Below, in pieces: positions 1 to 64,000 of a stretch of 64,000 nt of DNA. The position numbers were made by a program, and so were the translations under genes. The stretch is from Promethearchaeota archaeon (lineage in GTDB: Archaea > Asgardarchaeota > Lokiarchaeia > Sigyniarchaeales > SOKP01). Every line of letters starts with the position of its first letter. Position 1 is the first letter of the stretch. Under the pieces are notes generated by a model. That model was not told the DNA's origin and ran no database searches. It saw nothing but the letters and a program-made list of their open reading frames with translations. The stretch is taken from contig JBHLOC010000002.1 in assembly GCA_048940925.1 (NCBI GenBank), positions 32,001 through 96,000 on the forward strand. Direction: 5' to 3'.

Positions 1-1
1 T

Positions 2-988
2 TGGAAATTTAGACCAAAAAAGCAGAGTTATTTTGAGAATGGCTTATTTTATATATTTTCTTATATAGCTGAGACTGTAAGAAAAAAATCAAAATTTTAT
101 AGAATAATAATAATAACAGATACTCCATCTGATTTATCTGAAGATTACCAAGAAGCTTTATTTAATTTGGTATCAAAGATAAAAAACTTCCCTACTTTTA
201 TTGATATTATTCGCATATCTGAAGGTGATACGCGATTTTTCAGTGATGACGTTAAATTGAATATGTTAGCTGCTGACACGAAGGGATCTATCGTTTATAT
301 TCAAAATAGAAAAGAATTTTCTGAAAGAATTAAGAAATTAGTAAAATCTAAACAATTTGTCAGTATTTTTGCTGAAAGATCAGATATAATTAAAATAAGT
401 AAAGAAGATTACACCTTCTACAACCACTTGGCAAAATCATTAGAAAAACCAGATAACCAACAAGGATTAAAGTGTTATCTCTGCAATGAAGAATTGTGTC
501 CAGTATGTACTGACATCTACGATATTCCGTTAGTATGTAAAGATTGCAATGCGAGTTTCCACCATTGTTGTATTACTAAACATGTAATAAATCATAATAT
601 TGGTATACCAAATATATTTCGATGCCCTGGTCCCTCTTGTGATGTTCTATTAAAAATTAACGAGGATGATATAATTAAAGTTTCTGGTGAAGTAAAGGTG
701 AGATCTGTGGAAGATTTTATGCAAGAAGAAGTTTTACAAAAAATATCTAAGAGAGTACCAAAAATAAAGCCATTACCAGTATCAAGACCAGAGATAAAAC
801 AAACTATAAATAAAAATATAGATACATTACCAGCCAATACCTATAGTACAGAAGAAAAAAAAAATAAAACCATAAAAGTTGGAGGTTTTTTTGGTAAAAT
901 GTATACAGTAAAGAAAGATGGTGATAAAATAGTATATGAAAGATTAACAAAGACTACTTCTTTTAAACCAAATAATGATATGTCATAA
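2..988 (+). CDS. vWA-like domain plus multi-Cys zinc-finger protein, 5'-partial (paralog of 1240..2571)
   Basis: Frame is open from base 2 (WKFRPKKQSYFENGLFYIF...RIIIITDTPSDLSEDY) and aligns with the next ORF. Has a CxxC...CPVC...CKDC..FHHCC...RCPGPSC cluster and the shared KVGGFFGK motif. Confidence 0.7.
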   Translation, partial: WKFRPKKQSYFENGLFYIFSYIAETVRKKSKFYRIIIITDTPSDLSEDYQEALFNLVSKIKNFPTFIDIIRISEGDTRFFSDDVKLNMLAADTKGSIVYIQNRKEFSERIKKLVKSKQFVSIFAERSDIIKISKEDYTFYNHLAKSLEKPDNQQGLKCYLCNEELCPVCTDIYDIPLVCKDCNASFHHCCITKHVINHNIGIPNIFRCPGPSCDVLLKINEDDIIKVSGEVKVRSVEDFMQEEVLQKISKRVPKIKPLPVSRPEIKQTINKNIDTLPANTYSTEEKKNKTIKVGGFFGKMYTVKKDGDKIVYERLTKTTSFKPNNDMS

Positions 989-1239
989 TTATTGGAAATC
1001 TACTTTATTTACTCTCTTGTAATTAATAAGATAACTTTATAGTGGTTATTTTCAAGATTATAAAGAAGTAGAATCAACAACTATAACATCTTTATAATAT
1101 AAATATTAAAAAAAAAAACTGCTAAAGTAAGAATAATAAATTTGAGGAATATAAATAAAAATAAATAACAATTCTATTATTATTTTTTTAAAATTTTACC
1201 ATTTTTATAGTTAACTTAAATACTGAATTTGATAACAAA

Positions 1240-2571
1240 ATGTTACCCGGATCAGATGCAACTAATTCAGAAGAATTCATATTTTACTTAGATTTAACCG
1301 GAGAATTTTTAAAAAAGAAAGTTCTAGTGAAAGCTATTAATACTTTCATTAAAGAAAAAGACAATTTTAATGCTTTGAGCTCATATGGGATAGTGATTTT
1401 TCAAAAAAACGAAAATCCTGTGAATGTTTATGATTTAAAAGATTCTGAGACTGTGTTGAAAATAGTTAATAAGGCATGGGATACTCGAGAAACAGAACAA
1501 AGTTATCTAGAAAATGGATTATATGAGATTCTCGCTTACATATTTCGAAAAAGTAGAGAAACAAGAAAAAATTACCGCGTAATTATTATTTCAGATACGC
1601 CAAGTAGCTTATCAGAAGATTATTACAACGCACTTTATGATTTACTTATCAAAGCTAAGAAATTTTTCACTTTTATTGATATAATTCGAGTTGGATCAGA
1701 GAAATTTTATGAAGATGATGTAAAATTAAAAGTAATATCTAGTGAAACTCAAGGAGGTATGTTTTATTGTCAAGACGAAAAGTTATTGCAAAATATCCTT
1801 GGTTCTTTAGTTCAAAATAAAAGAGAATTTAATGTTATTAAAGTAGAAGGATCCGATCAGATTCTAGAAGAAGACAAGGTTTTTTATGAACGTTTAGCAG
1901 TTGATTTAATTAGCCTATCTTCTGAAGACGTAGAGATATGTACCATTTGTGAACAAGAATTATGTCCAATTTGTGAAGCCTATTCTGATGAGATACATAA
2001 ATGTTTTAATTGTGGTGCAAAATTTCATAATTGTTGCGCGGCAAAATATTCACTTGCTAAAAATATTGGATTTAAGCATATCTTTCGATGCCCTCAATGT
2101 GACACGTTATTAAAGTTAGATGAAGAATTTGTAATTATGGTTTATGAAGAAGATTTAGAAGAGGATTTAACAGATATTGACCTTTCAGTAAGTGAAATTG
2201 AAGAACTTCCTGAAGAAGAACTTGTACAAATAGACTTTACAGAGGAACTTGAACAAGTAGAAGAGCAAATAGTAGAACAGGAAGAACACAGCTCAGACAT
2301 ATCAAAACTTCACCCACCTCCCGAAGCGAGAAAAAAAGTTAAAGTAGGGGGATTTTTTGGTAAAGAAATTGAAATAAAATTGAAAAAAGAATTACCATCC
2401 CACACAAAGGGATCAATTGCAAGTAAAGAGCGAGAAGAACCTATTTCTATTACAGCTTTAAAACCACCTAGAAAAAAAACACCAGGAACGATAAAGTTAT
2501 GCAAAATATGTGGGGCTACATTATCAGGTACGGTTACTATTTGTCCTACATGTGGTGCAAATCTAGACTAA
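1240..2571 (+). CDS. vWA-like domain, PHD/RING-like zinc finger, acidic linker and C-terminal zinc ribbon
   Basis: N-terminal FIFYLDLT and RVIIISD strands; CTIC/CPIC/CFNC/HNCC/CPQC; Glu-rich region; terminal CKIC..CPTC. Confidence 0.7.
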   Translation: MLPGSDATNSEEFIFYLDLTGEFLKKKVLVKAINTFIKEKDNFNALSSYGIVIFQKNENPVNVYDLKDSETVLKIVNKAWDTRETEQSYLENGLYEILAYIFRKSRETRKNYRVIIISDTPSSLSEDYYNALYDLLIKAKKFFTFIDIIRVGSEKFYEDDVKLKVISSETQGGMFYCQDEKLLQNILGSLVQNKREFNVIKVEGSDQILEEDKVFYERLAVDLISLSSEDVEICTICEQELCPICEAYSDEIHKCFNCGAKFHNCCAAKYSLAKNIGFKHIFRCPQCDTLLKLDEEFVIMVYEEDLEEDLTDIDLSVSEIEELPEEELVQIDFTEELEQVEEQIVEQEEHSSDISKLHPPPEARKKVKVGGFFGKEIEIKLKKELPSHTKGSIASKEREEPISITALKPPRKKTPGTIKLCKICGATLSGTVTICPTCGANLD

Positions 2572-2585
2572 TCTATTGCTGATTC

Positions 2586-3137
2586 TTATATATTTAAATC
2601 TTCAACAAGAATAATACCTGATACATTTGTTTCTTTTACCGCACTGAACTTCTTTTTCTTTAAACTTGTAAATTCTTTTAGAGAAGTTAAGATCTCATTT
2701 ATTTTTACTTTTGGAAAATCATTTAAGGTTAAATTACACCTTTTCTCAGAATCATTCTTAATAAAGAGAAATTGATACACTATATAAGGTTTAACTTCAA
2801 GGTTTTTCAGTCTTACTTCAATTTTCTCGATTTCAAACCAAGAAATGTGAAATTTCGGTTTTCGAGGTAATATAATTTCAATTTCATATTGTGATATACT
2901 AAATTTTCTGAGTTTACCAGGAGCTTTTGTTACAACATAATAATAGTAAGCAAAAAATATGAAAAGTACTCCTAAACTTAATAATGTAGTTATAAAAGCT
3001 CCAGGAATTAACAATGTGAAAGTAACAATTAAAATAATTAATATTGAAATAATGAATATGACAAGTGAACATGGGATAGTGAAACCATGAGATTTCTCAC
3101 CCGAGAAATCAACTATTTCAATATTATCAGAGTCCAT
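2586..3137 (-). CDS. hypothetical membrane protein (2 TM helices plus soluble domain)
   Basis: 183-aa ORF with two N-terminal hydrophobic helices. Confidence 0.7.
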   Translation of the reverse strand: MDSDNIEIVDFSGEKSHGFTIPCSLVIFIISILIILIVTFTLLIPGAFITTLLSLGVLFIFFAYYYYVVTKAPGKLRKFSISQYEIEIILPRKPKFHISWFEIEKIEVRLKNLEVKPYIVYQFLFIKNDSEKRCNLTLNDFPKVKINEILTSLKEFTSLKKKKFSAVKETNVSGIILVEDLNI

Positions 3138-3267
3138 GTCTTAAAATTAGTTTGATTTAGAATACATTTAAACTTTGATATAAAATATTATGTTTGTATA
3201 GATATTAAATAGACTAAAAAAAATAGATAATGTCATCTTGAAATAAATAGCAATTATTATTCGAGAT

Positions 3268-3456
3268 ATGACTCAAGATGATGAATATTATGTTAGTACC
3301 TATACTAATTTGAATGAGAACAACATTGAACGTGAAAATTCTGCCTTACGGCAAATATATATTAATGACAAATTAATCAAAGTAGGTTCAGAAATAGAGA
3401 AAGACAGAATAAGGCAAGAAATAAAAAATACTCAGGTTAATGTAAATAATTTTTAA
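3268..3456 (+). CDS. small hypothetical protein
   Basis: 62-aa hydrophilic ORF in an intergenic gap; no recognised motif. Confidence 0.35.
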   Translation: MTQDDEYYVSTYTNLNENNIERENSALRQIYINDKLIKVGSEIEKDRIRQEIKNTQVNVNNF

Positions 3457-3511
3457 ATATAATTAAAATTTTTAAAGAACAATTATAAAAGAAAGTTATT
3501 TTCTGGTTTAA

Positions 3512-4852
3512 ATGTTCATAAAAGATGAATTAATGCAATATGAGAAAAATCGTCCAAAATCAAAAGAAATTTGGAAAAAAGCACTTGAAATATTACCGGG
3601 AGGAATATCTCATAATATCAGAACTTTTGGATTGCATTTAATTGGTGGTTTTCCTGTATTTATAAACTCGGGTTTTGGACCAACTCTTAAGGATATAGAC
3701 GGCAATGAATATATTGATTGTTGGTGTGGGCATTTCGCTATGATTTTAGGACATAATCCTCCTGAAATTAAAGAAAGTGTTAAAGAATATTTAGCATATG
3801 GTTGGCATTTTGGAACAAATACAGAATATCAAGTTAACCTTGCGGATACCATAATTAAGGATAATCCTGGAATCGAGAAATTAAGATTTTGTGTTACTGG
3901 AACAGAAGCCACAATGTATGCTTCTCGTTTAGCTCGAGCTTTCACTAAAAAGAGACTTATAGCTAAAGCTAAAGCAGGATGGCATGGTGCAAATGACACC
4001 TTATCCTATGATATAGGAGGGTTAAAAAGTATAGAGCCATCTCCGGGGTTACTTAAAGCTGAACAAGCAGGTGTTATAACTTTTGAGATCAATACTGAGG
4101 ATATATTTAATATTATAACGAAAAATTCTAATGAACTAGCTGCGATAATTTTAGAACCTGTTTTAGGTGGTGGAGGGGGTTTTCCTGCTGATCCAGAATA
4201 TTTGAAAAGATTAAGAGAAGAAACGGAACGAAATGGAATTCTTCTTATCTTTGATGAGGTGATAACAGGTTATCGTTTTACTAACAGTTTTTTTCAGAAT
4301 GAATTAGGGATAATCCCTGATTTAACAACAATGGGGAAAATTATCGGTGGTGGATTTCCGATTGGTGCCGTAGGTGGGCGTAAAGAAATCATCGATCAAT
4401 CCAGACCTGATGTGGAGAACCAAGTATTAATTGGGGGAGGAACTTTTTCTGGATACCCGCTTAGTATGATAGCAGGTTTAAAAACTTTAGAGATTTTAAA
4501 TGAATCACATCAAGAATATCTTCGGATAGGTCAAGAAGGGGATAGATTGTTGAATAATTTAAATCAATTTTTTAACGATGAGAAAATAAAAATTGTTGCA
4601 AAAGGATACAAATCAATAATTATGCTCCATGCTCTCACTAAATGGATTGAAGAACCTTCTATGCGGGAAATTTTTGAATTCCAGGATAGAAAACGTGAAG
4701 CTTTACTCCAATTAGCTCTTTTTAATCGAAATATATCAGGATTACACGGTTTAGGTTCAATTTCGATGGCTCATAATCATGAAAATGTAGCTAAAGTACA
4801 AGAAGTTGTAGAAGAAATTGCACATCCTGTTTCCCAATCAGAATTCAATTAA
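3512..4852 (+). CDS. class III PLP aminotransferase (glutamate-1-semialdehyde aminomutase-like)
   Basis: PGGISHNIR, TGTEATM, LLIFDEVITGYR, and PDLTTMGKIIGGG with the PLP lysine. Confidence 0.85.
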   Translation: MFIKDELMQYEKNRPKSKEIWKKALEILPGGISHNIRTFGLHLIGGFPVFINSGFGPTLKDIDGNEYIDCWCGHFAMILGHNPPEIKESVKEYLAYGWHFGTNTEYQVNLADTIIKDNPGIEKLRFCVTGTEATMYASRLARAFTKKRLIAKAKAGWHGANDTLSYDIGGLKSIEPSPGLLKAEQAGVITFEINTEDIFNIITKNSNELAAIILEPVLGGGGGFPADPEYLKRLREETERNGILLIFDEVITGYRFTNSFFQNELGIIPDLTTMGKIIGGGFPIGAVGGRKEIIDQSRPDVENQVLIGGGTFSGYPLSMIAGLKTLEILNESHQEYLRIGQEGDRLLNNLNQFFNDEKIKIVAKGYKSIIMLHALTKWIEEPSMREIFEFQDRKREALLQLALFNRNISGLHGLGSISMAHNHENVAKVQEVVEEIAHPVSQSEFN

Positions 4853-4876
4853 ATTTTATTAAAAAAGGTGGATGAA

Positions 4877-5902
4877 ATGAATAAAAAGTTTGATGTTATA
4901 CAAGTAGGGTTTGGACCAATGGGAAGAATTATTGCTAACCTCCTTATAACACGTAGAAATATTAATCTTAGGGGAATTATTGATATTGACCCTCAACTTA
5001 TTGGAGAAAAGTTAAGTGAAATTATAGATATAGAAGAAGGATCTAATCTTATAGTTGAATCTGATTTTGATGAACTTCTCTCAAGAGAGAGAGTTGATGT
5101 AATAATTATAGCAACATCTTCTTCTTTAGAAAAAGTAGCACCAATAATAAAAAGAGCAATTGAATCAGAAAGTAATGTTATCTCGATATGTGAGGAATTA
5201 TCTTATCCATATCAATCTTACCCTCAGCTTTCTGAGGAACTTGATGCATTAGCAAAATCTAATAATGTTACAGTAGTTGGAACAGGAATTAATCCTGGAT
5301 ATCTCATGGATTTATTACCAATTGTCATTACTGCTCCATGTCAAAAGGTGGAATCGGTTAAAGTGACAAGAATGATGAACTCCGCCAAAAGAAGAGAATC
5401 ATTCCAACGAAAAATAGGGACTGGCTTAACTCCTGAAGAATTTCATCAAAAAATTACTAAAAAAGAAATTACTGGTCATGTTGGATTAAAAGAATCTATT
5501 CAAATGATTATAACTGCACTTGGGTTTCAATGTGATGAAATTATCGAGTTTTCCCCTAAAGAAATAATAGCTGAGAAAGAATTTACAACTTCTTACAGTC
5601 AGACTGTTCCAGAAGGGTATGTTTGCGGGTTAGAAAGTAAGGCAGTAGCAAGAAGGGAAGGTAGAGATATTATCTTATTAGATTTTATAGCTTATGCTGG
5701 TGACCATGAAGAATATGATAGCATAGAAACCATAGGAGTCCCATCCATCCATCAAAAAATTATTGGGGGTGTTCATGGTGATTTAGGCACAGCAGCAATG
5801 GTTGCGAATTTGATTCCTAAAGTAGTAGGTGCGAAAGCAGGATTATTAACCATGAAAGATCTTCCTGTACCTTGTTATACTGAAAACATTTGGAGAAATT
5901 AG
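4877..5902 (+). CDS. NAD(P)-dependent amine dehydrogenase, 2,4-diaminopentanoate dehydrogenase/DapB-like family
   Basis: GFGPMG Rossmann motif, CEELSYP, GTGINPGY, GHVGLKES, GGVHGD.GTAA. ATG at 4877 preferred over GTG at 4868. Confidence 0.8.
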   Translation: MNKKFDVIQVGFGPMGRIIANLLITRRNINLRGIIDIDPQLIGEKLSEIIDIEEGSNLIVESDFDELLSRERVDVIIIATSSSLEKVAPIIKRAIESESNVISICEELSYPYQSYPQLSEELDALAKSNNVTVVGTGINPGYLMDLLPIVITAPCQKVESVKVTRMMNSAKRRESFQRKIGTGLTPEEFHQKITKKEITGHVGLKESIQMIITALGFQCDEIIEFSPKEIIAEKEFTTSYSQTVPEGYVCGLESKAVARREGRDIILLDFIAYAGDHEEYDSIETIGVPSIHQKIIGGVHGDLGTAAMVANLIPKVVGAKAGLLTMKDLPVPCYTENIWRN

Positions 5903-6025
5903 CCCTAAATTCTAAAATAGGATTTTATAACTTTTAAATAGTAAAACAATTTAACATAAACTATAAAAAAATTTGGTTTGTTTTTATTCATAGTTATCTT
6001 TAACTTTTGACCGGCTAAAAGATGT

Positions 6026-8116
6026 ATGAAAATGAAAATTAGTAACAAAAGTATTTTAATGATCTTATTTATTGAAATAATTTTTCTTCTTCCATTAGCC
6101 ATCTTTATCAATCCAATAATTATTGAGAATGGATCTAATTCAGAACAGGTATTTCAGGAACCTGTTCCCTCAGCAGGTATAGACTTGGAAATATACATGC
6201 CAGATTATCAAATCCCTGGAGTCGAAAATGTTACAGATGATTTTTTAGCTTCACCCTTAGGAAATGGAGTAAATTCTGTAACTGTCAAGTCTTCTGGACC
6301 TGCTACTGATGTACAATTATCATTTCTTCAAGCATTAATGGAAGCAGGTACAGCAACTGCAACGGTAATTGGATTAGACGTAATTTGGACTGCTCTCTTT
6401 GCAGATAATGGATGGATTATTGAACTAGATCCATATCTAGAAACAAATGAATTGGATGATTACAGCCCCGGTATAGTTAATGCATGTAAATACGATGGTA
6501 TAACTTATGCTTACCCCTATTTCATGAATCTAGGAGCCTTATATTATCGAAAAGATCTTTTAGATCTTCATCTCCCAGGTTGGACAGAAACAGATTTTGA
6601 TACATGGGAAGGATTAAACACTACAGCTAATTACATTCTCAATAATGAGGCGGGATTACTTGATGATCCTGATTTAGTCGGTTATATCGGACAACTAGAC
6701 GCTTATGAAGGTGGCGTTGTTAATTTTTTTGAATGGTGTGGAAGCAATGGTGCTTTAAATTTAATAAGCAATAGTACGGTTAATATTAATACACCGAAAG
6801 TAGCAAAAGCAATGGAATTTATCAAGGCTTTGATCCCCCCTGAATATGCTGGAGTCCAAGGTACAGATTGTATTATACCACGTGAGGCTTTAACTTACAA
6901 TGAAGGCTTATCATATAATAAATGGATATCAAATGAATCAATATTCATGCGACAATGGACATATGCATATGGTCTATCCCTTGCTAATAATATGGAATTT
7001 GGAATAGCTCCATTACCTCATTTTCAAGGAGCTGCAGGATATAAAACCTCTTGCGTAGGCGGAGCTATTTTAGCTATACCTACTGCAACAACAGGCATAG
7101 CAAGAAAAGCTGCTGTCAATTTAACTAAATTCCTTGGAGATGTATTAGCTCAAGAATCAGAACTTACAGCTGATACTGATCCTGGTCCTGGTTATATTCC
7201 GTTATCCAATTTTCCTGCATTAAAGTCTGTTTATAGCAATCCACCAGCAGGTTTTGACTGGATAAAAAATTGGTCAGATCAAGTAAATTTAACATTGTCA
7301 AGACCTGTTGTAATTAAGTATTCTCAAATATCTTCAGCAATCGCAATCTCATTTAATGAATTATTAAGTTGTCAAAAGAGTGTTGATGTTGCTCTGACTG
7401 AATTGCAAGAGACTATAGCGGTCATCCTTGGATTGGTGCCAGGAAGTTTCACACTCACAAGTGATGCAGATGATCCTGATCCTGATGGTGCGTTTAACTT
7501 GATTTGGACAACTTCAGAAGGAGCAGATAATTATTCCTTGTATACATACCATAATCATATTACAAAAATAAATCAAAGTTTAACTTTACTTGCTAATCAA
7601 AATGCGACTTCGCCTTATCCTATCTCTGGTTTGTTGAATGGAACTTATTACTATGTTGTTGTTGCATATAATGAATCTGGCTATAGATTATCGGATTGTA
7701 TAAATGTAACAGTACAGATAATGCTACCGGGCTCATTTATATTAACTACTAATGCAGATACTCCTGATACTGATGGATCGTTTAGTTTAACATGGACAGC
7801 ATCTTCAGAAGCAGATAATTATTCCCTGTATACCTACCAAAGTTATATTAGTGAAATAAATCAAAGTTTAACCTTACTCGTTGATCAAAATGCAACTTCA
7901 CCATACTCTGTTACAGGTTTAGAAAATGGCAATTATTATTATGTTATTGTAGCTTATAACGAATTTGGTAGTAGACTATCAAATTGTATTAAAATTGTGG
8001 TTGAAATTGAAGGTGGAGAGAATATTATTCCAGGATACAATATATCTTTGTTTATATCTATGATTAGCTTGACTGGTGGACTCATTATTTTTTGGCATCT
8101 TAAGAAAAAAAATTGA
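6026..8116 (+). CDS. sugar-type ABC substrate-binding protein with two FN3-like repeats and IPGY C-terminal anchor
   Basis: LDVIWTALFA, LYYRKDLL and FMRQWTYAY motifs; two ~95-aa repeats; IIPGY followed by a TM helix and KKKN. Confidence 0.8.
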   Translation: MKMKISNKSILMILFIEIIFLLPLAIFINPIIIENGSNSEQVFQEPVPSAGIDLEIYMPDYQIPGVENVTDDFLASPLGNGVNSVTVKSSGPATDVQLSFLQALMEAGTATATVIGLDVIWTALFADNGWIIELDPYLETNELDDYSPGIVNACKYDGITYAYPYFMNLGALYYRKDLLDLHLPGWTETDFDTWEGLNTTANYILNNEAGLLDDPDLVGYIGQLDAYEGGVVNFFEWCGSNGALNLISNSTVNINTPKVAKAMEFIKALIPPEYAGVQGTDCIIPREALTYNEGLSYNKWISNESIFMRQWTYAYGLSLANNMEFGIAPLPHFQGAAGYKTSCVGGAILAIPTATTGIARKAAVNLTKFLGDVLAQESELTADTDPGPGYIPLSNFPALKSVYSNPPAGFDWIKNWSDQVNLTLSRPVVIKYSQISSAIAISFNELLSCQKSVDVALTELQETIAVILGLVPGSFTLTSDADDPDPDGAFNLIWTTSEGADNYSLYTYHNHITKINQSLTLLANQNATSPYPISGLLNGTYYYVVVAYNESGYRLSDCINVTVQIMLPGSFILTTNADTPDTDGSFSLTWTASSEADNYSLYTYQSYISEINQSLTLLVDQNATSPYSVTGLENGNYYYVIVAYNEFGSRLSNCIKIVVEIEGGENIIPGYNISLFISMISLTGGLIIFWHLKKKN

Positions 8117-8269
8117 ATATTATGATATATATCAACGAAAAAGAAAGTTTTCAACTTTTTTTTATTTGAAAATTATATCTACAAAGTATTTTGAGATGAG
8201 ATTTATTTTAAATAGAAGCAATTAGTTAAGTATTTCACCAATTGATTTATCTAAAATTCAAAATAAACA

Positions 8270-9232
8270 TTAAATTATTGCATTTATTGGAAAATAAATC
8301 AATATAGCAAGTAAACCTGCCATAGGAAAAGTTAAAAACCAGACTAACACTATTTTCCATAGACCCTTTTTCGAAGGCGTGTGACTTGCCTTAGACAATC
8401 CAACGAGAGATGCAACAAGCATATGCGATCCTGATAGAGGGATTCCAAGGGTTGTACCAATAAATAGGATTACTGCAGTAGGAATTTGCGCGGTAAAAGC
8501 AGTGCTTGGATGAAGTTCTGTAATTGTTCCGACACTTTTAATAACACCTCTTCCTAAGACTATTAAACCCCCTGCAAAGCTCACGCCTGTTATTAATAGG
8601 AGAATGTTTATTTGTATTTCTCCTATCCCAACAACAATACCTACAGCGTTTGAACAATCATTTCCTGATCTTGAAAATGCTGTAATGCTGATCACGATCA
8701 AGACAATATATCCAAAAATTTTCTCAGTTCTTTCATAGCTTTGAAACCCATTGAGATGCTTTACTTTATAATGGTGTAAAAGCTTAAAAACTAGAAATGT
8801 GACAAGATATCCTATTATTGGAGATAATATCCACCAGATACTCAATTCAATAATCTTTAACCAATCAAGTGTAGCATTTAAAGCTATTCCAAGGCCTATA
8901 ACAGCGCCTATTGTCGCATGAGTCGTTGAAATCGGTAATCCTAAAGCAGAGGACAATATTAACCAAATAGCGGTGGAAATTAAAATCGTGATAACGATTG
9001 CATAATTAAGATCAGCTAATATGCCTTTACCTATAGTTTTACTCACAGCTTCTCCTAAAATAAGAGCGCCTGTGATTGCGAATATGGTCGTTAAAATTAG
9101 AATTTGTTTTATATTAAGAATTCTTGAACCATAAATACCAGCAAACGTTTCGTCATTTCCACCAATCCCAAATGCAATAACCACCGAAATAATAATAAAG
9201 ATAATTAAAATCACTGCAAAATCTAAAACCAT
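8270..9232 (-). CDS. pit: PiT family inorganic phosphate transporter
   Basis: GIGGND, GLPISTTHA, SGNDCSNA and GIPLSGSH motifs; multiple TM helices. Confidence 0.85.
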   Translation of the reverse strand: MVLDFAVILIIFIIISVVIAFGIGGNDETFAGIYGSRILNIKQILILTTIFAITGALILGEAVSKTIGKGILADLNYAIVITILISTAIWLILSSALGLPISTTHATIGAVIGLGIALNATLDWLKIIELSIWWILSPIIGYLVTFLVFKLLHHYKVKHLNGFQSYERTEKIFGYIVLIVISITAFSRSGNDCSNAVGIVVGIGEIQINILLLITGVSFAGGLIVLGRGVIKSVGTITELHPSTAFTAQIPTAVILFIGTTLGIPLSGSHMLVASLVGLSKASHTPSKKGLWKIVLVWFLTFPMAGLLAILIYFPINAII

Positions 9233-9247
9233 GTAAACCCCCTTTGA

Positions 9248-9895
9248 TTATTTGCTTGGATATTTTACAATTAAACTTCTTAGAAAATCACTAATCTCTT
9301 CAGCTCTTACGATCATATCAAATAATTTAATGCAAATTTTTGAAGTTAGATAAATTTGAAGGGATTTTTCTTCTGATTTTTGATAAATTATTTTTAAGAT
9401 TTTAAATTTAGAATCACGACCGCGTCGCTTAAGAGTTTCTATATCGAACGATAATTGGTAGGCTGTTTTAAAGTCCGTTTCCATGAGTTTTATCATTTCG
9501 ATAAGAGTCTTTATCGTTTCTACATAAATATCATTTAATATTTTCATTTCTTTCTTGATATCATCATAAAGGCCAAAAGGAGATACTTCTAAAGCCCGCG
9601 CAAGCTCTTCCGAATTATCCGAAATGACATCAAGATATTTTATCAATCTATAACGGTCTTCAACTAAAAAAGGAAGAGCTCGTTTATCTGAATAAAGGAC
9701 ATTAATATATTTTTCTTTTGCAATATCCGCATTATGTTCACATAATATTACTTCTTCTAATTTTTCTTTTTTCAGTTTTTCATCTATAAGCTCATTAATA
9801 CAATCATGAAGTAAGTGTGAACCTTTTAAAACTTCTCTGTGGAATTCATTTGCTGCTTCCAATATATTATTTCTCCTATTTAGTTTTAATTTCAT
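9248..9895 (-). CDS. DUF47/PhoU-like phosphate transport regulator
   Basis: Helical protein with EHNAD and LPFLVEDR, directly upstream of pit. Confidence 0.8.
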   Translation of the reverse strand: MKLKLNRRNNILEAANEFHREVLKGSHLLHDCINELIDEKLKKEKLEEVILCEHNADIAKEKYINVLYSDKRALPFLVEDRYRLIKYLDVISDNSEELARALEVSPFGLYDDIKKEMKILNDIYVETIKTLIEMIKLMETDFKTAYQLSFDIETLKRRGRDSKFKILKIIYQKSEEKSLQIYLTSKICIKLFDMIVRAEEISDFLRSLIVKYPSK

Positions 9896-10093
9896 TCAAA
9901 TCACATCGAAAATAATATTATAATATGCGCCTAATTGAATATAATAGTAATCATTAAGATTTAATTCCATAAAAGTTTTTTAAAAATAAGAAAAATACAT
10001 TTCTTCATTAAGTCTCTCTAAGTAGAACATTTTTTAAATAAAGAAGTAGAGTTCTGATTGATTATAACTAACAGAAAAATTTGAGATACTATC

Positions 10094-10654
10094 TTGCCCT
10101 ATATTGAAATAAAATTAAGAGATATAATATTTGATCCAGAAGTCCAATCATATTGTGTTAATTCAAATTTCAAGTGTCCTAATTATAAACATTCTTGGGC
10201 GTGTCCTCCTGAAGCACCATATCTCGAGAAGGAAGTCTCAACATTTAGTAAATTTTTTCTTATATATTACAAATCTGATTTAAATAAATATATACAAAAA
10301 ATAAAATTGAAACATCCAAACCAAAGCGAATCAATAATAAAAAACAAGCTTCTAATGTCTAATTTTTTAAGAGATAAATTAGAAAAGGAAATGTTTAAAT
10401 TTCTTAGCAAATTTCAAGGCAAATACGATCAAAAACTTGTTTTATGGGACGGATATTGTAGAGTTTGTTATAATCAAGGGGATAAAGAATGCAATTATGA
10501 TAGCGGTGCATCTTGTAGATATCCTAATGAAATAAGATATTCAATGGAAGCGGTAGGTATAGATGTTACTAAAACAGTGAAAAATGTGGATCTTAACATC
10601 GAATGGCCACCGATTAATTATGTTTATCGATTCGGATTAATATGTATTAAGTAG
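10094..10654 (+). CDS. DUF2284-like metal-binding protein
   Basis: CPNY..SWACPP, GYCRVC, CRYP..IRYSMEAVGIDV. Confidence 0.8.
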   Translation: MPYIEIKLRDIIFDPEVQSYCVNSNFKCPNYKHSWACPPEAPYLEKEVSTFSKFFLIYYKSDLNKYIQKIKLKHPNQSESIIKNKLLMSNFLRDKLEKEMFKFLSKFQGKYDQKLVLWDGYCRVCYNQGDKECNYDSGASCRYPNEIRYSMEAVGIDVTKTVKNVDLNIEWPPINYVYRFGLICIK

Positions 10655-10772
10655 AAAATTAGTCCAAATAGACTTTTTATTAAGAAAAATAAAAATCGGT
10701 CTACATTTTTTTTTTATTAATCAATATATTTGTCTCTTTAGAGGATAAATAATATAAAAATTAAATAGGATC

Positions 10773-11279
10773 ATGGTTGGCTGGACTCTTTTTCAAACTG
10801 GCTCTGATGTTGTCTGGGATAATCCTGTTGGATGGTTTTCAAGTTTACCTTTAATTAGCCAAATACTAATTATTGTTGGTCTTATTGCACTTTCTATTGC
10901 CGTTCTCGTTTTAGTTTACTATCTCTTAAAAGGTCTTGCTTATTTGTTATATTATATATTTAAAGGTTTATATTATCTCTTTAAAGGAATATTCCTTGGA
11001 TTATATAAATTTTTTGAAGCATTCTATTATGTTATATCAGGGAAACGTAAGAAAGTTAAACAAGAAATATTAATTATTCCTGATTCTTCACAAACTTCTC
11101 GAGAAAATATACCACATAAAATTGATCAGATTACATCGAAAATTCCTATTTATTGTACCGAATGCGGTCAAAGAATAACAGAGTCTATGGCTTTCCTTCT
11201 AACGTCACAGGGAGTGGGTTATTGTTTTCACTGCGGTAAGGAATTTAAAAAACAAAAGTCGTATAAATCTAACTTTTAA
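10773..11279 (+). CDS. membrane protein with C-terminal zinc ribbon
   Basis: TM helix, amphipathic KGLYY-type repeats, CTEC...CFHC. Confidence 0.7.
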   Translation: MVGWTLFQTGSDVVWDNPVGWFSSLPLISQILIIVGLIALSIAVLVLVYYLLKGLAYLLYYIFKGLYYLFKGIFLGLYKFFEAFYYVISGKRKKVKQEILIIPDSSQTSRENIPHKIDQITSKIPIYCTECGQRITESMAFLLTSQGVGYCFHCGKEFKKQKSYKSNF

Positions 11280-11320
11280 AACTTTTTCTAATTATACAAA
11301 ACATGAAAAACTAATATTCA

Positions 11321-12653
<1,333 letters not shown>

Positions 12654-12878
12654 AAGCCATTTTCCATTTGATATTTTTTTAGAATTACATCATCTTATTT
12701 GATCCAAAAAAGATTATTATAAACAGTTTAAAAAATTTTTGGTAGGAAAGAATAGACATAAAAATGATATGAAATTATTTTTATATCAGAATTTTCTTTA
12801 AAGTTATAACTTTATTTTGATAAGCGATTAATAAAAATAAAATCCCTAAAGAGAAATCTCTTTAAAGATGCGGGAAAT

Positions 12879-13799
12879 ATGCCACAGAAAACAATTTTGT
12901 GTGATCTCTCTCATAATGAAATGTTAAACATAGAAGATGCTGAATTTACTGAATTTTTAAATCTTTTGAAAAGAATGGATATTAAAATCAAGAAAACTGA
13001 GGATGAGCATCTTAAAAAGAATATGTTAAGTGATGTGGATCTCTTAATAATTGGTAATCCAATAGATGATTATTTCTCCAGTCTTGAAGTTAAATACATA
13101 GTTGATTTTGTTAGAAGTGGAGGAGGATTACTTCTTTTAAGTGAATATGGAGCAGATTATCTTCAAAAAACTAATTTAAATGATATTTCAGGAAAATTTG
13201 GGATCCTTTTTGAAAAGAATATAATAAAAGAAACGATTCAGGGGAATCAAAATGGCTCGAGTATATTGCATATAAAAGATTTTTCAAAACATCAACTTAA
13301 TAGACATATTAGAGAAATTGTCATTGGAGGAGCATGTTCTCTAATTTTAAGTAAAAATGCTAAACCTATTTTTCGAATAAGTAAACAAAATGCGTGGTCA
13401 GAAGCATTTGATAGTACTACTGAGAAATGGATTAAAGAAGAAGAAGAAAGAGAACAAATAATAGCTGCATACACAGAATTTGGGCATGGAAAGGTATTAG
13501 CGATTGGAGATATTGATCTTTTCACAGCGGATTCAAATATTGGAATTAACTCCTTGGATAATCAAAAATTTCTGCAAAACGCTATAAATTGGTTAATCGA
13601 ACCAGTAAAAGAACAAAAAGTCATAGCTTTTTTACTTAATCAGTTAGGTGATCTTCAATATGAAATCAGAGAAACCAATAAAGTATTAAATAACATTATT
13701 GAAACTATCACAATATTAGAAAAAAGAATAAGTTATTTAGAAGAAAACTCAAGTTTTCATAAAAAAACTTTAACTACTGAAAAGAATAGCGAACACTAA
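12879..13799 (+). CDS. GIFT (GldG/IFT52-like, DUF4350-like) domain protein with C-terminal coiled coil
   Basis: ILCDLSHNE, DLLIIGNP, DFVRSGGGLLLL, TNLN...FGI, GKVLAIGD..LF, DN.KFL.NAINWL; heptad tail. Confidence 0.7.
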   Translation: MPQKTILCDLSHNEMLNIEDAEFTEFLNLLKRMDIKIKKTEDEHLKKNMLSDVDLLIIGNPIDDYFSSLEVKYIVDFVRSGGGLLLLSEYGADYLQKTNLNDISGKFGILFEKNIIKETIQGNQNGSSILHIKDFSKHQLNRHIREIVIGGACSLILSKNAKPIFRISKQNAWSEAFDSTTEKWIKEEEEREQIIAAYTEFGHGKVLAIGDIDLFTADSNIGINSLDNQKFLQNAINWLIEPVKEQKVIAFLLNQLGDLQYEIRETNKVLNNIIETITILEKRISYLEENSSFHKKTLTTEKNSEH

Positions 13800-13801
13800 T
13801 C

Positions 13802-14335
13802 ATGGGAGATGTTACTTATAAAATTGTCATTTTTGGAAACGGTGGAGTGGGGAAAACCACCTTGCTTCAACGATATATTACTGGAGAATTCTTTTTAGAC
13901 ACAAAAGTGACGATTGGTTTAGATATTGCAGTGAAATATCTAGAAATAGAAGGTACAAAGATTACACTTCAAATATGGGATTTTGGGGGTGAAGATCGTT
14001 TTAGGTTCCTTTTACCTAATTACACTCGTGGTGCATTTGGAGGAATTTTCATGTATGATATTACACGACCTCACAGTTTACGAAATATTGATGAATGGTT
14101 GCAAATTTTTAGAAGAGAACAAATTGCTAAATTTCACGCTCCCTTAATAATAGTTGGAGGAAAGGCAGATCTTACAAATAAAAGATTAGTTTCTGAAAAA
14201 GAAGCGAAAAAAGTAGCAAAATCATATAAAATTTCACATCATTTTGAATGCTCTGCTAAAACAGGTGAAAATATAGAAATAATATTTGATACCTTAACAA
14301 GAGCAATTATGAAAAAAGCAGGTCTCATTGACTAG
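13802..14335 (+). CDS. Rab-like small GTPase
   Basis: GNGGVGKT, TIGLD, LQIWDFGGEDRFR, GKADL, ECSAKTG. Confidence 0.92.
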   Translation: MGDVTYKIVIFGNGGVGKTTLLQRYITGEFFLDTKVTIGLDIAVKYLEIEGTKITLQIWDFGGEDRFRFLLPNYTRGAFGGIFMYDITRPHSLRNIDEWLQIFRREQIAKFHAPLIIVGGKADLTNKRLVSEKEAKKVAKSYKISHHFECSAKTGENIEIIFDTLTRAIMKKAGLID

Positions 14336-14555
14336 AGCTTTTTAATTATCATCGAAAATTATTTTATTTCCTCCTATATAAAGGATCTAAATGTTTTATT
14401 ACTTTTAATGTAAAATGCCCTTTCTTTAGTCATTATAAATCAAATTATTATCATTAAAAATTTGGATCTTAATTTGTATTAAAACTATTTTTAATAATTA
14501 TGAGAAATTTACTTTCTTAATAACTTAATTTGAATAAACTAAAGTATTTATAAAA

Positions 14556-16001
14556 ATGCCATTAAAAACACCAGAAGAATATCTAGAGAGTATTAAAAGA
14601 CCTGTAAACTTATACATGTTTGGTGAAAAAGTAAAAGAATTTTGGAATCATCCAATTATTAGACCCTCGATAAATACAGTGATGAAAATCTATGAATTAG
14701 CGCAAATGGATGAATATAAGGACCTTATGACAGCAAAATCACACTTAACTGGGGAAACAATTAATCGTTTCACTCACATTCATCAATCTATTGACGATTT
14801 AATTAAAAAGGTACAAATGCAAAGACTACTTGGGCAAAAAACTGCGTGTTGTTTTCAGAGATGCGTTGGTTTTGATACTGCTAATGCATTATACAGTGTA
14901 ACTTACGAAATGGATAAAAAATATGGAACTAATTATCATAACCGGTTCAAAAATTATTGGATTGAAGTGCAAAGCCAAGATTTGATGGTTGACGGTGCGA
15001 TGACAGATACTAAGGGAGATCGAAGTAAAAGACCTAACCAACAATCAGATCCAGATGCATATTTGCATATAGTAGAAGAAAATGATGAAGGTATTGTCGT
15101 TAGAGGAGCAAAAGTTCATCAAACCGGATTTTTAAATTCTCATAGAGCAATTGTTATGCCTACTCTTAGACTACGCCCCGGAGAAGAAGAATATGCAGTT
15201 AGTTTCGGAATTGATACAAATGATAAAGGGATAACTCTAATTTATGGAAGACAATCATGTGATACTCGAAAAATGGAACAAGGAAAATTGGACATCGGTA
15301 ATTTTAAATATGGAGGTCAAGAGATATTTGTTATTTTTGATGATGTGTTTATCCCAAACAATAAAATTTTTATGAAAGGTGAAATTGAATTTTCAGGAGA
15401 ATTAGTTAATCGGTTTGCTGGTTTCCATAGACAGTCATATGGTGGTTGTAAAGTGGGAGTGGGAGATGCTCTTATTGGAGCAGCATCTTTAATTTCAGAA
15501 TATAATGGGACAGAGGGAGCTTCTCATATTCGTGATAAACTTGTTGAGATGGTGCATTTAAATGAAACTCTCTATAGTTGTGGAATTGCATGCAGTTCAT
15601 TGGGTTTTCAAAGAGAGGCTGGTAATTATGAAATGGATATGCTACTTGCAAATGTCTGTAAGCAGAATGTTACTCGGTTTCCTTATGAAATTGGTAGATT
15701 GGCAGAAGATATTGCTGGTGGAATAATATGCACCCTTCCTTCTGAAGCAGATTTCAAATCTGAGGAAATAGGACCCTTGATACGCAAATATCTCTCCACA
15801 TGTGAAGGGATAGGTCCTGATGATCGATATAAAGTCTTACGTTTTATTGAAAATTTGACGATGGGTGTTGCTTCGGTAAGTTATCGGACCGAGTCCATGC
15901 ATGGAGCAGGTTCACCTCAAGCACAAAGAATTATGATTTCGCGTCAAGCCGATCTAGAAGAAAAGAAAAAACTCATAAAAAATATACTTGATATTAAATG
16001 A
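14556..16001 (+). CDS. abfD: 4-hydroxybutyryl-CoA dehydratase
   Basis: CFQRCVG and HRQSYGGCK Fe-S ligands; GAMTD.KGDRS; ESMHGAGSPQAQ. Confidence 0.88.
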   Translation: MPLKTPEEYLESIKRPVNLYMFGEKVKEFWNHPIIRPSINTVMKIYELAQMDEYKDLMTAKSHLTGETINRFTHIHQSIDDLIKKVQMQRLLGQKTACCFQRCVGFDTANALYSVTYEMDKKYGTNYHNRFKNYWIEVQSQDLMVDGAMTDTKGDRSKRPNQQSDPDAYLHIVEENDEGIVVRGAKVHQTGFLNSHRAIVMPTLRLRPGEEEYAVSFGIDTNDKGITLIYGRQSCDTRKMEQGKLDIGNFKYGGQEIFVIFDDVFIPNNKIFMKGEIEFSGELVNRFAGFHRQSYGGCKVGVGDALIGAASLISEYNGTEGASHIRDKLVEMVHLNETLYSCGIACSSLGFQREAGNYEMDMLLANVCKQNVTRFPYEIGRLAEDIAGGIICTLPSEADFKSEEIGPLIRKYLSTCEGIGPDDRYKVLRFIENLTMGVASVSYRTESMHGAGSPQAQRIMISRQADLEEKKKLIKNILDIK

Positions 16002-16069
16002 TTTCTTAAATGATATAAGAAGGTTTTAATCGTAGTAAAATTTTAATCATATTAAATTATTAATTTGCT

Positions 16070-17470
16070 TTGGAAAATTGGTTATATATGAGTGAAAAAT
16101 CATTCGATGAAATATTTTCTGTTTTTGAAGAGATCTCTAACAGCTATAAAAGAAATAATCAATATTTTGACATTCTTTATGATTCTGAATCATCTACCTT
16201 TATTACAAAATCACGTACCTCAGAAGAAATAGTTATGAATGCAAAGAAATCTGGTATGGTTGCAAGAACATTTACAGGGATATGGAATGAAATAGCTACA
16301 ACTGAATTTTCAAATATTAACAATATCAAAGAAAAATTACCAAAAGTTGTGAACTTGGGTAAAAATCTGATGGAATTCGAAGGATGGAGTATAAATGAAG
16401 AAATAAAACCCAAAATTAATCCACTCAAAGTTTCAATTGATGAAAAAATCAAAAAGGTTAGACATATCTACGACTATGTGATGAACTATGATAAAAGAAT
16501 TATTAATACGGAAGTCAAATACCTAGAATACTTAACAGAACGAATCTTCTGTAATAATGAAGGATGTCAATTAAGACAAATAATCCCCAGAACAAAACTA
16601 TATATTATTCCTATAGCAAAAGAAGGAACTGTCGCAGAATATGATTATTACACTGATTCTGGTGAAATTGGTTTTGAAATTTTTAATAAGATTGATAATG
16701 AGTTGTTAGATAAAACTGCTCAAAATTCTTTGGACATGCTGCAAGCAGAATTGCCCCCTTCTGGAAAATATCCTGTCATTCTAGATCCTGGTATGACTGG
16801 AGTAGTTGCACATGAAAGTTTTGGACATGGTCTTGAAGCAGATCAAGTAATGCGGGATAGAAGCTATTTAAAAGCTAAACTTAATCAAAAAGTTGCGTCT
16901 GAAATATGTACAATATGTGATTCTCCTACAGTTTATAATGCTCTTGGAACATATTTTTTTGATGATGAGGGGATTAAAGCGAGTAAAAATGTATTGGTTC
17001 AGGATGGGGTATTAAAGGACTTCATATATGATAGACGAACCGCTTCTGCATTAAAAGCTATTCCAAAAGGAAACGGGAGAAGGGAAAGCTTTGCTCATCC
17101 TGTTCACCCAAGAATGACAAATACTTATTTTGAACCTGGAGATTATTCCCTAGAAGAAATGATTAAAGAAATCAAGTATGGAGTAATGTTGGTTAATGAA
17201 CTCTTCGGTATGGAAGATCCACTTGGAGGAGGGATGCAAAACACTTCTAAGAAAGGATATCTAATTGAGAATGGTAAAAAGACTAAATTATTGAAATCAA
17301 TAACTTTAAGTGGTCATGTATTGGAAACATTCCCTAAAATTGATGCAATTAGTAGAGATTTATTTGAAATAAATGGAGGAACATGTGGAAAGGGAGATGA
17401 AGATAGAGTTCCTGTAGGTAGTGGAGGTACTTATATTCGCATTAAAGAAGCATTAATTAGTCCTGGGTGA
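16070..17470 (+). CDS. tldD: TldD family metalloprotease
   Basis: HESFGHGLEAD, DDEG, GNGRRES, PRMTNT, GTCGK. Start may be ATG at 16088. Confidence 0.9.
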   Translation: MENWLYMSEKSFDEIFSVFEEISNSYKRNNQYFDILYDSESSTFITKSRTSEEIVMNAKKSGMVARTFTGIWNEIATTEFSNINNIKEKLPKVVNLGKNLMEFEGWSINEEIKPKINPLKVSIDEKIKKVRHIYDYVMNYDKRIINTEVKYLEYLTERIFCNNEGCQLRQIIPRTKLYIIPIAKEGTVAEYDYYTDSGEIGFEIFNKIDNELLDKTAQNSLDMLQAELPPSGKYPVILDPGMTGVVAHESFGHGLEADQVMRDRSYLKAKLNQKVASEICTICDSPTVYNALGTYFFDDEGIKASKNVLVQDGVLKDFIYDRRTASALKAIPKGNGRRESFAHPVHPRMTNTYFEPGDYSLEEMIKEIKYGVMLVNELFGMEDPLGGGMQNTSKKGYLIENGKKTKLLKSITLSGHVLETFPKIDAISRDLFEINGGTCGKGDEDRVPVGSGGTYIRIKEALISPG

Positions 17471-18807
17471 TATTAAAGATGAGTCACGAAAAAATTGATT
17501 TAATTGAACAGACTCTCAAAGTGAAAAATATTGAGGAATATGAAATTTATTTCATTGAAGAAAAAACCTATGAAACAATGTTCTTAAAAAGTGACCCTGA
17601 AGTAGAAAGGGAAGTAGAAGATTTTGATTATTTCATCCGAATCCTTACTCAAAAAGGAGAGAAAACAGGAATTGGTGTTGTTAAAGGGAATTCTTTGGAT
17701 TCTAAAGAAATGGGAAAAAATATTGATACCTGTATTTTACTTTCTAAAAATAATATTACTTCAAACTATCATTTTCCCGAGAAGCGAACAATTCCAAAAA
17801 TTATTACTGCTGATAGCGCTATTTTGAAAGATCCAATTGGAATAAAAAATGATCAGAGTGAAGAACTAATGAACCAACTTAAAGAGCAAAAGGAGGTTGT
17901 ACCTACCTTTGGTCGGTTAAGAGTACATATAAAAAAAAGATTCTTAAGAAATAGTAATGAACTAAATCTTGATTCGATAAACACATTTTTTCATTTAGAA
18001 TCCTCCTTAAAGGCACAAAAAAATGGGAAATTGTCTGAATATTGGAATACAGAATACTTTAAAGAAAAAGAACATTTAAACTTTAAAAAAAGAGTAGAAA
18101 ATTGGGCAAAATTTGCAAAAGATACTTTAATAGCAGAACCGCCTAAACCTAATAAGGAAGCAATAGTTATTTTTACACCATATGTTTTAAAGGAAGCACT
18201 GATCCCTGTGATAGGATTTCATGCTTCAGGACGGTCTTTTAGCGAAGAAACTTCTGCTTACAATATAAATGAAGAAGTAGCTTCTAAAGATATCACACTT
18301 ATAGATGATGGACTCCTTAATGGTGGGTTATATACTAACGGTTGGGATGGTGAAGGAAATCCTCATCAGAGGACAGAAGTAATAAAAAATGGTGTATTCC
18401 AAAAACGATTGTATGATCAAAAATATGCTCTTTTAAATGGTGAGAACCCAACTGGAAATGGTATGAGAAGCAATTTTGGTGGAATTTATAATGGAGTTAG
18501 TAACTTTCATGTTGTTCCTGGCACTACATCTCTAGATGATATGATTTCTGATATAAAAGAAGGTTATTATATTGAGAAATTTTCCTGGTTAAACCCTGAA
18601 GAATTATCCGGATATTTTGGAGCGGAAATAAGAAATGGCTACTATATTAAAAATGGTGAATTTCAGAATTCTATAAAACTTGGAAATGTGAGTGGTAATG
18701 TTTTAGATATAATGAAAAATTGTCTTTGCATATCAAAAGAAGTAGAATTTTCAGAGAACTCTCTATTTCCATATATGTGTTTCTCTAATTTAAATGTCTC
18801 ATTTTAA
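17467..18807 (+). CDS. pmbA: PmbA/TldE family protein
   Basis: Overlaps the tldD stop; DGEG, TGNG; lacks HExxH. Confidence 0.85.
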   Translation: MILKMSHEKIDLIEQTLKVKNIEEYEIYFIEEKTYETMFLKSDPEVEREVEDFDYFIRILTQKGEKTGIGVVKGNSLDSKEMGKNIDTCILLSKNNITSNYHFPEKRTIPKIITADSAILKDPIGIKNDQSEELMNQLKEQKEVVPTFGRLRVHIKKRFLRNSNELNLDSINTFFHLESSLKAQKNGKLSEYWNTEYFKEKEHLNFKKRVENWAKFAKDTLIAEPPKPNKEAIVIFTPYVLKEALIPVIGFHASGRSFSEETSAYNINEEVASKDITLIDDGLLNGGLYTNGWDGEGNPHQRTEVIKNGVFQKRLYDQKYALLNGENPTGNGMRSNFGGIYNGVSNFHVVPGTTSLDDMISDIKEGYYIEKFSWLNPEELSGYFGAEIRNGYYIKNGEFQNSIKLGNVSGNVLDIMKNCLCISKEVEFSENSLFPYMCFSNLNVSF

Positions 18808-18983
18808 TTTTTTTTAAATATTATCTCTAAGAATAATATACGAATTTTTTAAAACCGATATATATTGAATTTAATATTTAATTCGTAGAAAATTAGTTCT
18901 AAAAGGTTTATATATTACATATACATTACTTAGATCAGAAAAATATTCTATCAAGTAAATTAAAACTAAAAAATGTGAAATAA

Positions 18984-20945
18984 ATGAAATCCTTAAACAA
19001 ATTTAAGTGTTATTTTTTAATTTTTGTAGTTTTTATTTCGGTATCTAATGTGTTTACTTTTTGCATGAGTTATAGTCAAATTCATGAATATTCAAAGCAA
19101 ATACCAATAGAAAAAACACTATTTTCAAATCCTCTATCTTCTTGGAATTTAGATGGCAATATTATATGTGATTCAGATAATATCCAAGAAAACCAGCAAA
19201 TATGCAGGGATGGATTTGGCGGTGCAATTATTGTATGGCAAGATTTTAGAAATGGTTCTCAATACGATATATATGCTCAGCATATAAATGCTGAGGGTAA
19301 TATTGAGTGGTTGCCTAATGGCATACCAGTCTGTACGAATGAATATAGTCAAATTAAACCTCAAATTTGTAATGATGGAACAGGAGGTGCAATTATTGTA
19401 TGGGAGGATAAAAGAGGTCAGAGTGGGACGAATTCTAACATTTATGCTCAGCGAATAAATTCAACTGGTGGTGTTGAGTGGATTGCTAATGGAACACCCA
19501 TTTCCACCACGATAAATAATGATAAATATAATCCTCAAATTTGTGCCAATGAGTCTGGAGGGGCAATAATGACCTGGGAATCTACGATTAATAATGAAAT
19601 TTACGCCCAAGCGATTGATTTAGACGGAAATGTCCAGTGGGCCACTAATGGTGAACTAATAGCTACTTTTGATTATAGAGGGGAACCTAAAATTTGCAGT
19701 GATGGAGCGGGAGGGGCTATTATTATATGGGAAGAGGGATTTTTGTCTGATTTAAATATTTATGCTCAGCGGATAAATTCAACTGGTGAGATTGAATGGA
19801 CACCTACAGGTGAACCTATATGTACAAAAGCAGAGAACCAGGAACATCCTCAAATTTGCAGTGATGGGGCTGGAGGAGCCCTAATAGCTTGGGAAGATAA
19901 TAGAGATATAGATTTTTTTGGCAGAGATATTTGGGCTCAACGGATCGATGCTAATGGAAACAAATTATGGGGAAGTAATGATGTTGGAGCATGCAGGGAG
20001 GATTATAATCAATATGAACCTTTTATTTGTAATGATGGTTCTGGAGGTGCTTATATCGTGTGGAGAGACGCAAGAACTACAGGTAGTGATATATACGCTC
20101 AGCGAATAGCTCCAAATGGAGAAAGACAGTGGAGAGTTGATGGCTTAGCTATATGTGATATGGTTGCTCATCAAGGATCTGCTAAAATTTGTAGCGATGG
20201 TTCTGGAGGGGCAATTATCGCATATCGAGGTTATGATCATTCTTATGGTTATGATGATATTTTCATTCAAAAAATTGATTCTAACGGAGATCATCAATGG
20301 TCTCATTATATAGATGATATAGGTTGGAATACAGATGAAATACCTGTATGTAAGGCATCTGGAGACCAATTTTCTCCTCAAATTTGTAGTGATGACGATG
20401 GTGGGGCTGTAGTTGTATGGAAAGATTATAGAAGCGGATCAGGTGGAGATATTTATGCTCAACATATAAGGAGCGCCCCTCCAACTTCTGAACGCATTAA
20501 TTTGATTGAAACCCATTCAGATGATACATATAATTTATATTATGTTTTATATGATGACCATGGGGGTGGAAAATATCGAATATTGGTAGAAGATCCAAAT
20601 GAAACTCAATATTTATATATAAATTGGGCTACATGGAATTCAGAAGTTAATTTAGATATACCAATTAATCGTACTATACAAGGTGATTTTATTTATACGA
20701 TTGAATATTATGATGATCATGAACAATTTGGTTATCCGGATTCATTTACAGTAAGGATAACACCACCCTATTCTGATGATGATGGAAATGGCGGCGATGA
20801 TGGCGGTGATGATGGTGATAGCAATGGTGACGGCGATGGAAATGGTAATGGAGGAGGTATAATTCCAGGATATAATATATTATTTTTGATTGGAGCTATT
20901 TGTATTTCCTCTCTATTTTTTACAAAAAAAAGGAGGAAGCAATAG
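18984..20945 (+). CDS. secreted repeat (probable beta-propeller) surface protein with IPGY anchor
   Basis: About seven repeats of PQICSDGxGGAIIVWED.R...DIYAQRI...G...W; D/G/N linker; IIPGY, TM helix, KKRRK. Confidence 0.8.
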   Translation: MKSLNKFKCYFLIFVVFISVSNVFTFCMSYSQIHEYSKQIPIEKTLFSNPLSSWNLDGNIICDSDNIQENQQICRDGFGGAIIVWQDFRNGSQYDIYAQHINAEGNIEWLPNGIPVCTNEYSQIKPQICNDGTGGAIIVWEDKRGQSGTNSNIYAQRINSTGGVEWIANGTPISTTINNDKYNPQICANESGGAIMTWESTINNEIYAQAIDLDGNVQWATNGELIATFDYRGEPKICSDGAGGAIIIWEEGFLSDLNIYAQRINSTGEIEWTPTGEPICTKAENQEHPQICSDGAGGALIAWEDNRDIDFFGRDIWAQRIDANGNKLWGSNDVGACREDYNQYEPFICNDGSGGAYIVWRDARTTGSDIYAQRIAPNGERQWRVDGLAICDMVAHQGSAKICSDGSGGAIIAYRGYDHSYGYDDIFIQKIDSNGDHQWSHYIDDIGWNTDEIPVCKASGDQFSPQICSDDDGGAVVVWKDYRSGSGGDIYAQHIRSAPPTSERINLIETHSDDTYNLYYVLYDDHGGGKYRILVEDPNETQYLYINWATWNSEVNLDIPINRTIQGDFIYTIEYYDDHEQFGYPDSFTVRITPPYSDDDGNGGDDGGDDGDSNGDGDGNGNGGGIIPGYNILFLIGAICISSLFFTKKRRKQ

Positions 20946-21164
20946 TTTTACTTATCTAAATAATATATTTTTTCTTTTTATAAATTAAAAAACCATTAAT
21001 TTCTAATTATTTTTTTTAATCTTGATTTCAATTAAATTATAATTGCTTTTTCCTAACCCTATATCTTAAGCTCAAAAAATATTTTAACACTAATTCATAC
21101 TATTAATATATTAAATAAATAATATAATAGCTTAAAAAAAAAAGAAAAATAGGAAGGTATTTTA

Positions 21165-21426
21165 ATGGCCCGCTGTCCAGAAAGTTTTTTTGTATTAACA
21201 ATTTAACATGGAATGCGGAGGGTTTATGAAATACCATTCAGCTATAAAACAAGTCGTCTGTCAATCATGTGGACTGTCTTTAACGAGACATGAATTAGAT
21301 GGGTATTGGAAAAAGGTGAGGGATGAAAATATTACAGAAGCAGATGATACGCAGCAAAAGAAAAATCGTAGAAAAGAATGGCTTGAATGGTATTCGTCAT
21401 CCAAATCTGATAAGGAGAATTATTAA
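21165..21426 (+). CDS. small zinc-ribbon protein split by a 31-nt insert: join(21165..21182, 21214..21426), 76 aa
   Basis: Spliced product MARCPECGGFMKYHSAIKQVVCQSCGLSL has both CxxC pairs. SD-like AGGAAGGT lies before ATG 21165. Confidence 0.82.
21183..21213 (+). other. putative 31-nt BHB-type mRNA intron in the zinc-ribbon gene
   Basis: CCAG-AA|A-GUU...AAC-AUGG-AA|U with exon stem CCCGCUGU/GCGGAGGG. Confidence 0.75.
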
Positions 21427-21498
21427 GAGTAGAAATAGTATATAATTCTAAATAATCAGACAATTCTATTTAGAATAAGTAAATTGATTAATTATATA

Positions 21499-22692
21499 TT
21501 ATTTACCATAAATTCTTTCAATAATATCTTCTAATAATTCTGCTAATTTTTTAGATGGGATATCTAATAAAGTAATTTCTAGATGTCTTCCTCTAGTGGC
21601 GTCTTCAATTCGCACCGTTTTTGAAGCAATGATTTTTAGTTGGTTAAGTTGACGTATATATTTTCTAAAACTCATTTTAACATGTGGTTCTACCGAATAA
21701 TTCTCACATATTACCTTATACTCTTCATACGCGTCATCAACAAGGGTAAATGGAGTATCAGTGTTTATCAATGATCTGGTAATTCCATACAAGGCTAAAA
21801 GCTCCTGATCTTTTAATTCATCAATAATATCATTTCTAAAAGTAGGATATACATCATCTGATGCTTCTCTTATGATATCTGGTGAAATTGAGCTTAAACC
21901 TTCTTTATCGCAATATAAACCGCTTTTTCTTAATATTTCAATCCCGTGTCTCATATTTTTATGTTCTACAACTATTTGGGAAATCATAGTTAGTAACTCA
22001 TTATCAATAACATTTTCTTTAAGAGCTAATTCACTACGATATGTTAGAATTTGCAATGATTCATCAAAATTATATGGTTTAAGCTTTATTTTTTCATTTA
22101 ATCTACTTAAAATTCTTTCATTTTCAATTCGCATCCAATCCTTATTACGACACACTAACAATATTGATAACTTAGCATTTTGATGTCCAAACGTCTCTGC
22201 AATATCAAGAAATGCTAAAACTTCGTCAGGTTTTAAAAGATGAATTTCATCTATTATCAACAACATATATCCTTGGTCCCGAATTAATTGAGAGAGAATC
22301 AATTTTAATGCTTCATCATCTGAAAATCCACGTCCTGAACCATGTTGATATTTTGCGAGAAGCTCCCTGATTATCTTACTTTTAGAGCGAAAATTAATGC
22401 AATTATAATATTCAATAAAAAGATTGACATCTTTTTCAGTAGCAATCGTTTTAAAATTTCTACCAAAATATCTTGCGGTGCATGTTTTTCCAACCCCTCC
22501 CCTTCCTAATATTAAACAGTTGATAGAGGGCTGTTCCTCCTCTTCAACTATTCTTCTATAATTAAAAATTAAAGTTTTAAGAGCATCATCTCGGCAATAT
22601 AACTTATCTGGAACCCAACTCAAATCAAGAGTTCCAGCTCTTCGAAACACTGATTTTTTCCCAAATTCTTTTCTAAAGGCATCCTCGTCCAT
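21499..22692 (-). CDS. cdc6: Orc1/Cdc6 replication initiator
   Basis: VPDKLYCR, Walker A GRGGVGKT, YYNC, Walker B IIDEIH, C-terminal winged helix ending RGR. Confidence 0.92.
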   Translation of the reverse strand: MDEDAFRKEFGKKSVFRRAGTLDLSWVPDKLYCRDDALKTLIFNYRRIVEEEEQPSINCLILGRGGVGKTCTARYFGRNFKTIATEKDVNLFIEYYNCINFRSKSKIIRELLAKYQHGSGRGFSDDEALKLILSQLIRDQGYMLLIIDEIHLLKPDEVLAFLDIAETFGHQNAKLSILLVCRNKDWMRIENERILSRLNEKIKLKPYNFDESLQILTYRSELALKENVIDNELLTMISQIVVEHKNMRHGIEILRKSGLYCDKEGLSSISPDIIREASDDVYPTFRNDIIDELKDQELLALYGITRSLINTDTPFTLVDDAYEEYKVICENYSVEPHVKMSFRKYIRQLNQLKIIASKTVRIEDATRGRHLEITLLDIPSKKLAELLEDIIERIYGK

Positions 22693-22829
22693 AATGAATC
22701 GAATAAGTATAATTTTATTTATTGATGTATAAGATATAACGTCAGAGATTTGGTAAAAAGTTTATTATCCTTAAGAATTTAAGTTTTTTAACTAATTAAA
22801 TGATTATGTAATAAATGAAATATATACAT

Positions 22830-23753
22830 TTAGATTTTATCCATAGTATTGAGGGGGTGCATCTGAGCATAACTTTCCTTTAATTTTGAAATGTCATTTT
22901 TTGCATAAATACGAGTTGTGTTTGGATTTGAGTGCCCTAAAATATCTTGTAATTCACTGATATCCATTCCTGATCTCCTCAGATGAGTCGCTCCTGTATG
23001 GCGAAAAATATGGGGTGTGATTATTTTGGAATCAGGAAATCCGCATTTTTCTTTGATTATTTTGATATCTGCTTGTACAACTCGAGGACTTAATTTTTGG
23101 TTCCTTGTATTGACTAACAAATGATCTTCCAAATCATACTTTATCCTGTTCTTTAGATGTTCTTCAAAAATTTCTAATGTTTTATGATCTACTGGCACAA
23201 TTCGCTCCTTATTTCCTTTTCCACGAAGTCTAATATATCCTCTTTCAAAATCAATATCTCTAATTTTAATATTACATAATTCACTCACTCTAGCCATGGT
23301 AGAATATAATAAGCGAACAATTAAATAATACCTTTTACTTTTTCTGGAATTAAACAAGCGTCGGTCTTTCAATTTATCAAATATTTTTTCTATATCAGGA
23401 ATTCTTAAGAATTTAGGTAAACTTTCTTCTATTTTAATCTTTGGAGACTTAATAGTACTCATTGGATCTTTTTGAATAAATTCATTAAGAACAAGAAATT
23501 TGAAAAATGAACGTAATGAAGCAATTTTACGACTTATACCTTTTTTAGTATACTTCATTTCATTTAGCTTTTTCAAGAAAAATCGTATCTTTTGCCGAAT
23601 AAGTGGAGAATTTAATTGGAGATCTCCAACAATACTAATAAATTTTAAAAGATCATATTTATATGCTTTAATTGTAGAAGCAGCACAACCTTCTTCCACT
23701 TCTTTTGCAATCAAGAAATCATCAATAAAATCAGAAACTTTAGACTCATTCAT
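22830..23753 (-). CDS. xerA: XerA/XerD-type tyrosine recombinase
   Basis: LRSFFKFL, RVSEL, GKGNKERIVP, TPHIFRH, LGHS...TTRIY. Confidence 0.88.
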   Translation of the reverse strand: MNESKVSDFIDDFLIAKEVEEGCAASTIKAYKYDLLKFISIVGDLQLNSPLIRQKIRFFLKKLNEMKYTKKGISRKIASLRSFFKFLVLNEFIQKDPMSTIKSPKIKIEESLPKFLRIPDIEKIFDKLKDRRLFNSRKSKRYYLIVRLLYSTMARVSELCNIKIRDIDFERGYIRLRGKGNKERIVPVDHKTLEIFEEHLKNRIKYDLEDHLLVNTRNQKLSPRVVQADIKIIKEKCGFPDSKIITPHIFRHTGATHLRRSGMDISELQDILGHSNPNTTRIYAKNDISKLKESYAQMHPLNTMDKI

Positions 23754-23835
23754 AATATGTGGATATGATACGATAAATATCTACATATTATGATGTAATA
23801 TCTAAATAATAAATGAGAAAAATATTTAGAAAAAA

Positions 23836-24771
23836 TTATTCTTTTTGTTTTTGTCGAATATATTTACATGCATTTAAACCGGCTCGTGCTCCCTCTGCGG
23901 TGGCAAAGACCACTTGGAATAAACCACCTGTAACATCTCCTGCGGCATACACTCCTTTGAGATTGGTTCTTTGTTCTTCATCCACCTTAATATTCCCTTT
24001 CTCATCTAATTCAACACCAGCTTTCTTAAAAACAGAATTTGATGATATATGAGATAAAATAAACAAACAGTTTAGTTCAAACTCCTGTATTTCTTCTGAT
24101 TCTGATTTAGTAGACTTACAAATAATTTTTTTGATTACTCCTTCTGAATTTGCTACAGCTTCGATTACTACCATATTTTCAATAACTTCAATGCCATTTT
24201 CCTTTATTTCATATACTTTTTCAGGTAGTTCTTCAATTGCCACATCAGTAATTATTCGGACTATACAACCCATTTGATGAAGTGCAAGTGCATCCTCTAA
24301 CATTTCTTCATCTCGTCCATATAAATATACAACCTTATCTTTATATAAAGGACCATCACATAACGCACAATAAGATACACCGTATCCAAGTAAGGCGCCT
24401 TCACCCTTTATTACTTCTTTTCTTCGACCTCCTCCTGTAGCAATGATCACCACATCAGAAGTTATATTTGCTGTTCGTGTAGATGTCATATTGACTCCCA
24501 TACCTAGCATTAGTGAAATTACGTCACCCTTGATTAGTCTTATATTTTCAGAATAACTCTCAGCATGATTTCTAAATTTAGTTAACAGATGTTTTCCCTT
24601 AATATCAACTTCTCCAGGCCAGTTCTGTATTTCTTTTGCACGGGCTAAGGCAGATAACTCCTTTCCATCAAGAATTATTACATCTCTGTTTGCTCGGGCA
24701 CAATAAACCCCAGCACTTAATCCAGCTGGACCAGCACCAATGATTAAGATTTCACACTTAAACTCATCCAT
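23836..24771 (-). CDS. trxB: thioredoxin reductase-like flavoprotein
   Basis: GAGPAGLSA, ATG, VSYCALCDG, GVYAAGD. Confidence 0.85.
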   Translation of the reverse strand: MDEFKCEILIIGAGPAGLSAGVYCARANRDVIILDGKELSALARAKEIQNWPGEVDIKGKHLLTKFRNHAESYSENIRLIKGDVISLMLGMGVNMTSTRTANITSDVVIIATGGGRRKEVIKGEGALLGYGVSYCALCDGPLYKDKVVYLYGRDEEMLEDALALHQMGCIVRIITDVAIEELPEKVYEIKENGIEVIENMVVIEAVANSEGVIKKIICKSTKSESEEIQEFELNCLFILSHISSNSVFKKAGVELDEKGNIKVDEEQRTNLKGVYAAGDVTGGLFQVVFATAEGARAGLNACKYIRQKQKE

Positions 24772-24873
24772 AAAACTTACCTCTTTGAAGTATTGAATAT
24801 AATAAAAAAACTCTTGAAAGTTAATACCTCTACAGTTACTAATTATAAAAATTATTATAATTTAATTCTATAT

Positions 24874-25812
24874 TTAATTGACAAAATAAAATATCAGAGA
24901 AAATATTCCTAAAAAAATCATAGTCGCTCCCATTCCTCGACCCATCGCTTTTGCTGATAACTTTTGTACAAAGTTTGAAACAATAATTCCCGCAAAAAAG
25001 GAACCTATGCCAAGATAGAAAACGAATTCCCAGTTAAAAAATAATTGACTTGTAAGTAGGTATCCTAATATTTGGTAAGTACTAAACGTAAAAATACACA
25101 TAATAATACTTAAAATTAAAGCAGTTCCTACACTTTTCTTTAAAGGATAACCATATAATACTATTAAAACTAGAGTGATGATGAAACCTGAATTCGCACC
25201 AAACATTCCTGAATTAAGTCCTATTATAATCCCTAAAACCAGTGTTAAAAGAAAATATAATTTCGAATAAGGTTTAATTACTCTTTCCAATCGCTCTTCT
25301 TCGGTATTTAACTTATTTTCTGGTGATTTCTCAAGATTTTCTAAATTTAGATTTTCTTCTTTATTATTCAAAAATCTTCTGGAAATTTTCTGAACTATCT
25401 CTTTCAATGTTTCAGAAGAAGGAAAACCTTTTAAAAGAATAGTAGAACCTAAGAAAATTATAAAAACAGGTAAGAACCAGCCGAAAATAAAACTTAACGG
25501 TGTCAAAATCAAAAGGAGAATACCGAAAAAAGAAGCAACTAAAGAGATTAGGATTAATAAAAAAATATTTTTATTCAAATAATATTGCTTTTTTCTTATA
25601 TAATTAATTGCTACAGAAGAAGCAGCAATTAAGTCATTTATAACATTTACAGCTATTGCCAATAACACATCTCCAGTCATTAAAAGTATAAAAGGCACTA
25701 CAACTCCTTGACCAGTTTGCCCTACAAAACTCATGCTTATTCCTACAAGCGCACCAATTAATACAAGAAGAATTACATAATAGAATTCTAATGTCAAATA
25801 ATACCAAATCAT
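24874..25812 (-). CDS. TauE/SafE family sulfite exporter-like permease
   Basis: Two-repeat multi-TM protein; SGMFGANSGF, KKSVGTAL. Confidence 0.75.
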   Translation of the reverse strand: MIWYYLTLEFYYVILLVLIGALVGISMSFVGQTGQGVVVPFILLMTGDVLLAIAVNVINDLIAASSVAINYIRKKQYYLNKNIFLLILISLVASFFGILLLILTPLSFIFGWFLPVFIIFLGSTILLKGFPSSETLKEIVQKISRRFLNNKEENLNLENLEKSPENKLNTEEERLERVIKPYSKLYFLLTLVLGIIIGLNSGMFGANSGFIITLVLIVLYGYPLKKSVGTALILSIIMCIFTFSTYQILGYLLTSQLFFNWEFVFYLGIGSFFAGIIVSNFVQKLSAKAMGRGMGATMIFLGIFSLIFYFVN

Positions 25813-25971
25813 ACTTTTATTTAGTATCTAAAATAGTATTCTCAATTGAATTAAAATATACCTTAAAATTCAAAATATTTTAATGATTTAAGAAATTTTG
25901 TTTGATATCATTTCACTATTATGTTACAAAAAAAAATATAACAAAAAAAATCGAAATTAAGTGTAAAAATT

Positions 25972-28116
25972 ATGGATGTACCGTTAATATTATTTGTTGC
26001 CTTAATTGCTGGAGTAATTTCAATTGGAATGGCTCTCTATTTTGCAAAATTAGTACTGAAAGAAGATCCAGGAAATGAAAGAATGATTGAAGTATCTAGT
26101 TATATTGAAAAGGGGGCTAAAACATTCCTTAAAGTCCAATATAAAATATTAGGTATTTTTGTTGTAGTACTAGCAGTAGCATTATTATTTTTGCCTTCTC
26201 CATTTGAAGCTAGTCTTACTTATAAGAGATTAGTACCTGGTGCTTTAAATTGGGAACAAATGATTGCTTATATTATTGGTTCTGTGGGATCAATGATGGC
26301 AGGTTATTTAGGAATGATGACAGGTGTAAAAACAAATACCCGTTCTGCACAAGGCTGCACAATAAGCACCAAGAAAGGGTTTGAAGTTGCTTTTTTCGGT
26401 GGCTCAGTTATGGGTTTAGCAGTAGTTGGTGTAGCTCTAATCGGTATTTCTGTTCTATATTTTATTGTCCCGGATCCTATGATAGTTTTAGGCTTTAGTT
26501 TTGGTGCTAGCAGTGTGGCCCTTTTTATGAAAGCAGGAGGAGGTATCTACACTAAAACAGCAGATGTAGGCGCTGACCTTGTTGGAAAAGCAGAATATGA
26601 TTTACCTGAAGATGATCCTAGAAACCCCGCAACGATAGCTGATAATGTAGGCGACAACGTAGGGGATATTGCAGGGATGGGATCTGACCTCTTTGATTCT
26701 TATGTTGCCTCTATTGTAGCTGCTATGATATTAGCTGCAACCTTAGCTGCCTTTGCACCAGCATTTTCCCAAATATGGGGAGAAATGTCTGAAACTCATA
26801 GATATACTTTTGTAATATTCCCGGTTGTTGTAAGTGGTGTAGGTTTATTAGCTTCTTTGATTTGTATATATATAATTAAAATCAAAAGGGGAGAAGATCC
26901 TGGCAAATTATTAAATTTAGGAACTTATCTCGCTACAATTGTCTTTAGCGGATTTGCTGCGATTATTACGGCGATAATGACCATAAAATTAAGCAATGAT
27001 GAGATGATTTTTCTATGGAAACTTTATGCTTCTGTTGTAATTGGATTACTTGGTGGTCTTATTATCGGATTTACAAGTGACTACTTTACTAGTGATACTA
27101 GGAAACCAACAAGATCAATCGCAAATGCAGCTCAAGAAGGTGATGCAGTTGTGATTCTTAGTGGATTTTCTTATGGATTATTAAGCGTCGTTCCCCCTGC
27201 TATTGGGATTGTAATTGCTATGGCTGCTACTTATTTTCTAGGTGGATTATTTGGAGTGGCTATGGCGGCAGTAGGTATGCTTGCAATTGTGGGAACTATT
27301 GTCTCTAATGATGCTTACGGTCCAATTGTAGACAACGCTAGAGGGATTGCCGAACAAGGTGATTTAGGTGAAGATGTTATTCGAACTGCAGATAAATTAG
27401 ATTCAGCGGGAAATACAGCCAAAGCTATAACAAAGGGTTTTGCTATTGGTGCTGCAAATCTAACTGTGCTTGCCCTAATGTTTTCTTTCGCAACTGAGGC
27501 AAACGACATTCAAGAAAGCGCATTAGATGTAGTGGATTTACTTAAAGTAAATGTCTTAATTGGTGCATTTATTGGAGTAGTTGTGCCTGCATTATATTCT
27601 GCTTTATTAGTTCTCGCAGTTCAGAGGAATGCAGCTAAAATGGTTGACGAAATCAGAAGACAATTCAAAGAAAATCCTAAGATTTTATCAGGTGAAGTAG
27701 CAGCAGACTTTAATAAATGTATCACAATCGCGACAAGAGGTGCTTTAAAAGAGCTTGTATTACCTAGTATAATCGCAATCGCTATACCCATTGCAGTTGG
27801 AATCTTATTTGGTGTAGCAGGACTTGGCGCATTCTTAGCAGGTGCAATTTTATCTGGATTTGTGTTTGCCATCTTTATGAGCAATGCAGGCGGCAGTTGG
27901 GATAATGCGAAGAAATGGATTGAGGATGGCAACCTTGGAGGAAAAGGTACTGAAATTCATAAAGCCTCGATCACCGGAGATACAGTTGGCGATCCATTTA
28001 AAGATACTGCAGGACCAAGCATTAACACCCTATTAGTAGTAATGTCATTAACAGCGTCAATTTTTTTAGGATTCTTAATGCTTTTTGGAAATGGGGCAGG
28101 ATTGCTTATACTCTAA
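25972..28116 (+). CDS. hppA: membrane-bound proton-translocating pyrophosphatase, predicted K+-independent
   Basis: GGGIYTKTADVGADLVGK, DNVGDNVGD, GNTAKAITKG (Lys at the K+-dependence position), GDTVGDPFKD. Confidence 0.93.
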   Translation: MDVPLILFVALIAGVISIGMALYFAKLVLKEDPGNERMIEVSSYIEKGAKTFLKVQYKILGIFVVVLAVALLFLPSPFEASLTYKRLVPGALNWEQMIAYIIGSVGSMMAGYLGMMTGVKTNTRSAQGCTISTKKGFEVAFFGGSVMGLAVVGVALIGISVLYFIVPDPMIVLGFSFGASSVALFMKAGGGIYTKTADVGADLVGKAEYDLPEDDPRNPATIADNVGDNVGDIAGMGSDLFDSYVASIVAAMILAATLAAFAPAFSQIWGEMSETHRYTFVIFPVVVSGVGLLASLICIYIIKIKRGEDPGKLLNLGTYLATIVFSGFAAIITAIMTIKLSNDEMIFLWKLYASVVIGLLGGLIIGFTSDYFTSDTRKPTRSIANAAQEGDAVVILSGFSYGLLSVVPPAIGIVIAMAATYFLGGLFGVAMAAVGMLAIVGTIVSNDAYGPIVDNARGIAEQGDLGEDVIRTADKLDSAGNTAKAITKGFAIGAANLTVLALMFSFATEANDIQESALDVVDLLKVNVLIGAFIGVVVPALYSALLVLAVQRNAAKMVDEIRRQFKENPKILSGEVAADFNKCITIATRGALKELVLPSIIAIAIPIAVGILFGVAGLGAFLAGAILSGFVFAIFMSNAGGSWDNAKKWIEDGNLGGKGTEIHKASITGDTVGDPFKDTAGPSINTLLVVMSLTASIFLGFLMLFGNGAGLLIL

Positions 28117-28212
28117 GTCAATAATCACTCAAAAACTAAAAAAGCAATAAAACTCTATTCATTTTTTTTATATTTTTATTATTTTTATTGTATAAGGCTC
28201 ACATGGGATCTT

Positions 28213-29001
28213 ATGAAGAATAAAATTTTGAAAGAGAAATCCTTAAACTCCATTAATTATTATATTGAAAGAAATTTGGATGATTTTTACATTAAATCAT
28301 CTCAGCATTCTAATTTTAATTCTCGCTTAGAAGATAAAATAAGTTGGATTTTTGCTAAGAACGCAGATTGGCCAAATTGTATTTTTAGAGCCAATTTTGT
28401 AGATTTAAATATAGAACATGAAATTCGAGAAATAAGAAAATTAATTAAAGAAAATAAAGCTCCTAATGGTTGGACTGTTGGACCGCTTACAAAACCTTCA
28501 AATTTAGGTTCTTTTTTAGAGGAAAATGATTTTTCGAAAGTATATCATCAAACCGGGATGGCAGTTGATTTAAGATATATTGAAGATATCAAAATTGAGA
28601 ATAATGACTTAAAAGTTAAACTTATAAAGAGTGATAAATCTTTAAAACAATGGGCTAAAATAGTCTCTTTAGGATTTGGTATAAAGGTAGATTGTAAATT
28701 ACTTAAATTTCTGTATTTACAACCTGAAATAAAATTCTATATTGGTAACTATAAAAGAAAAACAGTATCAACACTGATGTTATATCTCGCTAAAGGTATA
28801 GCTGGGCTTCATGCAGTATCAACATTACCTGAATATCGATGTAAAGGATTGGGATTTACTATAAGTGGAATTGCATTATTAGATGCCTATAGAATGGGAT
28901 ATGAGGTGGCAGTACTTCAAGCATCAAATTTAGGGGAACGAATTTATAAGAAATTGGGATTTCAGAAATACTGTGATATTAATTCCTATGAGTTAGATTA
29001 A
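28213..29001 (+). CDS. GNAT family acetyltransferase
   Basis: VSTLPEYRCKGLG, LQAS..G..IYKKLGF. Confidence 0.85.
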   Translation: MKNKILKEKSLNSINYYIERNLDDFYIKSSQHSNFNSRLEDKISWIFAKNADWPNCIFRANFVDLNIEHEIREIRKLIKENKAPNGWTVGPLTKPSNLGSFLEENDFSKVYHQTGMAVDLRYIEDIKIENNDLKVKLIKSDKSLKQWAKIVSLGFGIKVDCKLLKFLYLQPEIKFYIGNYKRKTVSTLMLYLAKGIAGLHAVSTLPEYRCKGLGFTISGIALLDAYRMGYEVAVLQASNLGERIYKKLGFQKYCDINSYELD

Positions 29002-29168
29002 TAAATTTTAAGACTTTCTCCTAAGAACAGCAAATATTCTTCAGTATATAGTACTTTGAAATATTAAAATTTTTTTAGTGATCATAAGCTATAAATATCA
29101 TGTAAACCCAATCTTAATCCAAGACATTTATTTTTTAATTTAAAAAAAAGTAGAGGGTTAAAAAAAAA

Positions 29169-32100
29169 ATGAAAATAAAAATGTTTAATTATTCTAAGAA
29201 AACGACGCTATTCTTAATTCTATTTAGTATTTGGACAATTTATCCGATTTTTGCTAATATCACTGTTATCAATACAACAATAAATGCTACTCCTGACTCT
29301 CAAGTGCCTCTTTTTACCCAATCGCAAATTCGTTCGCAAGATTTTCTCAAATGGAATGAATTAGCTTCAAAGGTCGATCAGAATGCCAATGGGATTAATG
29401 ATAATTTTGAAGCTAGGTTAAAGGAACTATCTGAAGTTGGATATATTGAAGAAAATGGAAGGAATACCAATGATAAGAATCCTCTTGATGAATTTTTTGG
29501 GATTCAAATCCAAAAACCAAATATAATTACTGTTGATGATGTTCCGATTCTAGTCTCTTTTCCAATAAAAGATTATACGCTAGCCTTATTTCTTTTCGAA
29601 AAATTAGGCGGAAAGGTAAAATCAGATTACGATGCGGCTATATATGGGTTCTCAGGAAGTATTAGCCATGATAACTTGATTGAATTCTGTAGGATGTTAA
29701 AACAAAATAATGTACCATTTCTGGTTGATGAGGATAAAAAATTCCAGGCACATTTATATTATACGGGTCGAAATATGAATCTCAGACCTTATGTATGGAA
29801 TACGCTATCCTATGAGGGAGATGAATATAGTTCAATTGCTATCGTCGATACTGGAGTAGACGATTCTCATAATTTCTTCAGCCCAGGATATTCAGATGGT
29901 AATTTTAACTACAAAATAGTCGGATGGGCCGATAATTATAGTGGAGGGCTTCTTCCTTATGATGATAATGGCCATGGATCACACTGTGCAGGGATTGCAG
30001 CAGGAGAGGGAGGCCCCAATTACGATGGGACTGGGCGTAGTGTTAATACAGCAGCATATACATTTGATTTTACTGGTTATGATATTCCTGAAACTACGCT
30101 TGCGGCAGATTGGACAAGATTCAATGTAACTGATCCAGGTTCAATAGACCTTGAGTGTGAATTTGATGATTATACACCAGGTCCTGATGATTGTGATTTT
30201 TGGGTTTATCTTTATTATGGAAGTACAATGGTTGAATCATATGAAGTAAACACTGATTCCTGGACTCATACTTTATCACATACGGCAACAAGTAGTTCCC
30301 TTGGTCTTTATTCATGGAGATTTGTTATGAATGTTATAGATAATACAGGAGATGGTTATTGTAGTGATTTAAATATTAGATTCAGAAGTGTAATTCATTG
30401 GCCTTTTAATCCAAATGATTTTGGAAGTGGAGATCGTTGGAAAGGAGTAGCTCCTGATGCACATATAGTTGGTGTAAAAGTACTTAACCAATATGGAAGT
30501 GGAGATGTTTCAAATATAATTGATGGAATAGAGTGGGTTATCGATAATAAGTTAGATTATAATATAACTACTATGTCTTTAAGTCTTGGCGGTCCATCAG
30601 GTTATACACCATTGATTATTGCCGTAAATAATGCAGTCGACAATGGAATTGTAACTGTCGTATCAGCTGGAAATGATGGTCCAGGAGACAACCTTGTTGG
30701 TTCTCCTGGTGATGCTGACAATGTAATAACAGTTGCTGCGATGAGTATTGACGATGAAATAACTGATTATAGTAGTGAAGGTGGTTTGTCATATACAGGT
30801 AATACTGTAAAACCAGATATCACCGCTCCTGGTGGAAGTTTCTATAATGTACAGATGTTTTCAACAGATTCGAATGATAATGATGCAATGGGAGCATATC
30901 CTACTGATGTATATGCAAATGATATGGAAGGTGCTCAGGGAACTTCGATGTCTGCTCCTGCTGTCGCTGGAGCATCAAATTTGTTGATTGAGGCTATGGG
31001 AGGTCATGAAAATTGGGGTTATACTGCTATAGAAGCTAAAAGAGTTAAAGCATTATTATTAGCGAGTGCTACTGAAACGTACCCCTTATTGAGAGAAACA
31101 TATGGCACTGATGATTCACCTGTGCTTAATCGCGGTGGCAAAGATGTTCATGAAGGATATGGAAGAATTAATGTTGATATAGCCATAGAAGCATATACCC
31201 AAGAATTGACTTTAGGTTCACAGTATAATGCCTGGATTACAAGTAGTGTTATTGATCCATTCGCTAAACATGGTTTAGGATGTTATGTTAATCTTGTTAG
31301 TGGACAAGGTTATATTTTTACCTTAAACGTTCCTTCAGGAACTGACTTCGACTTGCATTTATACTCTGAAAATGGGACCTCTATAGGGGAGCCTATTATG
31401 GTTGCTTCAAGTACTTCAGCAGGATTAGGAACCAACGAAATACTATCGTATACAGCTACAGTAACAGGAAAATATTACTTAGTTGCAAAAGCGATTTCAG
31501 GAGAAGGAAATGCAATTATATCCTATCCAATCATAGACCACGATCTAAGCGTTTCATTGGAGGTTCCAAATTCTCCACAGAAGGATAATACATATGTTGT
31601 CAATGCAACAGTTACTAACATTGGCAACAATGTAGAAAATAATGTTAATTTAACATTATATCTTGACAGTGTCCCTGTTAATTCAACCATAGGTTTAACT
31701 CTTCCTGCTGGCGCAAGCAAAACTATAAATTATTCATGGACACCTACCGAAAACAGGAACTATAATTTCACAGCTTATGCACCACCTATACCTAGTGAGT
31801 ATACCTTAGATAATAATAAAGTAATTAGGTTACTATATGTCACTTCTTTAGAGAACTATATTATGACTCCAGGAGCTCCTTATAAATGGATAGATGCTTC
31901 TGGTGGAACATCATTAAATTTAGGTGATGACGACTCTGCCGCAATAGCTTTACCATTTACTTTTCCCTTTTACAACGATACTTTTTCAACTGTATATCTA
32001 TGCTCGAATGGATATCTTAGTTTCACTGATCCATATCCTTGGGATTATTACAATGTTCCATTTCCTTCGGCAGATCCTTTACACACATATATGATAGCTC

Positions 32101-32864
32101 CGTTTTGGGATGATTTGTACCAACCTGGAGGCGGAAATATCTATGTACAATCATTCGGGACTTATTGGGTGGCAGAATGGCTTAATATTGAACATATTAA
32201 TGGATATGTAGCTGGATCTTTTGAAGTAATTTTGTACGAGACAGGTGAAATTGTTTTTAATTATGATTATCTTGACTATACTGCTGGTTTCTATACATGT
32301 GGTTTGAATCTAGGTGTAGATACCCTATATTATAATTCATATTCAGGATTAGATGATAATACTGATGACTTTTCAATACAATTTTATCATGAAGGTCCAC
32401 CCGAAGCTTTTGGATTACATAGCACTGCTGGAACACCAAACGATGATGATGGTGCATTTACTTTAACATGGGATCTCTCCCCGAGAGCAGTTAATTACTC
32501 CGTATATCAATATTCTAAATCAATAACAGAATATAATCAAAGTTTAACTTCATTAATAGAGGGATCAACTGATCATTCATTATCTCGCAGTGGATATACA
32601 AACGGAACTTATTACTTTATAGTCATCGCTTATAATGATGATGGAGAAACACTTTCAAACTGTATAAAAGTTGATGTACTTATACCTCCTCCAGAACCAG
32701 AGCCAGAACCGGAACCAGAACCAGAACCAGAGCCAGAACCGGAGCCAGAACCGGAGCCAAAAAAGCAAATTCCTGGATATAGTTTATATTTCCTTTTTGC
32801 ATTTATAGCAATTACATTGATTTTTATTATGAAAAAAAAATATAAATTTACAAATAATCTATAA
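29169..32864 (+). CDS. S8 subtilisin-like surface protease with CARDB/FN3-like modules, PE linker and IPGY anchor
   Basis: VDTGVD, HGSHCAG, SAGN and GTSMSAP motifs; IPGY plus TM helix and basic tail. Confidence 0.92.
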   Translation: MKIKMFNYSKKTTLFLILFSIWTIYPIFANITVINTTINATPDSQVPLFTQSQIRSQDFLKWNELASKVDQNANGINDNFEARLKELSEVGYIEENGRNTNDKNPLDEFFGIQIQKPNIITVDDVPILVSFPIKDYTLALFLFEKLGGKVKSDYDAAIYGFSGSISHDNLIEFCRMLKQNNVPFLVDEDKKFQAHLYYTGRNMNLRPYVWNTLSYEGDEYSSIAIVDTGVDDSHNFFSPGYSDGNFNYKIVGWADNYSGGLLPYDDNGHGSHCAGIAAGEGGPNYDGTGRSVNTAAYTFDFTGYDIPETTLAADWTRFNVTDPGSIDLECEFDDYTPGPDDCDFWVYLYYGSTMVESYEVNTDSWTHTLSHTATSSSLGLYSWRFVMNVIDNTGDGYCSDLNIRFRSVIHWPFNPNDFGSGDRWKGVAPDAHIVGVKVLNQYGSGDVSNIIDGIEWVIDNKLDYNITTMSLSLGGPSGYTPLIIAVNNAVDNGIVTVVSAGNDGPGDNLVGSPGDADNVITVAAMSIDDEITDYSSEGGLSYTGNTVKPDITAPGGSFYNVQMFSTDSNDNDAMGAYPTDVYANDMEGAQGTSMSAPAVAGASNLLIEAMGGHENWGYTAIEAKRVKALLLASATETYPLLRETYGTDDSPVLNRGGKDVHEGYGRINVDIAIEAYTQELTLGSQYNAWITSSVIDPFAKHGLGCYVNLVSGQGYIFTLNVPSGTDFDLHLYSENGTSIGEPIMVASSTSAGLGTNEILSYTATVTGKYYLVAKAISGEGNAIISYPIIDHDLSVSLEVPNSPQKDNTYVVNATVTNIGNNVENNVNLTLYLDSVPVNSTIGLTLPAGASKTINYSWTPTENRNYNFTAYAPPIPSEYTLDNNKVIRLLYVTSLENYIMTPGAPYKWIDASGGTSLNLGDDDSAAIALPFTFPFYNDTFSTVYLCSNGYLSFTDPYPWDYYNVPFPSADPLHTYMIAPFWDDLYQPGGGNIYVQSFGTYWVAEWLNIEHINGYVAGSFEVILYETGEIVFNYDYLDYTAGFYTCGLNLGVDTLYYNSYSGLDDNTDDFSIQFYHEGPPEAFGLHSTAGTPNDDDGAFTLTWDLSPRAVNYSVYQYSKSITEYNQSLTSLIEGSTDHSLSRSGYTNGTYYFIVIAYNDDGETLSNCIKVDVLIPPPEPEPEPEPEPEPEPEPEPEPEPKKQIPGYSLYFLFAFIAITLIFIMKKKYKFTNNL
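32691..32759 (+). repeat. 6-bp coding tandem repeat (Pro-Glu) x ~11
   Basis: CCRGAR units encoding the PEPEPE stalk. Confidence 0.95.
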
Positions 32865-33086
32865 AAATAATCTAATTTTTTTTTTTTAATATTTTTTATT
32901 TTTAAAGTGGAAAAGTACTGAATATTTACCTCCAATAGGGGGATTATACTTGGATTTAATTTACTCTTCTTGCTTGATATTATTATAATAATACCAATAT
33001 CATTAACAAGAAAGCATATTAAGAAAAAATAAATTCTTTAAGAAAAAATTTGAATTATTCAGCGATTACATTTTTTTGTTTTAGAA

Positions 33087-33100
33087 TAAAACTTAAATAT
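33087..33100 (+). promoter_or_regulatory. BRE/TATA promoter of the RNase P RNA
   Basis: TAAAACTTAAATAT centred about 25 nt upstream of the P1 5' end. Confidence 0.5.
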
Positions 33101-33121
33101 ATAATTTTCTTCTTAAATAAA

Positions 33122-33452
33122 GAGACGAGTGAGATATGGAGCTGACGGTGGGTTTAACCTGCTGAGGAACCTCGCCCCACACTCCAAGCAAGGTGTAGAA
33201 AACTACTATGATGAGAATCATATTTTAGCAACTGAAACGACACTGCCTTCTTACAGATATTAATGACCTGGAAATAAGCCAGAGAAATTGTAGGAGGGAA
33301 TGGTTGGAACGAGCTAAAACCTTGGTGCAAGGCCAAATGAAAGTTATGAGGCACTTGGAACGAACTTTAGGTAGGCCGCATAGTTGGATGCTCCAACTGG
33401 CACTTGGTGACGAGTGCAGTACAGAAGGGCGGGTATATATCTCAAGCGTCTC
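33122..33452 (+). ncRNA. rnpB: archaeal RNase P RNA
   Basis: GC-rich island. P1 GAGACG..TGAGATAT pairs with ATATCTCA..CGTCTC. CR-I GAGGAACC-U-CGCCC pairs with CR-V ACAGAAGGGCGGGUA, forming P4 with the bulged U. Internal ACTGAAACG and GGAACG elements are present. Confidence 0.93.
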
Positions 33453-33499
33453 AATTCTCTTTAAAAATAAGTTGAAGAATTAAATCTAAAATTGAGATT

Positions 33500-34534
33500 T
33501 TAATATTTTCTTTTAGAATTAGGATATCCACATAATGGACAGTGCCATCCTTTAGGCATATCGACTTGTTCTTCATTTCCACATTCCAAACAGGTCCATA
33601 TAGCTTTTTCGGTATCTCTTTCAGCTTGTTTTAAGGATATATCATACTTTAAAGGTTGTGACGTGCTTCTTCTGAAGTAAGCTTTCGATCGATTACATGA
33701 AGGGCAATGGAATTTATCTGGCAATTCATTCATTACAACTTCATATCCACATTCTAAACATTTCCATATAGCCTTATCAGCTTCTTTAGCAGATATTTCA
33801 TAGCGATCAGGTTTTAAAGATTTTCTTCTGAAATAAGCTTTCGAATGACTACATGATGGACAATTAAAGTTATCTGGTAATTCATTCATTATAACTTCAT
33901 ATCCGCATTCCATGCAAATCCAAATGGTTTTTTCAGCATTTGTTTCTTCGACTAAAGTTAAAATATATTTCTGAAAGTAAGGTTTAAAATGTTTGCATGA
34001 AGGACACTGAAAATTTTCTGGTAATTCATCTCTAGGGACTTCGTATCCACATTCTATACATTTCCACACATTAATTTCACTATGTTTAAGCAAAGCATCA
34101 TCCTTCGCTAGTTGTAAAAGCATTTGTAATCGATTAAAATGACTTCTTTCAATTTTCACTACGTCATTTATTTTTTTAGCAATTTCAGAATATCCCTCCT
34201 CTTTTGCGATTAAGGCAAAATTTGGATACATCTCGCGAAATTCAAAAGCTTCTTCTTTGATAGCAGATTTTAAGTTCTCGATTGTTGTGCCATATACAGT
34301 TGTACTTTGAATTTCAACCTTTAAATTATCAAAAAATTCATCTTTCTTTAATCTTTGGAGCAACAAATAATTCCACGTTGCGTGTTCTCTTTCTTGATCT
34401 GCTATCTCTTCAAAAAATTTTGAAAATAATATTAACCCTTCATTTCTTGCAGTTTTTGAATATAATTCATAACGATTTCGTGCTTGTGATTCATAAACAA
34501 AAGCCTGCATCAAATTATTGACTGTTTCTTTCAT
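33500..34534 (-). CDS. rubrerythrin with four tandem rubredoxin-like domains
   Basis: ESQARNRY, EREHA, MYP.FA..A.EEG, ERSH; four copies of WxCxECG...CPxC. Confidence 0.9.
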   Translation of the reverse strand: MKETVNNLMQAFVYESQARNRYELYSKTARNEGLILFSKFFEEIADQEREHATWNYLLLQRLKKDEFFDNLKVEIQSTTVYGTTIENLKSAIKEEAFEFREMYPNFALIAKEEGYSEIAKKINDVVKIERSHFNRLQMLLQLAKDDALLKHSEINVWKCIECGYEVPRDELPENFQCPSCKHFKPYFQKYILTLVEETNAEKTIWICMECGYEVIMNELPDNFNCPSCSHSKAYFRRKSLKPDRYEISAKEADKAIWKCLECGYEVVMNELPDKFHCPSCNRSKAYFRRSTSQPLKYDISLKQAERDTEKAIWTCLECGNEEQVDMPKGWHCPLCGYPNSKRKY

Positions 34535-34669
34535 TTCAATAGCCTTTTTTATCTAATATATTCAAATTATATTTTTATTAAAATAATTAACTAGTTTTTC
34601 ACTCTTTTCTAAAGCACGCAAAAATATAAAAAAAAAATTAAATTTTATTTTAAAAGAATTTCATTACGA

Positions 34670-35431
34670 TTATAATTTCTTCAGTAATGAACTGATTTCA
34701 GTTGGCATAAAAATTACAATCTTTTGAGACGGTTCATGAGAAATATCTTGAATTGTTTGGAGTGTTCTTAACTGGATTGCTGCTGAATTTGAAGCTAATA
34801 ATTCTGCAGCTTTAGCAATATTTTGTGCTGCTTCATATTCACCTTCTGAAGCGATAATTGTAGCGCGTTTTTCACGTTCTTTTTCAGCTTGTACTGCCAT
34901 TGCTCGTTTCATGTTTTCTGGTAATGAAATTTGTTGAATCTTAATTTGACTGATTTCTATTCCCCATTCTCTCGTTTCTTCATCAACTACTTTACGTATT
35001 CCTGTGGAAATTTTTTCTCTCTGAGTTAACACTTCGTCAAGTTCCATACCTCCGATGACATCTCTCAAAGCTCCTTGAGTGTAATTGAATACGGCCCTAA
35101 CATGATTTTCTATCTTTGTAGTTGCATATTCAGGATTAATCACCTTATAAAATACACTTGTATCTACAGTAACAGGAATGTTATCCTTAGTTATTATATC
35201 TTGCTTAGCTATGTCCAATGTTTTAATTCTTATATCAATACTTAACGACTTTTCAATGAGAGGTAATACATAAACAATACCGGGACCGATGGTTCTTTTG
35301 TATTTTCCAAATCGAAAAATTATAAGCCGATTATATTCTGTCGCAGTCTTAATTCCTGTTAAAATCCATATAATAACAAAAAATAGGATAATGCCAACAA
35401 CAACACCGATAATAGCAAATTCTGTTGAAAT
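34670..35431 (-). CDS. SPFH/stomatin (band 7) membrane protein, probable ATT start
   Basis: Frame continues upstream of the ORF-track start through IFRFGK and a TM helix to ATT 35431, preceded by GGAGG. QDIITKDN and AMAVQAEKEREKRA motifs. Confidence 0.88.
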   Translation of the reverse strand: MSTEFAIIGVVVGIILFFVIIWILTGIKTATEYNRLIIFRFGKYKRTIGPGIVYVLPLIEKSLSIDIRIKTLDIAKQDIITKDNIPVTVDTSVFYKVINPEYATTKIENHVRAVFNYTQGALRDVIGGMELDEVLTQREKISTGIRKVVDEETREWGIEISQIKIQQISLPENMKRAMAVQAEKEREKRATIIASEGEYEAAQNIAKAAELLASNSAAIQLRTLQTIQDISHEPSQKIVIFMPTEISSLLKKL

Positions 35432-35737
35432 TTTAATCCCTCCATAATTATTTTTTTATTTTTAAGCATAGAGATTTATTTTATTGTAAATTGGATTGAC
35501 ACTTTAATTAAATAAGAAGGGAAATATAAAAATCTTACTATAAATATTATAATTCTCTTTCTTCCAAAGAATTTCCTATTTCTTTAAAATTAATCTATTA
35601 AAATAATCAAAATATTTGTTATAACTACTGCCAACATCTTTTGAATTCTTAACAAAATTAGATTCGGTTTAATTTTGCTATTCTTATAAAAGGTTAAGAT
35701 TTTTAAACAACTTTCTGAGATATGAGGAAATAGAAAG

Positions 35738-35863
35738 TTAGTCTAATAGAGTAAAAGAACAGTTATCTTCTCCGCATCCTGGGCATTTAAACTCCTCATC
35801 TGGGAAATCATCTAAGTCAAATTCATGACCACATTTATCGCATTTAAATTTTAAAAATCCCAT
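35738..35863 (-). CDS. 41-aa rubredoxin-like/zinc-ribbon microprotein (absent from the ORF track)
   Basis: Read manually as MGFLKFKCDKCGHEFDLDDFPDEEFKCPGCGEDNCSFTLLD*. Confidence 0.8.
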   Translation of the reverse strand: MGFLKFKCDKCGHEFDLDDFPDEEFKCPGCGEDNCSFTLLD

Positions 35864-36073
35864 AAATCCCCATTGGCAGTAGTATTAAGCATCCTAATTA
35901 TTAAATTAAAATTATCGTAAATTTAAATTTTTAGGAATAGGGATGCCTAAAAGTATACTTATATATAGATTCATAATAATTTTTTAATATTTTGTTTAAC
36001 TGTATCAATCTACATTATTATAAATATTATGACTCAAGGAAATGATAATATTTTGTAATATATTATCTATATT

Positions 36074-36607
36074 TTAAGTAATAATCTTAAAGACTATTTT
36101 TTGATAAATCTCCTGAAAGTTTTGATGATTTAAATTAAAAATACTTACATTTGGAAGATCCAAAATGAAATTTTTCACTGGATGTTTTAATTTTAATCCT
36201 ATTGTAGCTAAAATGGTAACATCAGAAGAAAATATATTTCTAATAAAATTTTGAAATTTTTTAGAATACAGCTCCATTTTTCCAATCTCATCAATAACCA
36301 ATAAATTTATCTCATTAAATTCAATAAGTTCTAATTTTGATATCATTTCCTCAAGTTCTTCTACAAATACAGAATACTTTCCTACTTTATATTTGGTGTC
36401 ATAATTTCCAATACGTGCTAATTTTCTATACTCTTGAGAATAAATATCTTTTATATCAAAACCAATTCGGTTACCCTTTTTCCTTATTTCTGGTGTTAAA
36501 AATCCATGAATTGTATAATTCAACTTATTAAAATAATCCAACAATTTAGAGATCAGGGTACTTTTTCCACACCTAGGTGGACCGGTAATAAGTATTTTTG
36601 GTTTCAA
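36074..36607 (-). CDS. THEP1-type NTPase
   Basis: ITGPPRCGKST, GFLTPEIR, RIGF, VGKY, IDEIGKME. Confidence 0.9.
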   Translation of the reverse strand: MKPKILITGPPRCGKSTLISKLLDYFNKLNYTIHGFLTPEIRKKGNRIGFDIKDIYSQEYRKLARIGNYDTKYKVGKYSVFVEELEEMISKLELIEFNEINLLVIDEIGKMELYSKKFQNFIRNIFSSDVTILATIGLKLKHPVKNFILDLPNVSIFNLNHQNFQEIYQKIVFKIIT

Positions 36608-36714
36608 TTTTTACTTGCTTGAATTTTTTTGATTTACTTGTATCAATACTCAAACTATATATATTTTGCAATGAAATAAAATTTAATACTCATAATAAAT
36701 GATGTGAAGCGATT

Positions 36715-37554
36715 ATAAGGCGTTTTGATGGAGAATTTATTGGACTAGATCATACAAACCTTTATTATCAAGCTTGGATACCCGATAGTGAACCTAAAGC
36801 TATAATTATAATGCTACATGGGTTTGCGTCACATTCTGGACGATTAATTAATGTTGTAAATGCCCTTGTGCCTTTAAATTACGCAATTTTCGCTAATGAT
36901 CATCGGGGTCATGGAAAGTCTGGAGGTAAAACAAATTTTGCTAAGAATATGGATCAATATGTAGAAGATGAAAGGATTTTCTATGATATTGTTAAAGAAA
37001 AGTATGTTGACTTACCGATTTTTATGTTGGGTCACTCAATGGGGTCAGGAATTACATTTTATTTTGCAAAAAAATATGAAAATCTTTTAAAAGGAATTAT
37101 TATTTCTGGCTCTGGTACTAAATATGGAGGTGATGATATACCAGGAATAGTAAAAACATTAGCAAAAGTAATGTCTAAAGTTGCCCCAAAATTTTCTGCT
37201 AAAACTAGTTTGGATCCTAATTTACTTTCTCATGATACTGAAGTTGTAAAAAAATATAAAGAGGACCCTCTTGTGCATTATAAAAAAACAACTGTGGGAC
37301 AAGTAAATGCTATGTTTGAAAGTTTTAAAAAATTACCTAATATCGTAGGAGATATAAATTATCCAATCCTAATACAAAAAGGATTAGCAGATGCTACAGT
37401 TACTGGATATGATGAATTAAAGAATGCGTTAAAGACTGAAAATGTTACAATTCAAGAATATGATGGTTTATATCACGAAATTTATAATGAATCAGAAGAG
37501 GATCGAGAAAGAGTTTTAAAAGACCTTAGAGAATGGTTAGAAAATCATATTTAG
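36715..37554 (+). CDS. alpha/beta hydrolase (lysophospholipase/monoglyceride lipase family), probable ATA/ATT start
   Basis: DHRGHGKS, GHSMG, YHEIYNE. The family N-terminus (LYYQAWIP..EPKAIIIMLHG) lies upstream of the first ATG. Confidence 0.88.
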   Translation: MRRFDGEFIGLDHTNLYYQAWIPDSEPKAIIIMLHGFASHSGRLINVVNALVPLNYAIFANDHRGHGKSGGKTNFAKNMDQYVEDERIFYDIVKEKYVDLPIFMLGHSMGSGITFYFAKKYENLLKGIIISGSGTKYGGDDIPGIVKTLAKVMSKVAPKFSAKTSLDPNLLSHDTEVVKKYKEDPLVHYKKTTVGQVNAMFESFKKLPNIVGDINYPILIQKGLADATVTGYDELKNALKTENVTIQEYDGLYHEIYNESEEDRERVLKDLREWLENHI

Positions 37555-37599
37555 AAAATGAAAAAACAAATAGATATATAAAAATATTTTTTTTCAACC

Positions 37600-38733
37600 C
37601 TATTTATTCAATTCTTGAAACTTTAATAACAGATCTTTTTGTTTATCACTTATTTTCTGAGGAATTTCAATATTTACTATTACATATTGGTCCCCACGAC
37701 CTCTTCCCCGTAAATACGTGATTCCTCTATTTTTAATTCGAAATTCGGTTCCAGGCTGAGTTCCCGCTGGAATTGTTAGTTCTTTTTCAGTAATTTTCTC
37801 TTCTTTATGATCTAAAGTTGGTACTGTAATCTTCCCTCCTATGATTGCGGTGACCACATCTACATTAATAGGAGTGTAAAGATCATTCCCTCGGCGTATA
37901 AAATTCTCATTCTCTTTTATTCGAATACCTAAATAAAGATCACCTGGAATAGCATTGACAGAAGGTACATGTCCGGCACCTTGAACTTTTAAATGAACTC
38001 CATCTTCCACTCCGGGTGGTATTTCGACGTGAATTGTTTTTTGTTCGGAGACAACTTTTGAACCATTACAAACCTTACATTTCTTTTCAATTATTCTTCC
38101 AGAACCATTACATCTGTTACATCCTGTTTCACGGATGATAGTGCCAAATCCAGACTGTGACATTTTTCTTATTCGTCCTGTTCCTTGGCATTCTGGGCAT
38201 GTGATTATACTTGAAGGATCTTCTGCGCCTGTTCCCTCACAAGCATCACAAGGAGTGTATCGTTCTATAGTCACATCTTTTTTTACTCCAAACATAGCTT
38301 CTTTAAAACTAATTTCAATATGATCTTCAATATCTTGTCCTACTTCACGACGAGGTGCTGCTCTTCTTCTTGCTCTTGAGCCAAAGCCACCAAATCCAAA
38401 ATCATTGAAACCGCCAAAAGGACTAAAATCACCAAAAATCGACCGAAAAAGTTCATCTATTCCAGGAATACCTCCACTGAAAATATCACTCATATCAATG
38501 TGGACACCACTGTGTCCAAAACGATCATAATTACGTCTTTTGTTCTCATCGCTTAAAACTTCATAAGCTTCTTGGAGTTCGATAAATTTCTCCTTAGCTT
38601 GTGGATCTGTTTTATTCACATCTGGATGTAATTTTCGAGCTAATCTACGATATGCTAATTTAATATCGTTTAAAGTAGCATCCTTGTTTACTCCTAGAAC
38701 TTCGTAGTAATCTCTTTTTTTACTAGAACTCAT
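37600..38733 (-). CDS. dnaJ: chaperone DnaJ
   Basis: [13 protein letters not shown]-rich region, four CxxCxGxG-type motifs. Confidence 0.96.
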
Positions 38734-38920
38734 GATTTATTAGATTCTTGTTATTATTGAATACGTTCTAAAATCAAGTAAATAAAATTGTTTTTGAAAT
38801 TTAATTTTTTAGGTATTTGGTAATTAAATAGTTAAATTCCCAAATTTTTAAATTTCGACAAATTAATAGGAATTCATCAAAAAACTTGGCAAATTTGCTT
38901 TCCACATTATAAGAAAGGAA

Positions 38921-39229
38921 AACTAAATCAAACCCACTATATTACAGTGGATTGAAAGACTATGCCTAAAGGATCATAAAGAATTTCTAGAGCAAACATG
39001 CACTTTTGAACGTTTAAATCTCTTGTCAAACATGAAATTTAACTTATTAATCGTAGATTTAGATAAAATTAACCTACGTCAAGATTTAATATACTTCAAA
39101 TCTGATTCTTATAATTTTTTCGAAGAATTAAATTTGAGAGTGGAAGAAATGGAAATATCACTTTTGCTTGGATGTTCTATTGACCCTTTAATTGCTAATA
39201 ATGAAAATATGGAACTAATGGATGTATAA
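38921..39229 (+). pseudogene. possible gene remnant or hypothetical ORF
   Basis: The 39023..39229 frame stays open about 100 nt upstream with no standard start and ends inside a direct repeat. Confidence 0.3.
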
Positions 39230-39267
39230 CAAAAAAAATGATTCTTAGGATGTATAACAAAAAAAAA
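39220..39267. repeat. 19-bp direct repeat GGATGTATAACAAAAAAAA x2 (28-nt period)
   Basis: Copies at 39220-39238 and 39248-39266. Confidence 0.9.
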
Positions 39268-39331
39268 GTTATGCTCATATGGGTCTTATCGAAAAATGAT
39301 ATCTTTTTAAATTAAGAGATCTATAAACAAT

Positions 39332-39706
39332 TTGATTATGAATAAAAGGGATCCGAAGCTAACAGCCCTTCTGTTTAATGAATGTATTAATAATCAAGAT
39401 ATCAAAAGGCTTACAAGTCTAATGTCAGATGACCATGTATTTATCGATCGTCATGGAGATTGTTATGGAGATATGGTTAAGGGGTGGATGGAGTTTTTTG
39501 ACAATTATTCTACCTATAAAAACATTTTTACCAGAATTGAATCACAAGATAACTTAGTAATTTTAATAGGTTATGCCAAATGGTCTAAAGACTCTTTAGA
39601 AGAAGATCATGCAATTTGGACAGCAACCATCGAGAATGATCTCGTCACTAAATGGCAGATTTATGAGGATACGGAAAAAAATAGGAAAAAACTCAATATA
39701 TTTTGA
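39332..39706 (+). CDS. SnoaL/NTF2-like protein
   Basis: FNECIN.QD...L..LMSDDHVFID; WQIYEDT. Confidence 0.8.
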   Translation: MIMNKRDPKLTALLFNECINNQDIKRLTSLMSDDHVFIDRHGDCYGDMVKGWMEFFDNYSTYKNIFTRIESQDNLVILIGYAKWSKDSLEEDHAIWTATIENDLVTKWQIYEDTEKNRKKLNIF

Positions 39707-39796
39707 ACTAGCTAATAATATTTAATCTTTTTATATTATTAACATGTAAATTTATATAAAAAAATAGATAATTAAAAAGGAAACATCAATTGGGAA

Positions 39797-41809
39797 TCAG
39801 TCCTCATCCCAATCCACATCTACGACCTTCTTTTTCTTGTCTTCTTCTTTTTCTTTTTCAGTTTTGTATGAAGCTCCTCCAGTACCCGCATCTGCGCCAC
39901 CCATCCCGCCAGGGGGTACACCACCCATCCCCCCAGGGGGAACTCCTCCCATCCCACCAGCTGCACGTTGGGCTTGTTCAGCAGCTTGTTGATATACTTG
40001 ATCTTGAGCTTGTGAAGCATATATTCTCTGCGAAAAACTATACATGGATTTCTGTAAATTTTCTATTCCCAATTTAATCCGATTGACATCATCAGTTTTA
40101 ATATCCTCTTCTAATGATGAAATTGCAGATTCAATTTGTTGTTTTTCATTATCTTGAATTTTATCTTTATTTTCATCTATTAATTTTCTTGTTTGATAAA
40201 TCATCGAATCAGCATTATTTTTTGCTTCAACCAATTCTCTCACTTTTTTATCTTCATCTTCAAATTGGGAAGCTGTTCTAATTTTTTCTTCAATCTCTTC
40301 AGGGGTTAATCCTTGGGCGCCTGTAACCGTAATCCCAGTTTCTTTCCCAGTCCCTAAATCTTTTGCGGTTACATGCACTATTCCATCAGCATCAATTGAG
40401 AATTTAACTTCTATTTGAGGAACACCTCGAGGCGCTGGAGGAATTCCAGTTAGATGAAACATACCTAAGGAAATGTTATCCTTCGCCATTGCTCTCTCTC
40501 CTTGAAGAACATTAATTGTAACAGCAGGCTGATTATCTGCTGCTGTACTAAACTTCTCAGCTTTTTCAGTTGGTATAGTGCTATTTCTTTCAATTAATTT
40601 AGTAAATACTCCTCCGAGCGTTTCAACTCCAAGTGAAAGAGGAGTAACATCTAATAATAGAAGATCTTCCACATCTCCTGCAATAATTCCTCCTTGAATC
40701 GCAGCTCCTATTGCAACACATTCCATTGGATCAACTCCATGTTCTGGTTCCTTTCCGAAAAACTTTCTAAATCGTTCTTGGACTGAGGGCATTCTAGTTG
40801 GACCCCCAACCAATATAACTTTGTGTACATCAATAGCGGATATTTTCGCATCAGAAACAGCTCTTTGCATTATTGGGTCTAGCCTTCTAAGAGTAGGTTC
40901 TATTAATTGCTCTAATTTTGCTCTTGTAAGTTCCATATTAATATGAACAGGATTACCTTCTTTTTGTGAGATGTAGGGTAAATCAATCGTAGTGGAAAGG
41001 GTTGTCGATAATTCAATTTTAGCTCTTTCTCCAGCATCTTTAATTCTGATCATTGCTTTACTGTCCCCTCTTAAATCAATCCCTTCTTTCTTTTTGAATT
41101 CTTCAGTTACCCAATCAATTATCGCGTTGTCCATATCAGTTCCACCCAACTGGGTATCTCCTGCTGTGGAAAGGACTTCAACTACATTTTCACCGTATTC
41201 AATAATTGTTATATCGAATGTTCCACCTCCGAGGTCTAGAACGCAGATTTTCAACAATTTATCTCTTGTATCTTTATCTAAACCATAAGCTAAGCATGCT
41301 GCAGTAGGCTCGTTAATCATTCGGACAACTTCAAGCCCTGCAATTTCACCCGCATTTTTAGTGGCGGTTCTTTGAGCATCATTGAAATAGGCAGGAACTG
41401 TTATAATAGCTTTTTTTACAGGTTTTCCGAGATATGCTGAGGCATCGTTTTTAATCTTAGTTAAAATCATGGCTGAAATCTCTTCGGGTGAGAATTCTTG
41501 TAATTTATCCCCTACTTTCAATTTTGCTTTATAGGAGGTACCCATCTTTCGTTTTATAGCAGTGATCGTACCATCAGGATTACTTACCGCTTGTCTTCGA
41601 GCAGGTTCACCTACTATCTTACGTCCATTCTCATCGAAAGCTACGTATGAAGGGAAGGCTTTTCCTCCGAGTGTTCTTCCCTCCGCAGCAGGTACTATTT
41701 CAGGTTTTCCTGTTGGTGTTAAAACGGCACATGCGCTATTGGAAGTACCAAGGTCGATCCCGACAATAGTCTCCTTTTTTGTTGGTTTTTTTGATTCTTC
41801 TTCACTCAT
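39797..41809 (-). CDS. dnaK: chaperone DnaK (Hsp70)
   Basis: [32 protein letters not shown]; GGMGGVPP repeats in the tail. Confidence 0.97.
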
Positions 41810-42053
41810 AATTAAACCATCTTCTCTTCTAAGAATTTTGAGTATAAATTAACCTAATTTTCAAAGGTTTTCTACTATTTAATAATTTAATGATTATAGA
41901 ATTGTAAATTTACTATAAGTAAGTAATTAAACTAAATTTTTATTCTTTTTTATTTATAAAGATCCCTAAGTCATAAAATTAAAAAAAGTTTATCGCTTTT
42001 TAATCATATAAAAATAGTTCATTAATATACTTCATTAATTATAGGGAAACACT

Positions 42054-42905
42054 ATGAATGAAACTAATAACAGCGCTCCCAAAAAAAGTGAAAATAACGC
42101 AGCTAGCGTCAGTAAAGATAGTGAGAATAAAGTTTTAGAAGAAGACAAAAAGGCTCAAAATGTTGAAAGTGTAATAAAGCCAGATAAAACGAAGAAACTA
42201 GAGGAAAAAGAGCATTTTGAATTGGAATATTTTTCGAAAGAGGAGTTTATTGAGAAACTTCAAAACCTGGAGAAAACCTTAGAGGAAAAGGAAGACCAAT
42301 TAAAAAAAGTTAAAGAAGAAAAAGAAAAATCCCAGAAAAAATATATGCACCTCCAAGCAGAATTTGAAAACGCTCAGAAGCGATGGGATAAAAATAGACA
42401 AAGTTTAAGAATTGAATATACTGCTTCTGCGTTAAAAACATTCCTACCGCTCTATGATTCTTTTAAAAAAGCCCTTGATAGTGCAAATGACACAGAAAAA
42501 AAAATACTTAATAGTTTCTATACCCAATTTATGAACATATTCAAGTCGCATGGAGCTGAACCTATACATGTAGAGTTAAATGACCAATTTGATTATAATT
42601 TACATGAAGCCTTAACTTCCGTTGAAAAAGGAGATATCCCCGAAAATAGTATAGTTGAAATAGTTCAAGATGGATGGAAATATGGCAAAGAAGTTTTACG
42701 TTATGCAAAAGTAATAATCTCGAAAAAACCTAAACCTCCAGAACCTGAACCTGAGCTGGAAGAAGAAAAAATTGAAGAGGAAGAGGATAAAGAACCAATT
42801 TCTGAAGAAGCTACCACTGAACAAGTAAAGATTGAGGAAGATAATAGAAAAGAGAAAATAGTCAAGAAGCATAAGAAAGATAAAGAAGAAAAAAAATCTG
42901 AATAA
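42054..42905 (+). CDS. grpE: nucleotide exchange factor GrpE
   Basis: LQAEFEN, FDYNLHEA, VQDGW...VLRYAKV; divergent from dnaK. Confidence 0.92.
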   Translation: MNETNNSAPKKSENNAASVSKDSENKVLEEDKKAQNVESVIKPDKTKKLEEKEHFELEYFSKEEFIEKLQNLEKTLEEKEDQLKKVKEEKEKSQKKYMHLQAEFENAQKRWDKNRQSLRIEYTASALKTFLPLYDSFKKALDSANDTEKKILNSFYTQFMNIFKSHGAEPIHVELNDQFDYNLHEALTSVEKGDIPENSIVEIVQDGWKYGKEVLRYAKVIISKKPKPPEPEPELEEEKIEEEEDKEPISEEATTEQVKIEEDNRKEKIVKKHKKDKEEKKSE

Positions 42906-43026
42906 TCAATAATTTCAAATCTTTCTTTTTCTATGATTGTTAAATTTTGGATTTATTTATTTTAACCTAAAAAGTTAATAGGGGTTGTTTTTTTTATAAC
43001 TTAAAGAGTATAAAAGATGTAAAAAA

Positions 43027-43284
43027 ATGGCAGAGGAACCACAACTCCCTCCTATCCCTGCGATCGGAGATATTTTAGATCGAAAGAAGAGATTTGTTGA
43101 AAGAAAACATAGTGTTATAAAATGTGACGCATGTAAATCTGATTATTCAAGAACTTTCAAACCTGGAGATTTTGTATTCAAAAAAATCACCAATGAAGAA
43201 TGTAATAAATGTAAACGGAGCGACTCCTTAATAATTGTTGAGATTTACTCTGAATGGATCGATCCAAAGAAAGAGAAAGTCTAA
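43027..43284 (+). CDS. small zinc-ribbon protein
   Basis: CDAC...RTFKPGDFVFK...CNKC...IVEIY. Confidence 0.75.
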   Translation: MAEEPQLPPIPAIGDILDRKKRFVERKHSVIKCDACKSDYSRTFKPGDFVFKKITNEECNKCKRSDSLIIVEIYSEWIDPKKEKV

Positions 43285-44282
43285 GAATTATTATTGTTCA
43301 AAAACATTTTAAGAATTTCTCCCGCCAACGAATAAGGATCTAAAGATTTTTTAATAGCTTTATCAATATATTGCTCTATTTTTTCATCAGAATTTATCAA
43401 TTCTTCTACTTTTTTAGTTAATTTGTGTTTCAATATTTCAATTGTTTCACTTTTAATCCTATTTTTTATGTAGTTTGAAATAACTCCTGATTCTTCCAAA
43501 AAGTGTTTATGATTTTTTATGAGTTCAAGAAGTTTTTCAAAATTTTCTCCTGTTTTTGAATTTACTTTTGTGATTTCTGGTGTCCATTGAATTAATTTAG
43601 CAAACTTAACACTGAACTCCGTTGATTCGTATTTATAACTATTTCTAAATTCAAGCATTTGTTTGATTTCAGCTTCTTTCTTATCTGCACCAGGTAAATC
43701 CATTTTGTTCACAACAAAAATATCTGTTATTTCCATAATTCCCGCTTTGATTGCTTGAATGTCATCTCCTAAACCGGGAACCAATAATACAACCACTGTT
43801 TCAGCAGATTTGAAGATATCTACTTCAGATTGTCCAACGCCAACTGTCTCAATTATTATAATATCACATCCATAGGCATCAAGTATTTTTATTACATCCT
43901 CTGTAGCTCTAGCCAGCCCTCCTAGCTGACCTCTATTAGCCATACTTCTAATAAATACATTATCGAGTGAGAAATTTTGTTTCATTCGAATTCTATCTCC
44001 TAAAAGAGCTCCACCAGTTAAAGGAGAAGTAGGATCAACACAAATAATGCCAACTTTCTTATCCTGATCAACATACATTTTTGTTAATGTTGAGATAAAG
44101 GTAGATTTACCAGTACCAGGAGCCCCTGTAATACCTAATATGTATGCATTTCCAGTATGTTCATAAATGGAATTGATAATTTGTTCTGCTGCATCTATAT
44201 CATTTTCAACAAAAGTAATTAAGCGAGCTGCAGCTCTAGGGTTTCCTTCTAATAAACGAGAGATAAAATTAGAGTAGTCCAT
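43281..44282 (-). CDS. meaB: MeaB/ArgK GTPase chaperone of B12 mutases
   Basis: GITGAPGTGKST, DPTSP.TGGALLGDRIRM, ETVGVGQSE, NKMD. Confidence 0.93.
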   Translation of the reverse strand: MDYSNFISRLLEGNPRAAARLITFVENDIDAAEQIINSIYEHTGNAYILGITGAPGTGKSTFISTLTKMYVDQDKKVGIICVDPTSPLTGGALLGDRIRMKQNFSLDNVFIRSMANRGQLGGLARATEDVIKILDAYGCDIIIIETVGVGQSEVDIFKSAETVVVLLVPGLGDDIQAIKAGIMEITDIFVVNKMDLPGADKKEAEIKQMLEFRNSYKYESTEFSVKFAKLIQWTPEITKVNSKTGENFEKLLELIKNHKHFLEESGVISNYIKNRIKSETIEILKHKLTKKVEELINSDEKIEQYIDKAIKKSLDPYSLAGEILKMFLNNNNS

Positions 44283-44289
44283 TCTGATA

Positions 44290-44691
44290 TTATCTTTTTA
44301 AATTATTTCTAACAAATTCGACAATTGTTTTTAAGTCAGTGCCAGGACCATAAAAACCTTTTAAACCATGCTTTTCTAAAAAAGGTTTATCTTCATCAGG
44401 AATAATTCCCCCAACTGCAACAAGAACATCATCTATACCATGTTCTTTTAACTTGTCCATGATTATTGGACATAATGCATTATGAGCTCCCGACAACATA
44501 CTTAACATTACTGCATCAGGATCTTCCTGAATAACAGTATTCACAACATCATCTGGAGTCTGGTGAATTCCTGTGTAAATTACCTCCATTCCAGCATCCC
44601 TTAGAGCCCTAGCAAGAACTTTCGCACCTCTGTCATGACCGTTCAAACCTGGCTTACATACAAGAATTTTTATTTTTTTACTTTCTGACAT
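44290..44691 (-). CDS. acyl-CoA mutase cobalamin-binding small subunit
   Basis: KPGLNGHDRGAK, SMLSGAH, GGIIP, GPGT. Confidence 0.92.
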   Translation of the reverse strand: MSESKKIKILVCKPGLNGHDRGAKVLARALRDAGMEVIYTGIHQTPDDVVNTVIQEDPDAVMLSMLSGAHNALCPIIMDKLKEHGIDDVLVAVGGIIPDEDKPFLEKHGLKGFYGPGTDLKTIVEFVRNNLKR

Positions 44692-44705
44692 TTAATATCA
44701 CCAAA

Positions 44706-46361
44706 TTAAAAAACTGAATCCTCATGATAAGTTCCAAATACTTTTTTTAAAGTATTTATAATTTCTCCTATAGATGCATATTCTCTTACTGCATCAATTA
44801 TAAATGGCATTAAATTTTCTGTTCCTTTCGCTGCTTCTTTTAATTTTTCAAGTTTCTTCTTTACTTCATCATTATCTCTTTCTTCCTTTATTTTCTTTAG
44901 CTTTCGAATTTGTTCTTTCGCAACTTCTTCATCAATCTTTAAAAGAGGAACATTACAAGGTTCTCGTTGTTCAAATTGATTTACTGCTACAATTGTTCTA
45001 TCTCTATTTTCAATTTCGTTTTGATATTTATAAGAGGCATTAGCAATTTCTTTTTGGAAGAAGTTTGCTTTTATTGCTGGCACAACACCACCAAGATCTT
45101 CTATCCTTTTGAAATAAACTTCTGCTTCTTCTTCCATCTTGTTTGTAAGCCATTCAACAAAATAGGATCCTGCTAATGGATCTACTGTGTCTGTAACACC
45201 TGATTCATGAGCGATTATTTGTTGGGTTCGTAGAGCTATTTTTACAGCGTTTTCAGTGGGAAGACATAATGCTTCATCAAAAGAATTAGTATGTAAAGAT
45301 TGTGTTCCTCCCAAGACAGAAGCTAGAGCTTGTATTGTTACTCTAGCAATATTGTTTTCTGGCTCTTGAGCTGTCAATGAAACACCAGCAGTTTGGGTAT
45401 GAAACCGTAATCGCATCGATTCAGACTTTTTTGCTCCATATCTATTTTTCATATGTCTAGCCCATATTCGCCTGGCAGCTCGATATTTACATATTTCCTC
45501 AAAAAAATTATTATGAGAATTAAAGAAAAAGGATAATCGGGGAGCAAAATCATCGATATCTAACTCTCTCTCAAGTGCAGCTTCCACATATGCAAATCCA
45601 TCTGCTAAAGTGAATGCTAATTCTTGAACAGCTGTAGATCCTGCTTCCCTTATATGATATCCACTAATGCTAATTGTATACCACTGAGGCACATGTTTTG
45701 TACAATACTCTATTGTATCGACTATAATTCGCATGGATGGTTCCGGAGGAAAAATCCATGATTTCTGGGCAATATATTCTTTTAAAATATCATTTTGAAT
45801 CGTTCCTCTCAATTGTTCTGGAGTATGACCTTGTTTTTCAGCAGTTACAATATATAAAGCTAGTAATATTGAAGCGGGACCATTTATAGTCATAGAAGTG
45901 CTTATTTTAGAAAGATCAATACCCTCAAATAAAGTCTCCATATCTTTCAGAGTGTCTATTGCGACACCCTCTTTTCCAATTTCTCCTAAAGCTCTCGAAT
46001 CAGTTGCTTCGATCCCATATATGGTATGTAAGCTAAAAGCTACACTTAATCCAGTATTACCATGATCAATTAAAAATTTATATCGCTCGTTGGTCTGTTC
46101 TGCCGTTCCAAATCCCGCGAATTCTCGCATCGTCCATAGTTGTCCTCTATACATATTTGGATATGATCCTCGAATAAAAGGATATTGCCCTGGAAATCCC
46201 AAGTCAAGAGCATAATTCAAATCTTTAATGTCATTAGGAGTATATAAACGTTTGATTTCAATATCAGACAAATTTCTAAAACTTTCATTTCTTTCTTTCT
46301 TAAGTGATATAGAATTCTCCCATTCTTCCTTTTCTTGTTCAATTTTGTCATATTCAGTCAT
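44706..46361 (-). CDS. acyl-CoA mutase large subunit (methylmalonyl/isobutyryl-CoA mutase family)
   Basis: PGQYPFIRG, WTMREFAGFG, GTIQNDILKE, SISGYHIREAG, QSLHTNSFDEA. Confidence 0.93.
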   Translation of the reverse strand: MTEYDKIEQEKEEWENSISLKKERNESFRNLSDIEIKRLYTPNDIKDLNYALDLGFPGQYPFIRGSYPNMYRGQLWTMREFAGFGTAEQTNERYKFLIDHGNTGLSVAFSLHTIYGIEATDSRALGEIGKEGVAIDTLKDMETLFEGIDLSKISTSMTINGPASILLALYIVTAEKQGHTPEQLRGTIQNDILKEYIAQKSWIFPPEPSMRIIVDTIEYCTKHVPQWYTISISGYHIREAGSTAVQELAFTLADGFAYVEAALERELDIDDFAPRLSFFFNSHNNFFEEICKYRAARRIWARHMKNRYGAKKSESMRLRFHTQTAGVSLTAQEPENNIARVTIQALASVLGGTQSLHTNSFDEALCLPTENAVKIALRTQQIIAHESGVTDTVDPLAGSYFVEWLTNKMEEEAEVYFKRIEDLGGVVPAIKANFFQKEIANASYKYQNEIENRDRTIVAVNQFEQREPCNVPLLKIDEEVAKEQIRKLKKIKEERDNDEVKKKLEKLKEAAKGTENLMPFIIDAVREYASIGEIINTLKKVFGTYHEDSVF

Positions 46362-46615
46362 TATTATTATCCCTCTAAGGATACCCTTAAAGTTTAATCA
46401 ATTATTTTATGATAATCAGTTCTTCAATTAGATAAGAGTTTAAAATTATTTTAACTTTATTTTATCAATTTTAAGAGAAAAAGAATTATTATAAAATTTG
46501 GTTTTCAACCTTTAATCCAAATATTGAGTATACTCTGTTTTTCACCAAATTATTTAATTTATAATTTCAAATATTTTATTATTCAATACTTCACAAAAGA
46601 TTTATGGTGAAATAA

Positions 46616-47098
46616 TTGAAAAAGGTAAAACCTTATATCAAGTTAAAAAGAGAAGCGAAAGAGTCAGGTATGATGAATTTACCTTTAACTGAAGTATATT
46701 TTAGTAAACAAGAGAGAAACAGTCAAGTAAATCCCGATGTACATTATAAAGTCAGGAAATTTCTTAAAAGAATTATCACTGATAAGACATTAAGACAAGA
46801 GGCTTCTTTACTACAAAATCATCAGAGATTCAATAATTATATGATTCCCAGTTTAAGATTGTACATCGAAATTGATGACATCCCCATTAAAATATGGGGA
46901 TTTGCAAAAACACCTCACGCGTTTCATATGAAAATTTATTGTGATAATAAAGATACAATGCGTGAGATTGCAAAAATTGCATTTGCACTATTTAAAAAAG
47001 GGGATCTTATCGAAAAAACAGATTGGGATGCTGTTGAATCTATATTTAATGTTAATCACGAGGAATGTATATCGATATGGAAAGCAATATTAAATTAG
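46616..47098 (+). CDS. hypothetical protein
   Basis: 160-aa ORF filling the gap; no recognised motif. Confidence 0.6.
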   Translation: MKKVKPYIKLKREAKESGMMNLPLTEVYFSKQERNSQVNPDVHYKVRKFLKRIITDKTLRQEASLLQNHQRFNNYMIPSLRLYIEIDDIPIKIWGFAKTPHAFHMKIYCDNKDTMREIAKIAFALFKKGDLIEKTDWDAVESIFNVNHEECISIWKAILN

Positions 47099-47278
47099 AA
47101 GGATAATTTCTCCTATTATTTATTCATTAAATAATTAGAAGCATCTTTCAAAGGTAATTTTTGATTTTGGTAAATATTATTTACTTTATAAAAACTCTTA
47201 TTGAATCTTAAAAGAATTTGATTTTAATTTTATTTCACCTAATTTAAGATTAATAAATATCAAAGACTATAATTAATC

Positions 47279-48019
47279 ATGACTAAACTTATCTATCTTG
47301 GGTGTTTAAGCACCAGATCCTATGAATCAACTTGTAAAAACGCGATAAAAATCATTCAATTCTTAGACAGTGAATATCAAGTTCTAGAAAATGTTCCATG
47401 TTGTGGTTCTTTAGCTTATAACATTACTTTAGAAGAAAATATGAAAGAACATGTAAAGTCTGTAAATGAATGGTTTAAAACTAATAATATAACTGAACTT
47501 GTAACGATATGTGCAGGCTGTTATTCTTATTTATCTCGTTATTATAAAGAATTTTTAGGATCTGAATTCAATGTTCAAATAAAACACTTATTACAATTTA
47601 TTACTGAACCTGAAAATTTAGAAAAGTTAAATCTAAAGTATTCAGGAAAACCACTCAAAGTAAATTATCATGACGCATGTCATTTACGCAATGCTCCAGT
47701 TCCAATATTAGAAGAACCAAGAACTATATTAAACTCGATCGAGAACATTGAATTAGTAGAATCTGATTATAATAAAACAAAAAGCATTTGTTGTGGAGCA
47801 GGAGGGGGTGTTTATTCAATTTTTAAGGAAAATAGTGATTATAATGCGAAAGCAATTTTTAACAATATGAAAAAAGGGAAAGCTCTATTGACTGCTTGCC
47901 CTTTTTGCTATACTGCGTTGAAACGTATAAAGGAAGAGAATAACATACGGAAACTTGTTATCAAATTTGAAGATTTTATAGTAAAGATTATGGAGGGAGT
48001 TGATCCTATAAGTGAGTGA
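47279..48019 (+). CDS. CCG-domain Fe-S protein (LutA/GlcF-like)
   Basis: Two CCG motifs, CAGC, YHDACHL, TACPFC. Confidence 0.85.
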   Translation: MTKLIYLGCLSTRSYESTCKNAIKIIQFLDSEYQVLENVPCCGSLAYNITLEENMKEHVKSVNEWFKTNNITELVTICAGCYSYLSRYYKEFLGSEFNVQIKHLLQFITEPENLEKLNLKYSGKPLKVNYHDACHLRNAPVPILEEPRTILNSIENIELVESDYNKTKSICCGAGGGVYSIFKENSDYNAKAIFNNMKKGKALLTACPFCYTALKRIKEENNIRKLVIKFEDFIVKIMEGVDPISE

Positions 48020-49316
48020 TAAAGGAAAAGAGTTATATAAAAAAGTAAAGGACAAAATAAAAATTCGGCACACAAAAGGAACCCTAGAAAACAAATTTGG
48101 GAACTTCTGGACAATAGCTTGGAATTTAAAATTTAAACAGCATGATTTGCGATATTTATATGATAACTCAAGTCGAGAGTTTGTAGAGAAATATAGAGAT
48201 CGACTTATTGCAATAAAAGAAGAATTTGTAAATAATATGGATTACTATGTAGAGAAATGTATTAAAGTAATGCGGGAAGCAAATGATATGAAAGTTTTTT
48301 ATGCAAAAACAAACGAGGAAGCTCATGATATTTTTATGAAAGAAATCGGAGATGCAACAGTAATATATAAATCGAAATCAAATGAAGCAAAAGATATTGG
48401 GATTATTGATGTATTAAAGAAAAATAACATTAAAATTAAAGAGACTGATTTAGGAGACGTTCTTGTAGAATTATTCGATTATAAATTGCCCAAATTTGGC
48501 GTAGGTCCTGGAGCACATTTTACACGTGAAGAAATTGTTGCTAAAATAAAAGAAGTTCACGGGGTAGAACTCGAACCATCAGCAAAAGCTATTGTTGAAT
48601 ATTATAGAAATACTTATCGTAAGGAATTACTTAATGACGTTAAAATATCATTAACTTCTGCTAATGCTATATCTGCTGAAGATGGTACAATTGTGCTTGG
48701 AGAAAATGAAGGAAACATATCACTCTTAACAAGGGCGACTGAAAAGCATATTGTTCTATGTGGGATTACCAAAATTGTTCCTACCATCCTAGACGCTGTA
48801 CTTGTGGCAAAATTGCAAACTAGAATAAATAACGTGTCTTTTAACTATATTAATCTTATTTCAGGCCCTTCTGCTACAGCTGATATTCAAGGTGAAAAAG
48901 TAATAGGGATGTACGGCGCTAAAGAGGTTGTTGTAATTCTTGTCGATGACTGGCGTACAAAAGCTTTGAAAGAAGATTTACCATATAAAGAATTTTTAAA
49001 GTGCATTGGTTGTAGAACATGTAACTATGCCTGCACAGCATCACGAGCTTTCGGAAATATTTTCGCATCAAAGTATGGGTTAGGAGCCGATGGAATTATT
49101 CGAGATTATATTCATAATGGACTTGAAGCTGCTGTTAAAGATGGGTTATACCTTTGTACTGGTTGTGAAAATTGCCTTCATTGGTGTCCTGTATCTATTA
49201 ATCTAGGTGTAATCATGAAATCAATTAAGAAAGAAGCAACCGCTGCCGGATTATGTCCCCCTCCTTTAAAGGAATATCAAGAAAAAATACTTAAAGAAAA
49301 AAATCCATTTAAATAA
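48012..49316 (+). CDS. LUD-domain plus 4Fe-4S protein (LutB-like)
   Basis: KSKS, ETDLG, ENEGN, ISGPS.TADI, CIGCRTC, CTGCENC...CP. Confidence 0.85.
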   Translation: MSDKGKELYKKVKDKIKIRHTKGTLENKFGNFWTIAWNLKFKQHDLRYLYDNSSREFVEKYRDRLIAIKEEFVNNMDYYVEKCIKVMREANDMKVFYAKTNEEAHDIFMKEIGDATVIYKSKSNEAKDIGIIDVLKKNNIKIKETDLGDVLVELFDYKLPKFGVGPGAHFTREEIVAKIKEVHGVELEPSAKAIVEYYRNTYRKELLNDVKISLTSANAISAEDGTIVLGENEGNISLLTRATEKHIVLCGITKIVPTILDAVLVAKLQTRINNVSFNYINLISGPSATADIQGEKVIGMYGAKEVVVILVDDWRTKALKEDLPYKEFLKCIGCRTCNYACTASRAFGNIFASKYGLGADGIIRDYIHNGLEAAVKDGLYLCTGCENCLHWCPVSINLGVIMKSIKKEATAAGLCPPPLKEYQEKILKEKNPFK

Positions 49317-49344
49317 GCTAATCATATTTTCGTTTAAAAAAAGA

Positions 49345-50226
49345 TTATGCTAAATAAGTAAGCATAAATTCTACTAATTTTCCAAATTTTTTAACATTCT
49401 CATATATGTTTGGAGAATTCTCTTCTAAAAAATTTTTAAAAGTATCCCAACTTCCTTTTTTTTCATCAGGTACTTCTTTTATAATCTTTTTCACTGGTTC
49501 AAAATAGCTTGGATAAATTAACTCATCATTCATTCTGTTTCCATAATCAGACATAAGGAACAAGTAATATTCTTTCAAATCTTCAGGATCTAATACACCT
49601 GGAGGTTTATTTCCATCCCCTGCTCTTCTTCCCCGTAACATCTTGGTGTCAACTTGGGTGGGTAGTATCATATTTACCGCTATATTTTCCCTTTTATATT
49701 CCATAGCTAATTCCTTTTGTAACCCCACAACTCCATATTTCGAAGCCGTATATGACGAAAATCTTCCCATTACTGAGGGATATACAGCACTTCCAGTTAT
49801 TATAAATCTTGCTTTATCATTATTATCATCTTTTTTTAAATATGGATAAGCTGCTCTAAATGTATGAAAAACTCCTATAATATTAGCGTTAATAACCATT
49901 GCAAATTTTTCAGGAGGTACTTCGTGAGCACTCGCCATCCAGGACGCACCTGCATTTGCGATTACTCCATTTAATAATCCCAATTCCTCATGAAACACCC
50001 TAAAGATTTTTTCAACTTCATCATATTTAGTAATATCACCACTTTGCACAAACACTTTAACTTCAAGTCCTAATTCTTCAATTTCTTTTTTAACTTTATT
50101 TAATTGCTCTAAAGTTCTCGAAGTTAATCCGATATTTGCTCCTTCTTTAGCAAATGCTATTGCTACAGCTCTACCAATGCCTCTACCTGAACCTGTAATC
50201 ACAATGTTTTTTCCTTTTAATAACAT
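49345..50226 (-). CDS. short-chain dehydrogenase/reductase
   Basis: TGSGRGIG, NAG, YTASK. Confidence 0.9.
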   Translation of the reverse strand: MLLKGKNIVITGSGRGIGRAVAIAFAKEGANIGLTSRTLEQLNKVKKEIEELGLEVKVFVQSGDITKYDEVEKIFRVFHEELGLLNGVIANAGASWMASAHEVPPEKFAMVINANIIGVFHTFRAAYPYLKKDDNNDKARFIITGSAVYPSVMGRFSSYTASKYGVVGLQKELAMEYKRENIAVNMILPTQVDTKMLRGRRAGDGNKPPGVLDPEDLKEYYLFLMSDYGNRMNDELIYPSYFEPVKKIIKEVPDEKKGSWDTFKNFLEENSPNIYENVKKFGKLVEFMLTYLA

Positions 50227-50281
50227 GATTCATTTCACAATTATATATTAAATTATTAAAAAACAAGACACATTATAAATT

Positions 50282-51415
50282 TTAAGAAGCTCTATATGCT
50301 TCAGAAATAGCTGAACATCCACCACACCTTACACACCCAGCTTTACTTTTTAAAGGATTTACCCCATATTGTTTCATTAATATACCAGTTCTAAGATAAA
50401 TGTCTAATAATTTTTCATAATCTGTAATTGGAAGATCTTTCTTGCCAGGCACTGATCTTACAGGTGTGATGTAAGGAATTACTCCTAATGCGATAACTTC
50501 TTCTACAGCTTCCATGAATTCATTTCTGTTTTCACCAAATCCAGTTAAAATGTAAGTACTTACTTGATTATCACCAAAAACCTTAATAGCATGTTTCCAA
50601 TTCTTTTTATATAACTCATAAGACAGGTGAGCTTTTCCAGGTGTAATCTTTTCCCTTATGTTTTCATCTAATATTTCAATATGGATGCCGATAGTATCTG
50701 CTCCCGCTTCGTTTAACTTATCAATATACCGCATATCTTCTAATGCTTCAATTTGAACATGTAGAGGTATATCTGGATGATTCTCTTTTATTCCCTTTAA
50801 TAACTCAATATATCGATTTGCTCCTTTATCGATACTTTCTTCAGTTCCACTAGTTAAAGTCATATGGGAACATCTTCCTTCTTTCTTAGCAGCAGAAATA
50901 ACCTCTGACATTTGTATATAGTTTTTTTCTGCAATTGTTGTGTCGTAGGTTAGACTTAATTCAATACCACAAAATTCACACGCTTCTCCGCAAGCCCAAT
51001 ATATACATTTTTGGTATATAGTGCTAGCTAAACAGTCTATTCCATGGACTAAAGCAATTTTCTTCATTTCAATTCCATCAGAAGTCGTACTATTATAAAA
51101 TTGAGGATTTTCAACGAGTTTCAATTTACCAAAATATGCTCCTGTATTCTTGTCATATACATCAAAAAACCCATCTTTTTTCTCTCCTAATCTTAGACTT
51201 GTCTTTTGTGGATTATTCCAAAGTGCAACATTTATTAAAGTACTATTATCCTCTAATAAGAAGTACCTCCCTCCTAAAGGTCCTGCACCACCTTTTCTAC
51301 CGAAATCAATTTCTATTCCCTGTGATTTATAATGATCGATTAATACGTCATCTAAATATAAACCCTTACAGAGTAATTCTGTTTTCTTTTCAAAGGCAGT
51401 CTGAATATTAATCAT
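50282..51415 (-). CDS. radical SAM protein (MSMEG_0568-like)
   Basis: RKGGAGP, IALVHG.DCLASTI, CGEACEFC, terminal AGCVRCGGCS. Confidence 0.8.
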   Translation of the reverse strand: MINIQTAFEKKTELLCKGLYLDDVLIDHYKSQGIEIDFGRKGGAGPLGGRYFLLEDNSTLINVALWNNPQKTSLRLGEKKDGFFDVYDKNTGAYFGKLKLVENPQFYNSTTSDGIEMKKIALVHGIDCLASTIYQKCIYWACGEACEFCGIELSLTYDTTIAEKNYIQMSEVISAAKKEGRCSHMTLTSGTEESIDKGANRYIELLKGIKENHPDIPLHVQIEALEDMRYIDKLNEAGADTIGIHIEILDENIREKITPGKAHLSYELYKKNWKHAIKVFGDNQVSTYILTGFGENRNEFMEAVEEVIALGVIPYITPVRSVPGKKDLPITDYEKLLDIYLRTGILMKQYGVNPLKSKAGCVRCGGCSAISEAYRAS

Positions 51416-51740
51416 GAGTTTTTAAAATAAAAAGAAGGTAGTCGTAAATATCGTGAGTTACTAAATATTAAATGTATTTAATTTTAAGTCTTATCAAAAA
51501 TAATAAAAAAAAGGATTGGTCATTATTTTAGCAATCTTTTTCTTCTAATCTTTTATAGAGATATATTGAATCTAAAACTTCAAAATATTTAATAATTCGA
51601 TTTTCCCAAGTTTAAAATTAACTTATAATTCAACCTTGAGAGTGTCAAAAAATTTATTAGAAATACGGTATTTATAATCTCAATTGTTTATTTGTATTTG
51701 TAAATTACTTTATTACTTCAATTAAAAAAGGTGTATTATC

Positions 51741-52373
51741 ATCGCCCATAAACGTCCGTGGCACTGTTATTCGAAATGGACTCGTAGACCATATCAATAT
51801 AAGAGATCATCTAATCGTAGACGAGAGTTTGCTCGAGGGGGAGCCCAAAGTAAGATAGTGAGATACTGGGGAGGAAATAAATTAATTCCATGGGAAGATT
51901 GGGACTTAACAGTCTCACTCAAATGTAATCATCAAGTCCAAATTTCATCAAACACACTCGAGGCAATAAGAATCACAATAAATGGTGTACTTCAGCGTAA
52001 ATTGGGTCGACCTAACTATCGACTTAGAGTACGTCCAAAACCATTTCATAAAATAAGAGAAAATCGTATGCTTGCTTTTGCGGGAGCAGATCGCGTCCAA
52101 TCAGGTATGAGAAACTCTTTTGGAAGGTCTACAGGAGTTTGTGCACGAGTAAAAGCAGGACAAATAATTATTGATATTGGCACTTATATAAAGAATCTTC
52201 CTCTTATAAGAGATAGGCTTAGAGTAGCTTCAATGAAAATACCAAGCTCATGTCAAATTGTCGTCACTAAATATAAAACTCCAGAACTTTTAAAACAGTC
52301 AGGTTTACCATTATATGATGCTAAAAAAAGAAGAGAAATCCCACTTTATGAATTACAATTAGCTGAAACCTAA
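51741..52373 (+). CDS. rpl10e: ribosomal protein uL16 (L10e), probable ATC start
   Basis: (M)AHKRPWHCY...QISSNTLEAIR...PFHKIRENRML..AGADR.QSGMR.SFG. SD-like AGGTG 7 nt upstream; in-frame TAA at 51723. Confidence 0.93.
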   Translation: MAHKRPWHCYSKWTRRPYQYKRSSNRRREFARGGAQSKIVRYWGGNKLIPWEDWDLTVSLKCNHQVQISSNTLEAIRITINGVLQRKLGRPNYRLRVRPKPFHKIRENRMLAFAGADRVQSGMRNSFGRSTGVCARVKAGQIIIDIGTYIKNLPLIRDRLRVASMKIPSSCQIVVTKYKTPELLKQSGLPLYDAKKRREIPLYELQLAET

Positions 52374-52596
52374 AATTAAATAAGATTGTAACTATTTTCT
52401 TGATATTCAAGCTTTTCTTCTACCTTTTTAATACATTCATTAAGAAATTCCTTTTACAGTTAATATTACTAATGATATTAGTTCTATTAATAGTATAACA
52501 TTTGAGGTTCTAATAAGTTCAAAATAAACAATTTATGAGTTGCAAAATAAAACTTAAAACATTAACCATCTTTTTATCTTATATTAAATTAATTGA

Positions 52597-53556
52597 GTGT
52601 GTGAAAGACAATTGGAATATCTAAAAGAAGAAGAGCCAGTAGCTCATAAAATATTATTTACTGGATTAGACTTTGCCGGTAAATCAAGTATAATTCAAGT
52701 TCTTAAACGTGAATTTTCAAAAATTTCTAAAATTCAACCAACAAAAGGGGCTCATAGAAGAGTTTTTACTCTATTAGATAGAGAAGTAAGTGAATGGGAT
52801 CTAGGTGGTCAAGAGACTTATCGAATATCTTACTTAAAAAATCCAAGTAAATTTTTTGATGATACCGAAATTGCGATATATGTTATTGATATCCGGAACA
52901 CTGAACGAATTGATGAGGCATTAAGTTATCTAAAGGATGTGATTACACAGTTTTCAAAATTAAAAATAAATCCTCCAATCAACATTTTTTTTCATAAATG
53001 TGATCCTAGCTTAGTAAGAAGCAGCCTTGACAATTTAAATAATACTATTAGTGAATTGTGGGAACGAATTCAAAAATCTGTTAAATACAACCCTATTCAT
53101 TTTTTTAATACTTCTATATATGATACATATTCTCTTATGAATGCTATGTCTCAAATTTTATTAGAATTATATCCAAAATCGCAATTAATACAAAAAACAA
53201 TTGAAGAATTTGCGAAAAAATTAAATTGTGAAGGATTAATGATTATTGATGACAATACACTGGTTATCGGTGCATATTATGAAAATGAAGAAACTAAGCT
53301 ATTTTTAACAAAAAGTATAGGATATTTTTTAACTCTTAATGATAATTTCTTAGAAATGGGATTAGGAGAACCTGAAGACCAGTTTCTTATACACAAATTA
53401 GGAAAATATTTTCTATTCAAACAATTTAAGATAAAGGGAAGTGTTCAGCCCTATTATGCTTTAATCCTTAAATCGCATAACCCATTTGACTTATATTTCA
53501 TTAAGAAGGAATATAGCATTTTTATTAATATCTTGAATGAAATAATAAGTAAATAA
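52597..53556 (+). CDS. Arf/Rag-like small GTPase with C-terminal roadblock/longin-like domain
   Basis: GLDFAGKSS, PTKG, WDLGGQ, HKCD, TSIYD; about 130-aa C-terminal alpha/beta domain. Start may be a downstream TTG. Confidence 0.85.
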   Translation: MCERQLEYLKEEEPVAHKILFTGLDFAGKSSIIQVLKREFSKISKIQPTKGAHRRVFTLLDREVSEWDLGGQETYRISYLKNPSKFFDDTEIAIYVIDIRNTERIDEALSYLKDVITQFSKLKINPPINIFFHKCDPSLVRSSLDNLNNTISELWERIQKSVKYNPIHFFNTSIYDTYSLMNAMSQILLELYPKSQLIQKTIEEFAKKLNCEGLMIIDDNTLVIGAYYENEETKLFLTKSIGYFLTLNDNFLEMGLGEPEDQFLIHKLGKYFLFKQFKIKGSVQPYYALILKSHNPFDLYFIKKEYSIFINILNEIISK

Positions 53557-53636
53557 AATTTTAAATAAAGAGTGGGTTGCTTTTTTTCCTTTTATGCTCA
53601 AATTAGAGCAGTTACATAGTTATGGATGTTTTGCTT

Positions 53637-54500
53637 TCATAATTTAAGATTTTCATCTGACTTCTTGAATATATTCATTAAGAAAATTCCTACTATTATT
53701 AATGCTACAGATAGTATTAGTCCAATTGATATTGTGGCATTTTCTATTATTAGTAGTTCAAATACTATAGGTGCAATAATGTAAAGTGAATTATACATTG
53801 GTACTAATTCTGAAGCATCTGCTCCTTTAGCAAACCCTATTTGAGTAAGTATCATTGCTAAAAAGCCAAGAAAGAAACTAATTAGAAAAATAAAGCTAAG
53901 CAGTTCTCCTCGAAACGCTCCAATAAAAGCTTCAAAAAAATTGCTTGAACTTAATCCCATTCTTTTAAAAACATTATCCATTCCACCAAGCGTTCCTGCA
54001 ACTGCCCCAAAAATAAAAGCAATACCAATCTTTGTTTTCCATGAAAAACTGATAAGGATAGTAAAAAGAATTGCAATAACAATAAGTAAGATAAAAAAAT
54101 TAGAATAGATAATCACCCCGGTTTCAGGGGATTCTATAATATAAAGAATACCAACAAATGTTGTACCAATAATGATTAATACGGCTCCAATTAATTCTTG
54201 CTTAATTATCTCCTCATCTAATATGTAGTGTGAATATATCATTAATAAAATCAAACCTAAACCAAAAACACTTGAGAAGACTGCTGCTGACGCAAATGTT
54301 GTTCCTATAATTTGCCAAATAACTATTGTATTATTTAAAATAAACCCAATAATATAAATTAAGGGTTTTTTACCCTTTTCTTTAAACGATTTTTTTCTAG
54401 AAAAGATTTCTATTCCATGTCGCTCCATGGCTTTTGCTAAATGAAGAACCATAGTGCTAATAATACCAAAAATCAAACCTAAGATAATTATATTTGCCAA
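53637..54500 (-). CDS. DMT-superfamily (NIPA/EamA-like) membrane transporter
   Basis: About 9 TM helices; LDEEI...ELIGAVLIIIG. Confidence 0.65.
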   Translation of the reverse strand: MANIIILGLIFGIISTMVLHLAKAMERHGIEIFSRKKSFKEKGKKPLIYIIGFILNNTIVIWQIIGTTFASAAVFSSVFGLGLILLMIYSHYILDEEIIKQELIGAVLIIIGTTFVGILYIIESPETGVIIYSNFFILLIVIAILFTILISFSWKTKIGIAFIFGAVAGTLGGMDNVFKRMGLSSSNFFEAFIGAFRGELLSFIFLISFFLGFLAMILTQIGFAKGADASELVPMYNSLYIIAPIVFELLIIENATISIGLILSVALIIVGIFLMNIFKKSDENLKL

Positions 54501-54898
54501 AACAATCCTTAATATAAATTATTACTTATATTTTATTTAAAATGGTGAATTAGTCGAATCTATATACAAAATATAACTTTTATTTCCGAGTAATTATGAA
54601 TATATTAAGAAAGCTTAAAAAAAAAATCTAATTTTGATAAATTTTTTTAAGATCCTCTTAAATTTCAACGTTTTTCATTATTACTAAAAAAATATTTTAT
54701 ATTTTTTTCATGATCTTTGAAGTCCTCTTTTAAAATTAATAAAAAGAATCTCTAATAAGAGAAATTTTTATTTTTCTATATTTTAATTTTGCTATAAAAT
54801 AAAATTGGATATTATGATATTGATTTTTAAAAAATCTTCTATAAATCTCATACATAGAAAATTTATTAAGATTGTTCACTTTACTAAATTAGAATAAC

Positions 54899-56248
54899 TT
54901 GAAAAATCTCGAGCCTTTCTTTAATCCCAAAAGCATTTTAATAGTTGGCGTATCAAGAAAAGCCTATACATTTAATTATACTATCTTAAAAAATCTTTTA
55001 GAAATTTTTTATCGAGGAAAATTATACATCTTAAATCCTAATGCTGACGAAATTCTGGGCGTAAAATCATACCATTCTTTAGAAGAATTACCTGAGATAC
55101 CAGAATTAGCAGTTATTGTATTGGGTAAGAGTATTGCTACTATTTTTGAGAAATTAGCTAAATTTGGAGTGAAAAATATAGCAATAGAATCTGAATTACG
55201 AATTGATACCGAGGATGTATTATTATTGGAAACATTAAATCAAATTGGGGAACATTACGGAGTTTCTTATATGGGACCATCTATGCTAGGAATAATAAAT
55301 TTTATTAACAATTTCACTACTTCAATAATTCCCGTACGGCAGTATCTCATGCAAAAATATAGAAAAATAAAAGATGGTCTTAGTTTCATTGCACAATCTG
55401 GAGGTTTAGCAGGAGCTATGGGTTGGTGGTCGCCATCTCAAGATATCCCTATTTCTAAGGTCATTCACTTAGGATATGAATTTGATATTAATGACGCAGA
55501 TGTTTTAAAATATTTTAAAGAAGACATAAGTACAAAAGTGATTTCGATTTTTTTAAGAGAAATCACAGACGAGATTATTGAGGCTGTAAGAGAAATAACT
55601 CCTATCAAACCAGTTTTAATCTTTTATGTAGGAAAGGATATAGAAAAAGAAGAACAGCTAATAAACGCAGGTGGAATATGTGTAACAAACTACATCGAAT
55701 TATTCGAATTTGCCAAAATTTTCCTATGGTGTCCAGAACCGAAAGGTCCAAATTTAGGAATAATTGGTCCTAGTTCTGGAGCAATATACGTAATTGTAAA
55801 AGAGATGAGAAAGCAGGGTCTTTCACTTGCGAAGTTAACTAATGAACATAAAGACATCATACTTGATAAAGTTGGAGGTTCTACATGTAATTTAGGAAAT
55901 CCTGTTGATTATTGGCCCCCAGAACGGTTTGTAGGTACAAAAATCTGTGAAATTTATAACACTTCTTCTAAAACTCTGCTACAAGATGATGCCGTAGATG
56001 GATTGATATTGGCTTTAGAATTTTTTATCGAAATAGAATTTGATTTTAACATATTTCACAAAATTAAAAATTTATTTCCAGATAAACCAATAATCACTGT
56101 ATTAATTCAGGCAGAACGTGAGGGTGCCAAAAGAGTTATTAAATCTGCTTCTGAGCTTAAAATACCTGTATTCGAAAATGAGGTAGAAAGAGCAGTTCGT
56201 GGTTATAAATTACTTTATAATTGGTATTCAAAAATAAAAAAGAAATAA
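54899..56248 (+). CDS. acyl-CoA synthetase (NDP-forming) alpha-subunit-like CoA-binding protein
   Basis: FFNPKSI..VGVS, MGPS.LG, SFIAQSGG, GNPVD; the phospho-His loop is absent. Confidence 0.8.
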   Translation: MKNLEPFFNPKSILIVGVSRKAYTFNYTILKNLLEIFYRGKLYILNPNADEILGVKSYHSLEELPEIPELAVIVLGKSIATIFEKLAKFGVKNIAIESELRIDTEDVLLLETLNQIGEHYGVSYMGPSMLGIINFINNFTTSIIPVRQYLMQKYRKIKDGLSFIAQSGGLAGAMGWWSPSQDIPISKVIHLGYEFDINDADVLKYFKEDISTKVISIFLREITDEIIEAVREITPIKPVLIFYVGKDIEKEEQLINAGGICVTNYIELFEFAKIFLWCPEPKGPNLGIIGPSSGAIYVIVKEMRKQGLSLAKLTNEHKDIILDKVGGSTCNLGNPVDYWPPERFVGTKICEIYNTSSKTLLQDDAVDGLILALEFFIEIEFDFNIFHKIKNLFPDKPIITVLIQAEREGAKRVIKSASELKIPVFENEVERAVRGYKLLYNWYSKIKKK

Positions 56249-56252
56249 ATAT

Positions 56253-57506
56253 TTAACTCAAGAAAATCTCCTTTAACTCTTCAGGGACTTCATCAGATTC
56301 ATCCATTAAAGAGAGAACATAAACAGTTTCGCCACATTTGCATTCTTTCCCTTCAAATAGGTAGAATTTAAATTGATTTTTCCAATTACAAATTTGAATA
56401 TTTGTAAATTCAACAACTTCACCACACACGCAATAAATAAACAGATTTTCAGAAAAGTTAGGGATAATTGATTTAAACTCCTGAGGAGCTTTACTAAACT
56501 CAGATTCATTTAACAGTTTATTAATTTTTTCTGCTTGTGCATCTTTGAGAGTTGGGACGAAATAAGTTATTACTCCTCCCATTCCCTTCATTTCAGTAAG
56601 CACAATAAAATTTTTTTCGGGTCTTTCTTTTCTCTCTGGAAATAATGCTTTTTCATACTGCATTAGTTGTTCAGGGATCGGAAGTGGTTCCATATCGGGA
56701 GGATATTCAAAAGTATAAAAATACTGCATAGTTCCTCTTACATTACTTTGATTTAACAAACTTAAATTTTCATAATCCCTACTATGCAACATGAATTTTA
56801 TTAACTGCAATGGGACTTTTAACTCTAACAGGCGAGATCTAATATTATTTAAAACTTCTCCAGCATAAGTTTTTAGTATCATTATTTCTTCTCGATTTTC
56901 AGAGTAAATCTGATTTTTATTCTGGTCTTTAAATGTAAACCATTTCTTGACTACTGTTCCTCTAATCAGCTGGGGAATCATACATAAAACACACAGAATT
57001 GGAAAAACAATGAACAAATTAAAAGGTAAAAATGCAAACGCAAAAACGACCGCAAGTAAGGGAAGCGTTACTATTAAATTTAATCTGCGTAAACGTGTAG
57101 ACATAGATGTCTTTATCCCCTTACTAAGCGCCAATTCTTCTGCTTTTAATTTCAAATTTTCTATGATTCCAGGAATGTTTTTTGATTCAAAACTTTGCTT
57201 TAACAAGATATCCTCTTCTCTTCCCTGAATAAAGGTATTAATATGTGTGGTTATCTGAGATAAATATTGCTTTATAGTATTGTCTTTAAATATGAACTCT
57301 AGGGTTTCTTCTCCAAAATAATCGAGAAAGCGAACAATGAAAAGCTTTTTCTCAACATTTTGGATTTCTATAGGATCTAAACCAAGCGCTTCTTGTATAA
57401 TCTGACCTTGAGTTTTCCTCACTCGTTTTCGTGATTTTTTTCCTTCTTCTTCTTGCGCTTTCGAGCTTTCTATTTCTGTACTTTTGTCAACCATATCTTC
57501 TTTCAT
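56253..57506 (-). CDS. hypothetical membrane protein with C-terminal CxC/CxC motif
   Basis: 417-aa ORF with a central hydrophobic hairpin; CVCG and CKCG. Confidence 0.7.
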   Translation of the reverse strand: MKEDMVDKSTEIESSKAQEEEGKKSRKRVRKTQGQIIQEALGLDPIEIQNVEKKLFIVRFLDYFGEETLEFIFKDNTIKQYLSQITTHINTFIQGREEDILLKQSFESKNIPGIIENLKLKAEELALSKGIKTSMSTRLRRLNLIVTLPLLAVVFAFAFLPFNLFIVFPILCVLCMIPQLIRGTVVKKWFTFKDQNKNQIYSENREEIMILKTYAGEVLNNIRSRLLELKVPLQLIKFMLHSRDYENLSLLNQSNVRGTMQYFYTFEYPPDMEPLPIPEQLMQYEKALFPERKERPEKNFIVLTEMKGMGGVITYFVPTLKDAQAEKINKLLNESEFSKAPQEFKSIIPNFSENLFIYCVCGEVVEFTNIQICNWKNQFKFYLFEGKECKCGETVYVLSLMDESDEVPEELKEIFLS

Positions 57507-57793
57507 ACTTTTCTCAAAGCTTCAATTTTTTAATATAACGTAAGTAATTATTTACAGATAAATAACTTTTTGGAAAAAAAAAATAATGAATTTAAAGAAT
57601 AAATTGAAAAATCAAAAGAAAAGTAGAATAAATAATTGATAATTAAACTTATGAGTATCAATAAATAGCGATCAACTTATAATTTGAATTTACCGTAAAC
57701 TTTAATTATATTCTTATTCAAATATTAATTCATAACACATTCTTAAAATACATTCATATTATTTCAATTTAGAAATCAATTAAGGCAGTTAAT

Positions 57794-59509
57794 ATGGGAG
57801 AAAAGACCATAAATCCTAATAAAAAACCTAAATCCAAGAAGAAAAAAATTTTAGTAGAACATAAACCAATAGTTATAGGAGGCATAATTGCTGCAGTAGC
57901 AATAGCTGGAATTGTTGGTGGTATTGTTTTATTTTTAGGTGAAAAGAAAATAGGGGGTACTTTTATTTTTGGCTACGGTGGAGGGCTTGATAGAATAGAC
58001 CCTCTTATTGCAAATTTATATGATCCAATAATCATTGCTAGCATTGCTGAGCCATTATTCACTGAATATTATAATCAAACTGGTAAATATTATGAAAACT
58101 CCCCACATTTGGCAGAAGAAGGAACTTGGAGCCCTGATGGTTTAAATTTTACTTGCACTCTAAAGAAAGGGGTTGAATTTCATGACGGTACGAAATTTAA
58201 CGCCTCAGCAGTTAAGTGGAACTTCGATAGGCTACATAATTTGCTAGTCAATATGTCCATTTATGGTGTAGATTATTTGTGGTATCATCCGGATGGGACT
58301 CTTATTTTAAATAGGACCGAAATAATCAACGATTACACCGTAAGGTTTGTGTTGAATAGACCTTTTGTTCCTTTTCGAGCATTACTTACTATTCCTCACG
58401 CATACATTTTATCACCTGCATCTACTCCTGAAGACAGATTCCTTGATGCTTTCACTGAAAAATTAATTGGGACAGGTCCTTATATTTATGAATCCAATGT
58501 GGTATATGTTAATACAACTATAATAAAAAATAAAAATTATTGGGGTACTCCCAAACCCGTAATGGATACATATGTTTTCATTCCTTATTCTTATCAAGAA
58601 AGTAATGAACATTTTTTTGCAAAAGAAACTGATTATGCCGTAGGAAATGACAGCCTTTTAGAAGAATATAGCGCAGATTCTACGATTGTAGTAGACGATT
58701 TTGTAGAGCATGGATTCGATTATCTTGGAATGAATAACAAAAGGATAAACACCACGATGAGGAAGGCAATCTCTTATGCTTTAAATTACACCTCTATTCT
58801 TGAACTAGCTGATTCACTCTCACATGGATCAAATATAAGATGTAGATCTCCATTGTCGTTAGAAACTCTTTATTCAAATTGGGAAGATTTTGATGTCCCT
58901 TATTATAATATAACAAAGGCAAGACAAACTCTAAAGGATGTGAATTGGCCTGGAACTACTGATTTGACCGCAAATAATATTATAACTATTGGAAACGAGT
59001 GGGAAACGATAGCAAATATGACACCTCTTATGACACTTAATATTTCATATATTTTTGGAGGATGGAATTGGCTAGAAGAATTATCATATATCATAGTTGA
59101 TAATCTCAAACAAATTGGAGTAAAAGTCGAAAATCTACCCCTAACATATGAAGATCACTGGGATAATGTATTTGCTTCAAAAATAGACCTTTTCTGGCTA
59201 GGTTGGTTAATTGATTACAATGATCCTTCAAATACTCTTAATGCTATATTTTCAACTCAACTTGAAGGGTGGAATAATTTTCAACAAACTAATGATTCTA
59301 TTGTTCAAGGATGGCTGGACCAAGGAACAGTAGAGACTAATCCTTTTAATAGAAGTCGACTCTACTACGATATTCAGAGAGAGTTGATTGAAAGAGTGTA
59401 TCCCGTAGCTTGGTTATATTCTAATGTATGGTTTGACGTGTACCGATCGAATGTAAGAGGTTGGGGCATTTGGGGTGCGGGATCATTGAGATATATATAC
59501 CGCGTTTAG
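57794..59509 (+). CDS. family 5 (peptide/nickel) ABC substrate-binding protein, N-terminally anchored
   Basis: LKKGVEFHDGTKFNASAVKWNFDR, IGTGPY, MRKAISYA. Confidence 0.88.
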   Translation: MGEKTINPNKKPKSKKKKILVEHKPIVIGGIIAAVAIAGIVGGIVLFLGEKKIGGTFIFGYGGGLDRIDPLIANLYDPIIIASIAEPLFTEYYNQTGKYYENSPHLAEEGTWSPDGLNFTCTLKKGVEFHDGTKFNASAVKWNFDRLHNLLVNMSIYGVDYLWYHPDGTLILNRTEIINDYTVRFVLNRPFVPFRALLTIPHAYILSPASTPEDRFLDAFTEKLIGTGPYIYESNVVYVNTTIIKNKNYWGTPKPVMDTYVFIPYSYQESNEHFFAKETDYAVGNDSLLEEYSADSTIVVDDFVEHGFDYLGMNNKRINTTMRKAISYALNYTSILELADSLSHGSNIRCRSPLSLETLYSNWEDFDVPYYNITKARQTLKDVNWPGTTDLTANNIITIGNEWETIANMTPLMTLNISYIFGGWNWLEELSYIIVDNLKQIGVKVENLPLTYEDHWDNVFASKIDLFWLGWLIDYNDPSNTLNAIFSTQLEGWNNFQQTNDSIVQGWLDQGTVETNPFNRSRLYYDIQRELIERVYPVAWLYSNVWFDVYRSNVRGWGIWGAGSLRYIYRV

Positions 59510-59629
59510 AATAATTCCCAATTAATAACTTATTTTTTTTTAGAAATGAAAATTCTGAACCATAATTATGCTCTGTTGCATATTTTTAGACTTATATAAT
59601 TGATATAATATATTTAAAGAAGAACCATT

Positions 59630-60640
59630 TTAACTAAATGGAATACTGGAGAGGTTTACAGAATATTCTCCAAAATCTTTATTTTTAAACAACGATATAT
59701 TAAAATGGTTTTTAGCAGGAAAATCGTTGGATTTAAATATGTATCCCACGTCAGGGAAATCATAAAATGATTCAGGGTTTTCAGGAAAACCAACCCAAGT
59801 ATTATATACTCCACCCCAACCACCTGAATAGTTATGAAATGTAAACCTTGCCCCAATATCGGGTGAACTATCACGATAAATTACTCTAATCGCTCCAATA
59901 TTAGTTTCCCCTGTGCCCGTTATGTTTGCACCCATATCTCTATCTTGAATGATATTAAATATAATTTCACCATCGTTGTTAGTAAGATCCCATATATTGT
60001 TTCGAGTATATCTAACATTATTTGCCTTTAACTTTATATCACCAAAGTTTACATATCCAGTTATGTTACCTTTGGTTGTACAGTAGCTAAAATCATATAA
60101 AATATTACCACTAGAGATATCAACAGCAACATTATTTATATGAATACCAAATGGAACGTATAGTCCTACATTCCCTTCTTTATTAATGGTAGTATTAATA
60201 TCAAATAGGATGTTCGCATTAAGTGTTATAGTAATACTTACATTTTGATTAATCCAAATTAAAGCATCAAACCAGGAATCCGATAAAAGTTTCAGAGTGA
60301 AAGTTGGTATAGTGCTTGTATTGCCCCAATCCACACTTAAAAAATCCGTGTACTTCTCGCCAATGAGATTCTTACCACTCATCTCAATATTTAACTCAAT
60401 TTTCACATGATAATCAACTGGTGCATAGCTGTAGGTTATTTCAATATTTCCCACATCAACGTTAAGATGCAATTCTTCGATATCATAGGAATTGATAGGA
60501 GTATATTCATGACTCTCAAAATGTTCTAATGTAATGTAGGAGGAAAATCCAGTTGATAGGATAATGATCGGAACAGAAATAATCATACTTAATCCAAATA
60601 AAAATATTATTATGACTCCAACTATTCCTTTTTTCCTCAT
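59630..60640 (-). CDS. membrane-anchored beta-rich (DUF4097/adhesin-like) protein
   Basis: N-terminal TM helix; IEELHLNVDVGNIEI; repeated GNI/GDI beta units. Confidence 0.65.
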   Translation of the reverse strand: MRKKGIVGVIIIFLFGLSMIISVPIIILSTGFSSYITLEHFESHEYTPINSYDIEELHLNVDVGNIEITYSYAPVDYHVKIELNIEMSGKNLIGEKYTDFLSVDWGNTSTIPTFTLKLLSDSWFDALIWINQNVSITITLNANILFDINTTINKEGNVGLYVPFGIHINNVAVDISSGNILYDFSYCTTKGNITGYVNFGDIKLKANNVRYTRNNIWDLTNNDGEIIFNIIQDRDMGANITGTGETNIGAIRVIYRDSSPDIGARFTFHNYSGGWGGVYNTWVGFPENPESFYDFPDVGYIFKSNDFPAKNHFNISLFKNKDFGEYSVNLSSIPFS

Positions 60641-60851
60641 CTTTTAAATCCTATGAACTAAATGTCTAATACATTAATTATTTAGATAAGAGATACTTTT
60701 ATTTAAATCAATCTATCTATATGTTTATGGTTTATACCATATAAGATCATAAGGTTTAATAACAAGGTTATTCAAATATTGAATTATTATAAAAATGCAA
60801 AATTCAATGAGATTTTACTAAATTGTAAATATCTAATAAAAAGGGTTAAAA

Positions 60852-62576
60852 ATGAGTGAGAAAAAACCTGTACCTAAGAAGAAGAAATTAATTGCTGAGC
60901 ATAAGACAATTGTGGTGGGAGGAATAGTCGCTGCTGTTGCATTAGCTGGAATTGTAAGTGGTATTGTATTGTTTACAGTAGAAGTAGAGAAAAAGAGAGG
61001 TAATATCGTCTGTGCTTTTAATTTCGTTGTAGATGATCTCGATCCACATTCTACTCGAGGCGGCTCATGGAATGTTTTTTTTTGGTCTCAGGTGGCGGAA
61101 GGCTTATTTGAACATGATTATTCTAATCCTAATAATCGTATTATAAGTAATCTAGCAATAAAAGGTGAATGGAGCCAAGATCTCTTAAACTTTACATGCA
61201 CCTTGAGAAAAGGAGTAAAATTTCATGATGGTACACCATTTAATGCAACGGCAGTCAAATGGAATTTTGATAGAATTCACAGATTACTTGACTATATGGA
61301 TTGGTCTTATTTATGGCGAATTTCTGAAGATAAAACACGTATCAACAGAACGGAAGTTATAGATACCTATATAGTAAGGTTTGTGTTAAATAAACCTTAT
61401 ATACCTTTCAAAGCGTTATTATGTTCTCCAATTTCGTATATGTTATCTCCAACCTCTACTCCCGCTGATGAATTCATAGACATTAATTCAACTCTAGTTG
61501 GAACTGGTCCTTTTAAGTTCGATGTCTGTACCAACACCTGGCAAGGGAGTTATATAGGCATATGTGTAAATACAACACTAACAGCTAATCTAGATTATTG
61601 GGGTAAAAAACCATATTTTGATAAAATTAGAATCACAGATGGATCATATCTTGATAGAATAGAGGGTATGAAGTCTAAGGAGATTTCTTTTGTAGAACCA
61701 GATCGTTATGAAGAAATCGAAGCATATAGAAATATGACCGATGTGACTATACTGGAGAAACCAGGTTTAGGTGTTTTTTGGCTTCATATGAATCATAAAC
61801 TCTTTCCTGTAGAAATGAGAAAAGCGATTTCTTATGCTTTTAATTATACATATTATCTTGAAGCCGCTTCATATTATAATGATATTGATTATGGAAGAGC
61901 AAAATCACCTATCACTAAAGGATTGCTGTATTCGAATTGGGATGATTTTGATGTTCCAGTGTACGATATTAAAGTTGCACGGCAGGCATTAATTGATGCA
62001 AATTGGCCTGGAACTTCTGGTTTAACTGCTGATGATGACATCAGTCCTGGTAATGAATGGGAAACCCTAGCAAATGGTCCAAATCCCCTTGCAACTTATA
62101 ATTATTCATACGTGTTTGATAGTTGGTTCCAAGGAAACTTATCGCTTGAGGTAGCTAAAAATCTTAAGCAAATCGGAGTGAAAATAGAACCTCTTGGTTT
62201 TAATCAACTAGAAATTTGGATAAAAATGTTCACGGGTGATTATGATTTTATACTTATAGGCTGGGCTCCATCTTATAATGATCCTGCCGAAGTAATAAAT
62301 CCTAATTTTTCATCTAAAGCTGATGGTTTCTTTAATTATATTAATTTTAACGATACACTAATACAAAAATGGATGGACGAGGCTCTCGAAGAACCAGATC
62401 CTAGTGCAAGAGAAAAACTATATTATCAAATTCAAGAACGACTTATTGAAGAACTTTATTCTGCTATTTGGTTAGGCTCAAGAGTGCAATACTATATTTG
62501 GGCATCGAATATAAAGGGGATTCAGCAAGAAGGGCCTCCATTAAAAATTCTTCTAAAAAATGGTTATTTCATTTAA
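60852..62576 (+). CDS. family 5 ABC substrate-binding protein (paralog of 57794..59509)
   Basis: LRKGVKFHDGTPFNATAVKWNFDR, VGTGPF, MRKAISYA. Confidence 0.88.
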   Translation: MSEKKPVPKKKKLIAEHKTIVVGGIVAAVALAGIVSGIVLFTVEVEKKRGNIVCAFNFVVDDLDPHSTRGGSWNVFFWSQVAEGLFEHDYSNPNNRIISNLAIKGEWSQDLLNFTCTLRKGVKFHDGTPFNATAVKWNFDRIHRLLDYMDWSYLWRISEDKTRINRTEVIDTYIVRFVLNKPYIPFKALLCSPISYMLSPTSTPADEFIDINSTLVGTGPFKFDVCTNTWQGSYIGICVNTTLTANLDYWGKKPYFDKIRITDGSYLDRIEGMKSKEISFVEPDRYEEIEAYRNMTDVTILEKPGLGVFWLHMNHKLFPVEMRKAISYAFNYTYYLEAASYYNDIDYGRAKSPITKGLLYSNWDDFDVPVYDIKVARQALIDANWPGTSGLTADDDISPGNEWETLANGPNPLATYNYSYVFDSWFQGNLSLEVAKNLKQIGVKIEPLGFNQLEIWIKMFTGDYDFILIGWAPSYNDPAEVINPNFSSKADGFFNYINFNDTLIQKWMDEALEEPDPSAREKLYYQIQERLIEELYSAIWLGSRVQYYIWASNIKGIQQEGPPLKILLKNGYFI

Positions 62577-62688
62577 CAAATTCATCCAAGCCATTATTAA
62601 AATAATCTAACTTTTTTGAGAGGTAATTATTTCATTTATTATTCATTATATTTAGCAAAAACAAAAAATATATACCTATTTATTAAGC

Positions 62689-63696
62689 TTATTTATTATA
62701 TAATTTCCAAAGATATGCTATGTCATGCCAAAATCCGGTGTACATAGAGAAATTATAGTTATTCTTTGCAGGAAAATCATAAGATACGAATTCACGCCCG
62801 GAAGGCTTTGAAACATCTTCATAAAATCCTTCAGAGGTGCTATCGGAATGACCCCAACCCAAAAAATCGATCATTTTAATCCATGCTCCTACATTCTGAG
62901 TATAATCTTGATAAATGAGATGAACATGTCCTGTCGTAGAGTTTAGGATTCCAGTAATGTTGGCACCCATTTCTTCATATTGAATAATATCAAATGTGAG
63001 TATACCCTCATCATTAGAAAGATTTAATATACTATTCTGAATATATTGGACGTTAATGGTTTTTAATTCTATATCAGCAAAATTTCCATTAGCAGTTATA
63101 TTACCTTCGATAGTACAATAATCAAAATATATTAAAGATTTGCTAACTGTTTTGTTATTTAATTTATTGATAATTACATTGACATTATTTACGTTAACTC
63201 CGCCTGGAACGTATACTTTAACATTACCTTCAAGATTCGTTGTTGTATTAATATCAAACAAGATGTTTGCGTTAAGAGTCACTATTATACTAACATCTCG
63301 GGTAATCCATAGCGAGGTATCAAACCATGATTCTGATAAAAGTTCCATACTAAAAATGGCCGAATTGGTTGAATTTTTCCACACTGGAGCTTTAAAATAA
63401 TCTAAATATGATTTTCCAGGAAGATTTTGACCACTCATGTTAATAAATACCTCTACTTTCACATGATAATCAACTGGTGCATAAGTGTAGGATATTTCAA
63501 TATCTCCTACATCAACATTAAGATTTATTTCTTCAATTGTAGAAGAATTTAATGAAGTATATTCAAAAGACTTATAATGCTCAATTTTAATGTATGGAGA
63601 GAAACTCGAGGAAAGGATAACAACAGGAATAGACGCAATTATAACGAATCCAAAAATAATACTGATGATTATCGCTATTTTTCCTTTTATCAGCAT
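62689..63696 (-). CDS. membrane-anchored beta-rich protein (paralog of 59630..60640)
   Basis: Shares YAPVDYHVK, TLNANILFDINTT and DFPAKN. ATG at 63696 gives 335 aa, matching the paralog length. Confidence 0.7.
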   Translation of the reverse strand: MLIKGKIAIIISIIFGFVIIASIPVVILSSSFSPYIKIEHYKSFEYTSLNSSTIEEINLNVDVGDIEISYTYAPVDYHVKVEVFINMSGQNLPGKSYLDYFKAPVWKNSTNSAIFSMELLSESWFDTSLWITRDVSIIVTLNANILFDINTTTNLEGNVKVYVPGGVNVNNVNVIINKLNNKTVSKSLIYFDYCTIEGNITANGNFADIELKTINVQYIQNSILNLSNDEGILTFDIIQYEEMGANITGILNSTTGHVHLIYQDYTQNVGAWIKMIDFLGWGHSDSTSEGFYEDVSKPSGREFVSYDFPAKNNYNFSMYTGFWHDIAYLWKLYNK

Positions 63697-64000
63697 TGTT
63701 AAATTATGATAGGTAAATTTTATGGTTGATAAATTATTTAGATAAGGGGAATTTTTATTAAAATTTTGTTTTATATAATAGCTTTGAAAATAAATTTTTA
63801 TATTGAAATCTCTTATAAGTTTATTATAATTCACATAATTACATTCTTTTAATTTTTTTGGTGAACCCCAATCGTATTATTTATCACTTATGATCCAATC
63901 GAACGCTTTCTTTCAAGCTTGACTATTACTGCTTTAATTGTGTGTAGTATATTTTTTTTATTGCAAGGTCGAAAGAGAGAAGTGTATCATGAAAAAATCC

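What the first reader, a model, noticed from the sequence alone, without database searches (positions are those of the whole stretch)
21165..21230. Second 31-nt BHB-type intron, inside the CPEC knuckle of a small zinc-ribbon gene
Seen: after SD-like AGGAAGGT the gene reads ATG GCC CGC TGT CCA GAA [AGTTTTTTTGTATTAACAATTTAACATGGAA] TGC GGA GGG TTT ATG AAA. Unspliced, it stops at TAA inside the insert. The ORF-track product (MECGG...) has only three of the four Cys. Removing 21183..21213 gives MARCPECGG...VCQSCG, a complete zinc ribbon. Fold: exon stem CCCGCUGU/GCGGAGGG with one G.A mismatch; central CCAG/AUGG (3 bp plus G.A); bulges AA|A and AA|U; intron stem GUU/AAC plus UUGU/ACAA. The repeated GAA allows four equivalent junction registers, and the BHB geometry selects one of them. 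Inference: a second spliced mRNA. The internal ATG at 21208 could give a truncated 3-Cys product from unspliced RNA.
Basis: partly seen in the sequence, partly recalled or inferred. Interest (0 to 1): 0.88.

Follow-up and report, generated by a model that had tools for sequence, protein, structure and literature searches.

The report
tRNA-type mini-intron in Asgard zinc-ribbon gene
A 31-base hairpin splits the first zinc-binding motif of a small gene in an Asgard (Loki-type) archaeon; comparison with 48 sister species shows it behaves like an intron that must be cut out of the mRNA by the tRNA-splicing enzymes, a process so far documented inside only one archaeal protein-coding gene (cbf5).

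Summary
ATG GCC CGC TGT CCA GAA (21165-21182) is followed by a 31-nt insert (21183-21213) carrying a TAA stop. TGC GGA GGG... then continues to 21426 in another frame.

- In the same genus, 33 of 49 orthologs are uninterrupted (MARCPECGG...). The other 16 carry a 28-, 29- or 31-nt insert at exactly the same GAA|TGY junction.
- All 13 orthologs from other families of the order are uninterrupted.
- In intron-bearing alleles both exons stay under purifying selection. Exon 2 has dN/dS 0.085, against 0.087 in intronless alleles. Exon 1 has 0 nonsynonymous and 149 synonymous pairwise differences.
- No alternative start codon is conserved, and three alleles have none.
- The junctions fold as a relaxed bulge-helix-bulge motif: 3 of 4 central pairs, with both flanking helices. 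The interior hairpin changes sequence but keeps pairing.
- The genome encodes two EndA paralogs (alpha-like and beta-like) and RtcB.
- Presence of the insert is patchy on two gene trees, which implies repeated exact loss.

The scan had already noted this intron in other genomes, and other candidate mRNA mini-introns in this genome. I class it as a new member of the cbf5-type kind; splicing itself is inferred.

The parts
21151..21158 (+). Shine-Dalgarno-like AGGAAGGT, 6 nt upstream of the ATG
   Evidence: A GGTATT core at the same distance is kept in most genus orthologs, with or without the intron.
21165..21182 (+). Exon 1: ATG GCC CGC TGT CCA GAA = MARCPE, which supplies Cys4 of the first CPEC zinc knuckle
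   Evidence: All 16 intron-bearing alleles encode MARCPE, with 0 nonsynonymous and 149 synonymous pairwise differences.
21183..21213 (+). 31-nt intron (type 1) with an in-frame TAA at 21204-21206; absent from 33 same-genus orthologs
21214..21426 (+). Exon 2: TGC GGA GGG ... TAA, 70 codons plus stop; it holds Cys7, Cys22 and Cys25 and a long C-terminal helix
   Evidence: dN/dS is 0.085 in intron-bearing alleles.
21169..21176 (+). 5' strand of the outer exon-exon helix h (CCCGCUGU). It pairs with 21215-21222 (GCGGAGGG): 7 pairs and one G.A mismatch
   Evidence: 89% of cells paired across alleles, with variation only as C-G/U-G or G-C/G-U.
21177..21180 (+). 5' strand of the central helix (CCAG, exon). 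It pairs with 21208-21211 (AUGG, intron 3' end): C-G, C-G, A-U, G.A
   Evidence: Type-2 alleles have CUGA instead, giving C.A, C-G, A-U, G-C. One metagenomic allele has CCGG, which keeps the pair as G-U.
21181..21183 (+). 5' bulge AA|A; the inferred cut lies between 21182 and 21183
   Evidence: This register is fixed by alleles L002 and L038. Cleavage itself was not observed.
21184..21207 (+). Intron-internal helix h' (GUU 21184-86 with AAC 21205-07) and hairpin (UUGU 21190-93 with ACAA 21198-201)
   Evidence: G-C and U-A next to the bulge are invariant in 19/19 distinct alleles. The hairpin stem differs between lineages with double changes.
21212..21214 (+). 3' bulge AA|U; the inferred cut lies between 21213 and 21214
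   Evidence: The bulge reads AU|U in L002, UU|U in L038 and AG|U in L012.
21499..22692 (-). Convergent neighbour orc1/cdc6, syntenic throughout the genus; context only, used for the tree

Best explanation
The insert is an archaeal bulge-helix-bulge (tRNA-type) mini-intron inside the coding sequence of a 76-aa zinc-ribbon protein. In the pre-mRNA, codons 2-6 of exon 1 pair with the first codons of exon 2 (outer helix) and with the 3' end of the intron (central helix). This leaves two 3-nt bulges on opposite strands, followed by an intron hairpin. The heteromeric splicing endonuclease (the EndA alpha-like and beta-like paralogs of this genome) would cut after the second base of each bulge (21182|21183 and 21213|21214). 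RtcB would join the exons to give ...CCA GAA|UGC GGA..., so that translation yields MARCPECGG... with a complete C4 zinc ribbon.

Shown here:
- the insert and its exact position;
- its presence/absence polymorphism at one junction;
- selection on both exons in intron-bearing alleles;
- the conserved relaxed BHB and a co-varying hairpin;
- the presence of EndA and RtcB genes.

Inferred: cleavage, ligation and the enzymes responsible.

The intron most likely arose once at the base of the 44-species crown group of the genus. It was then lost exactly several times, possibly through spliced-RNA-derived copies or allele exchange. This history is inference.
For: (1) Same-site polymorphism. 16 of 49 genus orthologs carry inserts of 28, 29 or 31 nt between GAA and TGY; 33 are uninterrupted. 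All 13 orthologs from other families are uninterrupted.

(2) Coding constraint on both sides of the insert in intron-bearing alleles. Exon 2 has dN/dS 0.085, against 0.087 in intronless alleles. Exon 1 has 0 nonsynonymous and 149 synonymous pairwise differences. Cys4 and Cys7 are invariant in the family.

(3) Every allele is broken if unspliced. There is no conserved alternative start, and L003, L005 and L037 have none.

(4) Structure. 84-86% of cells are paired, against 23-45% when partners are slid. Hairpin pairs show double changes in 3/3 pairs, with a covariation score of 0.212 against 0.115 in shuffles (0/500). Only 1-5 of 8799 alternative windows score as well. All 16 genus alleles with the intron keep CCAGAA, whereas intronless alleles use CCN GAR freely. 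One metagenomic allele has CCG, which keeps the pair as G-U.

(5) Enzymes. There are two EndA paralogs; one has the Tyr/His/Lys pattern and one lacks it. One RtcB is present. Asgard EndA is reported as the broad-specificity (alpha-beta)2 type (PMC5829648).

(6) Distribution. The intron is patchy on both the Cdc6 tree and the exon-2 tree, with at least 5 changes forced. Intron sequence features track host clades.
Against: No RNA evidence: no spliced read, circular intron or peptide was available.

The central helix has only 3 of 4 pairs in every allele. A preprint on Asgard tRNA introns warns that this relaxed class arises by chance at many boundaries (10.64898/2026.10.13.758758).

Single-sequence folding is not significant, and RNAalifold on the MAFFT alignment did not recover the motif.

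The junction helices lie in coding sequence and hardly vary, so they give almost no covariation. The covariation figures come from a model-fitted alignment, which leans towards the structure.
Confidence: 0.8

Rival explanations
1. The insert is a tolerated disruption. It is not removed, and a shortened protein is made from a downstream or intron-internal start (Met at 21208 in this allele, or Met11, the 66-aa product that gene callers report).
For: The window allele has an ATG at 21208 that gives a 72-aa ORF. Public annotations of intron-bearing alleles list 66-aa proteins starting at MKYHS.
Against: The ATG at 21208 exists only in the three type-1 alleles; other alleles have scattered or no starts. 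Exon 1 and codons 7-10 remain under strict coding constraint in intron-bearing alleles, which would make no sense if they were untranslated. A product starting at Met11 lacks two of the four invariant Cys.
Confidence: 0.07
2. The insert is removed from the RNA, but by a mechanism other than EndA and RtcB, for example an unknown nuclease/ligase pair that recognises the hairpin.
For: The BHB is relaxed and never has four central pairs. No cleavage assay exists.
Against: The geometry fits EndA rules on each strand (4 central nt, then a 3-nt bulge, then a helix), with the cut after the second bulge base in the only register allowed by L002 and L038. EndA and RtcB are present. No other system that removes ~30-nt inserts from archaeal RNA is known to me.
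Confidence: 0.06
3. Translational recoding: the ribosome bypasses the insert (take-off at GAA, landing at the downstream GAA, as in phage T4 gene 60) or shifts frame.
For: In the window allele a GAA precedes both junctions, 31 nt apart, so a hop would give the same protein.
Against: The matching landing codon exists only in L001. The others have GAT, GTT, AAA or AAG before exon 2. The insert length varies (28, 29, 31, 32 nt) and is unrelated to frame.
Confidence: 0.03
4. The intron-bearing alleles are pseudogenes, inactivated by a small insertion.
For: The frame is broken in each of them.
Against: The 16 species alleles and the metagenomic alleles examined keep intact exons of constant length, with dN/dS 0.085, the same as intact alleles (0.087). 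No second lesion is seen.
Confidence: 0.02

Closest known systems
cbf5 pre-mRNA intron of Crenarchaeota (Watanabe et al. 2002 FEBS Lett 510:27; Yokobori et al. 2009, PMC2738675)
   Same: A short BHB-type intron inside a protein-coding sequence. It must be removed to give a functional protein. It is linked to hetero-oligomeric splicing endonucleases. Its distribution is patchy, with secondary losses that the authors discuss as possibly mediated by spliced mRNA.
   Different: The host gene differs (a 76-aa zinc-ribbon protein of unknown function, not a pseudouridine synthase). So does the lineage (Asgard, Loki-type, rather than Desulfurococcales/Sulfolobales). The intron lies 18 nt after the start codon. 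The central helix is always 3 of 4 pairs. Splicing of cbf5 was shown experimentally; here it is inferred.
BHB intron in the 5' UTR of HVO_1309 mRNA, Haloferax volcanii (Schwarz et al. 2020, PMC7714728)
   Same: An mRNA substrate of the archaeal splicing endonuclease outside tRNA and rRNA.
   Different: That intron lies in the untranslated leader and does not interrupt a reading frame. It was shown by endA knock-down and in vitro cleavage.
Non-canonical tRNA introns of Asgard and TACK archaea (relaxed hBH / HBh' motifs; PMC5829648; preprint 10.64898/2026.10.13.758758)
   Same: The predicted enzyme is the same, (alpha-beta)2 EndA with broad specificity. The size range and motif grammar are the same. 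Persistence only where exon sequence allows the motif is also shared: here the Cys-Pro-Glu-Cys-Gly-Gly codons are self-complementary even in intronless alleles.
   Different: The host RNA is an mRNA, so splicing decides the reading frame and has to compete with translation of a start codon 18 nt upstream.
Unconventional HAC1/XBP1 mRNA splicing in eukaryotes (Ire1 cleavage, RtcB or Trl1 ligation)
   Same: Both remove a small, frame-changing intron from an mRNA by a protein endonuclease followed by tRNA-ligase-type joining (from my own knowledge; RtcB's role in HAC1 splicing is cited in the reference list of PMC5829648).
   Different: The nuclease (Ire1) and the recognition motif (two 7-nt loops) differ. 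No homology is implied and none was tested here.

Membership tests
Archaeal BHB (EndA-spliced) intron | [quoted passage not shown] | tested here: inconclusive
   3 of 4 pairs in all 19 distinct alleles. Type 1 has C-G, C-G, A-U, G.A; type 2 has C.A, C-G, A-U, G-C. This is the relaxed class, not the canonical one.
Archaeal BHB (EndA-spliced) intron | Two 3-nt bulges on opposite strands, each 3' of its central-helix strand, with cuts at symmetric positions that give the functional junction | tested here: met
   The bulges are AA|A and AA|U (variants AA|U, AU|U, UU|U, AG|U). Cutting after the second bulge base gives CCA GAA|UGY in every allele, and this is the only possible register in L002 and L038. 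Geometry was checked from sequence only.
Archaeal BHB (EndA-spliced) intron | Flanking helices h (exon-exon) and h' (intron-intron) of at least 2 contiguous pairs | tested here: met
   h has 3-4 contiguous pairs and 5-7 of 8 overall. h' has 2-3 contiguous pairs plus a hairpin. Only 1-5 of 8799 other windows are as good.
Archaeal BHB (EndA-spliced) intron | Structure maintained in evolution (pairs kept through substitutions) | tested here: met
   86% of cells are paired, against 23-45% when slid. Hairpin pairs change on both sides in 3/3 pairs, and 0/500 shuffles reach the observed score (on a model-fitted alignment). The junction helices vary only on one side.
Archaeal BHB (EndA-spliced) intron | Splicing endonuclease of broad specificity and RtcB ligase encoded by the genome | tested here: met
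   PF01974 hits at C58:74241-74465 (102 bits) and C18:73532-73780 (70 bits). These give ORFs of 198 and 200 aa; only the first shows the Tyr/His/Lys pattern. RtcB lies at C40:219876-221183 (556 bits). The alpha/beta assignment is my reading of motifs, not an assay.
Archaeal BHB (EndA-spliced) intron | Excision and exon ligation observed in RNA (spliced transcript, circular intron, or in vitro cleavage) | not testable with these tools
   No RNA run was listed for this stretch, so read laying could not be used.
[quoted passage not shown] | The interrupted gene is functional only after exact removal, and intronless orthologs exist | tested here: met
   33 uninterrupted orthologs in the genus and 13 outside it. 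Stops or a frame break occur in all unspliced alleles. Selection is equal on the exons of both allele classes.
C4 zinc ribbon (TFIIB/TFS-like) | Two CxxC knuckles on a three-stranded ribbon | tested here: met
   C4, C7, C22 and C25 are invariant. The AlphaFold model has pLDDT 85-91 over residues 1-40. The best PDB matches are zinc ribbons of TFS4, RPA12, PriA and TFIIB, with rmsd about 1 A over 29 columns but E>=0.15. No Pfam or NCBIfam family reaches its cut-off, so no specific family is assigned.

The most novel reading that the evidence does not exclude
This intron is one member of a genome-wide layer of endonuclease-spliced mini-introns in protein-coding genes of Loki-type Asgard archaea. 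These introns would be gained at sites whose codons happen to allow a BHB, and removed again exactly, perhaps via spliced RNA. If so, the closest prokaryotic relatives of eukaryotes have an active intron gain-and-loss cycle in mRNAs that runs on the tRNA-splicing machinery. The position 18 nt after the start codon could make expression depend on a race between splicing and translation initiation.
Probability: 0.5. Interest if true: 0.9.

Novelty: new member of a known kind. Interest (0 to 1): 0.72.

Why it matters
Introns inside archaeal protein-coding sequences were, in the literature I could search, known only for cbf5 in Crenarchaeota (PMC2738675), with one further case in an mRNA leader (PMC7714728).

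This case sits in Asgard archaea and comes with a natural experiment: 16 interrupted and 33 uninterrupted orthologs within one genus. That allows direct study of how such introns arise, what exon context they need and how they are lost exactly.

There is also a practical consequence. Gene callers mis-annotate the interrupted alleles as 66-aa or frame-extended proteins that lack the first zinc knuckle. Proteomes of these genomes are therefore systematically wrong wherever such introns occur.

Tried and rejected
- RNA evidence: the look-up of sequencing runs (kind rna) listed no holder for 20950-21500, so no reads could be laid. None was listed, which is not the same as none existing.
- RNAalifold on the plain MAFFT alignment gave only a trivial 3-pair hairpin in exon 1, because the interior hairpins of different intron types are not alignable by sequence.
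- Single-sequence folding z-scores are weak.
- Rfam found only RNase P in the window. ARAGORN found no tRNA in the window.
- blastn-short of all 16 introns against the whole genome found no other copy beyond chance AT-rich matches, so this is not a repeated mobile element by sequence.
- Pfam and NCBIfam gave no family over cut-off for the protein. Foldseek against PDB gave no match at E<=0.001.
- Alternative BHB registers shifted by 1 or 2 nt give 1/4 or fewer central pairs in type-2 alleles (hand analysis sequences), so they were rejected.
- Microhomology-mediated deletion between the GAA(A) repeats would leave an extra A in type-2 alleles. It therefore does not explain the exact losses (reasoned).
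- Literature searches for Asgard mRNA BHB introns found nothing.

Full report
**What is in the sequence.**
- AGGAAGGT lies at 21151-21158 and the ATG at 21165.
- Six codons, ATG GCC CGC TGT CCA GAA, end at 21182.
- A 31-nt A+T-rich insert occupies 21183-21213.
- TGC GGA GGG TTT ATG AAA starts at 21214 and runs to the stop at 21424-21426.

Read straight through, the first frame ends at a TAA inside the insert, giving MARCPESFFVLTI*. The mechanical ORF list instead reports a 72-aa ORF from an ATG at 21208 (MECGG...), which has three cysteines. Deleting the 31 nt gives a 76-aa protein, MARCPECGG...VCQSCG.

The window belongs to an archaeon. It has an archaeal RNase P RNA at 33126-33448 and a convergent orc1/cdc6 gene at 21499-22692. 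Named database homologs of the small protein are from Promethearchaeota, Lokiarchaeota and "Hermodarchaeota" metagenome bins, so this is a Loki-type Asgard lineage.

**The decisive comparison.** A six-frame search with the 72-aa ORF found the gene in 36 of 41 relatives and in 49 of 54 genomes of the genus. I fetched every locus and read the 5' ends.
- Thirty-three genus orthologs are uninterrupted: ATG GCN CGN TGY CCN GAR TGY GGN GG, i.e. MARCPECGG (MSRCPECGG in a basal clade).
- Sixteen carry an insert of 28, 29 or 31 nt at exactly the same place, between GAA and TGY.
- All 13 orthologs from other families of the order are uninterrupted.
- In an alignment of 30 full-length family members, C4, P5, E6, C7, C22, S24 and C25 are invariant.
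- An AlphaFold model (mean pLDDT 78; 85-91 over the first 40 residues) shows a zinc ribbon followed by one long helix.
- Its nearest PDB neighbours are the zinc ribbons of TFS4, RPA12, PriA and TFIIB, none at a significant E-value.
- No Pfam or NCBIfam model reaches its cut-off. The protein's function is unknown.

**The interrupted alleles are not decaying.**
- Among the 16 intron-bearing alleles, exon 2 has dN/dS 0.085. This is indistinguishable from the 0.087 of the intronless alleles.
- Exon 1 shows 149 synonymous and 0 nonsynonymous pairwise differences; all 16 encode MARCPE.
- Codons 7-10 (CGGF/L) also vary almost only synonymously.
- There is no conserved alternative start in the exon-2 frame. 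Three alleles (L003, L005, L037) have no ATG, GTG or TTG at all between the upstream stop and Cys7. The ATG at 21208 is peculiar to the three type-1 alleles.
- Exon 1 is therefore still read in its own frame and still belongs to the same protein, which requires exact removal of the insert.
- Ribosomal bypassing is unlikely. Only the window's allele has the same codon (GAA) before both junctions; the others have GAT, GTT, AAA or AAG.

**The structure.** With the junction fixed by the coding comparison, each strand reads helix, four central nucleotides, three-nucleotide bulge, helix. This is the BHB grammar as defined in the Asgard tRNA-intron preprint.

In the window:
- outer helix 21169-21176 with 21215-21222 (7 pairs and one G.A);
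- central CCAG with AUGG (3 pairs plus G.A);
- bulges AA|A and AA|U;
- inner GUU/AAC followed by a UUGU/ACAA hairpin.

The commoner type-2 introns end ...AAC CUGA AA|U. Their central helix is C.A, C-G, A-U, G-C, again three of four pairs but with the mismatch at the other end. This is a relaxed motif, and the same preprint warns that relaxed motifs are easy to find by chance when boundaries may slide.

Here the boundaries may not slide. Alleles L002 (...GGAU|UGC) and L038 (...GGUU|UGC) allow only one register. With that register fixed, only 1-5 of 8799 other windows within +-400 nt match the observed combination of central, outer and inner pairs (seven alleles were scored before the script stopped on a truncated locus).

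Across alleles:
- 84% of cells pair, against 25-45% when the partners are slid by 1-3 columns.
- After realignment to a covariance model that includes the hairpin, and with five metagenomic alleles added, 86% pair against 23-45% slid. All three hairpin pairs show changes on both sides. The covariation score is 0.212 against 0.115 in shuffles, reached by 0 of 500. That alignment is fitted to the structure and leans towards it.
- At least seven different hairpin stems occur: UUGU/ACAA, GGC/GCC, GGCU/AGCC, CUU/AAG, UUGCA/UGCAA, GCAUU/AAUGU, CAU/AUG.
- All 16 genus alleles with the intron keep CCA GAA, whose A pairs with the intron's U, while intronless alleles use CCT, CCC, CCG, CCA and GAG freely.
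- One metagenomic allele has CCG GAA, which keeps the pair as G-U.

Weak points remain. Single-sequence folding energies are not significant. RNAalifold on the plain alignment fails. The junction helices are coding and nearly invariant, so they carry little covariation.

**Enzymes.**
- The genome has two EndA-domain genes (102 and 70 bits).
- Their ORFs are 198 and 200 aa. The first shows the Tyr/His/Lys pattern; the second lacks it. I read this as catalytic alpha plus structural beta.
- One RtcB is present (556 bits).
- Kaneta et al. (PMC5829648) report that Asgard archaea have the (alpha-beta)2 enzyme with the L1 loop that confers cleavage of relaxed motifs.
- From memory, Yoshinari et al. 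2006 linked cbf5 pre-mRNA cleavage to hetero-oligomeric endonucleases. That paper appears in the reference list seen, but I did not read it.

**History.**
- On a maximum-likelihood tree of the neighbouring Cdc6 protein, the intron is absent from the basal five-species clade and scattered through the 44-species crown group. Well-supported branches force at least 5 changes and parsimony needs about 10.
- A tree of exon 2 alone gives the same picture.
- Intron features follow host clades. For example, L020, L055 and L057 share ...GUAC|CUGAAA, and the GGC/GCC hairpin is shared by four subclades.
- I therefore infer one gain followed by divergence and several exact losses.
- Slippage between the GAA(A) repeats would leave an extra A in type-2 alleles and so does not explain exact loss. 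Replacement by a spliced-RNA-derived copy, or by an intronless allele, is the natural alternative; the former was discussed for cbf5.
- The intron sequence is not repeated elsewhere in the genome.

**Comparison with what is known.** Full-text searches found no report of BHB introns in Asgard protein-coding genes. Schwarz et al. 2020 state that cbf5 was the only mRNA BHB intron reported until their 5'-UTR case in Haloferax. The present intron meets the tests for a cbf5-type intron except two: the strict four-pair central helix, and any RNA observation (see the membership table). I file it as a new member of that kind, with splicing inferred.

**Relation to earlier notes of this scan.** The scan had already flagged the same intron in another genome (the MARCPESFFVYTN* allele, which matches my L002). 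It had also flagged many other candidate mRNA mini-introns in this genome. I used these as leads only. Of them I checked the purA case in this window by reading it: TGG GGA G|31 nt|AC GAA GGA AAA GG restores WGDEGKG, with a GGGG/CCCC central helix.

**Verdict.** I put 0.8 on an EndA/RtcB-spliced intron. What is missing is RNA or enzymatic evidence. Interest is 0.72: it is a clean, polymorphic example of a rare phenomenon in the lineage closest to eukaryotes, and it has practical consequences for annotation.

Noticed in passing
window 12583-12613 (minus strand): The other 31-nt insert, in purA: TGG GGA G|tttagcaaagcaaatcgcatactaaccccat|AC GAA GGA AAA GGT. Removing it restores WGDEGKG. Central helix GGGG/CCCC, bulges AG|U and AU|A. 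It has no sequence similarity to the zinc-ribbon intron.
   Followed up: partly
P0008, P0009, P0033, P0040, P0076 and others; L072-L076: Public gene calls for intron-bearing alleles are truncated to 66-67 aa (start at Met11), or are extended through the intron in the wrong frame (P0005, P0015, P0042, P0063). Contigs behind P0076 and P0009 carry introns of 32 and 29 nt at the same site.
   Followed up: yes
L012 and L015 (G014, G016), exon 1: The CGA arginine codon creates an ATG in the exon-2 frame (cgATGcccagaa). Reading through the intron then gives MPRKLAACCLYLKCGG..., which NCBI annotates as an 83-aa protein (P0005). The Cys-Cys comes by chance from the hairpin. This looks like an accident, not a conserved product.
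   Followed up: partly
G000 C58:74241-74465 (-) and C18:73532-73780 (+); L063, L064: Two EndA paralogs of 198 and 200 aa. Only the first shows the catalytic Tyr/His/Lys pattern, which is consistent with an (alpha-beta)2 splicing endonuclease.
   Followed up: partly
whole genome G000 (ARAGORN run): Many tRNA genes are interrupted, often with long or several inserts that ARAGORN models poorly. This fits the reported heavy intron load of Asgard tRNAs.
   Followed up: no
window 18984-20945 (+): A 653-aa protein with a signal-like N-terminus, about ten repeats of a ...C(S/N)DG(A/S)GGAII(V/A)W(E/Q)D... unit, a Gly/Asp-rich linker and a C-terminal hydrophobic anchor. No Pfam family reaches its cut-off.
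   Followed up: no
L069 1822-2947 (G069:C18): In one species about 1.1 kb, with two small minus-strand ORFs (135 and 85 aa), is inserted between the zinc-ribbon gene and cdc6. In the other genomes these two genes are about 70 nt apart.
   Followed up: no
intronless alleles, e.g. L004 1486-1520: The outer helix can form even without the intron, because the codons for Ala-Arg-Cys and Cys-Gly-Gly are mutually complementary. The site was therefore BHB-permissive before any insertion.
   Followed up: partly
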